From a candidate division FCPU426 bacterium (GTDB taxonomy: Bacteria; Oederibacteriota; PGYV01; Palsa-1178): DNA of 64,000 bases. The translations under genes were made by a program, and so were the position numbers. This document shows, in pieces, positions 1-64,000 of the stretch (positions are counted from its first letter, which is position 1; each line of letters begins with the position of its first letter). The notes beneath the pieces were generated by a model. That model searched no databases. It was not told where the DNA came from and was given only the letters and a program-made list of their open reading frames with translations. The stretch covers positions 320,001-384,000 of the forward strand of contig CAWIXE010000003.1 in assembly GCA_963840035.1 (NCBI GenBank), written 5' to 3'.

Positions 1-2
1 GA

Positions 3-986
3 TTTCCCGTGCATAACGGCGGTAAGTGGAGCTTGTTGGTGGATTCCTTTAACGGCTTTGACAGCCAGGTCTTTGCCGTGGAACCGGTATCAAATACAAG
101 CTACGCAGTGAATTACGGCATACCAACGCTGGATATGGAGCTGGTAAGTGGATCGGAAAACATTCCCGTTTCGGCTAGTACGATAGAATATAAGATTACG
201 TATCATACGAAGTTTCCAAAGTTTGAAAGAATTTTTACGAGTGTTTCAAATAATGAATCAACTTTTGTATTTAATCCTCAAACAATTCGTAAAGATGGTG
301 ATGTGTCGGTTTGCACTCTTAGTATTGTAAAAAGTTTTGAGGGATATACTGAGGCAGATAAGTATTTTAGATTTATTGTTGAAGGAATTCCAACAGCCGG
401 AGACAGTACATATGCGGATGAGCGGACTTTAATAAAAGACTGGTATTTTAATATATCCGTAGATTTCATGTACATGGCTGTATATGATTACCCTGACAAC
501 GGACATCATACGTCGTTTTATGCGGGTATCAGGAACACAAACGCGTCACTGTCCCATAACATACCGTTTGGGCCACAGCTGAAGTACGCGGTTTTAGATT
601 CAGGCAATACGGGAAGCGCAGGCATGAATACGCCGTATAATGGGTTTTTAAGTCCACCGGCATTTACTGGATATGGGAGTTTTCAGGCGCTTTCGAAAAT
701 ACCCACAAGCATGGGCTGGGACTACACAGCATCGCATCCTGACAATAACGGGTGGATAACGGTGCGGTTCTATGATGATTTATACCTGGATGTATCAAGG
801 ACATTCAGTACTACCAATGGATGGGGCGTTACATGCGCGGACTGGTGTTGTATGTTGGGAGGGACTCCGACAAGTGATAACCATACCTGTGGCACCATAC
901 CACCGGCAGGCGCGTGTTTTTTAAGCTCGTTTGCACCTGAACATGTGTGGCGCGAAAGGCATGAGACGATATACGTAAGCAGATAG
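3..986 (+). CDS. hypothetical protein, probably the C-terminal part of a gene starting before the window
   Basis: Open frame from the window edge to TAG at 986; Gly/Asn/Tyr/Trp-rich and extracellular-looking; no family recognised. Confidence 0.6.
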   Translation, partial: FPVHNGGKWSLLVDSFNGFDSQVFAVEPVSNTSYAVNYGIPTLDMELVSGSENIPVSASTIEYKITYHTKFPKFERIFTSVSNNESTFVFNPQTIRKDGDVSVCTLSIVKSFEGYTEADKYFRFIVEGIPTAGDSTYADERTLIKDWYFNISVDFMYMAVYDYPDNGHHTSFYAGIRNTNASLSHNIPFGPQLKYAVLDSGNTGSAGMNTPYNGFLSPPAFTGYGSFQALSKIPTSMGWDYTASHPDNNGWITVRFYDDLYLDVSRTFSTTNGWGVTCADWCCMLGGTPTSDNHTCGTIPPAGACFLSSFAPEHVWRERHETIYVSR

Positions 987-1047
987 TGTATTCTTGTCCT
1001 GCAAAAGGGGAAATGAAGTTTAGAAAATAATAAACACGGGAGGAAAT

Positions 1048-1770
1048 ATGAAAAAAGTTATCTTGCTTGTTTTAGCTGGGATGTCTGTGTTCTTATCGGT
1101 TTCATGTACCGGAAAACAGGGTGCTGCAGGGCTTGTAGGGCCAGCAGGTCCGCAACAGCCAGGGTTATATTATATAAGGATGTTTCAGGCAGGTGTTTAT
1201 TCACCGACGTATAATGGCCAGGCACAGAGCGCGATTTATGGAAGTTCATCATCTTCATACTATACTGACTCAAATAATCCGGTAAAACTAGGTGTAAACG
1301 ATACGCTGGGTTTATACAGGTCTTTATTTAGATTTGACATAAGTGCTTTACCAATCAGCAAAATTGTAGTGGATAAAGCAGAATTGACTTTTAAAACAAA
1401 TGGGGTGAATTACGGTGGGGGGGCGCAGGGCGTAAAAGTCCACAAGCTTACAGCGGCGTGGAATATTAATGTTACAAGTTGGTCGCACAGAACAAATGTA
1501 GACGATTGGACTAGTCTGGGCGGAGACTTCAGTACAAACACCATAACTCCAAATGCTATGTCTGTTAACATCCTTCCGGATTCCACTACCACCATAGCCC
1601 TTGATCCGGCCGTGGTGCAGGGGTGGATGGAAAACCCTGCTACGAATTACGGGGTGCTTTTAAAGGTGACTGACGAGACCGTGGCGAACTATTGTGAGAT
1701 ATATTCCTCGGGCGCTGTAGTGCCTTCAAACAGGCCTATGCTTAAGGTGTGGTATTATACGGTGGAATGA
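1048..1770 (+). CDS. lipoprotein with short collagen-like G-x-x stretch and DNRLRE/CBM96-like domain
   Basis: RBS GGGAGG; lipobox VSC; GxxGxxGPAGP; motifs RSLFRFD, W..GGDF, VQGW..NP..NYG.LLK, RPML. Confidence 0.75.
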   Translation: MKKVILLVLAGMSVFLSVSCTGKQGAAGLVGPAGPQQPGLYYIRMFQAGVYSPTYNGQAQSAIYGSSSSSYYTDSNNPVKLGVNDTLGLYRSLFRFDISALPISKIVVDKAELTFKTNGVNYGGGAQGVKVHKLTAAWNINVTSWSHRTNVDDWTSLGGDFSTNTITPNAMSVNILPDSTTTIALDPAVVQGWMENPATNYGVLLKVTDETVANYCEIYSSGAVVPSNRPMLKVWYYTVE

Positions 1771-1821
1771 CGAGATGCAGTAAATAACCGCTGGAATTCA
1801 AGCCGTAATAAATGCATCAAT

Positions 1822-1856
1822 AATAAACCCCGGGAAAACCGGGGTTTATTATTTTA
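1822..1856 (+). terminator. intrinsic terminator (bidirectional-type)
   Basis: aataaaccccgg-gaaaa-ccggggtttattatttt. Confidence 0.75.
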
Positions 1857-1921
1857 TGGGTTTGCGGAGCGTTGAAATAAAGTCATTTCCGGGGTGATAG
1901 GGGTTAAATCAAGGAATGTGT

Positions 1922-1966
1922 TTGTCAACGCAGATTTGGTGTCAGGCACCAAATCTGCGTTGACAA
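1922..1966. repeat. perfect 20-bp inverted repeat with GGTGTCAGGCACC core
   Basis: ttgtcaacgcagatttggtg-tcagg-caccaaatctgcgttgacaa. Confidence 0.85.
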
Positions 1967-2084
1967 TGGTTTTATACGGCTATTGATGTCGTAATTATAA
2001 AAGAGTATAAATCTGCTATATAAAGACTGAATAATCGTATATACTCGTATACAGCCATAAATAATCATAAATAGCGGGAGAATT

Positions 2085-2471
2085 ATGAAAACAATAATAG
2101 TACTGGGCGCGATTGTGGAGAAAGACGGGAAGGTTTTGCTTGCCAAACGGAAGAAGGGCATATCCATGGCGGGCAAGTGGGAGTTTCCCGGGGGGAAGCT
2201 GGAGGATGGGGAGACGGAGAAGGAGTGTTTGAAAAGGGAGATAAAGGAAGAATTAGGAGTGGATGCGGAGGTTGGGAATTTCTTTGCGGAGAACAATTGG
2301 CCTGGCAAGGATAAAATCATAAACCTTAAGTGCTATAAAACCAGCTTAATAACAGAAAGAATGACACTGACAGACCATGATGAAATAGCATGGGTGAAAC
2401 CAGGGGAGTTGCTGTCATACGACCTAGCTCCGGCTGATGTGTCTGTGGCGTGGAAGCTGCAGGGGAAATAG
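2085..2471 (+). CDS. MutT/NudG-family NUDIX pyrophosphohydrolase
   Basis: WEFPGGKLEDGE...CLKREIKEELG Nudix box; DHDEIAWV and LAPAD motifs. Confidence 0.92.
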   Translation: MKTIIVLGAIVEKDGKVLLAKRKKGISMAGKWEFPGGKLEDGETEKECLKREIKEELGVDAEVGNFFAENNWPGKDKIINLKCYKTSLITERMTLTDHDEIAWVKPGELLSYDLAPADVSVAWKLQGK

Positions 2472-2555
2472 AATTATGAATCGAGATCTGACACCGTTTA
2501 TCACCTGGTGATTTTTTGAAACCTCTGCTATATCTTATATATAAGGAGGTTTTTT

Positions 2556-2894
2556 ATGAATATATCAAAGTACTTTAAAGACCATGAACTTAAAGTCAAA
2601 GACGCTCTGCTTAAGGGCGATGCTGATTATCAGGGGGTGTTGGCAGAACATCTTGTTATGATCTCCCGGATACAGCATGAGCGGCTTATACATCTGCTGG
2701 TTACTTTGAGTTTTGCTTTGTTTCTTTTTATTCTTTTGGCCATCCTGGCATTTAAACCCACTTTCTGGCTTTTGCCGGCTATCATACTTATTGCGGGGCT
2801 TTTGATACCTTATGTGGGGCATTACTTCTTTCTTGAGAATACTGCCCAGTATTGGTATAAGTTGGCTGATCAGGTTAAAGATAAGGTCCGGTAA
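2556..2894 (+). CDS. small membrane protein (2 TM), hypothetical
   Basis: RBS AAGGAGG; QHERLIHLLVT followed by two hydrophobic helices and HYFFLEN. Confidence 0.8.
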   Translation: MNISKYFKDHELKVKDALLKGDADYQGVLAEHLVMISRIQHERLIHLLVTLSFALFLFILLAILAFKPTFWLLPAIILIAGLLIPYVGHYFFLENTAQYWYKLADQVKDKVR

Positions 2895-2946
2895 AGACCT
2901 CAGAAATCCTCTTCTTATTCCCCTTTCTGGAACAAAGGGGAACGAT
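2893..2946 (+). repeat. 54-bp dispersed repeat with CCCCTTT...AAAGGGG hairpin, copy 1
   Basis: 52/54 identical to 7281-7334. Confidence 0.9.
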
Positions 2947-2992
2947 AGCTGGAGGAGATTTATCTTTGGGGCAAGTCAGGCTGTAGTTGAGC

Positions 2993-3069
2993 GGGCGATT
3001 CGTGAATCGCCCCTACGAAAGCAAATCAAATGCAAATCATGTTCCAGGCAAATGGTATTCGCCCGTTAC
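2993..3069 (-). repeat. REP pair (GTAGGGGCGATTCACGAATCGCCC plus a degenerate GTAACGGGCGAAT-type REP)
   Basis: Reverse-oriented palindromes ending CTAC/TTAC; the same pair recurs at 7501-7582. Confidence 0.8.
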
Positions 3070-3070
3070 A

Positions 3071-3110
3071 AAAACAACAAAACCCCGGTTGCCCGGGGTT
3101 TTGTTGTTTT
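3071..3110. terminator. bidirectional intrinsic terminator between convergent genes
   Basis: aaaacaacaaaaccccgg-ttgc-ccggggttttgttgtttt. Confidence 0.8.
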
Positions 3111-3129
3111 AATATATGTTGTGGCGGTT

Positions 3130-3882
3130 TTATGGTTTGACTACCGTTATTTCCGTCAGACACTCGACTTCCAGGTGGTTAGTTGTAGGCACTGTGGGGC
3201 CGGTGAATGCGTTTTCATTCATGTTATACGGGTAGACGGATACGTTATAACTTCCGCTGATGGGAAATGCCAGTGCTTCGGGTATGGTAAAGCCCGGGTC
3301 TATGTCTGTCAAAGAATCAGGCGCAGCAAAGGAACTATATGTTAATACGCTTGCGCCATTTCTTACCAGCACGAAGTCATCTGTCCCATCGTGGTCGTAA
3401 CTAACTACGTAGTTTGTTATTGAGACATTTTCCCCCGGTGCGGTGATGGAGGCGGTATATGTGCCAAAATGCGTTTGTATGCTTACGTTAAAAACAGAAC
3501 CCTGCACCACAGGGGTGTTAGATCCAGCCTGACTAGCGTACACCGACGAAGCAGGGCGGTATTCCAGCGTTTCGGAATTGACGGTTATTGTCGCGTACTG
3601 GTAGCTTACGCCGGCAACATTCAAAGTAAACCAGTAGCTTACGTAAGTATTTACGCAGTTGATTGAGGCAATTATATAGACAGACGGCAGCGCGGTATTA
3701 GTGGGTGTGATTGTAGCTGTAACTGTTGCCGTGCCGCTGATTGTAAATGTCGGCGTTATCGTGATGGTGGGCGTGGCAGTTTGAAGGGCGGAAGGCGCGG
3801 GGTCTGACGGGTTGGTTTTTTTGCATGAAATAAGGAGCACTAATGACAGAATAACGGCAATGAGAACTAAATACTTTTTCAT
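3130..3882 (-). CDS. lipoprotein with Thr/Pro-rich linker, hypothetical
   Basis: RBS GGGAGG; lipobox LISC; TATPTITITPT linker, then a beta-rich domain. Confidence 0.8.
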   Translation of the reverse strand: MKKYLVLIAVILSLVLLISCKKTNPSDPAPSALQTATPTITITPTFTISGTATVTATITPTNTALPSVYIIASINCVNTYVSYWFTLNVAGVSYQYATITVNSETLEYRPASSVYASQAGSNTPVVQGSVFNVSIQTHFGTYTASITAPGENVSITNYVVSYDHDGTDDFVLVRNGASVLTYSSFAAPDSLTDIDPGFTIPEALAFPISGSYNVSVYPYNMNENAFTGPTVPTTNHLEVECLTEITVVKP

Positions 3883-4002
3883 TTGTTTGGCCCTCCCAGG
3901 CTTTTGATAGATTAGCCATTGTAAGTAAATAGGCGTGGGATGTCAATGAAATATCATTAGAACAGGATGACGTGAGTACTTATGGTCGAAAATGGCGTGT
4001 TG

Positions 4003-4335
4003 TCAATACGTCTTATACATGGCGCAGTCCGCGTGGTCGCGGTGGCGGGAGAGTTTTATGGCGCTGGCGCTGCACAGGGGAGTGCTGTTATAACTGTAAC
4101 TTTTAACCTTGCATACTCCGACCCTTCCTATGACTGTAGTATCCCCGATCTTATCTGCGGACCTGGTGTATGTGTCGCATTTAGGATGGTCGTCTCCTAT
4201 GCATATGGACTTGGCGTGGCATAGTTTGCCGGTGTTAAACGCGCAGTCTGTCATGCCGCAACCTGATATCATGGGGATGGATGAGGTAACGGCGAGAACG
4301 TCAACATTGTCTTCGGCTTTATATTGGTACTCCAT
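4003..4335 (-). CDS. DUF1540-like Cys-rich tandem-domain protein (paralog 1)
   Basis: C..TDC.FN...CHAKSI.IG....CDTY pattern twice; AGGAG precedes the ATG at 4335. Confidence 0.75.
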   Translation of the reverse strand: MEYQYKAEDNVDVLAVTSSIPMISGCGMTDCAFNTGKLCHAKSICIGDDHPKCDTYTRSADKIGDTTVIGRVGVCKVKSYSYNSTPLCSASAIKLSRHRDHADCAMYKTY

Positions 4336-4571
4336 TATGTGTGCTCCTGCTATTTTTTTAGCCCGGATTATGGCCGCGCGCGCCGGAGTGTGCCTTCCGT
4401 GCGCGCGGTGTTCAATCATCAGGTATATAGACTTATACAATTAAAAACGCTGCAGGGTAAGGGCGGAATTCCGCGGATTATTGACTTTTTTCTGCGGAGG
4501 TGTAGAAATAAGGTTTAGCCGAAAGACAGAGAGGCTACACATGTAAGTGAAAATTGGTGTTGTAAGAATTC

Positions 4572-4627
4572 GGGCGAGCCACACGTTTCCGCTGAAGCTT
4601 CAACGTGCATGGCCGGCTCGCCCCTAC
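4572..4627 (-). repeat. family-A REP carrying a 31-nt loop insertion
   Basis: gggcgagcca[cacgtttccgctgaagcttcaacgtgcatgg]ccggctcgcccctac; also at 15804 and 24190. Confidence 0.85.
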
Positions 4628-4687
4628 GAAGACAAATGAAAGAAACATAAAAAAAACCCGGTTTCCCGGGGTTTTGTTTGTTTATTA

Positions 4688-5023
4688 TTATATTGACTTG
4701 AACATCAGGCAGTCAGCGTGGTCGTCGTGCCTGGAGATTGTAATGCCTCCGGCGCCGCAAAGCATGCCGCCTTTGTTAAACAGGCATTTGACAACCTTGC
4801 ATGAACCCACCCCGCCGATGACGGAGCCTTCCCCGGATTTATGTTCCGAAGCGGAGTATGTATCGCATTTCTGGTGGTCGTCGCCTACGCTTATGGACTT
4901 GGCGTGGCAGATGTGGTTGGTGTTAAAGGAACAGTCGTCCATCGCGCAGTTTGATATCTTTGGAATCACTTCCGCCCTGACTATGAGTCCCTGTGCTGCC
5001 ATTTCTTTTTCCGGTCCGTTCAT
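4688..5023 (-). CDS. DUF1540-like Cys-rich tandem-domain protein (paralog 2)
   Basis: Clear similarity to 4003-4335 (CHAKSISVGDDHQKCDTY, SRHDDHADC); RBS GGAGG. Confidence 0.8.
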   Translation of the reverse strand: MNGPEKEMAAQGLIVRAEVIPKISNCAMDDCSFNTNHICHAKSISVGDDHQKCDTYSASEHKSGEGSVIGGVGSCKVVKCLFNKGGMLCGAGGITISRHDDHADCLMFKSI

Positions 5024-5233
5024 GATACACCTCCAGATGAATTTTGTTAATTAACCCTACACGTATTTATATAATACATAGCGGCTTTTAAACAGACAGT
5101 AATTCCGCTTTTTATGGCCTTTTTTCCGTTTTGGGAGAAGGGGAAATAAGACGGCTATATGATGTTTCAGGATATTGCCGTTTGCCGTGTGGAGGATATA
5201 CTTAATATACAATTAAGAAAAAAAGGAGGGCGT

Positions 5234-5836
5234 ATGAAGCGGGTAATAACGTTCGCGGCAATAATTTTTTTCTTATTTTCTTCTTTTGTCCTGGCGGAAA
5301 ACGGGGTAATACAGTCAGGTTCTGCCGCTGACGCGGCGGATACGGCAGCCGGCCCGGCTGCAAATACATATACTGCGGCGGCATCGCTTATGTACTGGAA
5401 CGCCTTAGGCATAGAGCTTGTAATTCCGGGCCGCAGTATTCCGGGCATTTCGTATACGCGTTTTATCAGGCCGGATATATTTGCCACAGCGTTTGCGGGG
5501 CTTATAACCGACCGCGACGGCGTGGAAGCGCTGGTGTCAATAAACGGCTATAAAATGTTTAATGAATTTTTCTATGCAGGCCTGGGTTTTGGGACTATAT
5601 TTGACAGGGGCAGGACAATATTGATCGGAATCGCAAACCCTTCAGTGGGATTAATGGCCAGGATAACGCAGGAAATTACCATTTACGCCGAAGGCACAGC
5701 CTGGCTTCTGAAGGTAAATACGAATAACAATATGGATGAATTAACAGGAAACACGCTGCTGGTATTTAAAGCCGGAGTAAAATATAATTTTAAATGGTCT
5801 GATCCGCTGCCTGATATAAACGACATGATCAGGTAA
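5234..5836 (+). CDS. secreted putative outer-membrane beta-barrel protein (paralog of 32218-32850)
   Basis: RBS AGGAGG; signal peptide; amphipathic strands; IPGISY.R and GI.NP.VGL shared with the paralog. Confidence 0.7.
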   Translation: MKRVITFAAIIFFLFSSFVLAENGVIQSGSAADAADTAAGPAANTYTAAASLMYWNALGIELVIPGRSIPGISYTRFIRPDIFATAFAGLITDRDGVEALVSINGYKMFNEFFYAGLGFGTIFDRGRTILIGIANPSVGLMARITQEITIYAEGTAWLLKVNTNNNMDELTGNTLLVFKAGVKYNFKWSDPLPDINDMIR

Positions 5837-5865
5837 AAGACGGAAAAAAAGGAAGGAGGAATAAA

Positions 5866-6195
5866 ATGAAAAAAATTCTAATGGTTTTGTCCGTGATGGC
5901 TTTTGCGGCGTTTGTATCGGCGGCAGCGGTCATAGTGCTGACCCCGCAGCAGGTTGCGGATGTCATAGCTAAGTCGGCGGAACAGGTAAAAAACGCGGCA
6001 ACGGAAACGGTAAAATATGAAAGCGCCGGGGATTCGCTGGCGGCAAACGCGAAAAGTACGGCAGTACCGCAGCCTGTGAGATTTAAAGCTGCGCAGGGAA
6101 AGGTGAAGACCAACAAAACAAAAATTATGAAGACGATGGGCGTAAAAGCTGAAAGCGCCGGCAATACAATTGGAGCGGTGAAAAGGCCGCAATAA
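5866..6195 (+). CDS. small secreted Ala/Lys-rich protein
   Basis: RBS AGGAGG; signal peptide; low complexity. Confidence 0.7.
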   Translation: MKKILMVLSVMAFAAFVSAAAVIVLTPQQVADVIAKSAEQVKNAATETVKYESAGDSLAANAKSTAVPQPVRFKAAQGKVKTNKTKIMKTMGVKAESAGNTIGAVKRPQ

Positions 6196-6337
6196 AAAGG
6201 TAAAAAACGTGAAACGGCATTTCGCCTGTATGAACAGTAATGTAGGCAGGGCTTGTTTTCCTCCGGAAGAATGTTATACTTTTTGCATGTCATACCAATG
6301 ACAAAAGCAGTAAAAAAATCCGAAGGAGGAAACAGAA

Positions 6338-6718
6338 ATGAAAAAGTTTTTAGTTGTAGCGTTCGCGGCCGTATTTGCAGCGTCACTGGCTGTAGCAGCG
6401 GACAAGAAAGCGGAAGAGAAAGCAGTAGACAAGGCAACAGCAGCAGCACCGGTAAAGGAAGCGAAAGCAGCAGTTGCAAAGGTTGAAGCGGCTGGCAACT
6501 CGGCATCGGCGGTTGTGGAAGGCGCGGCAAACTCGACAGACGCAAAGGCAATAGCTGCTGAGAAGAAAGCAAAGAAAGCGGCAGAAAAGAAAGCGAAAAA
6601 GGAAGCGAAAGAAGCTGCAAAGAAAGCAAAGGCAGAAGCGGCAAAGGCTGAAGGCGCAGGCAATTCAACAGCGGCACAGGCTGATAAGGCAGGAAATACC
6701 ACGGAAGTAAAGAAATAA
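6338..6718 (+). CDS. secreted Ala/Lys/Glu-rich low-complexity protein
   Basis: RBS AGGAGG; signal peptide ending AVA-A; KKAKKAAE repeats; recurring AGNS/T. Confidence 0.8.
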   Translation: MKKFLVVAFAAVFAASLAVAADKKAEEKAVDKATAAAPVKEAKAAVAKVEAAGNSASAVVEGAANSTDAKAIAAEKKAKKAAEKKAKKEAKEAAKKAKAEAAKAEGAGNSTAAQADKAGNTTEVKK

Positions 6719-6806
6719 GCATCAGGATGGAGATATCAATAAAAAATAAAATCTAAAATAAACAGGAGGCTGGAAGACGGCCTGCCTGAAAACTCCATAT
6801 AAAACG

Positions 6807-6841
6807 AAAGGCCCGGGATTAAACCCGGGCCTTTTTTATTT
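6807..6841 (+). terminator. intrinsic terminator
   Basis: aaaggcccggg-attaaa-cccgggccttttttattt. Confidence 0.85.
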
Positions 6842-6864
6842 GTGCGCTAATATTTACAGCTACT

Positions 6865-6949
6865 GTAGAGACGCCCCCGTGTACGGCACAGCTCGTGGGC
6901 GTCTCAAGGCAGGCGCTGTGTCTGAGACGGGCGCGAGGCCCGTCTCTAC
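6865..6949. repeat. REPIN (GTAGAGACG-type inverted REP pair; left REP has an enlarged loop)
   Basis: GTAGAGACGCCC...GGGCGTCTC, spacer, GAGACGGGC-gcgag-GCCCGTCTCTAC. Confidence 0.75.
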
Positions 6950-6968
6950 AAAAACGTTTGGATTTGTC

Positions 6969-6997
6969 TTGACACATAAGTATACAAAGTGTATAAT
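6969..6997 (+). promoter_or_regulatory. consensus sigma70 promoter with overlapping palindromic operator
   Basis: TTGACA-17 bp-TATAAT; TATACA-aag-TGTATA at 6981-6995 overlaps the -10. Confidence 0.75.
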
Positions 6998-7040
6998 TAT
7001 TACAAATATAGTATACGGAACTTTTGGAAAGGCTGAGGAT

Positions 7041-7343
7041 ATGGATAATTTGAGCAGAAAACAGCTTAGTTTAACTATAGTCACTGACGCCAGGGAAAAT
7101 GATTACGGCAGGTTCAAAGCTGCTGATTTTAACGTTGGCGCGGCCGCTTCTGAGGGGCTGCAGATCGTGGATCTGAAGCTTGGCGGGGGTAATAATAATG
7201 TGCTGGAGTTTATTGTGGAAGGGAACGCGGAGGCGGCAGAGGAGTTTGCGGAGCGGTTTGACTGCGTGGAGTATCAAATCAAAGACCTCAGAAATCCTCT
7301 TCTTATTCCCCTTTCTGGGGCAAAGGGGAACGATTGGGGGTAG
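7041..7343 (+). CDS. small hypothetical protein (possibly ACT-like alpha/beta fold); C-terminus comes from a dispersed repeat
   Basis: Downstream of a consensus promoter; ATG at 7041; most of the last ~20 codons are the 54-bp repeat. Confidence 0.55.
   Translation: MDNLSRKQLSLTIVTDARENDYGRFKAADFNVGAAASEGLQIVDLKLGGGNNNVLEFIVEGNAEAAEEFAERFDCVEYQIKDLRNPLLIPLSGAKGNDWG
7281..7334 (+). repeat. 54-bp dispersed repeat, copy 2
   Basis: 52/54 identical to 2893-2946. Confidence 0.9.
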
Positions 7344-7500
7344 GTGTATTTAGCCTGGAGGCGGAATTTATTTAGGTGCTGTTTTGATTTAAGTACAGGT
7401 CGTGATGCCAGTCAGTTCTGAAATTCTATGGTGCCAAATTGGCACCTTAGAAAGCGTAACTTTGAATCATATATATAGCGACTTCAGACCGGAAAAAGGC

Positions 7501-7582
7501 GGGCGATTCGTGAATCGCCCCTACAAATAGAAAACAAAAGCAGATCAACTCAAATGCCGGGCGAATGATATTCGCCCGCTAC
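7501..7582 (-). repeat. two reverse REPs (GTAGGGGCGATTCACGAATCGCCC and GTAGCGGGCGAATATCATTCGCCC)
   Basis: Palindromes ending CTAC at 7524 and 7582. Confidence 0.85.
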
Positions 7583-7800
7583 AAATACCCATATTCCATA
7601 ATTGTAAATCGTAAATAGTAAATTGTAAATCCCCTCAGTGGTATGTTGTGGGAGGGATTTTACATAAATAAAACTCTGTTTTAACCCAAAATTAAATCTT
7701 ACCTTAAGTTAGGTTTCACGCACATTAAAAAACGCCTTAGAAATAAGGCGTTTTTTTATTTTGAATCCGTGGATAAACCTTAAAAATAGCCAAAATAGCC

Positions 7801-7863
7801 TTGACAGTGGCAGACAGGGGGTTTAGAATGTTCCAAAGTGGGAGAAAGTGGCAGATAGTGTTG
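7801..7863 (+). promoter_or_regulatory. dcw (Pmra) promoter with MraZ-binding direct repeats
   Basis: TTGACA(7801)-17 bp-TAGAAT(7824); AAAGTGGGAG-AAAGTGGCAG-ATAGTG with 10-nt period just downstream. Confidence 0.85.
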
Positions 7864-7922
7864 TTTATTGGCATGGAATGGCCCTTATTCCCTTAATATT
7901 TATATTATAACGAGGTGACACA

Positions 7923-8348
7923 ATGGTTATCAGGACCGGGTTTGTTGGGAGTTACCATCATAACCTTGACGTGAAGAACAGGGTATCTCTGCCTGCCAAG
8001 ATAAAAAAATATATCGAGGCTATGGCGTCAACCCCTGAACACGCTTCAATGATTATGCTTACCAAGGGAAAAGATGAATGCATAGAAGGATTCATGGTAG
8101 AGGACTGGGAACGCATGGTCAACCAGGTTGTGCAGAACATGTCATTTAAGCGCACGCCTGAGGCTGAGGAACTTGAGGAAGTGGCCCAGGGCGCTGACCA
8201 GATTACCATAGACAAGAGCTCCAGGATAATGCTGAACGCCGACTTAAAAAAATACGCGGGGATAGAAAAAAACGTCGTATTTATAGGATCAATTGACAGG
8301 TTTAAGATAATAAGCGCGGAGAAGTATGCGGAGAAGTATAACGGATAG
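7923..8348 (+). CDS. mraZ: division/cell wall cluster transcriptional repressor MraZ
   Basis: F.G.Y.H.LD.K.R..LP and D...RI.L...L..YA.I...V.FIG..DRF SpoVT-AbrB repeats; first gene of the dcw cluster. Confidence 0.93.
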   Translation: MVIRTGFVGSYHHNLDVKNRVSLPAKIKKYIEAMASTPEHASMIMLTKGKDECIEGFMVEDWERMVNQVVQNMSFKRTPEAEELEEVAQGADQITIDKSSRIMLNADLKKYAGIEKNVVFIGSIDRFKIISAEKYAEKYNG

Positions 8349-8389
8349 TGGGTTGTGAGTGGTAGGTAGTGAGTAGGAGGTAAGTTCTC

Positions 8390-8485
8390 GTAGGGGCGAG
8401 TCGGTGACTCGCCCGCAACGAGGGGTGTAAATGCGGCCTTAAGTACTAAGACTTAAGGCCGGGCGAGCCACCGGCTCGCCCCTAC
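8390..8485. repeat. family-A REPIN
   Basis: GTAGGGGCGAGTCGGTGACTCGCCC...ggccttaag/cttaaggcc inner hairpin...GGGCGAGCCACCGGCTCGCCCCTAC. Confidence 0.92.
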
Positions 8486-8561
8486 GAAAGCGAAAAAGGA
8501 AACGGAAATACCCGGGAGGCCCAGAGGGCCGCCGGAAACATAAAACGCGGAGGTACTGAGA

Positions 8562-8903
8562 ATGAGTTTGCAGACCGAATCGAAGAAGGTTGTAGTTCTG
8601 ATACTTAAAGGCAACATTGACATCGAGGACATGCTGGCTTTGAAGGGCATTATTACCACTTTCGTGGAAAAGGATAATTTCTTTTTTATCCTGGACTTCT
8701 CCGGGGTGGACCACATCAATGTGTCCGGTATTGAGTACTTAAATGAGCGCAAGGAACGCGCGCGTTCCTTAAACGGAGATATAAAGATAATCGGCTCAAA
8801 CGAATATGTAAAAAACCTCTTTTTATACGCCGGATATTGGGGCGAATTTGACTTCTTTGCCAATGAGGAAGAAGCCATAAAGTCATTTGAACATTTAATA
8901 TGA
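8562..8903 (+). CDS. STAS-domain (anti-sigma-factor antagonist-like) protein
   Basis: L.G.ID, ILDFSGVDHINVSGI, GDIKI, V..LF..AG, F..EEEAI; stop overlaps the rsmH ATG. Confidence 0.85.
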   Translation: MSLQTESKKVVVLILKGNIDIEDMLALKGIITTFVEKDNFFFILDFSGVDHINVSGIEYLNERKERARSLNGDIKIIGSNEYVKNLFLYAGYWGEFDFFANEEEAIKSFEHLI

Positions 8904-9826
8904 GTTTTTCCCATACATCCGTCCTTTTAAAGGAAACGCTGGAGTTACTGGACTGCGGTAATAAAGGCGGGGTGTATGTGGACGCGACGCTCGGGTTGGG
9001 CGGGCACAGCGAGGCAATACTTAATTCCAACAGGAACTGCTCTTTAATAGGAATCGATACTGACAGAGGCAATCTGGAAAGCGCAGCGCAGAGGCTGAAA
9101 GTATTTGCGGATGAAAAAAGGTTCACGCCTGTAAAGGCGAACTTCAGGGACCTAGACGCCGTGCTAAAAGACCTGGGCATCCCGGCCGTAGACGGCATAA
9201 TCTTTGACCTGGGGGTTTCCAGCGCGCACTTTGACGACGCAAGCCGCGGCTTCAGCTTTTCAAAGGACGCCCCGCTTGACATGAGGCTCGATAACGAGCA
9301 GGAGCTCGACGCGGATTACGTGGTCAATAAGTACAGGGAAATGGACCTGGAGCGGATAATAAAAGATTACGGCGAGGATTACAAGGCGCGCAAGATAGCA
9401 AATTACATAGTAAAGAACAGGCCGATAAAGACGACGCTGGCCTTAGCCGAGATAGTAAAGGCGGCAAAGCGCGGGGTGAAAGAGCAGATAAACCCAGCAA
9501 CAAAGACCTTCCAGGCCATCAGGATAGAAGTAAACGGCGAGCTGGAAGCCTTAAAGACCGGACTCATAAAAGCGAAAGAAGCCTTAAAAAGCGGCGGCAG
9601 GATGGCGGTAATATCCTTCCACTCGCTGGAAGACAGGATAGTAAAGCAGTACTTTGTGAAGGAAAGCAACGACTGCATATGCGAGAACAAAAGGATGCCG
9701 TGTAACTGCGGACATCAGGCAAGCATAAGGCTGGTAACGAGAAAAGCAGTAATACCAGGAGAGGAAGAAACCCGGGAGAATCCGCGGGCCAGAAGCGCGA
9801 AGTTAAGGGCGGCAGAGAAGATTTAG
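8900..9826 (+). CDS. rsmH: 16S rRNA m4C1402 methyltransferase RsmH
   Basis: H.SVLL.E, DATLGLGGH, DLGVSS, RGFSF...PLDMR, FQAIRIEVN, SFHSLEDRIVK, NPRARSAKLR. Confidence 0.98.
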   Translation: MSFSHTSVLLKETLELLDCGNKGGVYVDATLGLGGHSEAILNSNRNCSLIGIDTDRGNLESAAQRLKVFADEKRFTPVKANFRDLDAVLKDLGIPAVDGIIFDLGVSSAHFDDASRGFSFSKDAPLDMRLDNEQELDADYVVNKYREMDLERIIKDYGEDYKARKIANYIVKNRPIKTTLALAEIVKAAKRGVKEQINPATKTFQAIRIEVNGELEALKTGLIKAKEALKSGGRMAVISFHSLEDRIVKQYFVKESNDCICENKRMPCNCGHQASIRLVTRKAVIPGEEETRENPRARSAKLRAAEKI

Positions 9827-9882
9827 GTTGGCGGGAGATAAGAGCCTGGAGACAGGAGTAAGGCGGGAAGTAAAAGGTTCTC

Positions 9883-9971
9883 GTAGGGGCGAGTCGGTGA
9901 CTCGCCCGCAACGATGGAAGTATAAGCGGCCTTAAGCACAAAGACCGGGCGAGCCACCGGCTCGCCCCTAC
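9883..9971. repeat. family-A REPIN
   Basis: Same REP pair as 8390-8485. Confidence 0.92.
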
Positions 9972-10044
9972 GAAGACGGATGCAAAAGCTAAACAGGTTA
10001 TAATTAGAAATCATAAATTAGAAATTAAAGGAGCCCTTAAAAAC

Positions 10045-10437
10045 ATGTACGAGAATTCGTCCCGGCGCAAGTTTCTTCGTATTCTTGACCCTAAGAATAC
10101 CCATGCCGGGCACCAGGCTCCCGAGGGCGTTGTGCCTTTGATAATCGGCGCGGTGGTGCTGTTAACGATGTGCGTGTTTTTCGCGAACCAGTCGGTAAAG
10201 TACAGCTATGAAATGAGCGACCTTACAAAAACGAGGGACAGGCTGAAAAGCCAGAAATCCATAATGGAAGTCAAGCTCCAGGGCATGATGTCCGACGAGC
10301 AGGTGGCTGAAGTGGCAAAGAAACGCTACGGCTTTAAGGAAGCCGAGCGCAAAGAAGTAATAGTGGCGGACGCGTATAACGCGTCGCTTTTTGACAGGAT
10401 AGGAAGGATTTTCGGCGGAGGAACGTCGGACAGGTAG
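10045..10437 (+). CDS. ftsL: cell division protein FtsL (putative)
   Basis: Between rsmH and ftsI; one TM, then a coiled coil and V.EVAKK.YGF motif. Confidence 0.75.
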   Translation: MYENSSRRKFLRILDPKNTHAGHQAPEGVVPLIIGAVVLLTMCVFFANQSVKYSYEMSDLTKTRDRLKSQKSIMEVKLQGMMSDEQVAEVAKKRYGFKEAERKEVIVADAYNASLFDRIGRIFGGGTSDR

Positions 10438-10455
10438 GCGTTTATTTTTGATCCC

Positions 10456-10544
10456 GTAGGGGCGAGTCGGTGACTCGCCCGCAACGAGGGAAGTAAAGGC
10501 GGCCTTTAGTTCTAAGGCCGGGCGAGCCACCGGCTCGCCCCTAC
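10456..10544. repeat. family-A REPIN
   Basis: Same REP pair as 8390-8485. Confidence 0.92.
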
Positions 10545-10640
10545 GAGAACCAGAACGGAACGAAAGCAACGCAACAGCAAAACAAATAATAGCCCGCGGA
10601 TGAGAACGGGCTGATGTACCGCGATATCACGGAGAGTTAA

Positions 10641-12761
10641 ATGACTGACGGAAACGAAATAAACAAGCGCATAGAGTGGATGCTTACACTTGGCATAGTG
10701 ATGTTTGCCGTTTTCTTTGTGCAGCTTGTACTGCTTCAGGTATTCCAGTACGGCAAGTTCAAATCCATGGCGCAGAAGCAGCACCTCTCCACGGTAAAGC
10801 AGCAGCTCGGCCGCGGCACCATATACACCTCTGACGGAAAAAAAGCGGCCTTATCCATAAAATCATACTCCATTTCCGCGAACCCCAGGCAGCTGCGCAA
10901 CAAGCCGGTCACAGCCGCGTTTTTGGCAAAGCATCTTGGATTAAACTACGCCTCCATACTTTCAAAATTCAACCAGAAAAAGGAATTCGTTTACATAGCA
11001 AGGAAAGTTGACGCGGACAAGGCATCAGTAATAGTCGAGCGCGATATTGAGGGGCTCTCGGCCCAGGCCGAGGAAAAACGGTATTACCCTCTTAAGGAAA
11101 CAGCGGCCCACATAGTCGGCTTTACCGGGACTGACAACACAGGGCTGGAAGGCATAGAGGAATCATTTGAAAAATATTTGAAGGGAAAAGAAGGCTTTGT
11201 CCAGATAAAAAAAGACGCGAAGGGCAGGAAGGTCCTGCTCGACACGGTTGACATAAAAAAGGCCGAGGGCGGCGCGGACATTTATCTGACTGTCAACTCC
11301 ACCATCCAGTATTACGCGCAGCAGGAATTAAAGAACGCCGTTGAAAAATACAAGGGCAAAAGCGGCATGCTAATCTCCATGAACCCGGAGACCGGCGCCG
11401 TTCTTGCGCTTGCCAACTACCCGACATATGACCCCAATGAGTTCGGGGACTATTCGCAGGAGTCCAGGAGGAACCGGGCGGTAACTGACATATTTGAGCC
11501 GGGTTCGACCTTCAAGATATTCACCATGTCCGCAATCTTAAAAGAGCGGCCCGAGACTTATAACGAAAAAGTTTTCTGCGGCAACGGGCTGCAGCAGTTT
11601 TTTGACAGGAAAGTGCATGACCATGAAAAGCACGGCTGGCTGACCGTCCCGGAAGTCATGAAGTATTCGTCCAACATCGGCATGGTGGAACTGGCGCTCA
11701 GGGTCAAGGCGGACAAACTTTACAGCGAATACTCGGACTACGGCTTCGGCAGGCCCACGGGCTCGGATATGCCCGGCGAAGTTGGCGGCATCTTAAGGCC
11801 GGTTTCAGAGTGGGACAACACCACGCTCACATCCATACCGTACGGCCAGGAAGTAGCCGTAACCGGCATGCAGATGATGCGCGCGTACGCGGCGCTGGCA
11901 AACGGCGGATACATGGTGACCCCGTACGTCGTTGACAGGATAGAAAAGAACGGCAGCACCGTGTACAGGCATAAATCAGGGGACAGAAAAAAAGTGGTTG
12001 ATGACGGATTAAGGAAAAAACTTGTGACCATGCTTGAGATGGTAACGGAAAAAGACGGCACAGGCAAGAAAGCGGCTTTGACCGGATACCAGGTGGCAGG
12101 CAAGACGGGAACGGCACAGAAGCATAACCCGAAAGGCAAAGGCTACCTGGCAGGCAGGTACGTGTGTTCGTTCATCGGTTTTTTTCCCGCTGAAAAGCCT
12201 GAAGTTGTGACCATGGTCCTGGTTGACGAGCCAAGCGAGATATGGGCCTACGGCGGGGACGTGGCGGCGCCGGCATTTAAGAAACTCTCGAACGTGATGA
12301 TATCATACCTTAACATATTACCCGGCAAGGCCGGCGAGACTGTAGTGGCGCAGGAAAAAGCGCCGGAGGAAAAGCCCAAGGAATCCAGGCTCCCTGATTT
12401 TTGCTTAAAGCAGTACTCGGACGCGAAGAAGTTCCTGGCAGAGAACGAGATAAAGCACCAGCGCATAGGCTTCGGAAAGTACGTGATATCGCAGGACCCG
12501 CAGCCCAGAAAGACGGTTAAGGCCACGGATACGGTCTCGGTTTATCTGGGCGATGTGGACAGGAATAACCAGGTAAAAATATATATGCCCGACATCAGGG
12601 GCTGTACCATAAAAAAGGCCGTGGACATACTCGCGGTATACGGGTTGAAGGCCAAATGCTCGGGCAGCGGAGTGGCGGTCGGGCAGACGCCAAAGCCGGG
12701 CGTGGCGATAAAAAAGGGCGCGGAATGCGTCATAAACTTTGATTTCAAAGACAGGACGTAA
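10641..12761 (+). CDS. ftsI: septal transpeptidase FtsI/PBP3 with C-terminal PASTA domains
   Basis: RGTI, R.YP, GLEGIE, EPGSTFK (SxxK), SSN, KTGTAQ; two PASTA-like repeats. Confidence 0.95.
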   Translation: MTDGNEINKRIEWMLTLGIVMFAVFFVQLVLLQVFQYGKFKSMAQKQHLSTVKQQLGRGTIYTSDGKKAALSIKSYSISANPRQLRNKPVTAAFLAKHLGLNYASILSKFNQKKEFVYIARKVDADKASVIVERDIEGLSAQAEEKRYYPLKETAAHIVGFTGTDNTGLEGIEESFEKYLKGKEGFVQIKKDAKGRKVLLDTVDIKKAEGGADIYLTVNSTIQYYAQQELKNAVEKYKGKSGMLISMNPETGAVLALANYPTYDPNEFGDYSQESRRNRAVTDIFEPGSTFKIFTMSAILKERPETYNEKVFCGNGLQQFFDRKVHDHEKHGWLTVPEVMKYSSNIGMVELALRVKADKLYSEYSDYGFGRPTGSDMPGEVGGILRPVSEWDNTTLTSIPYGQEVAVTGMQMMRAYAALANGGYMVTPYVVDRIEKNGSTVYRHKSGDRKKVVDDGLRKKLVTMLEMVTEKDGTGKKAALTGYQVAGKTGTAQKHNPKGKGYLAGRYVCSFIGFFPAEKPEVVTMVLVDEPSEIWAYGGDVAAPAFKKLSNVMISYLNILPGKAGETVVAQEKAPEEKPKESRLPDFCLKQYSDAKKFLAENEIKHQRIGFGKYVISQDPQPRKTVKATDTVSVYLGDVDRNNQVKIYMPDIRGCTIKKAVDILAVYGLKAKCSGSGVAVGQTPKPGVAIKKGAECVINFDFKDRT

Positions 12762-14237
12762 ATGAAAAAACAAAAGTTAAAAGCGCTGCTAAGAGGCATT
12801 AAGGGATTAACTCTGCTGTCGGGCAGCATGGATACATACATCACAACTGTTGCCGAAGGCGCGTCATCGGCAAAGCGCGGCTCAATATTCTTCTGCGTTA
12901 AGGGAGTGGAAAAAGACGGTCATGACTACATACCGCAGGCATTAGCCGCGGGCGTGTCAGTGCTCGTGGTACAAAAGGATGTTAAGCCGGCAAAAGGCGT
13001 GACAATAGTAAAAGTCGACGACTGCCGCGAAGCCATGTTCACGGCAGTGGACAGGTTCTACAGCGCGGATAAAAAGAAAGTACGGATAACGGGAATCACA
13101 GGCACCAAGGGAAAGACCACGGTCTCATACCTGATAGAAGCATTAATAAAGGAACAGACCGGCAAAGACTGCGCCGTGATCGGAACGATTGGTTTTAAAG
13201 TCGGTAAAAAAGTTTATCCGGCCGACAATACAACACCGTCGAATATAACCATACACAAGTTAATAGCGGAAGCGGCAGGCAGAGGGATTAAAGACGTAAT
13301 AATAGAAGCTTCATCACACGCCTTAGACCAGGGCAGGCTGAAGAATATAAAGCTCGACGCGGCAGTAATGACAAACGTGACACGCGACCACTTTGACTAC
13401 CATAAGACGTATGAGAATTACCTTGCGGCAAAATTAAAGATGGTTTCAGAGTGCCTGAAAAAAGGCGGGCTGCTCGCGGTAAACGCGGATGATAAATCAG
13501 CGGCTGATTTCATAAGGGAAGGCAAAAAGAAAGAGGCAAATATAATTACATACGCAGAAAAGGCGAAGGCTGACTATAAGCTCCTGTTTTTTGACGTTGA
13601 CGTCAAGGGGGTTGATTTTGAAGTCGAATACGGCGGGAAAAAGCATTTGTTCCACTCGGGTTTAGTCGGAGAACATAACATATACAACATAATGGCCGCG
13701 CTTGCCGTGATGGATAAAAGGGTTTCCTTAAAATCCGCTGTAAAGGCTGTTAAGGAATTCAAGACCGTAAAGGGCAGGCTGGATAAGGCGTATGACGGGG
13801 AGTTTACCGTGCTTGTGGATTTTGCACATACTCCTGACTCGCTTGAAAAGATACTGATAGCCTTGAACCAGCTGAAAAAGGCGAGGATAATCACGCTCTT
13901 TGGCGCCGGCGGAAACCGCGACAAAGGCAAAAGGCCATTAATGGGCGCTGTGGCTGAAAAGCTTTCGGACGTGGTAATCGTGACATCGGATAACCCGAGG
14001 CACGAAAAACCTGAAGCCATCATAAAAGACGTAATGGCAGGCATAGTTGATAAGAAAAAAGCAATAGTCATAGCTGACCGCGGAAAAGCCATAAAAAAGG
14101 CCGTTGAGATAGCCAAAGAACACGACATCATAATACTGGCCGGCAAGGGCCACGAAGAGTACCAGATAATAGGGGACACTAAGTACCCGTTTAACGACGC
14201 GAAAGAGGTTAAAAAAGCGATAAGGGGCTTAAAGTGA
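12762..14237 (+). CDS. murE: UDP-MurNAc-dipeptide:meso-DAP ligase MurE
   Basis: GITGTKGKTT, NTTP, EASSHAL.Q.R, DFAHTPD, GGNRD..KR, SDNPR (DAP-type), AGKGHE. Confidence 0.97.
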   Translation: MKKQKLKALLRGIKGLTLLSGSMDTYITTVAEGASSAKRGSIFFCVKGVEKDGHDYIPQALAAGVSVLVVQKDVKPAKGVTIVKVDDCREAMFTAVDRFYSADKKKVRITGITGTKGKTTVSYLIEALIKEQTGKDCAVIGTIGFKVGKKVYPADNTTPSNITIHKLIAEAAGRGIKDVIIEASSHALDQGRLKNIKLDAAVMTNVTRDHFDYHKTYENYLAAKLKMVSECLKKGGLLAVNADDKSAADFIREGKKKEANIITYAEKAKADYKLLFFDVDVKGVDFEVEYGGKKHLFHSGLVGEHNIYNIMAALAVMDKRVSLKSAVKAVKEFKTVKGRLDKAYDGEFTVLVDFAHTPDSLEKILIALNQLKKARIITLFGAGGNRDKGKRPLMGAVAEKLSDVVIVTSDNPRHEKPEAIIKDVMAGIVDKKKAIVIADRGKAIKKAVEIAKEHDIIILAGKGHEEYQIIGDTKYPFNDAKEVKKAIRGLK

Positions 14238-15625
14238 TATTAACTTTAAGCGAACTGTATAAAGTGTTTGGAAAGAAAATGGCTGTTAAGGACGCGAAAA
14301 TAAAAGGAATCTGCACTGATACGAGGAAGCTGAAAAAAGGCGAAGTGTTTTTCGCGCTCATTGGCGAAACTAACGGCCATAAATACGCCGGAGCGGCCTT
14401 TAAGTCAGGCGCAGCCGCGGTGGTTGTGGAGAAGTATGTAAAGGGAATTGATGAAAAGTTCCAGGTAAAAGTAAAGGATACGACAAAGGCTCTTTTAAAG
14501 CTCGCAGAGTATTACTTTAAAAAGTTCGGCAGCGTCAAAGCCGTCGCGGTGACAGGCTCAAACGGCAAGACCACGACCAAGGAGCTCCTGGCAGCCATGC
14601 TTTCGCAGAAGTATACGACCTTAAAGAGCGAGAAGAGTTTTAACAACAACATAGGGCTGCCGCATACGGTCTTTAACCTGGGACCGGAACATGAGGCGGT
14701 TGTATTTGAACTGGGCATGAACCATAAAGGCGAGATTAAAAACCTGGTATCGGCGATAAGGCTGGATGCCGCGATAATTACCAATGTCGGCAGGGCGCAC
14801 GTGGGGTTCTTTAAGGACGGCGTGAAGGGGATTGCTAACGCGAAAGCTGAAATAATGCAGGGGATTAAGAATGGCGGAGTGGTTGTTTTAAATAAAGATG
14901 ATAAGTTTTTTGAGTTTTTGACGGGGAAAGCCGTGGAGAGAGGACGAGACAGGAGACTGGAGACAGGAGTAGGGAAAGACGGAAACCTTAAGGTGAAAAC
15001 ATTCGGAGTTGTCAATGATGCGGATGTAAAAGTGGAATCATACGGGACTAAAGGCGGCCGGACAATGTTTAAAGTCAACTGCGTAAAGCCGGAACTTTCA
15101 ATGAGCCTAAAGGGTGAGCATAACTTAAGCAACGCGGCGGCGGCTATTGCGGCGGCGAAAACCTTCGGGGTAAGCGACGCGGGGATAAAGAAGGCTCTTT
15201 TGAAGTTCAGGATGGAAGGGTTCATGCGGTTTGAGGAAGTAAAGCTGGGAAACGGCATCACGGCCATAAACGACTGCTACAACGCCAACCCCGACTCTTT
15301 TAAGGCCTCGATAGAGACCTTAAAAAAGATGGGGACAAAAGGGCTGGTAGTTTTAATGGGGGACATGCTGGAGCTGGGCAAAGACGCGAAGAAGTTCCAC
15401 GAAGAAACAGGCAAAAGGTTCGCCGGGTTAAATATAAAGAAGTTCTTAATATATGGAAAGCACGCGGAAGACGTGAAAAAAGGCTACGGGCAGAAGGCCG
15501 AGACCTTTAAGGACAGGGAAGAGCTGAAGAATGCCCTGAAGCTGGCTGTTAAACCGGGAGATACAGTGTTTGTTAAAGGCTCACGGGGTAATAAACTGGA
15601 AGAGATAATTAAAGTTCTGAAATAA
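14234..15625 (+). CDS. murF: UDP-MurNAc-tripeptide:D-Ala-D-Ala ligase MurF
   Basis: TDTR, TGSNGKTTTKE, SFNN.IG.P, ELGMNH.GEI, NDCYNANP.S, GDMLELG, KGSRG. Confidence 0.97.
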   Translation: MILTLSELYKVFGKKMAVKDAKIKGICTDTRKLKKGEVFFALIGETNGHKYAGAAFKSGAAAVVVEKYVKGIDEKFQVKVKDTTKALLKLAEYYFKKFGSVKAVAVTGSNGKTTTKELLAAMLSQKYTTLKSEKSFNNNIGLPHTVFNLGPEHEAVVFELGMNHKGEIKNLVSAIRLDAAIITNVGRAHVGFFKDGVKGIANAKAEIMQGIKNGGVVVLNKDDKFFEFLTGKAVERGRDRRLETGVGKDGNLKVKTFGVVNDADVKVESYGTKGGRTMFKVNCVKPELSMSLKGEHNLSNAAAAIAAAKTFGVSDAGIKKALLKFRMEGFMRFEEVKLGNGITAINDCYNANPDSFKASIETLKKMGTKGLVVLMGDMLELGKDAKKFHEETGKRFAGLNIKKFLIYGKHAEDVKKGYGQKAETFKDREELKNALKLAVKPGDTVFVKGSRGNKLEEIIKVLK

Positions 15626-15638
15626 GAAACCGTTCCGT

Positions 15639-15859
15639 GTAGAGAGCCGGCTTGCTGGCTCTCTAACGCTGGAGAGGGAGCAAGCCCCCTCTCTACAGAG
15701 TAACAGGATGGTGGTTTGCATCAGGTATGGTAGCCGCAGCCTTTGCCAGCGCAACACCGGCCTTTCGCAACCTGAAGGTTGCGGCTACCGGCGCTGAAAG
15801 GCCGGGCGAGCCACACGTTTTCGCTGAAGCTTCAACGTGCAAGGCCGGCTCGCCCCTAC
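15639..15859. repeat. composite REP cluster: family-C REPIN (15639-15696), family-D pair (15730-15788), family-A REP with 31-nt insert (15804-15859)
   Basis: GTAGAGAGCCGGCTTGCTGGCTCTC...CTCTCTAC; GTAGCCGCAGCC...GGTTGCGGCTAC; GGGCGAGCC...CCCCTAC. Confidence 0.88.
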
Positions 15860-15937
15860 GAAGGCAAGGCAGGGCTTAATTAGAAATTAGGAATCAGAAA
15901 TTAGAAATTAAAAAAATGAAACGAGGTGCTGTGGAGC

Positions 15938-17023
15938 ATGTTTTACCACCTGATTTACCCGCTGCATATATACCTGTCGGGGTTGAATATTTTCCGTTAT
16001 ATAACTGTCAGGGCTGCTTTTGCCGCTATTACGGCTTTTGTCATAACCCTTTTAATAGGCAAAGGCGTCATCGCTTTGATGAAAAAGATGTCAGTTACCC
16101 AGGTCATCCGCGAGGAAGGACCAAAGGACCACTTGAGCAAGAAGGGCACGCCCACCATGGGCGGGCTCATGATGCTCATATCCTTTACCATTTCCATGCT
16201 GTTGTGGGGGCGTTTTGACAACAATTACGTTTACATAGTTTACTTCGCCACTTTCTGGTTCGCTTTTATAGGGTTCCTTGACGATTATTTAAAGCTGAAA
16301 GTCGGAACAAAAGGGCTTGCCTCAAAATGGAAGTTTTTGATGCAGGTGGCAGGCGGTTTTGTGGTTGTGGCCATGTACCTGCTATTCACGGAAAAAACAT
16401 TCGCGTATACCACGTTCATAAACGTGCCGTTCGTGAAAAACCCGGTGGAACTGCCGGTATGGCTCTACGTCATATTCGCCATGCTCATAGTGGCGGGGTG
16501 GTCCAACGCGGTTAACTTTACCGACGGCATGGACGGGCTGGCGAGCGGGCTTTCGCTTTTTGTATTCGCCACATTCGTGGTCATGTCCTATATAATAGGA
16601 AACATAAAGTTCAGCGAATACCTCCTTATCATGCACGTGGCAAAGGCGGCTGAGATAACTGTAATATGCTCGGCTGTGGTGGGTTCCCTGCTCGGGTTCC
16701 TGTGGTTTAACGCCTACCCCGCGCAGATATTCATGGGCGACATAGGCGCGCTGATGCTCGGCGGAGTCGTGGGGACTGTGGCCGTGCTGATTAAGCAGGA
16801 ACTTCTCCTCCTTATAGTAGGCATAATATTCGTGGCAGAGGTGGCTTCGGTCATCCTGCAGGTCGGGTCTTATAAGTTAACGGGCAAGAGGATATTTAAA
16901 ATGGCGCCGCTTCACCACCATTTCCAGCTGGCCGGCGTCTCAGAACCAAAGCTGATAATAAGGTTCTGGATAATAGCGCTTATCGTGCTTTTGTTTACTT
17001 TAAGCACGCTAAAGCTGAGGTGA
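15938..17023 (+). CDS. mraY: phospho-MurNAc-pentapeptide transferase MraY
   Basis: KKGTPTMGG, GFLDDYLK, NAVNFTDGMDGLA, FMGD.G, MAPLHHHF; ATG at 15938 preferred. Confidence 0.98.
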   Translation: MFYHLIYPLHIYLSGLNIFRYITVRAAFAAITAFVITLLIGKGVIALMKKMSVTQVIREEGPKDHLSKKGTPTMGGLMMLISFTISMLLWGRFDNNYVYIVYFATFWFAFIGFLDDYLKLKVGTKGLASKWKFLMQVAGGFVVVAMYLLFTEKTFAYTTFINVPFVKNPVELPVWLYVIFAMLIVAGWSNAVNFTDGMDGLASGLSLFVFATFVVMSYIIGNIKFSEYLLIMHVAKAAEITVICSAVVGSLLGFLWFNAYPAQIFMGDIGALMLGGVVGTVAVLIKQELLLLIVGIIFVAEVASVILQVGSYKLTGKRIFKMAPLHHHFQLAGVSEPKLIIRFWIIALIVLLFTLSTLKLR

Positions 17024-17026
17024 CGG

Positions 17027-18388
17027 ATGCTCGAACTTAAAGGCAAATCAATACTGATTCTCGGCGCCGGTAAAAGCGGCATATCGACCGCGAAATACCT
17101 GCTTGATAAGGGCGTCAAAAAGATAGTGTTAAGCGACACCAAATCCAGGGTCAAGTTTGACGCCGAGGCCATAGAGCTTGAGAAAAAAGGCGTGGTCCTG
17201 GAAACCGACGGCCATAAGGATTCGTCCTTTATGGAGGCTGATTACATCATACTTTCGCCGGGAGTGCCAGTGCAGGACAAGTGGAAGGAAGTCGCCTCGC
17301 GCAATAACAAGCTCATGATAGGCGACGTGGAATTCGCTTACCAGTTCACTGACGCGAAGATTGTGGCCATAACCGGCACGAACGGCAAGACAACGGTCAC
17401 AACTTTAATTTATGAAATAATGAAAGCGCAGATGGGGGATAAAGTGGAGCTCGCGGGCAATATAGGCATACCGTTTTGCGACTTGCTCGCCTCCGGCAAA
17501 AAACCCGAATACATAGTGGTTGAGATTTCGTCCTTTCAGCTTGAGGAGATACGTGATTTTAAGCCGGTGGTTTCGATAATACTCAACGTGACTGAGGACC
17601 ATCTGGACAGGTACAAATCCATGCAGGAATACGCCGAGGCAAAGGCGAACATATTCAAAAACCAGGGGCCAAACGAGGCGCTTATATTAAATACTGAGGA
17701 CAAATTTACGAGCATAATGGTTTCCATGTCAAAGACGAAAAAATATTATTTCTCGGCTTACAGGGAACTCGAAACGGGCTTTTATTTTAAGGACGGATGG
17801 TTCATGAAGTCGGAAGCCGGGAAAAAGGAAAAACTTTTCGCGGCTGACTCCATGAAGTTAATCGGAAAGCATAACTATGAGAACGTGCTTTCGTGCTACA
17901 TGACGGCCGAGATATTAAAACTCGACACAGAGGCGGCCATCAAAACCATACAGGAATTTACCGGGCTCCACCACAGGATAGAGTTCGTGGGCGAGGCCAG
18001 GGGCATAAAGTGCTATGACGACTCAAAAGGCACAAACGTGGACGCGGTATTAAAGGCCATGGAAACATTTGACCAGGACATGGCGCTCATTTTAGGCGGC
18101 AGGGAAAAAGGCACGGATTTTACCCCGATACTTGAAAAATTGACGCCTAACATAAAGGCGATAATAGCGCTTGGCGAAAACAGGGATAAGATAGAGTCCA
18201 TATTCACGCCAAAAATAGAAGTGAGGAAAGCCGCTTCCATGGAAGAGGCGGTAAACGCGGGTCTGACAGTGCCGGGCATAAAGGTGCTCTTATTATCGCC
18301 GGCATGCGCGTCGTTTGACCTTTTTAAAAATTATGCCCACAGGGGCGATGAGTTCAAAAAATACGTGTTAAAGGCGGCAGGAAAATGA
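17027..18388 (+). CDS. murD: UDP-MurNAc-L-Ala:D-Glu ligase MurD
   Basis: G.GKSG, SPGVP, TGTNGKTT, GNIG.P, EISSFQLE, DHLDRY, DDSKGTN, SPACASFD. Confidence 0.98.
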   Translation: MLELKGKSILILGAGKSGISTAKYLLDKGVKKIVLSDTKSRVKFDAEAIELEKKGVVLETDGHKDSSFMEADYIILSPGVPVQDKWKEVASRNNKLMIGDVEFAYQFTDAKIVAITGTNGKTTVTTLIYEIMKAQMGDKVELAGNIGIPFCDLLASGKKPEYIVVEISSFQLEEIRDFKPVVSIILNVTEDHLDRYKSMQEYAEAKANIFKNQGPNEALILNTEDKFTSIMVSMSKTKKYYFSAYRELETGFYFKDGWFMKSEAGKKEKLFAADSMKLIGKHNYENVLSCYMTAEILKLDTEAAIKTIQEFTGLHHRIEFVGEARGIKCYDDSKGTNVDAVLKAMETFDQDMALILGGREKGTDFTPILEKLTPNIKAIIALGENRDKIESIFTPKIEVRKAASMEEAVNAGLTVPGIKVLLLSPACASFDLFKNYAHRGDEFKKYVLKAAGK

Positions 18389-19488
18389 AGGCAAATACTA
18401 CGGCGCACATCGACAGCGTGCTTTTATACGACGTGGTGGCGCTTACCTGCATCGGCTTCCTTATGATATGGAGCGCCGGGTCGGTATATTCCATACAAAA
18501 TTACCATGACAGCCTTTACCTGGTAAAAAAACAGGTAATGTGGATGGCCTTAAGCGTGGCCGCGGCTTTTTGGTTCTTTAAGATGGACAGGGCCAGGCTG
18601 GAAAAGATGATATGGCCGGGGCTCATTATCGCAATAGTGCTTTTATTCGCCGTGCACATACCGGGTTTAAGCCATAAAGTGGGCGGGGCTAAAAGGTGGC
18701 TCCAGTTAGGGCCGCTCTCGTTCCAGCCTTTTGAGATGGTAAAGGTGTTTTACGTGCTTTACATGGCGTCGCTGTTTTCCAATGAGACTTTTGAAAAGAC
18801 CAGGAAGGTTTTCAGGGGCACGATGGTAACCGGCATAGTGTGCCTGGGGCTCATACTGCAGAAGGATCTGGGCGGCACGGTTATCATAGGGCTTTTATAT
18901 TTTGCGTTCATGATAATGGGCGGGGTAAGCCTTGTGTTCCTGGGCGGGCTGCTTGGCATGGCTGTGGCAGGCGTGGGCGTGCTTGTAAAGGCCGAACCTT
19001 ACAGGATGGCAAGGATGCTTTCATTCATGGATCCGTGGAAGGACCCGCTCGGCGTGGGTTACCAGGTGGTCCAGTCATTGATAGCGGTCGGTTCCGGCGG
19101 GCCGCTTGGCGTGGGATTTTCAAACAGCCAGCAGAAGTTCCTTTACCTGCCGGCGCTTCATACGGACTATATATTCGCCATCATCGGCGAGGAGCTGGGG
19201 CTCTGGGGCACGACGCTGGTGCTCGCGCTTTTCATAACGCTCTTAGTGCGCGGCGCGTTTATCGCGATAAACGTAAAGGATAACTTTTTGAAATACATGG
19301 CGGCGGGGCTTACATTCATGATAACGGTGCAGGCGTCAATGAACATGGCGGTGGCGCTGGGGCTCATGCCTTCAAAAGGCACGACGCTTCCGTTTATCAG
19401 CTCCGGAGGCACGGCGCTTTTATTTACGTCTGTGGCGGTGGCGCTGCTTTTGTCGGCGTCTAAGGCGGCGTACGGGAGCGGCCGGTGA
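18385..19488 (+). CDS. ftsW: SEDS glycosyltransferase FtsW
   Basis: GAKRW, FQP.E..K, Q.DLG, YR..R, GYQ..QS, YLP..HTDYIF, KG.TLPFIS.GG. Confidence 0.96.
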   Translation: MKANTTAHIDSVLLYDVVALTCIGFLMIWSAGSVYSIQNYHDSLYLVKKQVMWMALSVAAAFWFFKMDRARLEKMIWPGLIIAIVLLFAVHIPGLSHKVGGAKRWLQLGPLSFQPFEMVKVFYVLYMASLFSNETFEKTRKVFRGTMVTGIVCLGLILQKDLGGTVIIGLLYFAFMIMGGVSLVFLGGLLGMAVAGVGVLVKAEPYRMARMLSFMDPWKDPLGVGYQVVQSLIAVGSGGPLGVGFSNSQQKFLYLPALHTDYIFAIIGEELGLWGTTLVLALFITLLVRGAFIAINVKDNFLKYMAAGLTFMITVQASMNMAVALGLMPSKGTTLPFISSGGTALLFTSVAVALLLSASKAAYGSGR

Positions 19489-20576
19489 AGGTATTATTTA
19501 CCTGCGGCGGGACCGGCGGGCATATTTACCCGGCGATTGCCATGGCAGAGGCTTTGCAGGAACTCAACCGGAAAGCTGAAGTGCTCTTTGTAGGGTCCAT
19601 AAACGGAATGGAAAAAGAAATCATAGAAAGCAGGGGCTTTAAGTTCGCGGGAGTTGACGCGAGGCCTTTGATAAGGAAGTTTACAGTTAAGAACATAGTG
19701 AACGCTTTTTACATAGTAAAATCGCTCTTTGACGCGGCGCGCATAGTGAAGGACTTTGACCCTGATTTCGCGGCAGGCACCGGCGGGTTTGTTTCTTTCC
19801 CGGCCATAGAGGCTGCCTCATTCATGGGGAAAAGGACTTTGATACACGAGCCAAACATAGTGCCGGGGCTGGCAAACAGGCTGCTGGGGTTTACGGCGTC
19901 GGTTGTAACAGTTGGTTTTCCCGACACCATAAAGTATTTCCCGAAAGGCAAAACCGAAGTGACGGGAAACCCGGTAAGGGAATCCATACTGAAAAAGAGG
20001 AAAAGCCGGGCCGCAAAATACTTCGGATTAAGCGCGGCAAAGAAAACCGTGCTTGTGATGCCGGGGTCCAGGGCGGCAAAGTCAATTAATGCTGCCATGG
20101 AAAAACTGATGAGTTCGGATGATAAAGCGATAAAGCAGGCCCAGTTCATATGGATGACCGGCGGGGCCGGATTTGATGCGGCGAAAAAAGCCGCAAAGCA
20201 GCGCAAAGGCGCGAAGGTCGCGGTGCTGAAGTTCATTGACGACGCGGGGCTGGCATATTCGCTGGCAACGGCAGGGGTCTTACGGGCGGGCGCGGGGACA
20301 TTGACCGAACTTGCGGCTGTAAAGCTCCCGGCAGTATTGGTGCCTTACCCGCACGCGACAGATAACCACCAGGAAAAAAACGCCCGGGTGCTGGAGGCGA
20401 GGAAAGCGGCGCTTGTTTTAAACGACGCGGATTTAAACGAAGCGACGCTGGCTGAGGCCATAAAGAAAGTGCTGGAGCCCAAAAGGGGAGCGGCAATGAG
20501 GAAGGAACTCGGACGGATATATGAAGGCAACAGCGCGATAAGGATAATAAAAATATTAACCGGAGACAAACGATGA
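19485..20576 (+). CDS. murG: lipid I GlcNAc transferase MurG
   Basis: GGTGGHIYP, GGFVS.P, HE.N..PG.ANR, TGNPVR, RAGAGT..E, HQ.KNA. Confidence 0.97.
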   Translation: MKVLFTCGGTGGHIYPAIAMAEALQELNRKAEVLFVGSINGMEKEIIESRGFKFAGVDARPLIRKFTVKNIVNAFYIVKSLFDAARIVKDFDPDFAAGTGGFVSFPAIEAASFMGKRTLIHEPNIVPGLANRLLGFTASVVTVGFPDTIKYFPKGKTEVTGNPVRESILKKRKSRAAKYFGLSAAKKTVLVMPGSRAAKSINAAMEKLMSSDDKAIKQAQFIWMTGGAGFDAAKKAAKQRKGAKVAVLKFIDDAGLAYSLATAGVLRAGAGTLTELAAVKLPAVLVPYPHATDNHQEKNARVLEARKAALVLNDADLNEATLAEAIKKVLEPKRGAAMRKELGRIYEGNSAIRIIKILTGDKR

Positions 20577-21940
20577 TGAAAGAGGTAAAGCAGATACACT
20601 TTATAGGGATAGGCGGGTCAGGCATGAACGGCATAGCCGAGATTCTCATAAATACAGGCTATAAAGTGACGGGTTCTGACATGAAAGAATCAGAGAACAC
20701 GGGCAGGATTCGGTCCATAGGCGGGAAGATTTTCATAGGCCATAACGAGAAGAACGTAAAAGGCGCTGATGTGGTCGTGTACTCCAACGCCGTGCCTGAG
20801 ACAAACCCTGAAATAGTCAAAGCCAGGAAGATGAAGGTGCCCGTCATACCCAGGGCGGTGATGTTAGACGAAGTCATGCGCTTAAAATACGGCATAGCAA
20901 TCGCGGGCTCGCACGGCAAGACCACCACGACATCCATGCTGGCCACCATATTCATGGAAGCCAAGCTTGACCCGACATACATAATCGGCGGAGTGGTGAA
21001 ATCCGGCGGCGTGCATGCCAGGGCGGGAAAAGGCAGGTATGTCATTGCCGAGGCGTGCGAGGCATTCGGCTCGTTCCTGCATTTAAACCCGGTCATCGCG
21101 GGCGTGACGAACATAGACAACGACCACATGGATTATTATAAAAAGATGGACGCTTTAAAAGAGGCGTTTGTGAATTTCGTCAACAAGGTGCCGTTTTACG
21201 GCGCGGCTTACTTAAACGGCGACGACGCGAACATAAAGTCCATAAAGAGCGAGATATTTGCCAGGTCCATTTACTACGGCTTTGACACGACAAACGACAT
21301 ATACGCCAAGAAGATACATTTTAAGGGGTTCACGCAGGGATTTACAGTCGTGTATCACGGAAAAAACCTCGGGGTTTTTGAACTCAACATCCCGGGAAAA
21401 CATAACATCCAGAATTCCCTGATGGCCATTGCCATTGCCATAGACACCGGGATTTCGCCGGCGACAGTAAAAAAAGGCCTTAAGAAATTTAAGAACGTAA
21501 AAAGGCGCTTCAATATATTTAAAATGAAGAACTTTAACGTTGTGGATGATTACGCGCACCACCCCATGGAAGTCACAAAAGTAATGGAAACCGGCAAGGA
21601 CATGGCGAAAAAAGGGAGGGTAATAGCGGTTTTTCAGCCGCACCTTTTCTCCAGGACACAGCAGCTTTTCAGGGAATTTGGCAAGGCGCTGGCAATAGCG
21701 GATATGGTCATAATCGACAAGATATACCCGGCAAGGGAAGCGCCGATAGTGGGCGTGACATCGAACTTAATAGCGGACTCCATGAAGCAGGACGGATATA
21801 AGAATGTGTTTGTTGAGACCGAGTGGGGCTCTATATCGGAGCGCTTAAGGAAAACAGTTAAAAAAGGCGACCTGGTATTTTTAATGGGCGCGGGAAACAT
21901 TTATGAGCTCAGGAATGAAATAGAAAAGTGGGCCAAGTGA
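20573..21940 (+). CDS. murC: UDP-MurNAc:L-Ala ligase MurC
   Basis: HFIGIGGSGM, GSHGKTTTT, TNIDNDH.D, DDYAHHP.E, FQPH.FSRT. Confidence 0.98.
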   Translation: MMKEVKQIHFIGIGGSGMNGIAEILINTGYKVTGSDMKESENTGRIRSIGGKIFIGHNEKNVKGADVVVYSNAVPETNPEIVKARKMKVPVIPRAVMLDEVMRLKYGIAIAGSHGKTTTTSMLATIFMEAKLDPTYIIGGVVKSGGVHARAGKGRYVIAEACEAFGSFLHLNPVIAGVTNIDNDHMDYYKKMDALKEAFVNFVNKVPFYGAAYLNGDDANIKSIKSEIFARSIYYGFDTTNDIYAKKIHFKGFTQGFTVVYHGKNLGVFELNIPGKHNIQNSLMAIAIAIDTGISPATVKKGLKKFKNVKRRFNIFKMKNFNVVDDYAHHPMEVTKVMETGKDMAKKGRVIAVFQPHLFSRTQQLFREFGKALAIADMVIIDKIYPAREAPIVGVTSNLIADSMKQDGYKNVFVETEWGSISERLRKTVKKGDLVFLMGAGNIYELRNEIEKWAK

Positions 21941-22839
21941 GCGGATTTTACAGTGACTTAAAAGCCGCGGGCATTAAATATATAAAGGATTTTTCGCTCA
22001 AGGAAAAAGCGAATTTTAGGATAGGCGGAAAAGCCGAATGTTATTTGAAAGCGGAAAACACAGTGGCGCTGGCCGGCGTGGTAAAGGCTGCCGGGGCCGC
22101 GAAAAAAGAGATGTTCGTGATGGGCAACCTTACAAATGTGCTTATAAGCGACGGAAAACTCAAAAAGGTTTTCATAGAGCTTAAAGGCGACTTCACAGCG
22201 GTGCGCAGTGAAGGCGTTGTGAGGGTTTTTGCCGGGGCAGGAGCGAAGATGAACGCGGTATTGGGTTTCCTTATAAGGAAGGGTTTAAAGGGAATGGAGT
22301 TCATGGCCGGCATACCGGGCACAGTGGGCGGAGCCGTTTACATGAACGCGGGCGCCTTTGGAAAATCAATAAGCCCGCTTATTACAAGGGTATATTACAT
22401 GGATAAAAAAGGAAAGTGCGGGGTATTAACGGACATAAAAAAGGGCTTCTCATACAGGCACTCGGTATTTCAGGAAAACGGCTTCATAATAACAGGCGCG
22501 GAATTTAAGCTAAAAAAAGGAAAACCCGCGGAGATTAAAAAAGAAATGGCTGAAATCATAAAACAAAGGCACGCGAAGCACCCGTGGAAAGCGTACTGCG
22601 CGGGAAGCTTCTTTAAGAACGGAAAGGATTACACAGCCGGCAAGCTCATAGAACAGGCCGGGTTTAAGGGCAGGAAAGTCGGAGGAGCGAAGATATCCGA
22701 GATGCATGGCAATTTTTTGATAAACGATACAGGAAAAGCCAGCTGTAAAGATGTCATGAAGCTGGCTGCGATAGTAAAGAAGGAAGTGTATAAGAAGTTT
22801 AAAGTAAGGCTGGAAGAGGAAGTCAGGGTTATCAAGTAG
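21928..22839 (+). CDS. murB: UDP-N-acetylenolpyruvoylglucosamine reductase MurB
   Basis: FRIGG.A, GMEF.AGIPGTVGGA.YMNAGAFG, FSYR.S.F, AGSFFKN, H.NF.IN, LE.EV. Confidence 0.96.
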   Translation: MGQVSGFYSDLKAAGIKYIKDFSLKEKANFRIGGKAECYLKAENTVALAGVVKAAGAAKKEMFVMGNLTNVLISDGKLKKVFIELKGDFTAVRSEGVVRVFAGAGAKMNAVLGFLIRKGLKGMEFMAGIPGTVGGAVYMNAGAFGKSISPLITRVYYMDKKGKCGVLTDIKKGFSYRHSVFQENGFIITGAEFKLKKGKPAEIKKEMAEIIKQRHAKHPWKAYCAGSFFKNGKDYTAGKLIEQAGFKGRKVGGAKISEMHGNFLINDTGKASCKDVMKLAAIVKKEVYKKFKVRLEEEVRVIK

Positions 22840-23043
22840 AGAGCCGGCTTGCTGGCTCTCCACGTTTGAGAGGGAGCAAGCCCCCTCTCTACGGAGGAAT
22901 GTGGAAATCGGTAGCCGCAGCCTTTAGGCTGCGTAAGGAAGGATTTAGATCTCGTAGGGGCGAGTCGGTGACTCGCCCGCAGCGAGGGGCGTATAAGGCG
23001 GCCTTAAGATCTAAGGCCGGGCGAGCCACCGGCTCGCCCCTAC
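22836..23043. repeat. composite REP cluster: family-C REPIN (22836-22892), family-D REP (22911-22933), family-A REPIN (22954-23043)
   Basis: Same motifs as the 15639 cluster and 8390. Confidence 0.9.
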
Positions 23044-23111
23044 GAAGGCAAGGCTTTGTAATTAAAAATTAGAAATAAGAAATTAGAAATCATAACAAGG
23101 AGAACCAGACC

Positions 23112-24023
23112 ATGGCAAAGATTAAGAAACCGCGTATCGGCGTTATCATGGGCGGGATTTCGTCGGAGAGGGAAGTTTCCCTTAATTCCGGCAGGGCCAT
23201 TGTAAAAGCATTATCAGAACACGGCGAGAATGTTGTTGCCATAGACTTAGACAGCCGTTCCATGGATAAAATACTTGCGGCAAAAATAGACGTGGCTGTC
23301 ATAGCCCTTCACGGCACATACGGCGAGGACGGCGTCATACAGGGCATGCTTGAGTTTCTCGGCATTCCTTATACGGGAAGCGGCGTTATGGCCTCCGCGG
23401 TCGGTATGAACAAGGTCATGACAAAACAGATTGCGGCTTTTAACGGAGTGGATACGGCAAAGTGGCAGGTGCTCGATACCATAGCGGATTTAAAGAAACT
23501 GAAGATGAAATACCCGTATGTTTTTAAGCCTGAAGAGGAAGGTTCTTCCGTAGGGGTATATATAATAAAGAATAAAAAAGAGGCTTTTAAATATTTTCCG
23601 AAATCAAGGAAATACGGAAGGGTTATAGCTGAGGAATACATAAAAGGCACTGAAATAGCCGTGCCTGTATTATTTGGCGAAGTCCTTCCTATTATAGAGA
23701 TAGTGCCCGCGAATGAATTCTATGATTATGAGTCAAAATATACCGTAGGCATGTCAGAGCACATAATACCGGCCAGGATAACAGCCGCGGAGGAAAAAAG
23801 GGCTGAAAAGACCGCCCTTATGGTATATAACGCCTTAAATTGCAGGGACTATACGAGGGTGGACCTCATAGTAAGGAAAGGCAAGGCGTATCTCATAGAG
23901 GTAAATACGCTGCCTGGTATGACTGACTTAAGCCTTTTTCCGGATTCGGCGAAAAAGGCCGGGATCGGATTTTATGAACTGATAATGATGTTTGTGAAGG
24001 CCGCGTTAGCACGCGGCAAATAA
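23112..24023 (+). CDS. ddl: D-alanine--D-alanine ligase
   Basis: GGISSEREVSL.SG, LHGTYGEDG, PYTGSG, EGSSVG, FYDYESKY, EVNTLPGMT..SLFP. Confidence 0.97.
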   Translation: MAKIKKPRIGVIMGGISSEREVSLNSGRAIVKALSEHGENVVAIDLDSRSMDKILAAKIDVAVIALHGTYGEDGVIQGMLEFLGIPYTGSGVMASAVGMNKVMTKQIAAFNGVDTAKWQVLDTIADLKKLKMKYPYVFKPEEEGSSVGVYIIKNKKEAFKYFPKSRKYGRVIAEEYIKGTEIAVPVLFGEVLPIIEIVPANEFYDYESKYTVGMSEHIIPARITAAEEKRAEKTALMVYNALNCRDYTRVDLIVRKGKAYLIEVNTLPGMTDLSLFPDSAKKAGIGFYELIMMFVKAALARGK

Positions 24024-24030
24024 GTTCTTT

Positions 24031-24245
24031 GTAGAGACGCAGACTTGCCGCGTCTCAGACGCTGAAAGGCGAGACACAGCAAGCTGTGTCTCTACGAATA
24101 ACAAAAGCAAGGCGGTTTGTTGTCGTAGGGGCGAGTCGGTGACTCGCCCGCAGCGAGGGACGTATAAGGCGGCCTTAAGATCTAAGGCCGGGCGAGCCAC
24201 ACGTTTTCGCTGAAGCTTCAACGTGCAAGGCCGGCTCGCCCCTAC
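24031..24245. repeat. family-B REPIN (24031-24095, RAYT-flank type) followed by family-A REPIN with 31-nt insert (24125-24245)
   Basis: GTAGAGACGCAGACTTGCCGCGTCTC...GAGACACAGCAAGCTGTGTCTCTAC; then the family-A pair. Confidence 0.9.
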
Positions 24246-24287
24246 GAAAGCAAGTACGGTAAATAGAAATTAAAAACAGGAGCGCAA

Positions 24288-24896
24288 ATGTACGGAAAAC
24301 AGAAATTCGGCGGGTTTGTCGAAAAGCGGTCCAGAGTTGCTACGGTTGGCGCGCAGGCTAAGGGATTGGGGTCTGCCCTTAAAAAGCTTATGCTCATGGC
24401 CATGCTTCTTGTGGTCTTCGGGGCTTCCGTGAATTTTCTGGCAAGGTATGCCGCCGAGAGGATACAGGACATGAAGATGCCGGCGCTGCCTTCATTTAAC
24501 CTCTTTGGCAGGCCCGTGTACCTCATAAACCAGGGCAATCTGTACGTGATGTACTCGGACATGAAGACAAAGATGGCGGATTCAAACATAGACAGGCATT
24601 ACCTGCCTTACATCTCAGGCGTCGCCCAGCAGGAAAAAAGGCCTGAATACATAAAGGCGCTAAAGCAGGCCGTGGCTGTCAAAGCGGAATACTTAACGCG
24701 CATATCAGAGGTTAGCCTGCGCAACCCTTCCTCCATAATATTCATACATGAGGACGGCGGCATCATAGAGTTTGGAGATTCCATAACAGCTGAAAAGCTG
24801 GATAAATATATGGTAGCCCTGAAAACATACAAGGAACTCGGCAGGAAGTTTAAAAAAATGGATTTAAGGTTTGACGGCAGGGTTATCTTAAACTGA
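24288..24896 (+). CDS. ftsQ: FtsQ/DivIB-like cell division protein (short, divergent)
   Basis: Between ddl and ftsA; one TM; LP.ISG and C-terminal DLRF...VI motifs. Confidence 0.7.
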   Translation: MYGKQKFGGFVEKRSRVATVGAQAKGLGSALKKLMLMAMLLVVFGASVNFLARYAAERIQDMKMPALPSFNLFGRPVYLINQGNLYVMYSDMKTKMADSNIDRHYLPYISGVAQQEKRPEYIKALKQAVAVKAEYLTRISEVSLRNPSSIIFIHEDGGIIEFGDSITAEKLDKYMVALKTYKELGRKFKKMDLRFDGRVILN

Positions 24897-24913
24897 AAAA
24901 GGAGAAACAACAC

Positions 24914-26161
24914 ATGCAGCACGGAGAATCGGAAATCGTCGCGGCAGTCGACATCGGGACAACAAAGGTATGCACGGTCATAGCTGAGGTAATAAATGAC
25001 GAGATAAACGTCATAGGCGTGGGGTGGCAGGAAAACAGCGGGGTCTCAAAGGGCTCCATTAACAACATTGCCGAAACTACCGAGGCCATCAGGAAGTCCG
25101 TGGGCAAGGCCGAGGAAATGGCAAAAGTGAAAGTGACGGGCGTGCTCGCCTCGATATCGGGCAAGCACATATCCGGGATAAAGGGCCACGGCGAAACAGC
25201 GCTTTCCCACCAGAAGCAGAAAGAAATAAACGAGGATGACAAGTCGCGCGCCATGGACGGCGCGACAAGCATAAGGATGTCGCAGGACAGGGAACGCCTC
25301 CATGTGGTGCCCATACAGTACATAGTCGACTCACAGGACGAGATAGAGGACCCGCTCGGCATGACAGGCATGAAACTTGAAGTGGACGCGTACGTGGTGA
25401 CGGGCTCGCTGACAGCCATAGACAATGTAAAAAAAGTCATAGAAAAAGCCGGGCTGCATGTGGCGGACATAATACTTCAGGGAATGGCTTCGGCCAACTC
25501 GGTGCTTTACCCTGATGAAAAAGACGTGGGAGTGCTGCTTTTGGACATCGGCGGCGGCACCACTGACATGGCGCTTTATTACAGGAAGTCGCTCAGGTTT
25601 GTCAGGGTCATACCCGTGGGCGGGCAGTATATAACAAACGACATCGTTCAGGGGCTCCAGACGCCCAAGGCAACGGCCGAAGAACTAAAGAAAAAATACG
25701 GCCTGCTGGAAAGCGAAGGCCAGGCCGACGGCATGTCCATGACCGAGGAATGGATAGACGTGCCTGATATGGGAAGCTCAAAAGTGGAAAAAGTGGAGAG
25801 AAAAGCACTTTCCAAGTTCGTCAAGCCGCGCGTCCAGGAGCTCATCAGGTTCGTGGAAGAGGAGCTTAAAAAAGAGGGCATAGACAAGAACATGTATGCC
25901 GGCGGCATAGTGTTAACGGGCGGCACTTCATTATTAAAGGGTATAGACGGTCTCTTCAAAGAAGAGCTTGGCATGAGGGTGAGGATAGGCGCGCCGCTTA
26001 AGGAAAAAGTGGTGGGGCTCTACGACATAGTCAGCACGCCCGAGTACGCGACAGTCATCGGGCTCATTGAGTACTACATAAGGGAACAGGGAAGAAATAA
26101 TTCATTCTCTATCCCACAAACCCGGGGTCTTAGACGGGCTGTGGGCTTTCATAAAAAATAA
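24914..26161 (+). CDS. ftsA: cell division protein FtsA (true end probably 26180 via a +1 shift)
   Basis: DIGTTKV, P.GM.G..LE, DIGGGTTD, GG.YIT.DI, AE.LKK.YG, GIVLTGG. Confidence 0.96.
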   Translation: MQHGESEIVAAVDIGTTKVCTVIAEVINDEINVIGVGWQENSGVSKGSINNIAETTEAIRKSVGKAEEMAKVKVTGVLASISGKHISGIKGHGETALSHQKQKEINEDDKSRAMDGATSIRMSQDRERLHVVPIQYIVDSQDEIEDPLGMTGMKLEVDAYVVTGSLTAIDNVKKVIEKAGLHVADIILQGMASANSVLYPDEKDVGVLLLDIGGGTTDMALYYRKSLRFVRVIPVGGQYITNDIVQGLQTPKATAEELKKKYGLLESEGQADGMSMTEEWIDVPDMGSSKVEKVERKALSKFVKPRVQELIRFVEEELKKEGIDKNMYAGGIVLTGGTSLLKGIDGLFKEELGMRVRIGAPLKEKVVGLYDIVSTPEYATVIGLIEYYIREQGRNNSFSIPQTRGLRRAVGFHKK

Positions 26162-26190
26162 TATTTTAGATAAAATTTAGGAGGTGGGGC

Positions 26191-27321
26191 ATGGAAGAAT
26201 TAGAAGGAAAACTGAAATTTGAATACGCGGAAATGGAAGCGGACGAGACGACGGGGATCAAGATAAAGGTAATAGGCGTCGGAGGCTGCGGCTGCAACAT
26301 CATTAACGACATGTCAGAGGCGGGATTATCCGACGCTGATTTAATCGCCGCCAACACCGACATGCAGTCCCTCCAGAGGGTCTTAGCCGGCGAAAAGATA
26401 CAGATAGGAAACAAGCTCACCAAAGGCGGCGGCGCCGGTTCAAACCCTGAAAAGGGCGAAAAAGCGGCTGAAGAGGACAGGGACCTGCTCGAGTCCAAAC
26501 TGCGCGGCACTGACATGCTTTTCATCACCTGCGGATTGGGCGGAGGCACCGGCTCGGGAGCGGCTCCGGTAATCGCCGACATTGCCAGGGGCCTGGATAT
26601 CCTGACAGTGGGCGTGGTCATAACGCCGACCAAGATGGAAATGGACAACCCCAGGAAGAGGAAAATAGTGGAAGAGTCCATGGCGCGCTTAAAGGACAAA
26701 GTAAACTCCATCATCACTATATCAAATGAGAAGATATTTGAAGTATGCGAACTGGCCACCACCATACCGCAGGCGTACAAGGAAGCCAACAAGGTCTTAA
26801 TCGACATTGTAAACGGCATTGTGGCCATGATAGCAAAGCCGGGGCTGCAGAACATAGATTTTGAGGATGTTAAGGCGACCCTAAAGCAGAAGGGCGACAC
26901 TTACCTGGGAATAGGCAGGGCCAGCGGCACTGACAAGGCAAAGAAGGCGTTTGAGCGCGCGTTAAAGAACCCGTTCATCGGCGACGTGGAGTTAAACGGC
27001 GCCAAGGAAATGCTCATCAACTTTGTTGGCAATATAACAGTCGCGGAGCTCAAAGAAATAGACAACATAAAGAAAATGACGGGCAAGGACGCTTCGCTTA
27101 AGTACGGCGTGGTATGCGATGATTCCATGGGCGATGAGATTGAAGTGGTCATCCTCATATCCGGGATAAAGGACGGGGCCACGTCTGTAGGAGTTATGCC
27201 TGATTTCGCCGCGGAGAAAAAAGTTGAGCACGTCACCACCATGATAGGCAACAGCGTAAGGACGCTGGTGGAAAATAATTATGAGAACGTTGAAATACCT
27301 ACGTTCCAAAGGTTGTCGTAA
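26191..27321 (+). CDS. ftsZ: cell division protein FtsZ
   Basis: IKVIGVGG, NTD.Q.L, GAGSNP, GLGGGTGSGAAP, N.DF.DV, C-terminal EIPTF.R. Confidence 0.96.
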   Translation: MEELEGKLKFEYAEMEADETTGIKIKVIGVGGCGCNIINDMSEAGLSDADLIAANTDMQSLQRVLAGEKIQIGNKLTKGGGAGSNPEKGEKAAEEDRDLLESKLRGTDMLFITCGLGGGTGSGAAPVIADIARGLDILTVGVVITPTKMEMDNPRKRKIVEESMARLKDKVNSIITISNEKIFEVCELATTIPQAYKEANKVLIDIVNGIVAMIAKPGLQNIDFEDVKATLKQKGDTYLGIGRASGTDKAKKAFERALKNPFIGDVELNGAKEMLINFVGNITVAELKEIDNIKKMTGKDASLKYGVVCDDSMGDEIEVVILISGIKDGATSVGVMPDFAAEKKVEHVTTMIGNSVRTLVENNYENVEIPTFQRLS

Positions 27322-27388
27322 GGATTACAGGGTTTAATTACTAATTACCAATGACTAATTACAAATTAAGGAATGATGTGTTTGTTTG

Positions 27389-27521
27389 GTAGCCGCAGCC
27401 TTCAGGCTGCGTAAGGCAGGGTTTAGATCCCGTAGGGGCGAGTCGGTGACTCGCCCGTAGCGAGGGAAGTTAAGGCCGGCCTTAAGGACTAAGGCCGGGC
27501 GAGCCACCGGCTCGCCCCTAC
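27389..27521. repeat. family-D REP (27389-27411) plus family-A REPIN (27432-27521)
   Basis: Same D-then-A order and similar linker as 22911-23043. Confidence 0.9.
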
Positions 27522-27628
27522 GAAAACAGGACGAAGACAGGACAACGAAAAATACAAAGGCGGTTTATTTGAAGAATACGGCGTGGAACATAAAAGGACT
27601 TTTGATGCGGGACAGAGGGTGTGTCGGG

Positions 27629-28816
27629 ATTAAGAGCGTGGATGACGCGGAGCTTGACGCCTGCGCTAGGCGCATACTTATCGTTCCTGCAATACAGCGA
27701 GCATCCATCCGCCTGGTATTTATCATTGCGGCGCTTGTCTTTGTCATGATGCCCGCGGCGCTTCACGCCGAGAGTTATGTTAACGTAAAGTACCTGGAAA
27801 GCCAGCCCGGAATAAGCGTGGAATACAACTGGCAGCAGGCGCTGATAATTGTAAGGGGTAAGGCGGGTGAAGCCACGATAATACTGAATTACCCGTACGT
27901 CACTTCCGGTAAAAATATAGCCAGGATTGACACCCCACCGTTTATTGAAAATGGCAAGCTTTTTATAAGCCAGATGACTTCAGACAAGATAATGGAGTTT
28001 GTCAATGAAACACGGATTGCGCAGGCGACAGCTGTGGTTGTTAAGGTAGTCACGGCAAAACCGGCGAACACACCAATACCGGCGCCGACAAAAGAGGCTG
28101 TGGTAATCGCGACGTTAATACCCGAACCCACAAAGGAAATAATCCGGGTCGAAGAATCTTCAAAATCAAACCAGAGAAAGCTCATAGTCATAGACCCGGG
28201 TCACGGAGGAAATGACCCCGGGGCAATAGGCAAAGAGGGGCTGCAGGAAAAGGACGTGGTCCTGCCTGTGGCGGAAAAAGTGGAAAGGTATTTAAAAAGC
28301 AAGGGCCTTGATGTACTCATAACCAGGAACTCGGATAAATTCATAACCCTTAAAAACAGGGCTTATTTTGCCAATGACAGAAAAGCGGATTTATTCGTTT
28401 CCATACACTGTAACGCCTCCCCTGACAGGGCAGCCATGGGCACAAGGGCGTACATTTACAGCCGGGTGGCGTCCTCAAAAGCCGCGGCAGAGGCAGCCAA
28501 GTGGGAAAATAAGGACGTAGGCGCTTTTGAATTTTTGCTTAATGACCTGCGCAAAGGCGCGTATGAATACCTAAGCATAGAAGCCGCCGGAAACATCCAG
28601 CACAACCTGGTCAGCGAGCTGAAACTAAAGTGGGAACCCACAGAGCGCGCGCCGTTTTACGTGCTGGCAAACACAAACATGCCCTCAGTGCTTGTGGAAA
28701 TCGCATTCATATCAAACCCTAAAGAAGAAGAAAAATTAGATTCTGACGGGTTCAGGTCAAAAGTTGCTGAAGGTATTGGCAGCGGTGTTATGCAGTACCT
28801 TGAAAAGATCAAATAA
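27629..28816 (+). CDS. N-acetylmuramoyl-L-alanine amidase (Amidase_3, AmiC-like); start uncertain
   Basis: IDPGHGG.DPGA, EKD, R...AN, FVSIHCNA, F.VL....MPSVLVE.AFISN..E; signal peptide ending ALHA. Confidence 0.92.
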   Translation: MKSVDDAELDACARRILIVPAIQRASIRLVFIIAALVFVMMPAALHAESYVNVKYLESQPGISVEYNWQQALIIVRGKAGEATIILNYPYVTSGKNIARIDTPPFIENGKLFISQMTSDKIMEFVNETRIAQATAVVVKVVTAKPANTPIPAPTKEAVVIATLIPEPTKEIIRVEESSKSNQRKLIVIDPGHGGNDPGAIGKEGLQEKDVVLPVAEKVERYLKSKGLDVLITRNSDKFITLKNRAYFANDRKADLFVSIHCNASPDRAAMGTRAYIYSRVASSKAAAEAAKWENKDVGAFEFLLNDLRKGAYEYLSIEAAGNIQHNLVSELKLKWEPTERAPFYVLANTNMPSVLVEIAFISNPKEEEKLDSDGFRSKVAEGIGSGVMQYLEKIK

Positions 28817-28864
28817 TAATTACCAATTACCAATGACTAATTACGAATAAGGAATCATCTCCCT

Positions 28865-28947
28865 GTAGGGGCCGCCCCATGTGGCGGCCTGGACGAAGGA
28901 TTATAATGGGGGAAATTGAAGTTGTAGGGGCGATTCACGAATCGCCC
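28865..28947 (+). repeat. two forward REPs (GTAGGGGCCGCCCCATGTGGCGGCC; GTAGGGGCGATTCACGAATCGCCC)
   Basis: GTAG followed by a palindrome at 28865 and 28924. Confidence 0.8.
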
Positions 28948-28963
28948 AAAGGAAGGATCTGAA

Positions 28964-30298
28964 GTGGGAAAAAACAAAATAAAAATAGTAACCGTAATAA
29001 TATTCGTGTTTTTGTTCGTAATTGCGCGTGCAGAAGAAACAGACGCCCTTAAACAGGATCCCTGGTGGTTTGGCGGGATGAACCGTCTTGCAGCGATGGG
29101 GGGGTTATCTTTTTCGCTTTTTGACATATCGGTAAAAAATGACGCTTATGACTACGATTATATATCCGCAATGGTTTTCAGGGACAAGAAAAACATAGTG
29201 TCAATATCCCCTTCTATAAACATTGGCAGGAATAAACTGGATTATTCGGTTAATGTTTTCAGAAATAACCAATATATGACCGGACTATGGCTTACAAATG
29301 ATGACTGTCTTATTTTGAAGCCGGTATATTTAAAAACAAATTTTATCGATGGAGATTATAATACAAGCAAATACCTTTTTTCTTTTGACCTGCAGTATGC
29401 GCGCAGGCTTTCGGAAAAAACCGCAGCTGGAGCAAGGCTGCGGTATCTGTCGTCTGAAGACAGTTCAAACATGCCGTTTTATGCAAGCACAGATATGCGC
29501 TATAGGATTGACTGGTCGGTCGATTATTCGTGGACCGGCAATGCGGAAGAATACGGTAAGCTGTTTGGCCCTGACGCAAAAATAGCGTACTCGGTTGCCA
29601 TCGGGAACAGAAGGTCAAATGTATATGACTTTAGTGGTGTGGAAAGTTATCCGCACACCGGAACCATAGAAGGATGTAACAGGGAGTTTAATTTTAAATC
29701 AGGCACATATTTTTTAAAAAGAAATTCGTCAAATTTCTGCCTGGACTTATCATTTGCGAATACTATTACCACTGATAAAGACGGTTCGGGGCTTCTGCTG
29801 AACTTAGCTGTGCTTTCTAACCTGCTGGGTAATAGCCTGGAGGAGCGCGGTAATAATGACATTGTTGAAAGCAGGACGAAAACGGGATATTTTGGGATTG
29901 GCGTTGATGGGGAAGTGGCGTTTAAATGGGTTATTTATAAGAACTGGATTTTAAGCGGTAAAAAAATCCTTACAGCGTATTTTGAAAAAAATAGTAATAT
30001 GCAGTTAGATATAAGCCAGAATCTCGGGCTCGGAATTTTGTGGAAAAATGACTGCCTGCTGACGGCGTTTGAATACGTTGAAGGATATGGGCTGCGGTTT
30101 GGCGCTGAAGGCAATATAAACAAAACCGTGTATTTACGGTCGGGCTATAACATAAACACCTATACTTCAGAAGAAAAAGCAAGCGCCGGGATAGGATTTG
30201 ATCTTAAGGATTTTATTGTTAATGCTTCCGTTTTAAAGGGGATAAAAAACAGCGATTATTCGACATATCTTATGGCGGATGTTAAGCTGATCTTTTAA
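28964..30298 (+). CDS. putative outer-membrane beta-barrel protein
   Basis: Signal peptide; R.AAMGG plug-like motif (FadL/PorV-like); LRFGAE, LR.GY strands; terminal F. Confidence 0.6.
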   Translation: MGKNKIKIVTVIIFVFLFVIARAEETDALKQDPWWFGGMNRLAAMGGLSFSLFDISVKNDAYDYDYISAMVFRDKKNIVSISPSINIGRNKLDYSVNVFRNNQYMTGLWLTNDDCLILKPVYLKTNFIDGDYNTSKYLFSFDLQYARRLSEKTAAGARLRYLSSEDSSNMPFYASTDMRYRIDWSVDYSWTGNAEEYGKLFGPDAKIAYSVAIGNRRSNVYDFSGVESYPHTGTIEGCNREFNFKSGTYFLKRNSSNFCLDLSFANTITTDKDGSGLLLNLAVLSNLLGNSLEERGNNDIVESRTKTGYFGIGVDGEVAFKWVIYKNWILSGKKILTAYFEKNSNMQLDISQNLGLGILWKNDCLLTAFEYVEGYGLRFGAEGNINKTVYLRSGYNINTYTSEEKASAGIGFDLKDFIVNASVLKGIKNSDYSTYLMADVKLIF

Positions 30299-30307
30299 GA
30301 ACACATC

Positions 30308-31111
30308 TTACTTCTTCGCCAGAAACCTTATCGCCTTTTCCAGCTCTTCCACGTCTATAAACGTATCCTTGCACGGGCCGTGCGGCCTCTGGTTGGTTAT
30401 TGCAAGTATCGGCATAAAGTGCGGGGAATCCGCCATTCCTGAAATCAGGTCCCTTTCGCATGCCACTCCTATAATCGCGTCCGGCCTTATTTTTTTTACC
30501 ATCTGCCTGGCTGAGGAACCGCCGGTGGCTGTGAATACGTGACAGCCGTATTTTTGGACTATCTCGGTTACTTTTGTCCTGCTTTCCTTATCCAGGCAGC
30601 GGGGAAGGAGCACAAGCAGGTTTTGCGCGGCGAACTGTTTTTTTGTGGTGAATATCAGCGCGTTATTGACCTTTAACAATGAATGGCCTAATCTGTCCTT
30701 TGATATGCCGAACATGCCGCCTATTTTATACACAAGGGGATATATCCACTCAATATGAAGCCCGCTTTTTCTTCTTACGGGGATGAAGTTAATGTTTGTG
30801 GCGAGGGTCAACAGGAGCAGCAGAGTCCAGAAGTAAAGCGCGCCGAAAACTGAAATAACAACCCACATGACAACATTATCCAGAATCGGGTTAATGTCAT
30901 AAAGGCGGGGGGCTATAAGGTAGTAGACAAACATGGAAATTCCGGTCAATATAACAAGGGAGGCCATGTAGAAAATGACGAAAAGGCGTTTGCCTTCCTG
31001 AATTTTTCTCTCATATCCTGAAAGGTCGCCGACCCACTCAGACCACTCATCGCCGAGCTTGCGGTCGATGGACTCTTTAGTCGCGTCAGTTATCTTTTGT
31101 TCGTCAGTCAT
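30308..31111 (-). CDS. DUF116 domain membrane protein
   Basis: LLVLLPRCL, ATGGS.AR, AIIGVACERDL.SG, RPHGPCKDT; two N-terminal TMs. Confidence 0.88.
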   Translation of the reverse strand: MTDEQKITDATKESIDRKLGDEWSEWVGDLSGYERKIQEGKRLFVIFYMASLVILTGISMFVYYLIAPRLYDINPILDNVVMWVVISVFGALYFWTLLLLLTLATNINFIPVRRKSGLHIEWIYPLVYKIGGMFGISKDRLGHSLLKVNNALIFTTKKQFAAQNLLVLLPRCLDKESRTKVTEIVQKYGCHVFTATGGSSARQMVKKIRPDAIIGVACERDLISGMADSPHFMPILAITNQRPHGPCKDTFIDVEELEKAIRFLAKK

Positions 31112-31159
31112 TTTGTCTCCCGTTGTTTAGGATGAGGTCTAAAGCCCAGAGCCCAAAGC

Positions 31160-32095
31160 TCAAGTAAAATCAAACCTTGGGCTATGGGCTTTGGGCTCTG
31201 CTTTATAAACCCCGAGTACCATCATCCGTCCGGTAACGCCTTTATCCCGCCTGTGCGAGTAGAAGAGTTCCGGGTTGTCCGATGTGCACATGGAGCAAAT
31301 ATGTATGTTTTTGACTTTCAAGCCTTCGGCTATAAGCAGGTTTTTAGCGCCCTGCCATAAGTTCATATATATTCCATCAGCTTTCTTCTTAAATATAGTA
31401 CTAAAAACCTTCTGCTTTTGCAATTTATATACTTCAGGCCCCACCTGGTAACAGCATGGACCGATTGCCGGGGAAACCGCGGCGATCAAATCCTTTGGAT
31501 TAGAACCGAACTCATTTTTCATGATCTTTATGGTTTTAGCTGGTATTTTATTGGCAATGCCGCGCCAGCCCGAGTGGACAGCGGCGATAACCTTATTTAC
31601 CGGGTCTATGATGACAGTCCCGACACAATCGGCAACCCGCACGCCTACGGCAAGTCCGGGGATGTCTGTTATCAGGGCATCAGCCTCTGTGTCTAAGATT
31701 TTGTTTAATTCCAGATTCTGGATTCCAGATTCTGGATTAACTTCGAACAACAAATACTGCGATTTTTTTATTTTGGGATTTGTGATTCGGGATTTGTGAT
31801 TATTGCCACAACTTTTTATGACAACCACCCCATCCCCGTGCACCTGTCTGGCCGCGCTGACGTACCTGATGCCGAGGGCCTTTTCCATGAGAAGTATGTT
31901 CTTAGCTATCTTCTTATCATCATCTTCGGTGTGTTTTCCTATATTGAGCGAACCAAACGGGCTCTTGCTTACACCGCCGATACGGGTAGTGAAGGTTTGG
32001 GTAAAACCGGGAATGGCTGATATGGCATCACAGGATATAAGTTTTAGTCTGCCTTTATGTATGAGTGAAAAACCTTTTGGTATTTTAGTTTTCAT
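31160..32095 (-). CDS. pgeF: peptidoglycan editing factor PgeF/YfiH (laccase-like domain)
   Basis: FTTR.GGVS..PF.SLN, QVHG, ADALIT, VADC, HSGWRG, PAIGPCCY.V, CT......FYSHRR..G.TGRM. Confidence 0.95.
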   Translation of the reverse strand: MKTKIPKGFSLIHKGRLKLISCDAISAIPGFTQTFTTRIGGVSKSPFGSLNIGKHTEDDDKKIAKNILLMEKALGIRYVSAARQVHGDGVVVIKSCGNNHKSRITNPKIKKSQYLLFEVNPESGIQNLELNKILDTEADALITDIPGLAVGVRVADCVGTVIIDPVNKVIAAVHSGWRGIANKIPAKTIKIMKNEFGSNPKDLIAAVSPAIGPCCYQVGPEVYKLQKQKVFSTIFKKKADGIYMNLWQGAKNLLIAEGLKVKNIHICSMCTSDNPELFYSHRRDKGVTGRMMVLGVYKAEPKAHSPRFDFT

Positions 32096-32130
32096 GGAAT
32101 GTATTATAACATAAAAAGGATTTAGATTTT

Positions 32131-32190
32131 GCAGCGGGCGGATTAAATCCGCCCGTTCCGACGGCGGGACGCATATAATGCGTCCGTTAC
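32131..32190. repeat. degenerate REPIN (GTAGCGGGCGGA-type)
   Basis: gcagcgggcggattaaatccgcccg...ggacgcatataatgcgtccgttac; related to 40700-40759. Confidence 0.7.
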
Positions 32191-32217
32191 GAAACCATGT
32201 GGTTTGATTTTCCGGGA

Positions 32218-32850
32218 TTAAAAGCTGTACCGTACTCCGGCCCTCATGATGGGCAGCGGGTCGTTGGTTATAAGGCCGCTGTCTGTGTCGGGTTTGTTCG
32301 TAAATTTGAATAACAAGACAGTGGTTTCTATGAAAAATTTAAACTGCGGGAATATCTCTGATGTCAGGCCTACAGTCGGGTTGCCTATGCCGAAGAGCAT
32401 GGAGGCATCCTCGTCAAGAGCCGCGGAAAAGCCAAGGCCGGCGTAAAAATTTTCTGTAAACATATAACAGCCGTTAGCCATTATAAGAGCCATGAATATA
32501 TCGCCGTCGTACATGATGCCGGCGAAAACAGTCGTAAAGACATTCTTATCCACAACCCTGCTGTATGAAATGCCGGGTATGATCCTTCCGGGTATGCCGA
32601 CGTCTATGCCAATGGAGTTCTTATAATCCGCGGGTTTCGCAGCAACAGACGCGCTTTCAGGGCCGACTAAAGTTATGCCTTCCGCAGTGTCAGAAGCGGC
32701 GGAAAGCGTCACTGACTGGGCTGCTTCCTGAGCCTTTGCGTCCGCGGCAGCCGCGATGTTTTCCGCGGTTAAGTTGTCTGTTTCTTCATCGGCAGAAAGG
32801 GCAAATACCGGCAATAACAGCGCAAGAAACAAAATAAGTGTTTTTTTCAT
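32218..32850 (-). CDS. secreted putative outer-membrane beta-barrel protein (paralog of 5234-5836)
   Basis: Signal peptide; shared motifs; C-terminal AGVRYSF beta-signal; TTGACA-17-TATCAT promoter at 32906-32878. Confidence 0.75.
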   Translation of the reverse strand: MKKTLILFLALLLPVFALSADEETDNLTAENIAAAADAKAQEAAQSVTLSAASDTAEGITLVGPESASVAAKPADYKNSIGIDVGIPGRIIPGISYSRVVDKNVFTTVFAGIMYDGDIFMALIMANGCYMFTENFYAGLGFSAALDEDASMLFGIGNPTVGLTSEIFPQFKFFIETTVLLFKFTNKPDTDSGLITNDPLPIMRAGVRYSF

Positions 32851-32910
32851 AAAGACCGCCTTTATTTGATTTTTATTATGATAATGGGAAAATGACTCAA
32901 TGTCAAGAGT

Positions 32911-32990
32911 AGAGAGGGGGATGGGTGAGGGGTGAGGTGAAAACAATTGCCTTATTCCCCTCACCCTACCCTATCCCAAATGGGAGAGGG
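32911..32990. repeat. GGGTGAGGGG/CCCCTCACCC...GGGAGAGGG palindromic element
   Basis: gggtgagggg...cccctcaccc inverted pair, then ccctatccc-aaat-gggagaggg. Confidence 0.7.
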
Positions 32991-33142
32991 ATAAAAGAGC
33001 AAATCAAATTACACACAATTAATAACAGTATCGAGGTGAGTGTTTACATGGTGAAGTATTCAATAAGGACTGTTGAGGCCATTGTGACCATTGAGATTAT
33101 TGAGACTCAAGGTCTGCTGTTTTTATGTTATAATTACCTACC

Positions 33143-34075
33143 ATGAAAAAACTGAATATTATATTACTGTATATTCTCACAGCCGTGTCAGCCCAGGGGT
33201 TCGTAAATGACGGGTTCCCCAGGGAGTACAACTATAACTATGACAGCTGGTCTAACCGTATTTATATTTCGGATAACGGCAAATACCTTGAAACGGCTTA
33301 TGGCATAAAGGTTTTCCTGCGGCTTGATGAGTCAAAAACAGAGATTCCCGTAAACGTGGCTGCACAGGCGTACTATGCCATGATAAAAAAAGAACCGGAG
33401 GATAAGCTCCTGCTTATATGGTTCTCGAGGAAAAGCAATCAGGGCGCGATTATATTAAGCGATAACATCAAGACCCTTTTCCCGGAAAAGTATGTCCTAT
33501 CCCTTCAAAATGACGTGTTAAACGGGCTTATGGGCAATAAATGGTACGCGCCGGAGCAAAACATTTTGGCCAAGATACTGGGCGGATTTATTTACATGCT
33601 TGAAAAAACCACCATGTCAAAAGCGCAGCTGGAAAATTCACGGGACCGCATGATAATCGTGGATGACCCGCTTTACAGGATGTCGCTTGTCCCCATGGTC
33701 GATGACGCCATAAGGATGTGTTACGCCGAGCCTATTTCATTCATCTTTTACTTTCCTTTTGTTATGTACTTCCTGATGGTCAGGTGGATAGGCATGCAGT
33801 TTGGCCGTAAGGGTTTTTATATTTCCACAGCTGCCTGGGCAGGGTGCATGTTTTTAATGGCAATACTCATAATGGGAAGGATAAACATATATTTTCCGTA
33901 TTATTTAAGCGTGTTTTTTCTCGTGTCGGCGATTAACATGCCGCTTTACACTGCGGCCTATGTGTTTTACAGGGACAGGATAGAAAATGCCGCGTTTAAA
34001 TACCTGGAAGAAATAAGCGGCGGAGGCTTTGATAAACTCAATTCTTTTGAGGGAAAAAAGTGGGAGTCAAAATAA
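33143..34075 (+). CDS. membrane protein with N-terminal periplasmic TPM-like domain and 3 TMs
   Basis: Signal peptide, alpha/beta domain, three C-terminal hydrophobic helices; directly abuts priA. Confidence 0.65.
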   Translation: MKKLNIILLYILTAVSAQGFVNDGFPREYNYNYDSWSNRIYISDNGKYLETAYGIKVFLRLDESKTEIPVNVAAQAYYAMIKKEPEDKLLLIWFSRKSNQGAIILSDNIKTLFPEKYVLSLQNDVLNGLMGNKWYAPEQNILAKILGGFIYMLEKTTMSKAQLENSRDRMIIVDDPLYRMSLVPMVDDAIRMCYAEPISFIFYFPFVMYFLMVRWIGMQFGRKGFYISTAAWAGCMFLMAILIMGRINIYFPYYLSVFFLVSAINMPLYTAAYVFYRDRIENAAFKYLEEISGGGFDKLNSFEGKKWESK

Positions 34076-36271
34076 GTGGCATATTATAGGACAGCGGTAT
34101 TTTCAAATGTGAACACCCTGCTTACATATAAGGCTGAGGGCGCCGGCGCTGAAAAGATAGGCTGCCGCGCCGCGGTTAAGATAGGCAATAAAACGGCTAC
34201 AGCGCTGGTGCTGGAGCATCTCAAAGAGCCGGATATAGACCCGTCTAAAATAAAGGCTGTCATGGAATTCCTCGATGAAACGCCGGTCATGGACAAATAC
34301 CTGATGAAACTCGGGCTCTGGATGGCCGAATATTACCTGTGTCCGCCGGGTCTGGTGTTCCAGACCATGCTTGCACCGCTTTTTAAGGTGACTTCAAAAA
34401 GGATAGTCAGGCTTTTAAACGAGGAACTGGAATTAAAGGGAAGGCAGTGCGATGTCGCGGAGTATTTAAAGGATAAGGACGGGCTTGAAGCCACGGTTAA
34501 AGAGATGGAAAAAGCGCTGAGGTTCAAAGGCCTTTCAGCGGTATTAAACGCGATGCGGGAAAAAGGCATTATAGAAATAGAGGAAAAAGACAGTTCTAAG
34601 GGAATTAGGAAGAAGAAACTTAAACCCGGCACAGGCTCGGATTCCGAAGACCCTAATATAATTTTAACGCCCGAACAGCAGGCGGCTTTTGACGCTTTGG
34701 CAGGGAACATAGACACGGGAAAGTACAAGACTTATTTGTTATTCGGCGCGACAGGTTCGGGAAAGACCGAGGTGTATGTGCGCGCGTCGCTGCACGCCGT
34801 AAATGCCGGCAAGAAAGCCATAGTGCTGGTGCCTGAAATATTTTTAACCCCCCAGGTGACCGCGAGGTTTAAAGGCTGCTTTAAGGACAGGATCGCCATA
34901 TTCCACAGCGCGCTGAAACCTGCCGAGCGTTACCACGAGTGGGACAGGATGAAGAACGGGGAGATAGACGTGGTCGTGGGCACGCGCTCAGCCATATTCG
35001 CGCCGTTTGATAATTTGGGGCTTATAATTGTAGATGAGGAATTTGACTCCTCATATAAGCAGGACAGCGAGCCAAGGTATAACGCCAGGGACACGGCAGT
35101 GTACAGGGCGTCACTGTGTGGGGCCACGGTAGTCCTCGGCAGCGCCACGCCGTCGGCTGAATCATATTTAAACGCGGTTACGGGAAAATACGGGATGCTG
35201 AAACTGCCGCACAGGGTAATGTCCCGGCCAATGCCGGAAATTAAAGTTGTGGATTTAAAAATTGACGCCAATAAGAACAAGGACCTTTTTCTCTCGGATG
35301 ACCTGATAAGGCCCATGCAGGAAGCGGTGGAAGCGGGCGGGCAGGCAGTGCTTTTCATAAACCGCCGCGGGTTTTCAAGCTATAATTTCTGCATGGAATG
35401 CGGCCACATAGAAAAATGCGTCAACTGCGACATACCGCTGGTATACCATAAGTCAGGCAGCACCTTAAGGTGCCATTACTGCGGTTATGAGAAAAAGCCC
35501 GAGGTGTTCTGCCCCAAATGCTCCAAACCCATATCATATAAAGGCGCCGGCACGCAGAGGGTGGAGGATGTTATCACAAAATTCTTTCCCGATAAAAGGA
35601 TAGAGCGCGTGGACATAGACGCCATGAAGGAAAAAGCGGGTTACTTTGACCTCTATGACAGGATTAAAAGGAAAGAGATAGACATAATAATCGGCACGCA
35701 GATGATATCCAAGGGATTTGATTTTCCGGAGGTGACATTCGTGGGCGTGGTTTCCATAGACGCGGTGCTTAACATGCCCGACTTCAGGGCTGAGGAGCGC
35801 GTTTTTCAGCTGCTCATGCAGGTGGCAGGCAGGGCAGGCAGGGGCGATAAGCCCGGCAAGGTCGTGATACAGACATTTAACCCGCTAAACCCGGCCATTG
35901 AAAACGTGAGGAAATATGAGACGGAGAAGTTCTATGAAGAGATGCTGTCCATCCGCAAAGACATGGGTTACCCGCCCTATAGCAGGATAATTCAGGTCAT
36001 AATACAGGACGAATCCATGGAAAAGGCCTTTAAGGACGCGGATGACGCGGCCGCGGTGATATATGAAGTGATGAGGAAGAATAATCTGAAAAATGTGGAT
36101 GTTTTAGGGCCGGCAGAGGCGCCGCTGTTTAGGATAAGGAACAAGTACAGGATGAGTATAATAATAAAGAGCAAAGATATTAAAGCTTTGAATATGATAG
36201 GCAGGGAATTAAAGAAAGGGACAAAGGCGATGGATGTGACTGTCGTTGTTGATCCCGGTAACATACTGTAG
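34076..36271 (+). CDS. priA: primosomal protein N' (replication restart helicase)
   Basis: GATGSGKTEVY, LVPEI.LT.Q, VGTRSA.F.P, DEE, LGSATP, NRRGF, two Cys-rich Zn motifs, GTQM..KG.DFP, QVAGRAGR. Confidence 0.98.
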   Translation: MAYYRTAVFSNVNTLLTYKAEGAGAEKIGCRAAVKIGNKTATALVLEHLKEPDIDPSKIKAVMEFLDETPVMDKYLMKLGLWMAEYYLCPPGLVFQTMLAPLFKVTSKRIVRLLNEELELKGRQCDVAEYLKDKDGLEATVKEMEKALRFKGLSAVLNAMREKGIIEIEEKDSSKGIRKKKLKPGTGSDSEDPNIILTPEQQAAFDALAGNIDTGKYKTYLLFGATGSGKTEVYVRASLHAVNAGKKAIVLVPEIFLTPQVTARFKGCFKDRIAIFHSALKPAERYHEWDRMKNGEIDVVVGTRSAIFAPFDNLGLIIVDEEFDSSYKQDSEPRYNARDTAVYRASLCGATVVLGSATPSAESYLNAVTGKYGMLKLPHRVMSRPMPEIKVVDLKIDANKNKDLFLSDDLIRPMQEAVEAGGQAVLFINRRGFSSYNFCMECGHIEKCVNCDIPLVYHKSGSTLRCHYCGYEKKPEVFCPKCSKPISYKGAGTQRVEDVITKFFPDKRIERVDIDAMKEKAGYFDLYDRIKRKEIDIIIGTQMISKGFDFPEVTFVGVVSIDAVLNMPDFRAEERVFQLLMQVAGRAGRGDKPGKVVIQTFNPLNPAIENVRKYETEKFYEEMLSIRKDMGYPPYSRIIQVIIQDESMEKAFKDADDAAAVIYEVMRKNNLKNVDVLGPAEAPLFRIRNKYRMSIIIKSKDIKALNMIGRELKKGTKAMDVTVVVDPGNIL

Positions 36272-36281
36272 GACCTAATGC

Positions 36282-36585
36282 GAGACACAGCAAGCTGTGT
36301 CTCTACGAGGGACTAAACCTGAAGGCGTTAGTTCTTTGTAGAGACGCAGCTTGCCTGCGTCTCAGACGTAGGAATTCAAGGCAGGGCAAAGGCGAGACAC
36401 AGCAAGCTGTGTCTCTACGAAGTGCTGAACCGTTACTGTTCTTGATATTTGTAGAGACGCAGCTTGCTGCGTCTCAGACGCGGGCTTAAAACAGGGCAAA
36501 TGCGAGACACAGCAAGCTGTGTCTCTACGAAAGGCGATGCCGTTATTGTTGTTGGTTTTTGTAGAGACGCAGCTTGCTGCGTCTC
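36282..36585. repeat. left REP array of RAYT: 6 alternating family-B REPs
   Basis: Reverse REPs at 36282, 36394, 36504; forward REPs at 36338, 36451, 36561. Confidence 0.95.
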
Positions 36586-36613
36586 AGACGTTGAAAACCA
36601 TAAGGGGGGATGG

Positions 36614-37132
36614 ATGACGTTATTTCGAAATAAATACAGGATAGAGACAACAAGATTGAAGGACTTTGATTACTCTCAGGTTGCTGATTATTATGTGACG
36701 ATTTGCGTCGATGACAGGATAAAGGTTTTTGGTACAATTGAAAATGGCAAAATACAATTGAACAGCAGCGGCGAATTGGCCGCTAAAATATGGAAAAACC
36801 TGGAAACCGATTATAAATTTATCAAGCTTGAAGACTATGTGATAATGCCGGAACACATGCATGGCACAATAAGAATCGGCAAAAAAACGGGCATTACGTT
36901 ATCAAGAATCATTCAGGCTTATAAATCGAAAAGCACTATCGCAATTAATAAGTCAAACCCGAAAAATACAACATTTAAATGGCAAAAAGGTTTTTTTGAC
37001 AGGGTAATACGGGATGATAAAGAGTTTTACTTTGTAACGGAGTATATTAAAAATAACCCTATAATGACCGACCCCGCCAATTATTATAAAGAGTGGTGGG
37101 AATTGCAGCAAATGCGCGAAGACGAGGCGTAA
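36614..37132 (+). CDS. REP-associated tyrosine transposase (RAYT/TnpA-REP, Y1 HUH family)
   Basis: RL..FDYS....YYVTIC, VIMPEHMHG (HUH), KWQKGFFDRVIR, EYIKNNP (catalytic Tyr); RBS AGGGGG before the ATG at 36614; flanked by REPs. Confidence 0.93.
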   Translation: MTLFRNKYRIETTRLKDFDYSQVADYYVTICVDDRIKVFGTIENGKIQLNSSGELAAKIWKNLETDYKFIKLEDYVIMPEHMHGTIRIGKKTGITLSRIIQAYKSKSTIAINKSNPKNTTFKWQKGFFDRVIRDDKEFYFVTEYIKNNPIMTDPANYYKEWWELQQMREDEA

Positions 37133-37136
37133 AGGC

Positions 37137-37934
37137 GAGACACAGCAAGCTGTGTCTCTACGAAGGGCTAAACATGAAGGTATTAGTTCTTTGTAGAGAC
37201 GCAGACTTGCTGCGTCTCAGACGCCGGGCTTAAAACAGGGCAAAGGCGAGACACAGCAAGCTGTGTCTCTACGAAGGACTAAACCTGAAGGCGTTAGATC
37301 TTTGTAGAGACGCAGCTTGCTGCGTCTAAGACATTGGGCTTAAAACAGGACAAATGCGAGACACAGCAAGCTGTGTCTCTACGAAGGACTAAACCTGAAG
37401 GCATTAGTTCTTTGTAGAGACGCAGCTTGCTGCGTCTCAGACATTGGGCTTAAAACAGGGCAAAGGCGAGACACAGCAAGCTGTGTCTCTACGAAGGACT
37501 AAACCTGAAGGCGTTAGATCTTTGTAGAGACGCAGCTTGCTGCGTCTCGGACGTTGGGCTTAAAACAGGGCAAAGGCGAGACACAGCAAGCTGTGTCTCT
37601 ACGAAGGACTAAACCTGAAGGCGTTAGATCTTTGCAGAGACGCAGCTTGCCTGCGTCTCGGACGTTGGGCTTAAAACAGGGCAAAGGCGAGACACAGCAA
37701 ACTGTGTCTCTACGAAGGACTAAACCTGAAGGCGTTAGATCTTTGTAGAGACGCAGCTTGCTGCGTCTCAGACATTGGGCTTAAAACAGGAAAAATGCGA
37801 GACACAGCAAGCTGTGTCTCTACGAAGGACTAAACCTGAAGGCGTTAGATCTTTGTAGAGACGCAGCTTGCTGCGTCTCAGACGTTGGAACTTAAGGCAG
37901 GACAAATGCAAGACACAGCAAGCTGTGTCTCTAC
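37137..37934. repeat. right REP array: ~7.2 tandem copies of a 110-111-bp unit (15 family-B REPs)
   Basis: Reverse REPs at 37137, 37248, 37358, 37468, 37578, 37689, 37799, 37910; forward REPs at 37193, 37304, 37414, 37524, 37634, 37745, 37855; near-identical linkers. Confidence 0.97.
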
Positions 37935-37955
37935 GAAGACAATGCGGGTTTGTTG

Positions 37956-37964
37956 TGGTATAAT
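37956..37964 (+). promoter_or_regulatory. extended -10 promoter element for queF
   Basis: TG-g-TATAAT about 35 nt upstream of the ATG. Confidence 0.55.
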
Positions 37965-37997
37965 AACAAAACTAAAACGAACATACGAGGTGTTATC

Positions 37998-38387
37998 ATG
38001 GCTAAGGCTGAAGGCAGGACTTACGGGTTTGAAACGGAATCACGGATAGATACAAAGGCGCTGGAAACCATAAAATATACGGGCGAAAAGCAGCTTGTCG
38101 AGTATAAGACACGCGAATTCTCAGCTGTCTGCCCGTTTTCAGGGCTTCCTGATTACGCGGAAGTAATTATCAGGTATGTGCCTAAATCTGCAATAGTTGA
38201 ACTTAAATCCCTTAAATATTACTTTGTATCATTTCGAAACGTGGGTATTTACCAGGAAAAGGCTACGGACAGGATCTTCAAGGATATAAAAAAGCTTTTA
38301 AAACCCGGATACCTTTATGTTGAGACGGTTTATAATACCAGGGGCGGGATAGATTCGAAATGTATTATGGAAGCCGGCAAAAAATAG
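37998..38387 (+). CDS. queF: preQ0 reductase QueF (short type)
   Basis: EFSAVCPFSGLPD, YVP...VELKSLKYY, RN.GI..E, RGGI; RBS GAGG. Confidence 0.9.
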   Translation: MAKAEGRTYGFETESRIDTKALETIKYTGEKQLVEYKTREFSAVCPFSGLPDYAEVIIRYVPKSAIVELKSLKYYFVSFRNVGIYQEKATDRIFKDIKKLLKPGYLYVETVYNTRGGIDSKCIMEAGKK

Positions 38388-38454
38388 GGTGCCGGCGTAC
38401 GCAGCCTTAAGGCCGCTGCCGCAAAAGATCCGAACCAGACCAACGGAGGATGCC

Positions 38455-40080
38455 ATTAATATCAAATCAAAAATATTGAATACTAAATACGCTGTTGTTT
38501 TCATTTTACTTTTCCTGGTTTCCTGCACCAAACCGTTTTCCAAGCCGCTCACTTTTGAGGAACGGATAACATCCCACTCCCCGCAGATAGTTTTTGGGGC
38601 GCTTGCCGAACTGTGGCGCATTAAGGACAGCACAAACATTGTTCCTGTCATATCGCTGCTGAACGACCCGGTATTTATGGAATACGCGGCACAGGCATTA
38701 AACCTTCTCAATGACCAGTCTGTAGACAAAATTGTTCTGAGCGGGCTGGGGACCGGTGAAGGAAGCGAAGGCCTCCTTTTCTATGCATACCTGGCTGCCC
38801 GCGACAGGTATGTCAGCGGAGAGACCGCGGATTTCATAATGAAGAACATGGATAAGTTCAGCGGGCCCGGCAAGGTTTACGGGTGCATGCTGCTTTCCTT
38901 CGTGGATAAAAAGTACATATCAAAAGCCATTGACATAATGAAAAAAGAAAAAGCCGGGGGAGGGATATATGCGCTCCCGGAGTTATTGAGGCTTATCGGC
39001 GATAAAAGATACGCGCCTGGTTATGAATTTGCAGCGGGGATATACAATGAATGGGTGAGCGGGGAAATTCCAATGTTAAAGGAAATGGCGGCATGGGCCA
39101 TGCACAGGATAAGGCCTGTGGCTGGGTTTAAGCGCGATACAAAGGATAAAGTCATCATATCAAACCCGTACTTGATAAAGTACGGAGACAATCCGGTTTG
39201 GCCCGCTGTTCCGAACTCGTTTAAATCATGGCATACGGCAAATCCGGATATTTTTGCGGACAAAAACACCGTGTACATGTACTACAGGGCCGGTAACGGC
39301 ACCGACAGGATAGCGCTTGCCACGGTGCCCTACAACATTTTTAACGGAAAAAACTTCATGGACGCGCCAAATAATCCGATAGTCGACACTTCGACAAACG
39401 GGTTTGACAGCGGAGCCGTACTTGACCCTTCGGTGATACTTTTTAAAGGTAAAATGTTCCTGTATTATAGCGGCCTGGGCAAAGGCGAAGACTCCATAGG
39501 GCTTGCAACATCAAAAGATTTCTATAATTTCACAAAAGCTGAAAAGCCGGTGCTGATTGGCAGGGCGCCGGAAGTTGTAAACAAGGACGGGATTCTTTAT
39601 ATGTTTTACGTGCTTATGAACGGAGCGGGCGGGTATGAGATTCACCTTGCCACTTCCGATAACGGTTATGATTTTATGCCTTACGGTAAAGGGCCCATCT
39701 TTGAAAAAGAGGGGGAAGGGGCATGGGATTCCATGACAGTCACCACGCCGAGGATCTTTTTTTATGACGGTATGTATTATATGCTGTATGCCGGCGATGA
39801 CAAGTACAGGGACTACCCGCCTTATTTGGGACTGGCTTTCTCATACGACCTCATACACTGGATAAGATCCACGCAAAACCCCATATTTTCAAGGGGAAAA
39901 CAGGGAACATGGGAAGACGGCGCCATATGGTACGGAGACCTCTTTAATTATAAGGAAAAGTGGTATTTATACTACGAAGGCTGGGGCGGCGGGGACAGCC
40001 ATACTGCCGAGTACGGGCGTGGAGGCAGGTCGCAGGTGGGGGTTGCTACGGGGGATTTTGATATTAAAGACTTGCTATAA
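38455..40080 (+). CDS. lipoprotein with helical N-domain and 5-bladed beta-propeller glycosidase (GH43/GH130-like); start uncertain
   Basis: Lipobox LVSC; repeats ANP, LDPSV, IGLATS.D, WDS.....P, LGLA.S.DL.HW.R...NPI. Confidence 0.75.
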   Translation: MNIKSKILNTKYAVVFILLFLVSCTKPFSKPLTFEERITSHSPQIVFGALAELWRIKDSTNIVPVISLLNDPVFMEYAAQALNLLNDQSVDKIVLSGLGTGEGSEGLLFYAYLAARDRYVSGETADFIMKNMDKFSGPGKVYGCMLLSFVDKKYISKAIDIMKKEKAGGGIYALPELLRLIGDKRYAPGYEFAAGIYNEWVSGEIPMLKEMAAWAMHRIRPVAGFKRDTKDKVIISNPYLIKYGDNPVWPAVPNSFKSWHTANPDIFADKNTVYMYYRAGNGTDRIALATVPYNIFNGKNFMDAPNNPIVDTSTNGFDSGAVLDPSVILFKGKMFLYYSGLGKGEDSIGLATSKDFYNFTKAEKPVLIGRAPEVVNKDGILYMFYVLMNGAGGYEIHLATSDNGYDFMPYGKGPIFEKEGEGAWDSMTVTTPRIFFYDGMYYMLYAGDDKYRDYPPYLGLAFSYDLIHWIRSTQNPIFSRGKQGTWEDGAIWYGDLFNYKEKWYLYYEGWGGGDSHTAEYGRGGRSQVGVATGDFDIKDLL

Positions 40081-40174
40081 TTTTCAATTCTAAATTTTCA
40101 ATTTTCAATTAACGGCAAGTCTGGTACTATGTATGGGTAAGTAATTTAAAATTTAAAATTTATCGGAGGGATAC

Positions 40175-40609
40175 ATGGATCACAAATTTCTATTCGAAGA
40201 AAAGACATGGAAAGCGAAAGGGACTTACCTTGACGAGCGCGGGAAGAAGATAACTGTTACCGGCACTACGAAAGTCACTCACAAGTTCGGGAAATGGGTG
40301 GTTGAGGGCGATATACTTGTGCCAATGAACGGCGATAAGACGCTGGAGCTGCGCAATGTGTACAGCGTGAAACCCTTAAAGGCAAACCAGACCGAAACAA
40401 CCTGGGAATGCGCGAATAAAATCGTGGGCAAGTTCACGGGCAGGTTCTTTATTTCCGGCAATGTAATAATCTCAACATACGCCACGAAAGACGGCAAGTA
40501 CCGCGGGTATGAGATATTCAAGCTGCTCGGGGCTGGCAGGTATGAGAACCTGGGCGAGGATTGTTTTGAAGGCAAGAGGATCTCGTCATGGAATTTGAGT
40601 TTAGTGTAA
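40175..40609 (+). CDS. hypothetical beta-rich protein
   Basis: RBS GGAGG; 144-aa ORF. Confidence 0.75.
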   Translation: MDHKFLFEEKTWKAKGTYLDERGKKITVTGTTKVTHKFGKWVVEGDILVPMNGDKTLELRNVYSVKPLKANQTETTWECANKIVGKFTGRFFISGNVIISTYATKDGKYRGYEIFKLLGAGRYENLGEDCFEGKRISSWNLSLV

Positions 40610-40699
40610 TAATTTTATTTGAGTGAAAGAGACAAGAGAATGGAGACAGGAGTAAGGCCGGCCGTATAGGACGAAAGGCTTGTGTTTTATGTTGTTGTT

Positions 40700-40759
40700 G
40701 TAGCGGGAGGATATTATCCGCCCGACGCTAAGGCCGGGCGCATGATATGCGCCCGCTAC
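40700..40759. repeat. REPIN (GTAGCGGG-type)
   Basis: GTAGCGGGAGGATATTATCCGCCCG...CGGGCGCATGATATGCGCCCGCTAC. Confidence 0.8.
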
Positions 40760-40776
40760 AAAAACGGGGAATTACC

Positions 40777-41628
40777 ATTAAAAAATTCAAAAAAACCTAC
40801 ATAGAGATAACAAACGCCTGTAATATGGCGTGTAAGTTCTGCCCTAAGACCAAGCGCAAACCCGCGTTCATGGATATTAAGATGTTTGAGTCCATCCTTA
40901 AAAAAATATCCGGGCATTCGCACTTTCTTTACTTCCATGTCATGGGCGAGCCCCTCATGCATCCTGATATCGCAAAATTTCTTGACTTGTGCGACAAATA
41001 CGGGTTTGAGGTGAACTTGACCACTAACGGAACACTGGTGAATGTCCTGGAAAAAATCGCCGGCAAACCTGCTTTACGGCAGGTGAATTTTTCATTGCAT
41101 AGCCACAAGAATGATAAAGAATACCTGGACAGGATATTTAAATTCGTTGACGACACCCGCGACACGGGATTGCTCATAGCGCTGCGGCTATGGAACCATG
41201 AAGAAGGTAAAGAAGGCGGGAACAGGGAAATGTTGGAACGCATAAGCGCAAGATTTTTTAACGGAAAGGAACTGCAGGACAAACCCACGCACGTACGAGG
41301 CATAAAGATAAGCCACAACATATTTTTAAACCAGTCAATGGAGTTTGAATGGCCTTCGCTGTCAAATAAGGAAATTGGCGGCAGGGGCGCATGCAACGGA
41401 TTGCGCGACCAGGCGGCCATACTCGTTGACGGCACTGTGGTGCCGTGCTGCCTGGACGCGGAAGGCGTCATTAACCTGGGGAACATAATGGACGGGGATT
41501 TGAATTCCATAATAAAATCAAAACGCGGCAGGGATTTTTATAATAACTTCGGGCGCGGGATAGTGGTTGAGGAACTTTGCAGGAAGTGCAGTTACAGGCA
41601 GCGGTTTGATAAAAGAATAACCTTGTAA
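40777..41628 (+). CDS. radical SAM protein with SPASM/twitch domain
   Basis: YIEITN.CNMACKFC (CxxxCxxC), GEPL.HP, TTNG, C.G......IL.DGTVVPCCLD, LGNI, C..C. Confidence 0.92.
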   Translation: MKKFKKTYIEITNACNMACKFCPKTKRKPAFMDIKMFESILKKISGHSHFLYFHVMGEPLMHPDIAKFLDLCDKYGFEVNLTTNGTLVNVLEKIAGKPALRQVNFSLHSHKNDKEYLDRIFKFVDDTRDTGLLIALRLWNHEEGKEGGNREMLERISARFFNGKELQDKPTHVRGIKISHNIFLNQSMEFEWPSLSNKEIGGRGACNGLRDQAAILVDGTVVPCCLDAEGVINLGNIMDGDLNSIIKSKRGRDFYNNFGRGIVVEELCRKCSYRQRFDKRITL

Positions 41629-41673
41629 TTTATACACTGTGTTTGTTTGTGTAAAAAGGCAAAGGCAAAGGCC

Positions 41674-41770
41674 GGGCGAGCCGCCGGCTCGCCCCTACGA
41701 AAACAATGCAGAAAAACAAAGCGTATCATGATTTGTTTTGTCTTCGTAGGGGCGAGCCGGTGGCTCGCCC
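41674..41770. repeat. family-A REP pair (CTAC...GTAG orientation) between convergent genes
   Basis: gggcgagccgccggctcgcccctac...gtaggggcgagccggtggctcgccc. Confidence 0.88.
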
Positions 41771-41800
41771 GGCTTTTGTTTTGTTTGTTGCATTAAACCG

Positions 41801-43804
41801 TTATTTTAACAGCAATAATACACACTTCTTTTCTATACTCTGGTTCCTGTTGCTCAATATCAGGCAATAATAATAAGTTCCGGCAGCCAGCCCTGAAGTA
41901 ACTGCCGGTCCAACCTGAAATGAATTTGTCCCGGGGCCATATTTTTCGTTCAGCGTTATTTTTCTTATTAACCTTCCCGATACCGTATATAACTTTAATT
42001 CCGTTTTTTCAGCGGTGCCGCTTATGCGAAATCCTATGGTAATGCCGGAACTTTTTACGGATGGATTCGGGTAGCAGTAAACCGGCCTGGTTCCTACAAA
42101 GGCAAGTCCTTCATTTAATACAACCGTAACAGTTGATGTGGCAGTGGCGGAAGCTGCCGGGACTGCCGTGACAGTCGATGATGGCGGCGGGGTGATGGTA
42201 AAAGTAGGCGTATTTAAAGGCAAAACAGTGCGCGTGCTGGTTGACGTGGCCGTGGAAGTAAAGCTGAAAGTGGGTGTAAATGACGGGCTGTTTTGGGCGG
42301 TTGGCGTCTCTGTGACGGTATGAGTTCCTGTAATTAACGCTGTTATTGTATTAGACGGTGAAACGGAGATTACAGGGGAGCATACCGCTGTAACTGAAGG
42401 TGTGGCTGTAAAGCAGGCGGTACTTACTGAGGTTAAAGTTTGCGCAGCTGTCGCTGTGGCGGTTTGTGAGGCTGTTATTTCAACGGTTAAGGTATAAGTC
42501 GCTGAAGCAGTGGCGGTTTTTGTGCGCGATGATGTAAATGTAGCGGAGGGTACAGGCGTTGCTGTCTTTGTGGCTGTAAGCGTGGAAGTATTTGCGGCGG
42601 TTGAGGTCAGGGTGTTTGTGGGCGTTGGCGTATAAGTCGCTGTCACAACCGTTGTAAATGTTTTTGTCTGTGTGCGCGTAAAAGTTTTTGTGGCCGCCGG
42701 TGTGTGGGTCTTTGTCACAACCTGCGTAAATGTTTTTGTCGCGGCAGCGGTAAATGTCTTGGTGGAGATTGGGGTAAAAGTCCTTGTGGCAGCCGGCGTG
42801 AATGTTTTTGTTGACGCAGGCGTATTTGTCTTGGTGGGGACCGGGATGCTGCACGCGCCGCCGTTTAACACAAGCGCGGCCGGAAGAATGGAGGCGTCAA
42901 TGGCGGCGTTGAAATTATTGCCGCTCTGCACCAGGCCTGTGCAGCACGGACAATTGTACCAGCCGTTTAATACGCCATCCTTACGGAACCACTTGACCTT
43001 ATTATTTATAACTGAAATTGATGAGCCTTCGCAGGGAAAGCCGGCCGCGATCTCGCTGGCTAAGCCTACGTACAGCCCTACGTTCGTCCATGCCTGCCTG
43101 GCCCCGTATATCTGGTTGTTTTTTATCGTAATGTTATATCCCGCGGGGCAGCCTATGCCGTACTGGCCCACATCGACCAATATATTGTCCTCCACGCGCA
43201 GGTCATGGCCGCCGTTATCCCCGAGCATGATGCCTCCGCCCGAAGTGCTCGGCCCGCCGCCGCGCAGTTTATTGCCGATTATCTGGATAGGGTCGGCTGA
43301 TGTGCCAGCTGAGGCGTACATGTTTATGAGGTCTTCCGGCGAACCCGTGCCGAAGGTATGGTCCAGGATGTTGTAATTGACCCGGTTGCCCGTGCCTGAG
43401 CAGGTGTTGAACTGGACCATCTGACCGCGCGGCTTGGCGCCCGCTATGTTTTTAAAACTGTTGCATGAAACGTCAATGCCGCCCGTGCAATTGACGGCAT
43501 AAACGCCGCTGCGGAAATTCTCGAAATAGCCTCCTGAAATCTTCACGTTCGAGCAGTTCATCAGCTGCACGCCGATGATGTCCTTGGTAAGGTAAAAGCC
43601 GCAGTTAATAATCTCGACGTTTGTGCAGTTGGTAAGGTATATGGCCGCGCCATTCACGCCCGCGGTAAAACTTTTACCGCTTATTATGATATTTGACTGG
43701 CCGCTTAAGGTAATGGGGGATGACGCGGTATAAGCGGAAACAAAGCAGGGGTATAAACCGCAAAAGAATATCAACAGCAGTTTTATATAATGTAGTTTCC
43801 TCAT
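41801..43804 (-). CDS. secreted right-handed beta-helix protein with Thr-rich linker and T9SS-type-A-like CTD
   Basis: Signal peptide; Asn-ladder repeats; ~240-aa T/P linker; CYPNP...LYTVSGRLIR...LAAGTYYY. Confidence 0.85.
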   Translation of the reverse strand: MRKLHYIKLLLIFFCGLYPCFVSAYTASSPITLSGQSNIIISGKSFTAGVNGAAIYLTNCTNVEIINCGFYLTKDIIGVQLMNCSNVKISGGYFENFRSGVYAVNCTGGIDVSCNSFKNIAGAKPRGQMVQFNTCSGTGNRVNYNILDHTFGTGSPEDLINMYASAGTSADPIQIIGNKLRGGGPSTSGGGIMLGDNGGHDLRVEDNILVDVGQYGIGCPAGYNITIKNNQIYGARQAWTNVGLYVGLASEIAAGFPCEGSSISVINNKVKWFRKDGVLNGWYNCPCCTGLVQSGNNFNAAIDASILPAALVLNGGACSIPVPTKTNTPASTKTFTPAATRTFTPISTKTFTAAATKTFTQVVTKTHTPAATKTFTRTQTKTFTTVVTATYTPTPTNTLTSTAANTSTLTATKTATPVPSATFTSSRTKTATASATYTLTVEITASQTATATAAQTLTSVSTACFTATPSVTAVCSPVISVSPSNTITALITGTHTVTETPTAQNSPSFTPTFSFTSTATSTSTRTVLPLNTPTFTITPPPSSTVTAVPAASATATSTVTVVLNEGLAFVGTRPVYCYPNPSVKSSGITIGFRISGTAEKTELKLYTVSGRLIRKITLNEKYGPGTNSFQVGPAVTSGLAAGTYYYCLILSNRNQSIEKKCVLLLLK

Positions 43805-44227
43805 TGCTCCTCCTTAAGATTAACCGGTTAAGCAGAAGTATAACTTATTCCGGCTGTAAAAGTCAAGAAAAAGCATGATTTAATTTTAAGGCAGGATATC
43901 TTTACAGCCATACATGCCGAATATTACCACAAAAGCAGTCGGGTTTAACCAGCCCTAAAAGCGTAATTTTAGGGAAACTATTTCATGCCTGATGCTGTCT
44001 AATTATTATAGTAAAAAAAGGTTTTTACGGGCAAATAACATAATTGCCTTTATAAATAAAGAAAAAACAGTAAAATCGTCAAAAACGCGAAAATGCGATA
44101 TTTTGCGTTTTGTATCTTAAATCACTTGATTTTAGGGGTGTTTATTATACAATTGTTATTGCGTCTTCACTATTATATGCGCATTTTATTTTAATGCCCA
44201 TGTGAAGGCGAAAAAAGGGGTTATATT

Positions 44228-47200
44228 TTGGCGGCAAGGAAACTACATAGTTTCCAGAGATTGATTCTATTGCTATCTTTATTTACGGCTATTTTTCTGC
44301 CTGCTTACCTGAACGCGGGCGTTTTAGTCATGGAAAAATCGAGCACAAAGTTTATCGCCGCCATGGGCGAGACGGTAAATTACTGCATCACCATAAACCC
44401 CCAGTACGTCACCCCCAAAGCGGATATAATCTGGGTCATAGACCGCAGCGGGTCCATGTCGTACGGCATAGACAACATCCTTGCCAACATGCGCTATTTT
44501 ACCGAACAGTTAACCGGAAGGAAGATAGACTACAGGCAGGGGCTTGTAACTTTTGTCGACGGTTTTTATGACAATTACGGTTTTGCGGACAATGATGACA
44601 AATTTAAAAGCTGGCTCGCGGACATACCCGTGGGAGGCGGCATAGAGCCTGATCTTGAAGCGCTATATGAGGCAAATAATGTGCCGTGGAGGCCGGACGC
44701 TTCAAAGACCATGATACTTATCACTGACGAAGGCATTCCCTGCGCTGAGGCTGGCGGCGACCCGCTTTATGTCAGCCTAACCGCCAGCGACCTTTATTCG
44801 CAGGGTGTCATCATACACGCCATAACTTACAACCCTTCAATCGCCGGTTATGAGTCCTATAAGTGCAACCCGAAATTCCTGCCTCCTTTAGCGGGCGGCG
44901 TCTGGCTGGACTATAACACTCCGCCGTCCGGATGGAATGTATTCCTGCAGATATTAGGCGAAGCCATAGCCACGATGAATGACGTGAAAATAACGGACCC
45001 TGTGCCGCCGGATTTAATACCCGTGCCGGGAAGCGCGGGTACCGGGGTAATAACCGGCAATGAAATCGTATGGAACTTCACGCAGGTTGACAGGGGCGCG
45101 CCTTTCCAGGTGTGTTTTGACGCAGTGGTAAATACGCCTTTCTACAACACTGTCTCAAACACGGCTTACGGACAGGCCTCAGGCATAAGCAGGACAGCTT
45201 CAAACTCGGTTTTCATAAACATGGCGACATTTACCTCGACACCGACTTATACATGCACGCCGACATTTACTGCCACGCGCACATATTCAAATACTAAGAC
45301 GGCAACATCCACCAGGACGCCGAGCATGACCCGCACGCACACGCATACTCCGAGCGCGACAAAAACAATCACGGATACGGCCACACCGAGCGCTACAAGA
45401 ACCGGGACTAAGACCGTTACTGAAACGTGCTCGCCTTCTGATACGAGCACTGCCACGCCGACTGCCACCCAAAGCGCTACACAGACAATCACAAAGACAG
45501 CCACGCCGACATGTACTGATACTCCAACAGTGTCGCCCACATACACGGGGACAATAACGCGCACAGCAACACCGACTTCCACGCCGACTTATACACGGAC
45601 TGCTACAGGCACCTATACCATAACGGCTACGGGCACGCAGCAGGCGACATATACTGACACACCAACACCTACAGCCACGGCGACTAAGGATGTGGATCAT
45701 TACATTATCGGGGCGCCGGCAAGCGTTCCCGCGGGCGTGCCTTTTTACATAACAGTCACGGCAATTACAAGCACATGGTACGGCAGCCTCGTCGCGGATA
45801 ATTACGCGGGGACCGCTTTCTTCGCGACAAGTTCGCCGCTTTATTCGCTGCCTGCGAATTACACATATATACCGGCTTCTGATTATGGTTCGCATATTTT
45901 TCAGGTGACGCTGATGACGCCGGGGATGCAGTCGGTTACCGCCACTGATACAGTGGACGCGTCTGTCACGGGGCTGGCAAACATACTTGTGACATCGGGC
46001 AATGCCGCGTATTTCACCATAGACGCGCCGGCAACCGCGGTAGCGGGCGATGTCTTCTACATAACAGTCACGGCGAAGGACGCGTATAATAACGTAGTTA
46101 CCGGCTATACCGGCACCGCCGGGTTTGAATCCACGGACGCGCAGTGGGTATCCCCGGGAGACGTGCCGTTTTACGCCGCGGATCAGGGAAAAAAGATACT
46201 TGCGGTCACTATGAAGACTTCGGGCATACAAAAAATATACTGCGAAGACATCATGAACAGCGCCATAAACGGGACCAGCAACGATATCATAATAACGCAC
46301 TCGGTTATCTCGGGCTTTACAGTGTCGGCGCCGACCATAGTCAATACCGGCACGCAGTTTACCTATGTGGTAACCGCGCGCGACGCTTATAACAACGTAA
46401 TAGAAGACTATACAGGCACTGTTCACTTCACATCCACTGACGGCGGCGCAACACTTCCCGCAAATTATACATTCCTGCCGTCCGACTCGGGCTCCAGGAT
46501 ATTCACAGGCGCGCTTGCCGCAAACGGGACACAGTACATATCGGTTAATGACACCCTGCAGCCTTTAAGCGCCGGCACCAGCAACGCGATTAACGCTGTC
46601 ACGCCGCCCACGCAGTACAACAGGCCGCTGCTTTTAACTTCGTACCTTACGCAGCCAAACCACTACGAGTTCTGTTACATAAGGATTGACGACAGAAACT
46701 TTACATTTACCTCAACCGCCAACTATCTGGAGTATGATGTTTACGTCCCTGATTACAGTTCCAACTTCTACTGTTCCACGGAATTTCAGGATGGCGTTTA
46801 CCCGGGCGACGGTAATGACATGAGGGATTATGGACAGACAACTCAGGATTACATAAAGGACCAGAACGGCATAAGGATACACCCGTCCATGGACATATCC
46901 ATATTTGCCAAGGGAAAATGGTACCACAGGAAATTTGACGTAAGTTCGCTGCAGCCGACGGGATATTACAGCAACGGCTTCCTCTCGCAGGACACGGGTA
47001 ATATAGGATACAATGGTGCGCCTTCAAATAACGCGGGTACTTTCAACGCTTTTTTTAACAACATTGCCGTAAAAACATCCGGGGGAACTGTTGTGCATAA
47101 TGTCTTTTCCAACGACACCACGATGAAAATTGGCGGCGGCGTGGTGTACAGCGGCATGACAAACCCTTCCTGGCGGACAGACGCAACTTATCCGCTTGAT

Positions 47201-50200
47201 AATTACGTGTGGATCATAGACGGCTGGAGGGGCTGGGTTACCCCGGCCGCCGCAATTACCGCGGACGGATACCAGTGCGCCACTATAACGGCTTATGTGT
47301 GGGCTCCTAACAGCGGGGCAAATACAAAAGTAGCCTACGCCATGATAGATTTCAAATCAGACAGGCCCGAGGATGTCATCGAGCCCATAACAGTCAGCTT
47401 AAACACCAGGGCTATCACGGACTGGAACGGCAACGCTTTTGCCAGGATAAAATCCACAAAACCCGGCGCCGCTAACGTAACCCTTTCCATGGGGCCGTAT
47501 ACAAGGATAGTCACGGTAAACTTCACGGCTGCTCCGGCAAATAAGGTGGTCATTTCACCGGCTAATGTAAATACGCAGACGGGAGTTTCAAGCACTCTTG
47601 GCATAAAAATAACGGATGTAAACGGCAACTTCATATCCGATGGCAGGACTATTAATATAAGCTCTTCTTCAGCGACCATGGTATTTTCTGCGGACAACGG
47701 GTCCACCTGGACTTCCACGGTTTCCGTGACAGGCACGCTCTCCAGGTCCATACTTGTCAGGGACAGCGCGTCAGGCACGGCCACGGTTACAGCGTCCGCA
47801 ACAGGTTTGGCCCCGGGCACAGCGACCATAAACGTAAATAACAGCCCGGCTGTGAAACTCGTGATAGTGCCTCAAAACAGCGCCTCAACAGCAGGGGCTT
47901 CAGTGGCCTTCACAGTGCAGGCAAAGGACGTTTCAAATAATAACGCGAATTCAAACGCCGCCGTGCATTTAAGTTCGGCGTCTACGACCATGTATTTTTC
48001 ATCCGACGCCGCGAACTGGTACCAGACGCTGGATGTAAATTTAATATCAGGTTCGCTGCCCGTGTATTACAGGGAAACAAAAGCCGGGGCAAACGTGACC
48101 ATAACCGCGCATGACAACGCCGCGCTTTTATCCGACGGCAAAGGCTACGCGACGACCGCGGTGGGAGCAGCCGCGTTCCTGGACGCCACCGCGAACATTT
48201 ACGCGGTAACAGCCGGCAGGTGGGTGACCATCACGGCATCGGTCACGGACGCTTATGGAAATCCGGTGGCAAACAGGACAATAACATTCACCCCCATGGT
48301 GCAGGGCGGCAAGACGCAGGATGCCAGGTTAAATAACGCGGCTGACATGATTTCCGTTTCCGGAACAACTGACGCGCAGGGAAAATTAATAGCGTGGTTT
48401 AAGACAAGCACTGACGTCGACGGCTCCATGAACTATTGCGTAGTAAATACCGCCGGGCTCCTCGGAAAGACCGTTACAATCTCAGCCTCGGACACGGCGG
48501 GCAGGCTTTCATTCCTGCCCAACCCCATGTCGCTCGGCGCCGATAAGATAGGCGTGCTTAACATAAACGCGAAGGACGCGAACGGATATAACGCCCCGGC
48601 GCCGGCCGGACATGAACCCACGCATATTTACGCGAATGTCACAAGCGTCCTGTTTTCAATTGACAACGGCCTTAACTGGTATGTGTCGGTCACGCCCACG
48701 CTTAACTCAAGCGGCGCGGCCACAGTAAACGTAAAAACCCATAACACCGGGACTTATTACATAATGGCCAGGGATTTAAACGCGGGCGCGGGGCATCTCT
48801 CAGACGGCGCCAATACGCTTAATGTTTCAACGGGATACTTTGTGTCGGTTGCGCCTTCGGCTGCTGCAACAGCAGCCGCTGGTTCGGGCGTTACTGTTAC
48901 GGCAAGGATAGTGGACCAGAACGGCGCGTTCGTGGCCATGCAGGGAGTGCGCGTGCAGTTTACAACGGACAACGGATTTATAAACCCGGCGGAAGCATAC
49001 ACTGACGCAGCGGGTATGGCGCAGTCGCTGCTCACGCTTTCCATATTATCGAACATACAGCACAAAGTTAGCGTAACCATATCAAATCCTGACGACACAA
49101 AGACATCCGGAACAATAACATCCCTGCCTGTCGTCTCATACTCGATCACATCGCCTTCGCAGGTTTACAGGGGCGAGCCTTTCTGGGTAACGCTCAGGGC
49201 AAAGGACGCCAACGGGATAAAAGTGGACAACTACGCGGGAGAAGTCACATTTACATCCAATGACCCGCTCGCGGCGCTGCCGTCAAATTACATTTACCAG
49301 ATTGGGGACGCCGGCGTAAAATTATTCCAGGTGAGCTTAAATACAAACGGCGTAAAAAATATATCGGCAATACAGGCTGACAGCTCGTCGGTATCCGGGA
49401 CCAGCCAGAACATACTGGTGCTTGACCCGCCTACGGCGACATATACCTCCACGCCGACATACACGCCTACATTTACGTCAACGGCGACAAAGACCATAAC
49501 ACAGACCATAACACAGACAGCCACGCCGTCCGTTACGCCGTCAGTAACGCAGACAGTTACAGGGACTGTAACCCAGACCATAACAGCCACAATAACACAG
49601 ACAGCCACACAAACAGTGACGCCAACTATTACGCAGACGCACAGCGTATCGCCCACCATAACCGCAACGCCGACATTCACATTTACGGCGACGGAGACGA
49701 TAACTCAGACAATGACAGGGACATTTACCAATACTCCGACATTTACATGGACGCCGACTGCCACGCAGACAGCAACCGATGAGGATACAGCCACATTTAC
49801 AGTGACGCAGACCATAACGCAAACGCAGACACCTTATGAATCGCCGACAGATACATGGTCACAGACCGCGACGCCGACTGAGACTTACACGGACACTCCG
49901 GATTATTCGGCCACGCCGACACAAGAAGACACACTGGAGCCGACTCAGACATGGACGGAAACTGAAGTGGTCACCGACACTGTCACACACACATCCACGC
50001 CGACATTCACGGCCACAAAAACAAACAGCCCCGACTGGACCGCTACGCCTTCATATACAATTACTGATTCTCCGACAATGACCGCGACTCCGACCGTGAC
50101 CGTCACGCCCATACCGCAGGATATTTATGAAAATGACGACACTTACTTAAATGCCAAACCCATATACAGCTACATAAGGCAGACGCATAACATTGTTCCG

Positions 50201-53200
50201 GCAAATGACGTGGACTGGATGGTATTTACGCTTTCCTCATTCGCGCAGGTTATCATAGAAACATCAGGCGTGCCGGCTGATACGCAGATGTGGCTCTACA
50301 GCGCGGCGGGTGTGCCGTTGACATATTTAAATTACGACGATGACAGCGGAAGCGGCGCGTATTCAAAGATAGAAGCCATGCTTGACGCGGGGACTTACTA
50401 TATAAAGGTGCAGGAGTTCGGGCAAAATGACATCGTTACCCAGTATTTTGTTGACTTAACCGTAATAGGCACGGACGTTTATGAAAATGATAATGTTTAT
50501 ACATCGGCCTCAACAATTACCAACGGGGAAACGCAGAATCACAGCATATACCCGGCAAACGACACTGACTGGGTGAAGTTTGATGTGGCTGTGACTTCCG
50601 TCGTGACTTTACAGACATCAGGCGACGGCTACGGCGACACTGTCATGTACCTGTATAATTCGGCGGGAGTGCCGGCTTCATACATGACATACGACGACAA
50701 CAACGGCGGAGTGCTCTGGTCGAAGATAACCGCCACGCTCGGGCCGGGGACTTACTATGTGAAGATAAACGAGAACGGCATGAACAGCCAGATAGGCCTG
50801 TATCATTTGACCCTTAATATGACGCAGTCTACTCCTACACCAACCTTTACCCCGCTTGTCGGGGATTCTTATGAAAATGACGACACATACACAAACGCTT
50901 CGGAAATATTAAGCGGGGTACAGCAGCAGCACTCCATACATACAGCTTCGGATGTGGACTGGGTCAAGTTTACCATCGACGCGAATTCGGTTGTGACTAT
51001 ATCCACTTCAGGGTTATCCGGCGACACGCAAATATACCTTTATAACTCGGCGGGCGTGCCGGGCACATACTACGCATACGACGATAATGGCGGCATAGGT
51101 TTCTTTTCGGGAATGACCAGGACTTTAACGCCCGGGGTTTATTACCTCAAGATACAGGAAAACGGGCAGAACGCGGTGATATCCTCATACTATGTCAGCG
51201 TGGATATCGGCGTAATCACGCCCACATACACTCCCACGGTTGTTTTAGGCGACTCTTACGAGGTGGACAATACATTTAACAACGCGAAGGTCATAGACTT
51301 AGGAACCACTCAGGCGCATTCCATACACGCCATGGGCGATGCTGACTGGGTAAAATTCACCGTGACGCAGGAATCAATAATCACCATTGAAACGTCAGGC
51401 TCGCTTTCAGACACTGAAATGTGGCTGTATGACAATCTCATGGTGCCAACGACACAGCTGGCTTATGACAATGACAGCGGCTCAGGGCTCTTCTCGGCGA
51501 TTACGCGGCAACTCGTGCCCGGTATATACTACATAAAAGTGGGCGAGTACGGCAATAACGCCACAATAGATAATTATAATATTTCCGTCAGCGCGCTGGT
51601 CATAACGCCGACACTCACGCCGACGCCGGCCATGGCTGACGCGTATGAAACAGACGACCTCTACACATCCGCGACATGGCTATATGAAGGCGCTGATCAG
51701 GAGCACAGCATACACACAAATACTGACACTGACTGGGTCAAGTTTACCATTGGCACCGGCGCTACAGTTGTCATTGAAACGTACGGAACGGCAGGGGATA
51801 CGATAATGAGCCTTTATAATTCCACAGACGTCCCGTCAACACCGATAATAACTTCAGACGGCGGAGGCACGGGGCAGTTCGCGAAAATATCATACGTGCT
51901 CCCGGCAGGAACATATTATGTTAAGGTACAGGAAAGCGGGCAGAACGCGGTGGTAGGGCAGTATTTCATAAAACTTTATGTGTCCCAGGACACGCCGACA
52001 GCTACTGCCACTAATACACCGGCATCCGGGGACGCGTATGAATACGACGGTACTTATCTCACGGCAAAAACAATTACAAGCGGAATATCGCAGATACACT
52101 CCATATTCCCGTCAGGGGACTCTGACTGGGTAAAGTTTGACGTAACAGGGCCTTCCACTGTCACGCTTGAAACCTCCGGAACCACAGGCGGAGACACGGT
52201 GCTTTACCTTTATAATGCGGCAGGGGCGGCGTCAGGCACATCCCTTGCGGTTAATGACGACGGAGGCACAGGTTACTGGTCAAAAATAACATACGCTATC
52301 ACAACGCCTGGTACGTATTACGCGCGCGTGGTGGAATACTCAAATTACTACACCATATCAAGCTACTACCTGTCGCTCACAATAGTCCCGCAGATGTCGC
52401 CGACGCAAACGCCGTATTACTCGCCGACGTCTACTGTGACGCCTTCATCCACTTCGACTGAGACTGAAGTTTACACCCCGACCGCGACTTCCACTGTTAC
52501 CATCACCATAAATGAAGCGGTTGATAACAGCGCGCTGGTATTTACAACCGCGGGCAACGCAGTGTGGGCCGGCATAACCGGGTTTGGCTATTCGGATAAT
52601 GATTCGGCAAAGAGCGGGGCCATAGGCGACAACATGCAGTCATACGTTCAGACAACAGTTGCCGGCCCTGGGTTGATAACATTCTGGTGGAAAGTTTCAA
52701 GTGATGCCGCTGATACGCTTACGCTTTATGACGGGAAAAATGTGATACAGTCCATAAGCGGCGATGTTGACTGGGAGCAGGTTTCTTACGCGGTACCTTC
52801 AGGTACGCATGCCATAAAATGGGAATATTCAAAGGACGCGTCTGTCTCCGGCGGGCTTGATACGGCCTGGCTGGATATGGTTGAATTTACTTACATGACT
52901 CCCACGGATACTCCGGAGATGACAGCTACTGCTACGCCGACATTTACAGTTACGCCTGCGCCCACAATAAGCATTCCCGAGGCGGTGGATAATTTCACCC
53001 TCACATATGATACCTATGGCGCGGCCCGGTGGTTCGGGGAGTCCGCGGTATCATATTACGGCGGGGACGCGGCCCAAAGCGGCGCGGCGGGCAACAGCCA
53101 GTATTCATATATGGAAACTAACGTAACCGGCCCTGGCGTATTCAGTTTCTACTGGAAAGTATCCTCGCAGTCAGGCGGGGATTACCTGCTGCTCTACATA

Positions 53201-54640
53201 GACGGAACCGCCATAGTATCAATCTCCGGCGAGGTTGACTGGAGTTACAGGACTTATACGCTCGGCACGGGCTCGCATTTGATAAGGTGGATGTATTCTA
53301 AGAACGCGTCAATTACCGCGGGAAGCGACTGCGGCTGGGTGGACCAGGTTGTTTATAACAGGTACACGCCGACCGTAACAAATACGGTAACGAACTCGCC
53401 GACAATAACGGCGACATGGAGCCAGTCCGCCACGTTTACCTCAACCAGGACAGCATCACCAACAAGGACCGCGACTTCAACATTCACGGAAAGCCCGTTT
53501 GTAACCGCTACCCCGACATTCACAATTACGAATACGCATACTGTGACCCTCACGCCGCCGGGAACCGGCATGCTCTGGCAGCTTGCGGCAGCGGCGCCGT
53601 TTACGGGCAGGTTCGGCCACACCAGCGTGGTATTCAACAATAAGATGTGGGTTATTGGCGGTATTAACGGGTCTACTGTTTTAAATGATGTATATTCTTC
53701 AGCGGACGGGGCAACATGGACGCTTGTAACGGCATCAGCCCCTTTCCCGGCGCGTTACCTGCATACAAGCGTGGTATTCAATAATAAAATATGGGTCATC
53801 GGCGGCTACACCAATACAGTGCTTTTAAATGACGTGTGGTCATCGCCGGACGGCCTCAACTGGACGCTGGAAAATCCCGCGGCATCCTTCGCGGGCAGGT
53901 ACTGGCACTCGAGTTTTGTGCTGAACGGGAAAATGTGGGTAACCGGCGGCACAGGCGCAACAAATTACGGCGATGTGTGGTCATCTCCGGACGGCCTCAA
54001 CTGGACGCAGGAGACAGCGATGGCGTCTTTCGGACAGAGGTACGCGCACGCGTGCGTGGTCCATGAAGGAAAAGTCTTCCTTACAAACGGAACATCAGGT
54101 CTTTCATATAATGACGTATGGTCATCAAATGACGGAATAAACTGGACGCCGCTGACATCGGGTGCGCCTTATCCGGCAAGGTACGGGCATACGGTTATTT
54201 CTTTCGGCGGATATTTGTGGATGATCGGGGGCTACTCAACATCCGGTTTTGCAAATGATGTGTGGTCCTCGCAGGACGGGATTTCCTGGACTCAGGCGAC
54301 AGCGGCGGCGCCGTTCGCCATAAGGGCGTCGCATACGAGCCTTGTATTTGCCGGCAGGATATGGGCGCTGGGCGGTTACAGCGGATCAGCTTATCTGGGA
54401 GATGTGTGGCGCTCTCCTCCGGATACAAACCCTACAGCCACATTTACGCGCACTTATACGGCAACGCGTACATTTACGCCCACGTGCACATTTACAAGGA
54501 CCGATACACCCACGCCGGCGTCGCCCACAAATACCGGCACGGCCACAAGGACATCCACGGCCACTGAGTCTTCATCCGCCACGGAGCAGCCCCACATTTA
54601 CGGTTACGCAAACAGCTACAGCGACAGCTACGGCGACTAA
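44228..54640 (+). CDS. giant modular surface protein (DUF11/VWA, Ig-like folds, 6 PPC-like repeats, 2 'EAVDN' beta-sandwiches, Kelch-like propeller); frameshifted before its CTD
   Basis: Signal peptide; MIDAS DRSGS; D.YE.D...D.DW..F...G.YY repeats x6; W..GG...NDVW.S.DG..W blades; Thr linkers. Confidence 0.88.
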   Translation: MAARKLHSFQRLILLLSLFTAIFLPAYLNAGVLVMEKSSTKFIAAMGETVNYCITINPQYVTPKADIIWVIDRSGSMSYGIDNILANMRYFTEQLTGRKIDYRQGLVTFVDGFYDNYGFADNDDKFKSWLADIPVGGGIEPDLEALYEANNVPWRPDASKTMILITDEGIPCAEAGGDPLYVSLTASDLYSQGVIIHAITYNPSIAGYESYKCNPKFLPPLAGGVWLDYNTPPSGWNVFLQILGEAIATMNDVKITDPVPPDLIPVPGSAGTGVITGNEIVWNFTQVDRGAPFQVCFDAVVNTPFYNTVSNTAYGQASGISRTASNSVFINMATFTSTPTYTCTPTFTATRTYSNTKTATSTRTPSMTRTHTHTPSATKTITDTATPSATRTGTKTVTETCSPSDTSTATPTATQSATQTITKTATPTCTDTPTVSPTYTGTITRTATPTSTPTYTRTATGTYTITATGTQQATYTDTPTPTATATKDVDHYIIGAPASVPAGVPFYITVTAITSTWYGSLVADNYAGTAFFATSSPLYSLPANYTYIPASDYGSHIFQVTLMTPGMQSVTATDTVDASVTGLANILVTSGNAAYFTIDAPATAVAGDVFYITVTAKDAYNNVVTGYTGTAGFESTDAQWVSPGDVPFYAADQGKKILAVTMKTSGIQKIYCEDIMNSAINGTSNDIIITHSVISGFTVSAPTIVNTGTQFTYVVTARDAYNNVIEDYTGTVHFTSTDGGATLPANYTFLPSDSGSRIFTGALAANGTQYISVNDTLQPLSAGTSNAINAVTPPTQYNRPLLLTSYLTQPNHYEFCYIRIDDRNFTFTSTANYLEYDVYVPDYSSNFYCSTEFQDGVYPGDGNDMRDYGQTTQDYIKDQNGIRIHPSMDISIFAKGKWYHRKFDVSSLQPTGYYSNGFLSQDTGNIGYNGAPSNNAGTFNAFFNNIAVKTSGGTVVHNVFSNDTTMKIGGGVVYSGMTNPSWRTDATYPLDNYVWIIDGWRGWVTPAAAITADGYQCATITAYVWAPNSGANTKVAYAMIDFKSDRPEDVIEPITVSLNTRAITDWNGNAFARIKSTKPGAANVTLSMGPYTRIVTVNFTAAPANKVVISPANVNTQTGVSSTLGIKITDVNGNFISDGRTINISSSSATMVFSADNGSTWTSTVSVTGTLSRSILVRDSASGTATVTASATGLAPGTATINVNNSPAVKLVIVPQNSASTAGASVAFTVQAKDVSNNNANSNAAVHLSSASTTMYFSSDAANWYQTLDVNLISGSLPVYYRETKAGANVTITAHDNAALLSDGKGYATTAVGAAAFLDATANIYAVTAGRWVTITASVTDAYGNPVANRTITFTPMVQGGKTQDARLNNAADMISVSGTTDAQGKLIAWFKTSTDVDGSMNYCVVNTAGLLGKTVTISASDTAGRLSFLPNPMSLGADKIGVLNINAKDANGYNAPAPAGHEPTHIYANVTSVLFSIDNGLNWYVSVTPTLNSSGAATVNVKTHNTGTYYIMARDLNAGAGHLSDGANTLNVSTGYFVSVAPSAAATAAAGSGVTVTARIVDQNGAFVAMQGVRVQFTTDNGFINPAEAYTDAAGMAQSLLTLSILSNIQHKVSVTISNPDDTKTSGTITSLPVVSYSITSPSQVYRGEPFWVTLRAKDANGIKVDNYAGEVTFTSNDPLAALPSNYIYQIGDAGVKLFQVSLNTNGVKNISAIQADSSSVSGTSQNILVLDPPTATYTSTPTYTPTFTSTATKTITQTITQTATPSVTPSVTQTVTGTVTQTITATITQTATQTVTPTITQTHSVSPTITATPTFTFTATETITQTMTGTFTNTPTFTWTPTATQTATDEDTATFTVTQTITQTQTPYESPTDTWSQTATPTETYTDTPDYSATPTQEDTLEPTQTWTETEVVTDTVTHTSTPTFTATKTNSPDWTATPSYTITDSPTMTATPTVTVTPIPQDIYENDDTYLNAKPIYSYIRQTHNIVPANDVDWMVFTLSSFAQVIIETSGVPADTQMWLYSAAGVPLTYLNYDDDSGSGAYSKIEAMLDAGTYYIKVQEFGQNDIVTQYFVDLTVIGTDVYENDNVYTSASTITNGETQNHSIYPANDTDWVKFDVAVTSVVTLQTSGDGYGDTVMYLYNSAGVPASYMTYDDNNGGVLWSKITATLGPGTYYVKINENGMNSQIGLYHLTLNMTQSTPTPTFTPLVGDSYENDDTYTNASEILSGVQQQHSIHTASDVDWVKFTIDANSVVTISTSGLSGDTQIYLYNSAGVPGTYYAYDDNGGIGFFSGMTRTLTPGVYYLKIQENGQNAVISSYYVSVDIGVITPTYTPTVVLGDSYEVDNTFNNAKVIDLGTTQAHSIHAMGDADWVKFTVTQESIITIETSGSLSDTEMWLYDNLMVPTTQLAYDNDSGSGLFSAITRQLVPGIYYIKVGEYGNNATIDNYNISVSALVITPTLTPTPAMADAYETDDLYTSATWLYEGADQEHSIHTNTDTDWVKFTIGTGATVVIETYGTAGDTIMSLYNSTDVPSTPIITSDGGGTGQFAKISYVLPAGTYYVKVQESGQNAVVGQYFIKLYVSQDTPTATATNTPASGDAYEYDGTYLTAKTITSGISQIHSIFPSGDSDWVKFDVTGPSTVTLETSGTTGGDTVLYLYNAAGAASGTSLAVNDDGGTGYWSKITYAITTPGTYYARVVEYSNYYTISSYYLSLTIVPQMSPTQTPYYSPTSTVTPSSTSTETEVYTPTATSTVTITINEAVDNSALVFTTAGNAVWAGITGFGYSDNDSAKSGAIGDNMQSYVQTTVAGPGLITFWWKVSSDAADTLTLYDGKNVIQSISGDVDWEQVSYAVPSGTHAIKWEYSKDASVSGGLDTAWLDMVEFTYMTPTDTPEMTATATPTFTVTPAPTISIPEAVDNFTLTYDTYGAARWFGESAVSYYGGDAAQSGAAGNSQYSYMETNVTGPGVFSFYWKVSSQSGGDYLLLYIDGTAIVSISGEVDWSYRTYTLGTGSHLIRWMYSKNASITAGSDCGWVDQVVYNRYTPTVTNTVTNSPTITATWSQSATFTSTRTASPTRTATSTFTESPFVTATPTFTITNTHTVTLTPPGTGMLWQLAAAAPFTGRFGHTSVVFNNKMWVIGGINGSTVLNDVYSSADGATWTLVTASAPFPARYLHTSVVFNNKIWVIGGYTNTVLLNDVWSSPDGLNWTLENPAASFAGRYWHSSFVLNGKMWVTGGTGATNYGDVWSSPDGLNWTQETAMASFGQRYAHACVVHEGKVFLTNGTSGLSYNDVWSSNDGINWTPLTSGAPYPARYGHTVISFGGYLWMIGGYSTSGFANDVWSSQDGISWTQATAAAPFAIRASHTSLVFAGRIWALGGYSGSAYLGDVWRSPPDTNPTATFTRTYTATRTFTPTCTFTRTDTPTPASPTNTGTATRTSTATESSSATEQPHIYGYANSYSDSYGD

Positions 54641-56324
54641 TACGCCTGAAGTTGGATTATGGCACCAGGTGGCTGACGCGGCAGCGCCTCCGGGCAGCGG
54701 TTCGGCAAGCCCTTACGCGTGGTACTACGGTATAGACGGGGCTAATAATTACAATACCGGCGCGAGGACTTATGGCAGCATGGTTACGGGGAATTTCAGC
54801 GGGATTATGTCAGGTTCAACGCTGTCATTTTTAAGCTGGGCACAGACTGAGAATTCCATGTCAGTTGATCTAAGGCGGCTTTATGTGTCAACGGATGGCG
54901 GCGGAAGCTGGGGACTGCTCACTGACCTGCTGGGCAATGAGGAAATATGGTATCCGGTCAGTATAGACCTTTCAGCGTACTCGGGACAAAGCGTCATGTT
55001 CAGGTTTGAATTTGACTCGGTGGATGATTTTGCGAATGATTTCGTGGGCTGGTACGTGGATGATATCAGGGTAGTGATGCCGACCCCGACTGTTACAAAT
55101 ACGGTAATATTGCCGACCGCTACAGATACGCCGGTTTACAGCCCGACAGGTACAGCGACAAATACGCCGGTTTATAGCCCGACAGAAACATCGACTTACA
55201 CTCCTGTGGTCAGCCCAACATTTACAGAAACAAATACGCCTTTCCATAGCCCTACGGAAACATTTACACATACGCCTACAGCAAGCGCGACAGAGACGCC
55301 GGATGTAAGCCCCGCGTTTACGGAAACTGACACGCCTGTATGCAGCCCTACGGAAACACCGACAGATACTCCCGTGTGCAGTCCTACACAGACACCGACG
55401 ATTACGCCTGTGTTAAGCGCGACAAATACACCGGCATTAAGCCCCACAAACACGCCTGTTTACAGCCCGACAAATACGGCTACGGACACGCCTGTTTATA
55501 GTCCGACAAGCACGTCCACTAATACACCGGTATACAGCCCGACACAATCAGAAACTAATACACCGGTATACAGCCCGACACAATCAGAAACTAATACACC
55601 GGTATACAGCCCGACAGAATCAGAAACTAATACACCCGTATACAGCCCGACACATACAGCGACCGTACCAAGCGCTACAGTTACGCCTGTTGTCAGCGCT
55701 ACCGCTACAGGGACAAAGACAACCATAGCGAGCAGGACATTTACTCCGACAAAAACGGGGACGCCGACTATTTCCGCCACATATACGGCGACGGCTACTA
55801 TTACATCGACCGGTACAATGACAAACAGCCCGACACGTACATATACAGCGACTCCTTCCGCCACTCAGAGTAACACGACGACATCAACGGGTACGCACAC
55901 CAGGACTGCGACACTTACGGCAACACCGTCCCCGACATTTACGCCGACGGTCACAGCTACGCATAAGCCGCTATTTACCCAGACCGCTACATCAACGCCG
56001 GTTATGCCGACATTTACGCCGACACCTCAGCCCACGGCGCCTAACGCGGGCCGTTTAAGCTCATATGTTTATCCGCAGCCGGCGTCAAAACACCTGACTT
56101 TCGTTTACAGCCTGAAAAAATCGGCAGAGGTAAAAATAGTCATATATAACGTGGCAGGTATGGATGTTGCCGTGCTTTCAGTCATAGGGCAGGCGGTTGA
56201 TAATAATAAAGCATATTTAGACCTTGCCGGATTCGCGCCGGGGACATATTACTACACCATAAAAATAGACTACAGGACACAGCAGGAGACATATAAGCCC
56301 GCGAAGTTCCTGGTAGTAAAGTAG
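54585..56324 (+). CDS. +1-frame continuation of the giant protein (InhA/MAM-like domain, PVYSPT repeats, T9SS-like CTD)
   Basis: Thr-linker register resumes at ~54585; IDLSAYSGQ...GWYVDD; YVYPQP...IYNVAG...PGTYYY...KFLVVK. Confidence 0.8.
   Translation, partial: SSPTFTVTQTATATATATNTPEVGLWHQVADAAAPPGSGSASPYAWYYGIDGANNYNTGARTYGSMVTGNFSGIMSGSTLSFLSWAQTENSMSVDLRRLYVSTDGGGSWGLLTDLLGNEEIWYPVSIDLSAYSGQSVMFRFEFDSVDDFANDFVGWYVDDIRVVMPTPTVTNTVILPTATDTPVYSPTGTATNTPVYSPTETSTYTPVVSPTFTETNTPFHSPTETFTHTPTASATETPDVSPAFTETDTPVCSPTETPTDTPVCSPTQTPTITPVLSATNTPALSPTNTPVYSPTNTATDTPVYSPTSTSTNTPVYSPTQSETNTPVYSPTQSETNTPVYSPTESETNTPVYSPTHTATVPSATVTPVVSATATGTKTTIASRTFTPTKTGTPTISATYTATATITSTGTMTNSPTRTYTATPSATQSNTTTSTGTHTRTATLTATPSPTFTPTVTATHKPLFTQTATSTPVMPTFTPTPQPTAPNAGRLSSYVYPQPASKHLTFVYSLKKSAEVKIVIYNVAGMDVAVLSVIGQAVDNNKAYLDLAGFAPGTYYYTIKIDYRTQQETYKPAKFLVVK
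55518..55653 (+). repeat. 36-bp tandem repeat (TNTPVYSPTQSE) x ~3.8
   Basis: actaatacaccggtatacagcccgacacaatcagaa units at 55518, 55554, 55590, 55626. Confidence 0.9.
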
Positions 56325-56331
56325 GGCCGCC

Positions 56332-57504
56332 ATGAGAAGAATAATGACGGCGGCGGCAATAAGCGTGATGTTTTTTTCAATGATAAGCGGCTACACAAAC
56401 AGCAGCGCGAAAATAATATACCCGTTCGTGGACATAGCGCCGTGCGCGAGGGCCGCGGCGCTGGCCGACTCGGTGTGCGGAATGAACGTGGAGGAGTCGG
56501 GATATTATTTTTCAAACCCGTCGGTGCTGGCTTCATTGAAAAACCCGCAGCTTAACCTGACATACGGCAGGTGGTTCGTGGACACGAGCTACCAGAACCT
56601 GACAGGGGCGTCGAACTTTAATTTCGGGGCCATGGGGTTCCAGCTGTTATACGTAAACCACGGTTCCTTTGACCGCAGGGATGATTTCGGGGCGCTGTTA
56701 AACGGCACGGTTGAGTCGTATAACGTGGCGGTGTCAGCGGCGTACGCGATGAAACCAATGGCAAAACTTTCAGCTGGAATAGCGGTAAAGACGATTATAG
56801 AGTCAGACGCCTCGGATGTGAGAGGCACGGCGTGCGCGGATATCGGGGCGATGTATGAATTTGAAAAGATGACGCTGGGGATGGCGTTAAACAACATAGG
56901 GGCGGACGCGGTCTACGGGCTGCCGTTTACGATAAGGGCGGGAGTATCAGCGCCGTATACGATAACACAAGAGCACAAGCTTATGATGGGACTTGACACG
57001 AAATACATATTAAACGACGAGATGACGATATCAGCCGGGATAGAGTACGGTTACGCGGAGACGGCATTCGCGAGGCTGGGGTACAAGTTAAGGACAGGGG
57101 CAAGTTCATTTGACGCCATATCAGGGTTCACCTTTGGAACAGGCGTAAAAGCGGCAGGGCTTGCTTTTGATTACGCGCTTGTTCCGTTTACAGACCTGGG
57201 GTTTACGCACAGGGTGACGGTGTCGTATGTTTTCGGCGCGGCCGTAAAAAAACCCGCGGCCAAAAAAGCGGCAGGCAAAGATGAGGACGAATCAAAAACA
57301 ATAATGCAGTATTTTGACGCGGTGACCGCGGATAAGAACGACATAAAGGCGTGGAAAAAACTCGCCCGCGCCCATGACCTTTTCGGGAACATTGAGATGG
57401 CGTTAAAGACGGTAAACGAAGCGCTGACAGTCGCGCCGAATGATAAGGAACTCATAAAGATGAAGGGCGATTACGGGAAGATATTAAATAAGAGTGGAAA
57501 GTAG
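56332..57504 (+). CDS. PorV/PorQ-family beta-barrel protein with C-terminal TPR
   Basis: PF.DI...ARAAALA, NP..LA, DIGAMY, G..L.NIG, LP.TIR.G, G.EY, RLGY, FDYA..P..DLG.THR; TPR-like tail. Confidence 0.82.
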   Translation: MRRIMTAAAISVMFFSMISGYTNSSAKIIYPFVDIAPCARAAALADSVCGMNVEESGYYFSNPSVLASLKNPQLNLTYGRWFVDTSYQNLTGASNFNFGAMGFQLLYVNHGSFDRRDDFGALLNGTVESYNVAVSAAYAMKPMAKLSAGIAVKTIIESDASDVRGTACADIGAMYEFEKMTLGMALNNIGADAVYGLPFTIRAGVSAPYTITQEHKLMMGLDTKYILNDEMTISAGIEYGYAETAFARLGYKLRTGASSFDAISGFTFGTGVKAAGLAFDYALVPFTDLGFTHRVTVSYVFGAAVKKPAAKKAAGKDEDESKTIMQYFDAVTADKNDIKAWKKLARAHDLFGNIEMALKTVNEALTVAPNDKELIKMKGDYGKILNKSGK

Positions 57505-57554
57505 ACAGGAGACTGGAGACAAGAGTAATACTCCTGTCTCCGGTCTTTTGTCTC
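57502..57554. repeat. inverted pair of GAGACAG-type heptamer arrays (hairpin)
   Basis: tagacag gagactg gagacaa gagta-a-tactc ctgtctc cggtctt ttgtctc. Confidence 0.8.
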
Positions 57555-57645
57555 TCTTTTACTCTCGTGAAGTATACTGAAAGTTATATGAAAATGTAAA
57601 ACAGGTTAATAAAAAGAAGAAAGATAATATAAAAGCTTACTTTTG

Positions 57646-57674
57646 TTGACAAAAATGGGGCAAAAACTTATAAT
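57646..57674 (+). promoter_or_regulatory. consensus sigma70 promoter
   Basis: TTGACA-17 bp-TATAAT, then GGAGG RBS and the TTG start at 57701. Confidence 0.8.
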
Positions 57675-57700
57675 AGTCCAAGTATTTTGGGAGGAAGGGA

Positions 57701-60700
57701 TTGCGAATTTCAACTAAAAAGTTATTTTCTGCTATAGCTATCACTATTTTATCTATTTTCCCTTCATTATTATACTCATCAGGTTTGTGGCATACCATAG
57801 GCGATGAATATTCCCCCGGGCAGCGGACATTTTCGAGCGTTTCCCCGGACACGTACTGGTATGGGCAGGAGTCGACGGGGAGCTACAATACCGGATCAAA
57901 CAATAACGGAAGCCAGGTCTTCGGGCCTTTTTACGCGCAGGAAAATACGGGCATTTCATTTTGGAGCTGGGAAGAAACCGAAAATTTTCAGTTCCCTGAC
58001 GCGGTTGATACGAGAAAGATTTATATTTCAGCTGATTCCGGAACCACATGGGAACTTGTCAGGGAAATGTTTGGGATTGAAAGGGAATGGCATAATGTGC
58101 TTATTGACCTCACCGCATATTCGGGGCAGACAATCCTGATTAAAGCCGTTTTTGACACGATGGACAGGTTTAACAATAACTTCCGCGGATGGTTTATTGA
58201 CGATGTTTTATTTTCCGGGATAACACAACAGGACCGGCTATCCGACGCCCTTGACAATAAAACCATGACTTTTACAACCGGAGGCGCAGCTGACTGGATT
58301 TCACAGACCATTGACGCGAAATACGGAGGTACGGCGCTACGGAGCGGGGTTATCGGAGACAGCCAGTTGACATACGTTGAGACTATAGTGGCCGGACCGG
58401 GGTACATAAGTTTTTATTATAAAGCCTCATCCGAATATGGTTTTGACTACCTCGACTTTTTCATAGACGGTGTGCTGGCCACAGACTCATATTACAGGTG
58501 CACCGGCACTCAGAATGAATTTTACTGGACAAAAATTACTTTATATGTGGCGCCGGGAAGCCATGTGATGAGATGGCAGTATAAAAAAGACGAGAGCAAC
58601 TCGGCAGGCAGGGACTGTGGATGGCTTGACAGGGTGAACTTTTCACCCGGCGGGATGCCGCCTGACTTACCGCCTGCGGATTTGTCCACGCTGACACCGG
58701 CCGGCACAGCAACAACGACAAGGACACGCACTGTAAGCCCCACAAAAACGCCGAGCTTCTCTGTTACGCCGACACTAACACCGGCTTCTGTATCCTTAAA
58801 TGACGCGCTTGATAACGCGGCGCTCTCTTTAAGCCAGCAGCAGGTGCCGGCCTGGAGAGGGCAGGAGTCAGTCTTTTATTTTGGCGGGAGTTCCGCGCAG
58901 TGCTCCGGCCTGGCTGACACGCAGGCATCGAGGCTTACGGCCAATATTTCCGGGCCCTGCACCGTATATTTTGAATGGAAAGTCTCATGCGAAGAAGATT
59001 ACGACTACCTTACCCTGTATGTCGACGGCGAAGAGACGGATTATATTACCGGCGAAACAGACTGGAAGCAAGCATCGGTTGACCTGCCTGCCGGAGAGCA
59101 CAGCTTATCGTGGGAGTATTCAAAGGACATCGATACGTCCGCGGGATTGGATTCCGCATGGGTAGACAAAGTGGAAATCATAAGCACCACGCCGACAACA
59201 ACCATGACCGTTTCGGGAACTCCGACGGAGACATTATCCATGACATATACACCGGCCTTTACGGCGACACATACACCCACGGCGACCATGTCAAAGACAC
59301 AGCAGGCGGTTATGCCTACACCGGCGCTTCAGGAAGCCCTTGATAACTTTACTATTGTATTCAGCGCCTCAGGCACTGTGCCATGGAAAGGACAGGGTGA
59401 TAAGTTCTTCTACGGGGGCGATTCCGCCCAGGCGGGCTCCATGGCGGACAGTTCCTCTACAACGCTGCAGGCAAGCGTGACCGGAGCCGGTACAATAAGT
59501 TTTTACTGGAAATCAGACACGGAATGGGGCGATTACCTCTATTTTTACGTAGACGGCGCGCCGGTGGCGGACATTTACGCCCAGCAGGACTGGGGAGGCT
59601 TCAGCTTTAATATCAGCGGGGCTGGAAGTCATCTGCTTGAGTGGGTATATGCTAAAGATGATTACCGTAATTATGAATCCTATGGATATGTACATGACAG
59701 GGTATGGGTAGATAAAGTGGAATATACGTCGGGAACGCGGACCATAACGCCGACACTGACCGTCACCGGCACCGCAACAGTAAAACCAACGCTGTCATTT
59801 ACAGCAACAGCCGCGACAGGCACTGAGACGCCAATTTATACTCCCACTAACACCAGGACGCTTTATCCCACTGCGTCCATGACGCCGACTGTGGCAGCAA
59901 GCGTGAGTATTAACCAGGCGGTAGATAATTATACTATTACGTTCACGTCCGGCGGAGCGGCCCCTTGGCGCGGCGAGATAAACCAGGGAGCGTATTTTGA
60001 CGGGGATGACGCAAGGAGCGGCCCCATAGGGGATAATGAGTATTCATACCTGGAAGCAAGGATAAACGGCCCCGGCATACTGAGTTTCTACGCCTCGGTA
60101 TCCGCTGACGGCGGTGACGGTTTTTACCTTGAGGTCGATGGCGCATTCGGCAGTTCCCATGGAAGCTACGGTATGGGTTCTGAATGGAATAATATAACAG
60201 AATACATTTATCCGGGAGTAAATGTCGTAAGATGGGTTTACAGAAAAGACTCGAGCACAAGCGCCTTCGACGACTGCCTGCGTATTGACAGGATAACATT
60301 TAACCCGGCGGCAACTCCGTCGCCGTGGCCCACTGATACTCCGGTTTACACACCTACCGTCACGCTGACAATTACCGCAGTCATTTATCAGCCTATTACG
60401 GTTGTGCCTGAGAGCGTTTGGTATAAGGCAACTGAAAACTCGGGGCTGGGATGCAGGTACGGGCATAAGTGCGTTGTGCTCAATAACAAGATGTGGCTCA
60501 CGGGAGGTTATAACGGCGGAGGCGCCGGCGATGTTTGGTCTTCAGCTGACGGCGTTGGCTGGAACAGGGAAAATCCTTCAGCTTTTCCTTACAGGGTTTT
60601 CCATGGTTCGGTATCATGGAAAGGCAGGATATGGGTCATCGGCGGCATGGGACAAAGCAGCAGCACAGTATACAATGACGTATGGTCGTCGGCTGACGGG

Positions 60701-63454
60701 GCGTCGTGGAAACTGGAAAATGGCAATGCGCCATTCCACAAAAGGTACGGCAGCGCGTGTCTTGTGTATAATGGCAGGATATGGGTCATCGGAGGCGCTT
60801 ATTACGACGGCATAGGCGCGACGGTTTATTATAATGACGTATGGTCATCGGCGGACGGCGTAAGCTGGATAAAGGAAAAGGATAACGCCGCGTTCAGCCC
60901 CAGGGCACTGGCCGCAGCCGCTGTATTTAATAACAGGATGTGGCTCTCAGGTGGTTCGGACAACACTTCAATGGTCGTCGGTATAGACAGCAAAGTGTGG
61001 TCTTCCGCGGACGGAAAGAACTGGACGCTGGCTACAGCAAATCCCGGTTTCGGGGTAAAATCCATGTCTAATATGCTGCAGCATGACGGAAAGTTGTGGA
61101 TGATTGGGGGAATGCAAGGGCAGGACGCGGGCGGGAATATCGTCTTCGGCAATGACCTGTGGTTCACTGAAGACGGGATAAAATGGATGAAGGCAAGCGA
61201 TGATGTAGATTACGGGGGACGCGCGGCGCATGAAAGCGTGGAGTTTGACGGCAGGATGTGGCTGATAGGCGGAATAGCAGGCAATTATATATCCAATTGC
61301 AAGACAGATGTATGGTACACACCGTTTAAGGGGACGCCGACCATAACCCCGTCACATACCGTATCACCGACCATATCGCCGACACATACCATATCAAAGA
61401 CATTTACTATATCGCCGACACACAGCGTATCACCGACCATATCGGCAACGCCGACTATAACGGAAACCGCGACAATATCGGCTACTTTCACGGCAAGTCC
61501 GGATGTTACGGACACCCCGACAGCGACTATAACCATATCGCCGGTTATCGGGCCGCCTCCGGACGCGGGTATGACCTGGCAGCTGGCAACAGCGGCCGCG
61601 TCTTTTTCCGAAAGGAGTGGGCCTTCATCGGTGGTGTTTGATGGAAAAATGTGGGTGATAGGAGGTTTAAACCCGGCAGGCGCTTATAACGATGTGTTCT
61701 CATCTGTTGACGGAGCCAACTGGGTGACTGAAACAGCTTCAGCTGCGTTTGGCCCGAGAGGTTTCCATACAAGTGTTGTAATGAACAACCGTATCTGGAT
61801 TATAGGCGGCGGGCCCAGTTACGGCTCAAATTACAGCGATGTATGGTCGTCGGCTGACGGGATAAACTGGGATCTTGAAACTACTACCACTCCTTTTAAC
61901 CGGTGTTTGCATGCAAGTGTTGTATTCGGCGGAAGAATGTGGGTTATAGGCGGTATGGATAATACTTTTGGTTTACATAATGATGTCTGGTCTTCAGCTG
62001 ACGGAGTGAACTGGACGCAGGAGACGGTAAACGCTGGATTCTCAAAAAGGTTTTCGCAAAGTGCTATTGTTTTTAACGGAAAGATATGGGTCTTAAACGG
62101 GAATGATTTCGTTAGCGACTACAATGACATATGGTCTTCATCCGACGGTGTAAATTGGGCCAATGAAACAGTGTCAGCAGCTTTTGTACCGTCTTACGGC
62201 AACGGCCTTGTAGAATTTGGCGGTAAAGTCTGGCTTATAAGCGGCTATGATGCTTCAGGTCCGTTAAAAGGGGTGTGGTCATCGGACAACTGCGTGGACT
62301 GGTCTGCGGTAACGCTTAATGCGGAATTCACACCAAGGGGGGCTTTTGGCTGTGTCACGTATGACAATAAGTTATGGGCCATTGGTGGAGCTGGTTTCTC
62401 CAGTTCATTGAATGATGTATGGTTCTCGCCACCGGATCTTATAGTTACCCCGACGTTTACATATACTGCCGGGACAGGTACTGAGACGCCGACGGCTACA
62501 CCGACTTTAACATGGACCGCGGAGGTCAATACTTTTACAAGGACAGCAACATCGACGCCAACAGAAACCGGGACGTTCACTGCAACACAGACAGGTACAA
62601 TAGCGACCGGAACAATAACCGGAACCGCGACACAGACCATAACGGGGACGCCGCCCACGGAAACAATAACGCCAACTGACACTATTACATCAACGCCGCA
62701 CACTGAAACGATAACGGCAACATTCACGCAGACCGGCACCGTCACATTAACATTGACTTCAACGGTTACTGTAAGCGTTACTTATACCACTGAAATCAGC
62801 GCGACTATGACGTCATCACCAACAAATACGGCAACAGCCACAAGCACGAATACGGTTGCGTTTACCTCGACCTTTACGGCAACCGGGACGATTACTGCGT
62901 CTAACACGGCGACTGCTTCGGCTACCGGCACGCCCTCAAATACAGCATCCAATACAGCCACTGTCACTGCCACTGATACTGTGACTGCGACACGCACGGT
63001 CAGCGCGACATCATCTGTTACCATAACGCCATCAAGGACAGCGACGCGTACCCGCACGCAGACCCCCACATTTACCCGCACGCCGGGAAATACCGCGACC
63101 GTTACATCGACGCCTTCCCCGACTGCTGTGGCTACCGAGGGGACATTCGGCATTACGGGCGGCATGACATTTCCAAACCCGTACGATCCCGGGACAGGCG
63201 CCGGCCTGTCTGTAAGATACAGGGTTTCACAGGATATAAAGTCGGCCCTGTTTTGTGTGTACTCAAATTCTTTCAGGCTGATAAGAAGGTCCGAGTTAAG
63301 CGGGCAGGATTCAGCCGGATTAAAGGTAAAGATCATTCCGGACAATGTTTTCTCTGATTTCGGCAACGGGACTTATTTTTACTGCATAGAGGGAGTAAGC
63401 TCTTCAGGGGATAAGGTCAGGTCAAAAGCCGGTGTTGTAATAATAATAAAATAG
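57701..63454 (+). CDS. large modular secreted protein (InhA/MAM-like N-domain, 4 'ALDN' beta-sandwiches, 2 Kelch-like propellers, Thr linkers, T9SS-like CTD)
   Basis: Signal peptide; modules shared with the 44228 protein; TFPNPY...VYS..FRLIR...GNGTYFY...VIIIK. Confidence 0.88.
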   Translation: MRISTKKLFSAIAITILSIFPSLLYSSGLWHTIGDEYSPGQRTFSSVSPDTYWYGQESTGSYNTGSNNNGSQVFGPFYAQENTGISFWSWEETENFQFPDAVDTRKIYISADSGTTWELVREMFGIEREWHNVLIDLTAYSGQTILIKAVFDTMDRFNNNFRGWFIDDVLFSGITQQDRLSDALDNKTMTFTTGGAADWISQTIDAKYGGTALRSGVIGDSQLTYVETIVAGPGYISFYYKASSEYGFDYLDFFIDGVLATDSYYRCTGTQNEFYWTKITLYVAPGSHVMRWQYKKDESNSAGRDCGWLDRVNFSPGGMPPDLPPADLSTLTPAGTATTTRTRTVSPTKTPSFSVTPTLTPASVSLNDALDNAALSLSQQQVPAWRGQESVFYFGGSSAQCSGLADTQASRLTANISGPCTVYFEWKVSCEEDYDYLTLYVDGEETDYITGETDWKQASVDLPAGEHSLSWEYSKDIDTSAGLDSAWVDKVEIISTTPTTTMTVSGTPTETLSMTYTPAFTATHTPTATMSKTQQAVMPTPALQEALDNFTIVFSASGTVPWKGQGDKFFYGGDSAQAGSMADSSSTTLQASVTGAGTISFYWKSDTEWGDYLYFYVDGAPVADIYAQQDWGGFSFNISGAGSHLLEWVYAKDDYRNYESYGYVHDRVWVDKVEYTSGTRTITPTLTVTGTATVKPTLSFTATAATGTETPIYTPTNTRTLYPTASMTPTVAASVSINQAVDNYTITFTSGGAAPWRGEINQGAYFDGDDARSGPIGDNEYSYLEARINGPGILSFYASVSADGGDGFYLEVDGAFGSSHGSYGMGSEWNNITEYIYPGVNVVRWVYRKDSSTSAFDDCLRIDRITFNPAATPSPWPTDTPVYTPTVTLTITAVIYQPITVVPESVWYKATENSGLGCRYGHKCVVLNNKMWLTGGYNGGGAGDVWSSADGVGWNRENPSAFPYRVFHGSVSWKGRIWVIGGMGQSSSTVYNDVWSSADGASWKLENGNAPFHKRYGSACLVYNGRIWVIGGAYYDGIGATVYYNDVWSSADGVSWIKEKDNAAFSPRALAAAAVFNNRMWLSGGSDNTSMVVGIDSKVWSSADGKNWTLATANPGFGVKSMSNMLQHDGKLWMIGGMQGQDAGGNIVFGNDLWFTEDGIKWMKASDDVDYGGRAAHESVEFDGRMWLIGGIAGNYISNCKTDVWYTPFKGTPTITPSHTVSPTISPTHTISKTFTISPTHSVSPTISATPTITETATISATFTASPDVTDTPTATITISPVIGPPPDAGMTWQLATAAASFSERSGPSSVVFDGKMWVIGGLNPAGAYNDVFSSVDGANWVTETASAAFGPRGFHTSVVMNNRIWIIGGGPSYGSNYSDVWSSADGINWDLETTTTPFNRCLHASVVFGGRMWVIGGMDNTFGLHNDVWSSADGVNWTQETVNAGFSKRFSQSAIVFNGKIWVLNGNDFVSDYNDIWSSSDGVNWANETVSAAFVPSYGNGLVEFGGKVWLISGYDASGPLKGVWSSDNCVDWSAVTLNAEFTPRGAFGCVTYDNKLWAIGGAGFSSSLNDVWFSPPDLIVTPTFTYTAGTGTETPTATPTLTWTAEVNTFTRTATSTPTETGTFTATQTGTIATGTITGTATQTITGTPPTETITPTDTITSTPHTETITATFTQTGTVTLTLTSTVTVSVTYTTEISATMTSSPTNTATATSTNTVAFTSTFTATGTITASNTATASATGTPSNTASNTATVTATDTVTATRTVSATSSVTITPSRTATRTRTQTPTFTRTPGNTATVTSTPSPTAVATEGTFGITGGMTFPNPYDPGTGAGLSVRYRVSQDIKSALFCVYSNSFRLIRRSELSGQDSAGLKVKIIPDNVFSDFGNGTYFYCIEGVSSSGDKVRSKAGVVIIIK

Positions 63455-63470
63455 GCCCGGTGGATGTTTT

Positions 63471-64000
63471 TTACCAGGCCAGGATTTTTCTTTCCCTGTA
63501 TAAAAACCCGGGTTGAAGTTTCGTAATGTCCTCAGTGGCCAGCCATACCGGCGTATCTATCCCGTCTTTTATCTCAAGCCAGGCGTCAGGCCCTCCCATA
63601 TCTGTTTTAACCCAGCCCGGATCAACGCAGAATATCTTTACGTTAGTCCCTTTTAAATGATCCGCGAATGTCCATGTGAGCTGGTTTACGGCTGTTTTGG
63701 ATATTGAATAAGTAATCTGCGGGCCGGTCTTTGGCATGGAAAGCTGTGAAAGGCCCGATGAAAAGTTGATTATCCTGGCTTCCTTTGATTTCTTCAGCAG
63801 CGGCAATAGCTTTGAGATAGTCCACAAAGTGCCCCGCACATTAACGTCCATTATTACCTGGTAACAATTAAGGTCAAGTGTTTCTATGGTGGTGGACATG
63901 GGTTCGGAGTTTATTCCGGCGTTATTTATTAAAATGTCAATTACAGGATGCTTCGCGGCCACGTTCTTTGCCATATCGTTTATTGAGTCAACATCCGCAA
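63471..64000 (-). CDS. SDR family oxidoreductase (5' end outside the window)
   Basis: DILINNAG, IINFSS, YSISK (YxxxK), DPGWVKTDMGG. Confidence 0.92.
   Translation of the reverse strand, partial: ADVDSINDMAKNVAAKHPVIDILINNAGINSEPMSTTIETLDLNCYQVIMDVNVRGTLWTISKLLPLLKKSKEARIINFSSGLSQLSMPKTGPQITYSISKTAVNQLTWTFADHLKGTNVKIFCVDPGWVKTDMGGPDAWLEIKDGIDTPVWLATEDITKLQPGFLYRERKILAW

Follow-up and report, generated by a model that had tools for sequence, protein, structure and literature searches.

A RAYT gene within a REP array between priA and queF, and signs of occasional relocation among its relatives

In the 64-kb stretch of DNA analysed here (the window), the gap between the host genes priA and queF appears to hold a REPtron inside a BIME. 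The predicted nuclease would act on the surrounding family-B REP arms in trans, spread REPINs and amplify the array, while its own gene would relocate only rarely; we put the probability of this reading at roughly two in three. The layout, by which RAYTs were first defined and which has been described since 2010, and the idea that REPINs originate from such units are already in print (PMC2817692; PMC3116915). The modest news lies in the evidence for relocation among relatives, and this is the part worth following.

The RAYT gene and its REP array

The gap between priA (34076..36271, + strand; TIGR00595 602.9 bits, cut-off 230, with Pfam PriA domains) and queF (preQ1 synthase, 37998..38387, + strand; TIGR03139 114.4 bits, cut-off 86.9) measures 1726 nt and holds 21 family-B REP arms and one RAYT ORF. 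A preliminary description of this DNA had counted 21 alternating arms at 36282-37934, and the count proved exact. Reverse (R) and forward (F) arms alternate strictly in the order R,F,R,F,R,F, RAYT, R,F,...,R, with six arms upstream and 15 downstream of the gene. The upstream BIME (36282..36585) comprises R 36282, F 36338, R 36394, F 36451, R 36504 and F 36561; its first R-F linker matches the downstream linkers, and the next two are unique. The downstream BIME (37137..37934) consists of near-identical tandem units of ~110 nt with spacers of 29-30 nt, in agreement with the usual length of ~29 nt given earlier, and the earlier consensus fits with variants.

The last upstream arm (36561..36585, + strand), whose GTAG head faces outward, folds as DNA into a 9-bp stem with a 4-nt loop. 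It is followed by a slot of 551 nt (36586..37136, + strand) made up of the forward-arm tail, a G-rich RBS-like run, the RAYT ORF and the 4-nt rest of the reverse-arm tail. The gene had been placed between REP 36561 and REP 37137, its stop codon ending 4 nt short of the reverse REP, and we found the same: the TAA ends at 37132, AGGC (4 nt) follows, and the reverse arm (37137..37161, - strand) begins directly thereafter, so that the gene is bracketed by its cognate GTAG REPs, as had been proposed.

A sigma-70-like site (37936..37964, + strand; 10/12, consensus match only) begins 2 nt past the last REP and is likely the queF promoter. A search of 36200-36614 gave no such site ahead of the RAYT start, and the gene may be transcribed by read-through from priA. 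The priA stop codon lies inside a GTAG, and we considered it as the relic of a REP head. This was rejected because the related genome G006 has identical codons without a family-B array.

The ORF (36614..37132, + strand, ATG to TAA) encodes a RAYT, or TnpA-REP-like Y1 HUH nuclease, of 172 aa that matches PF01797 with 40.1 bits (cut-off 23, E 4.6e-10). It carries the motifs EHMH (H81, H83), WQ (123-124) and YIKNNP (Y144), and H81, H83, Y144 and W123-Q124 are invariant in 11/11 aligned proteins. A structure model (pLDDT 86.5) found E. coli TnpA-REP (4er8) as its top Foldseek match (E 4.5e-7, TM 0.60-0.63, 18% identity), with IS200/IS605 transposases ranking close behind. Against the NCBIfam model for REP-associated tyrosine transposases (NF047646) the protein scored 63.9 bits (E 1.5e-17), under the cut-off of 80. 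It falls outside the IS200/IS605 transposases: it has YIKNNP instead of Y---Q, reaches 22.2 bits with the IS200 model NF033573 (cut-off 55) and exists in one copy. With WQ and YIxNNP but EHMH, its motifs make it most like TnpA-Y1 subclass 2.4, where we do not file it.

The host genome (G000; 98% complete, in the three contigs C1, C2 and C3) contains no second copy, the best other DNA match being 78% over 118 nt, and the GC content of the gene is 36.6% vs 48.7% for the window. There are five further RAYT paralogs (six in total of similar kind), each beside its own REP family. Three longer Y1 proteins (G000:C3:278123, C3:318423 and C2:583921; open frame ~320-335 aa) are likely of the subclass 2.1 type, and at the one of them inspected there were no GTAG REPs.

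An array of this kind could also have a passive history, in which the gene came by horizontal transfer or host REP recombination and the array grew by slippage or unequal exchange without RAYT catalysis. The near-identical direct repeats downstream are good substrates for host recombination, and the patchy distribution of the gene (any clade match in 24/99 genomes) points the same way. However, the invariance of the catalytic residues in all 11 proteins and the retention of a separate REP family beside each paralog argue against it. Dispersed single REPINs with unrelated flanks, moreover, need a mobiliser, and we regard a purely passive origin as very unlikely.

For the preferred reading, a REPtron inside a BIME, other RAYT groups offer an analogy: TnpA-REP binds single-stranded DNA at the GTAG hairpin, makes its cut in short sites on the 5' or 3' side and rejoins the ends. 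Predicted nicking of single-stranded REP DNA by the window RAYT would, in the same manner, spread REPINs through the genome and amplify the local array, the 110-nt tandem units being made by cut-and-rejoin or rolling-circle copying. Occasionally, a REP-bounded piece with the RAYT gene would be copied or brought from another lineage and land in or beside a REP, and such a piece may have delivered the gene to the priA-queF gap. Long REPINs would then be two arms joined by unrelated sequence, and deletion within the RAYT slot may account for the short class alone.

Family-B arms and REPINs across the genome

A genome-wide map of family B, suggested with the preliminary description, yielded 43 forward-type and 37 reverse-type arms (~80), of which 21 lie in the RAYT array. 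Among them are 27 forward-reverse pairs, which include the RAYT slot with its 551 nt; the others have spacers of 103 nt (one pair), 26-31 nt (20) or 13-14 nt (five). The exact forward arm occurs in 2/99 phylum genomes (17 copies in the host genome, 1 in G001) and the exact reverse arm in 2/24 order genomes (34 copies in the host genome, 25 in G009). In G009, which belongs to another family, the 25 reverse arms (L136, L138, L142, L144) are paired with a variant arm across long spacers, and no cognate RAYT was found in this 94% complete genome.

The slot had been described as beginning agacgttg and ending aaaggc like an ordinary spacer. Both ends are present, as the slot starts AGACGTTG and finishes AAAGGC, and their similarity (8+6 nt) is far above chance. 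However, the last two A belong to the stop codon, and most of what looked like 'spacer ends' is conserved REP tail. The AGACG tail (one mismatch allowed) follows 23/24 paired and 5/18 unpaired forward arms, ten of these 18 coming from one hybrid tandem array. GCCTT-like tails (GCCTT/GCATT) accompany 22/24 paired and 9/12 unpaired reverse arms. Another REP family, too, has AGACG as its most frequent tail (7/36). Since the same tails follow arms that have no partner, the similarity of the slot ends is mostly a property of the arms.

The REPINs, including a lone copy at 24031, had been regarded as internal-deletion derivatives of the RAYT unit, and part of this claim may stand. The spacer of the short REPIN at C2:1002493, AGACGTTGAAAGGC, is exactly what results when the first 11 and final 6 nt of the RAYT slot are joined through their common AAA. 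The lone REPIN in the window (24031..24095, + strand) differs from it by one base; it is indeed a family-B pair, but with a spacer of 14 nt and not 29 nt. By inspection, AGACGTTGAAAGGC can be obtained too by removing 15 nt from a 29-nt spacer, and a long spacer at C1:235313 has its first 10 nt in common with it. The sequences would fit insertion as well as deletion, and only the five short REPINs among the 27 pairs could be deletion derivatives of the slot.

For the 26-31-nt class we rejected such an origin. Two of the 20 long-spacer interiors were compared directly with the RAYT slot and have at most 6 nt in common with it, which argues against deletion products, and a blastn search with the slot across the host genome matched no REPIN locus.

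Several other repeats were observed along the way. A different GTAG family (GTAGGGGCGAG...) adjoins the lone REPIN in the window (24128-24246), and its cognate RAYT is likely the one at G000:C2:545975. A second family-B array of 12 arms, with a linker similar to the RAYT-adjacent linker, lies at G000:C2:429800-430443; it begins and finishes mid-spacer, from which reverse-linker-forward units seem to move as well. At G000:C1:378760-379834, each hybrid tandem unit contains a family-B forward arm and an arm from the REP family of another RAYT. Finally, REP hairpin loops contain ~50 nt extra at G000:C1:235185-235734 and C1:366294-366602 and 22 nt at L114:5110-5135 (in the relative G002), apparently another small repeat that targets REP loops.

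Position of the gene in relatives and the G002 duplicate

The priA-queF region was compared, as had been proposed, in seven other genomes of the family, all with both genes and six of them informative (genes linked). The RAYT gene is not syntenic, so that the synteny named beforehand as a refuting outcome did not appear: it is present in 0/6 linked intervals. In G002, G004 and G006, priA and queF are adjacent (~300, 90 and 220 nt apart), two of these intervals having other REP types and one being without REPs. Unrelated genes separate the two in G003, G005 and G007, and in G001 they are on separate contigs. As these relatives belong to other genera (PriA identity 58-68%), the comparison fits gain here as well as loss elsewhere, and transposition as well as horizontal transfer.

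The nearest homolog is that of the metagenome locus L062 (62% aa identity), the sister of the window RAYT in the tree with a support of 0.95 (FastTree, 56 sequences, 144 columns, midpoint-rooted). L062 has both family-B arms, the forward-RAYT-reverse layout and a BIME as in the window, with different neighbours. The common arms are consistent with RAYT-REP co-evolution, for this one pair. An 18-nt direct repeat of the spacer start lies on either side of the L062 gene. The next gene downstream has 80-81% identity with four family genomes. In none of the eight family genomes (0/8) do the 0.4-1.5 kb upstream of this downstream gene contain a RAYT or a family-B arm. The upstream neighbour differs, which keeps this from being a clean empty site, and the comparison is again between genera.

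Further searches returned proteins P0003-P0005 as homologs at 57-62% and 43 matching loci in metagenome contigs, among which L062 alone was close. Genome contigs gave no close homolog (15 loci, all <=34%), and neither did mobile DNA (viral contigs, 1 locus at 26%; plasmids, 3 records at <=34%; phages, 1 record at 29%).

The sister clade (64-65% aa identity among members) occupies four sites: C1:356 kb in the host, one in G007, one common to G002 and G006, and a second one in G002. Given the priA-queF intervals without a RAYT (0/6), the result at the L062 site (0/8) and these four sites, RAYT genes of the clade likely change place now and then. In a survey of the phylum we found 48 matches in 24/99 genomes, plus L062. 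Near-duplicates (>=95%) within one genome account for 2/48 genome copies, which is within the published level of <5% and far from the 66% of IS200/IS110 (PMC5581495). Among the 48 complete ORFs the forward-RAYT-reverse layout occurs in six and the opposite reverse-RAYT-forward layout in at least five. A hairpin lies over the stop codon or starts <=10 nt from it in 21/48 copies. Hairpins within the gene, a trait of TnpA-Y1 subclass 2.4, were called in 32/49 related copies by a finder without shuffle control; there is no REP inside the window RAYT.

The two near-duplicates are the sister-clade copies of G002 (L113:5292-6112 and L114:5051-5981), which are 96.3% identical (20 differences in 546 nt) and lie on two long contigs with unrelated flanks. 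The identity runs from the upstream REPIN through the gene to ~8 nt beyond the last CTAC. The layout is REPIN-RAYT-REPIN (the flanking reverse arms were assigned by eye) and a forward arm supplies the TAG stop codon, unlike the layout in the window. The new copy is preceded by a permuted repeat of the gene's last ~45 nt together with a REPIN, as a circle or roll-over would leave it, whether RAYT or host recombination was the catalyst. In G006, of the same genus, the interval matching the new-copy site has 478 nt and no RAYT, although it is too diverged for alignment at the base level. Together, a recent, REP-bounded duplicate with a permuted 3' end looks more like active transposition than accident, and it is the best candidate for RAYT self-mobility.

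The preliminary description had gone further and seen in the window locus an autonomous unit. Such a unit would be a single-strand transposon: a circle would carry the REP-bounded RAYT to REP/BIME spacers, and short REPINs would be left behind by deletion. The G002 pair, with its identity limited to REPIN-gene-REPIN, its repeated 3' end and the G006 interval without RAYT, speaks for such movement, as do the direct repeats at L062, the sister clade's presence at four sites and the low GC content of the window gene. Other findings speak against autonomy of the window locus. Its RAYT is single, and one duplicate pair was found among 48 copies. The ends are not conserved, since forward-RAYT-reverse is the minority layout counted above and the recent duplicate is bounded otherwise. 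Both same-genus comparisons (n=2; G002/G006 and G060/G062) are syntenic, and the viral, plasmid and phage searches yielded no close relative. Moreover, G002 is a draft of ~90 contigs, so that its two copies could stem from two strains, and 18/20 of their differences cluster in the 3' half, which suggests recombination. The structure also fits homologous integration into an existing REPIN, as a passive history would have it. The available text of PMC3333891, PMC8266576 and bioRxiv 2021.07.10.451892 reports no RAYT self-transposition. Considering all this, autonomy of the unit is unlikely.

A related reading is also rather unlikely: the clade might not be fully domesticated and might still insert copies of its own gene, as REP-bounded circles, into REP/BIME spacers, shedding REPINs with 14-nt spacers as deletion products. 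Tentatively, this would account for the G002 duplicate, the four sister-clade sites and the two family-B RAYT sites. If true, this clade would bridge IS200 transposons and immobile RAYTs as a living intermediate. As it stands, the window locus is an ordinary REPtron from an uncultured lineage, useful as test material. With several relocations, a recent REP-bounded duplicate and a compact RAYT whose REP has two defined arms, the family allows a direct test of whether a RAYT can still move its own gene and whether REPINs arise from such units.

Some observations on related copies stand apart from this argument. The RAYT genes of G060 (L210) and G062 (L206) are 96% identical and better conserved than their flanks (87% for the region). 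We rejected a transfer between these two genomes, as the flanks are syntenic and 87% identical over 1947 nt. At L002, L003, L004, L007, L010, L021 and L022 the RAYT stop codon is the TAG of the next forward REP's GTAG head. At G000:C2:115620-116000, upstream of an RNase H-like gene (a label from reading of the sequence), a distant RAYT with other hairpins lies where G002 and G006 (L002, L003) hold the sister-clade RAYT, a case of RAYT replacement at one site.

Comparison with known systems

Published RAYTs provide the frame for these results. According to PMC2817692, every rayt gene stands between two inverted REPs, an arrangement 'reminiscent of typical transposable elements', and a third of the cases occur within BIMEs. 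The downstream REP often follows the stop codon directly, 3' ends of rayt genes are sometimes captured in BIMEs, and IS-like mobility was not found. PMC8266576 likewise gives no mobility evidence and locates the cleavage sites of groups 2 and 3, the two groups from which the biochemistry in these papers comes. No paper demonstrating self-transposition of a RAYT was found in the literature outside subscription journals. RAYTs at novel chromosomal sites are described for three Pseudomonas strains (PMC3686654). A model in PMC3116915 and bioRxiv 2021.07.10.451892 derives REPINs from REPs that once flanked an ancestral autonomous element. Duplicate rates in PMC5581495 are <5% for most RAYT groups vs ~66% for IS200/IS110.

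IS200/IS605 elements (IS608, ISDra2) have the same fold and hairpin ends with a tetranucleotide guide; the window RAYT differs in Y---NP instead of Y---Q, in its single copy and in hairpins dispersed genome-wide. TnpA-Y1 subclass 2.4, which corresponds to RAYT group 4 of PMC5581495, is defined by WQ, YIxNNP and the HuH motif NH[IFV]H in PMC6006769. The window RAYT resembles it in WQ, YIxNNP and the broad phylum scatter but has EHMH, whereas its distant relatives carry NH[FLVI]H.

The family-B pairs are like the REPINs or GTAG heterodimers of PMC3116915, PMC3337134 and PMC3733652: the paired arms are inverted, the spacers come in several lengths and their interiors are unrelated, the untagged end keeps a conserved tail, and some dimers are hybrids with other families. 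PMC3337134 describes spacers variable in length and sequence, and PMC3733652 heterodimers, conserved tails and variable REPtron layouts. Compared with published REPINs, there are fewer copies here (27 pairs) and a short class that matches the ends of the RAYT slot.

The closest likeness is to the REPtron, the REP-rayt-REP unit in a BIME (PMC2817692; PMC3333891; E. coli TnpA-REP, 4er8). The window locus combines a Y1_Tnp protein with HUH and one Tyr, whose best structural match is 4er8, two inverted palindromes headed by GT(A/G)G, REPs throughout the genome, a single copy and RAYT-REP co-evolution. As in the REPtron, inverted GTAG REPs of two arm types flank the gene, a REP lies right past the stop codon, and there are few units 5' and more 3'. 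We also count as a likeness that in E. coli the gene is known to have been precisely lost or replaced at its locus. In contrast to E. coli TnpA-REP, the window protein has an N-terminal KYRIETTRLK extension and is 18% identical to 4er8, the array is longer (21 arms) with 9-bp stems and 4-nt loops, and the site differs between genera, whereas E. coli, in a species-level comparison, has one locus.
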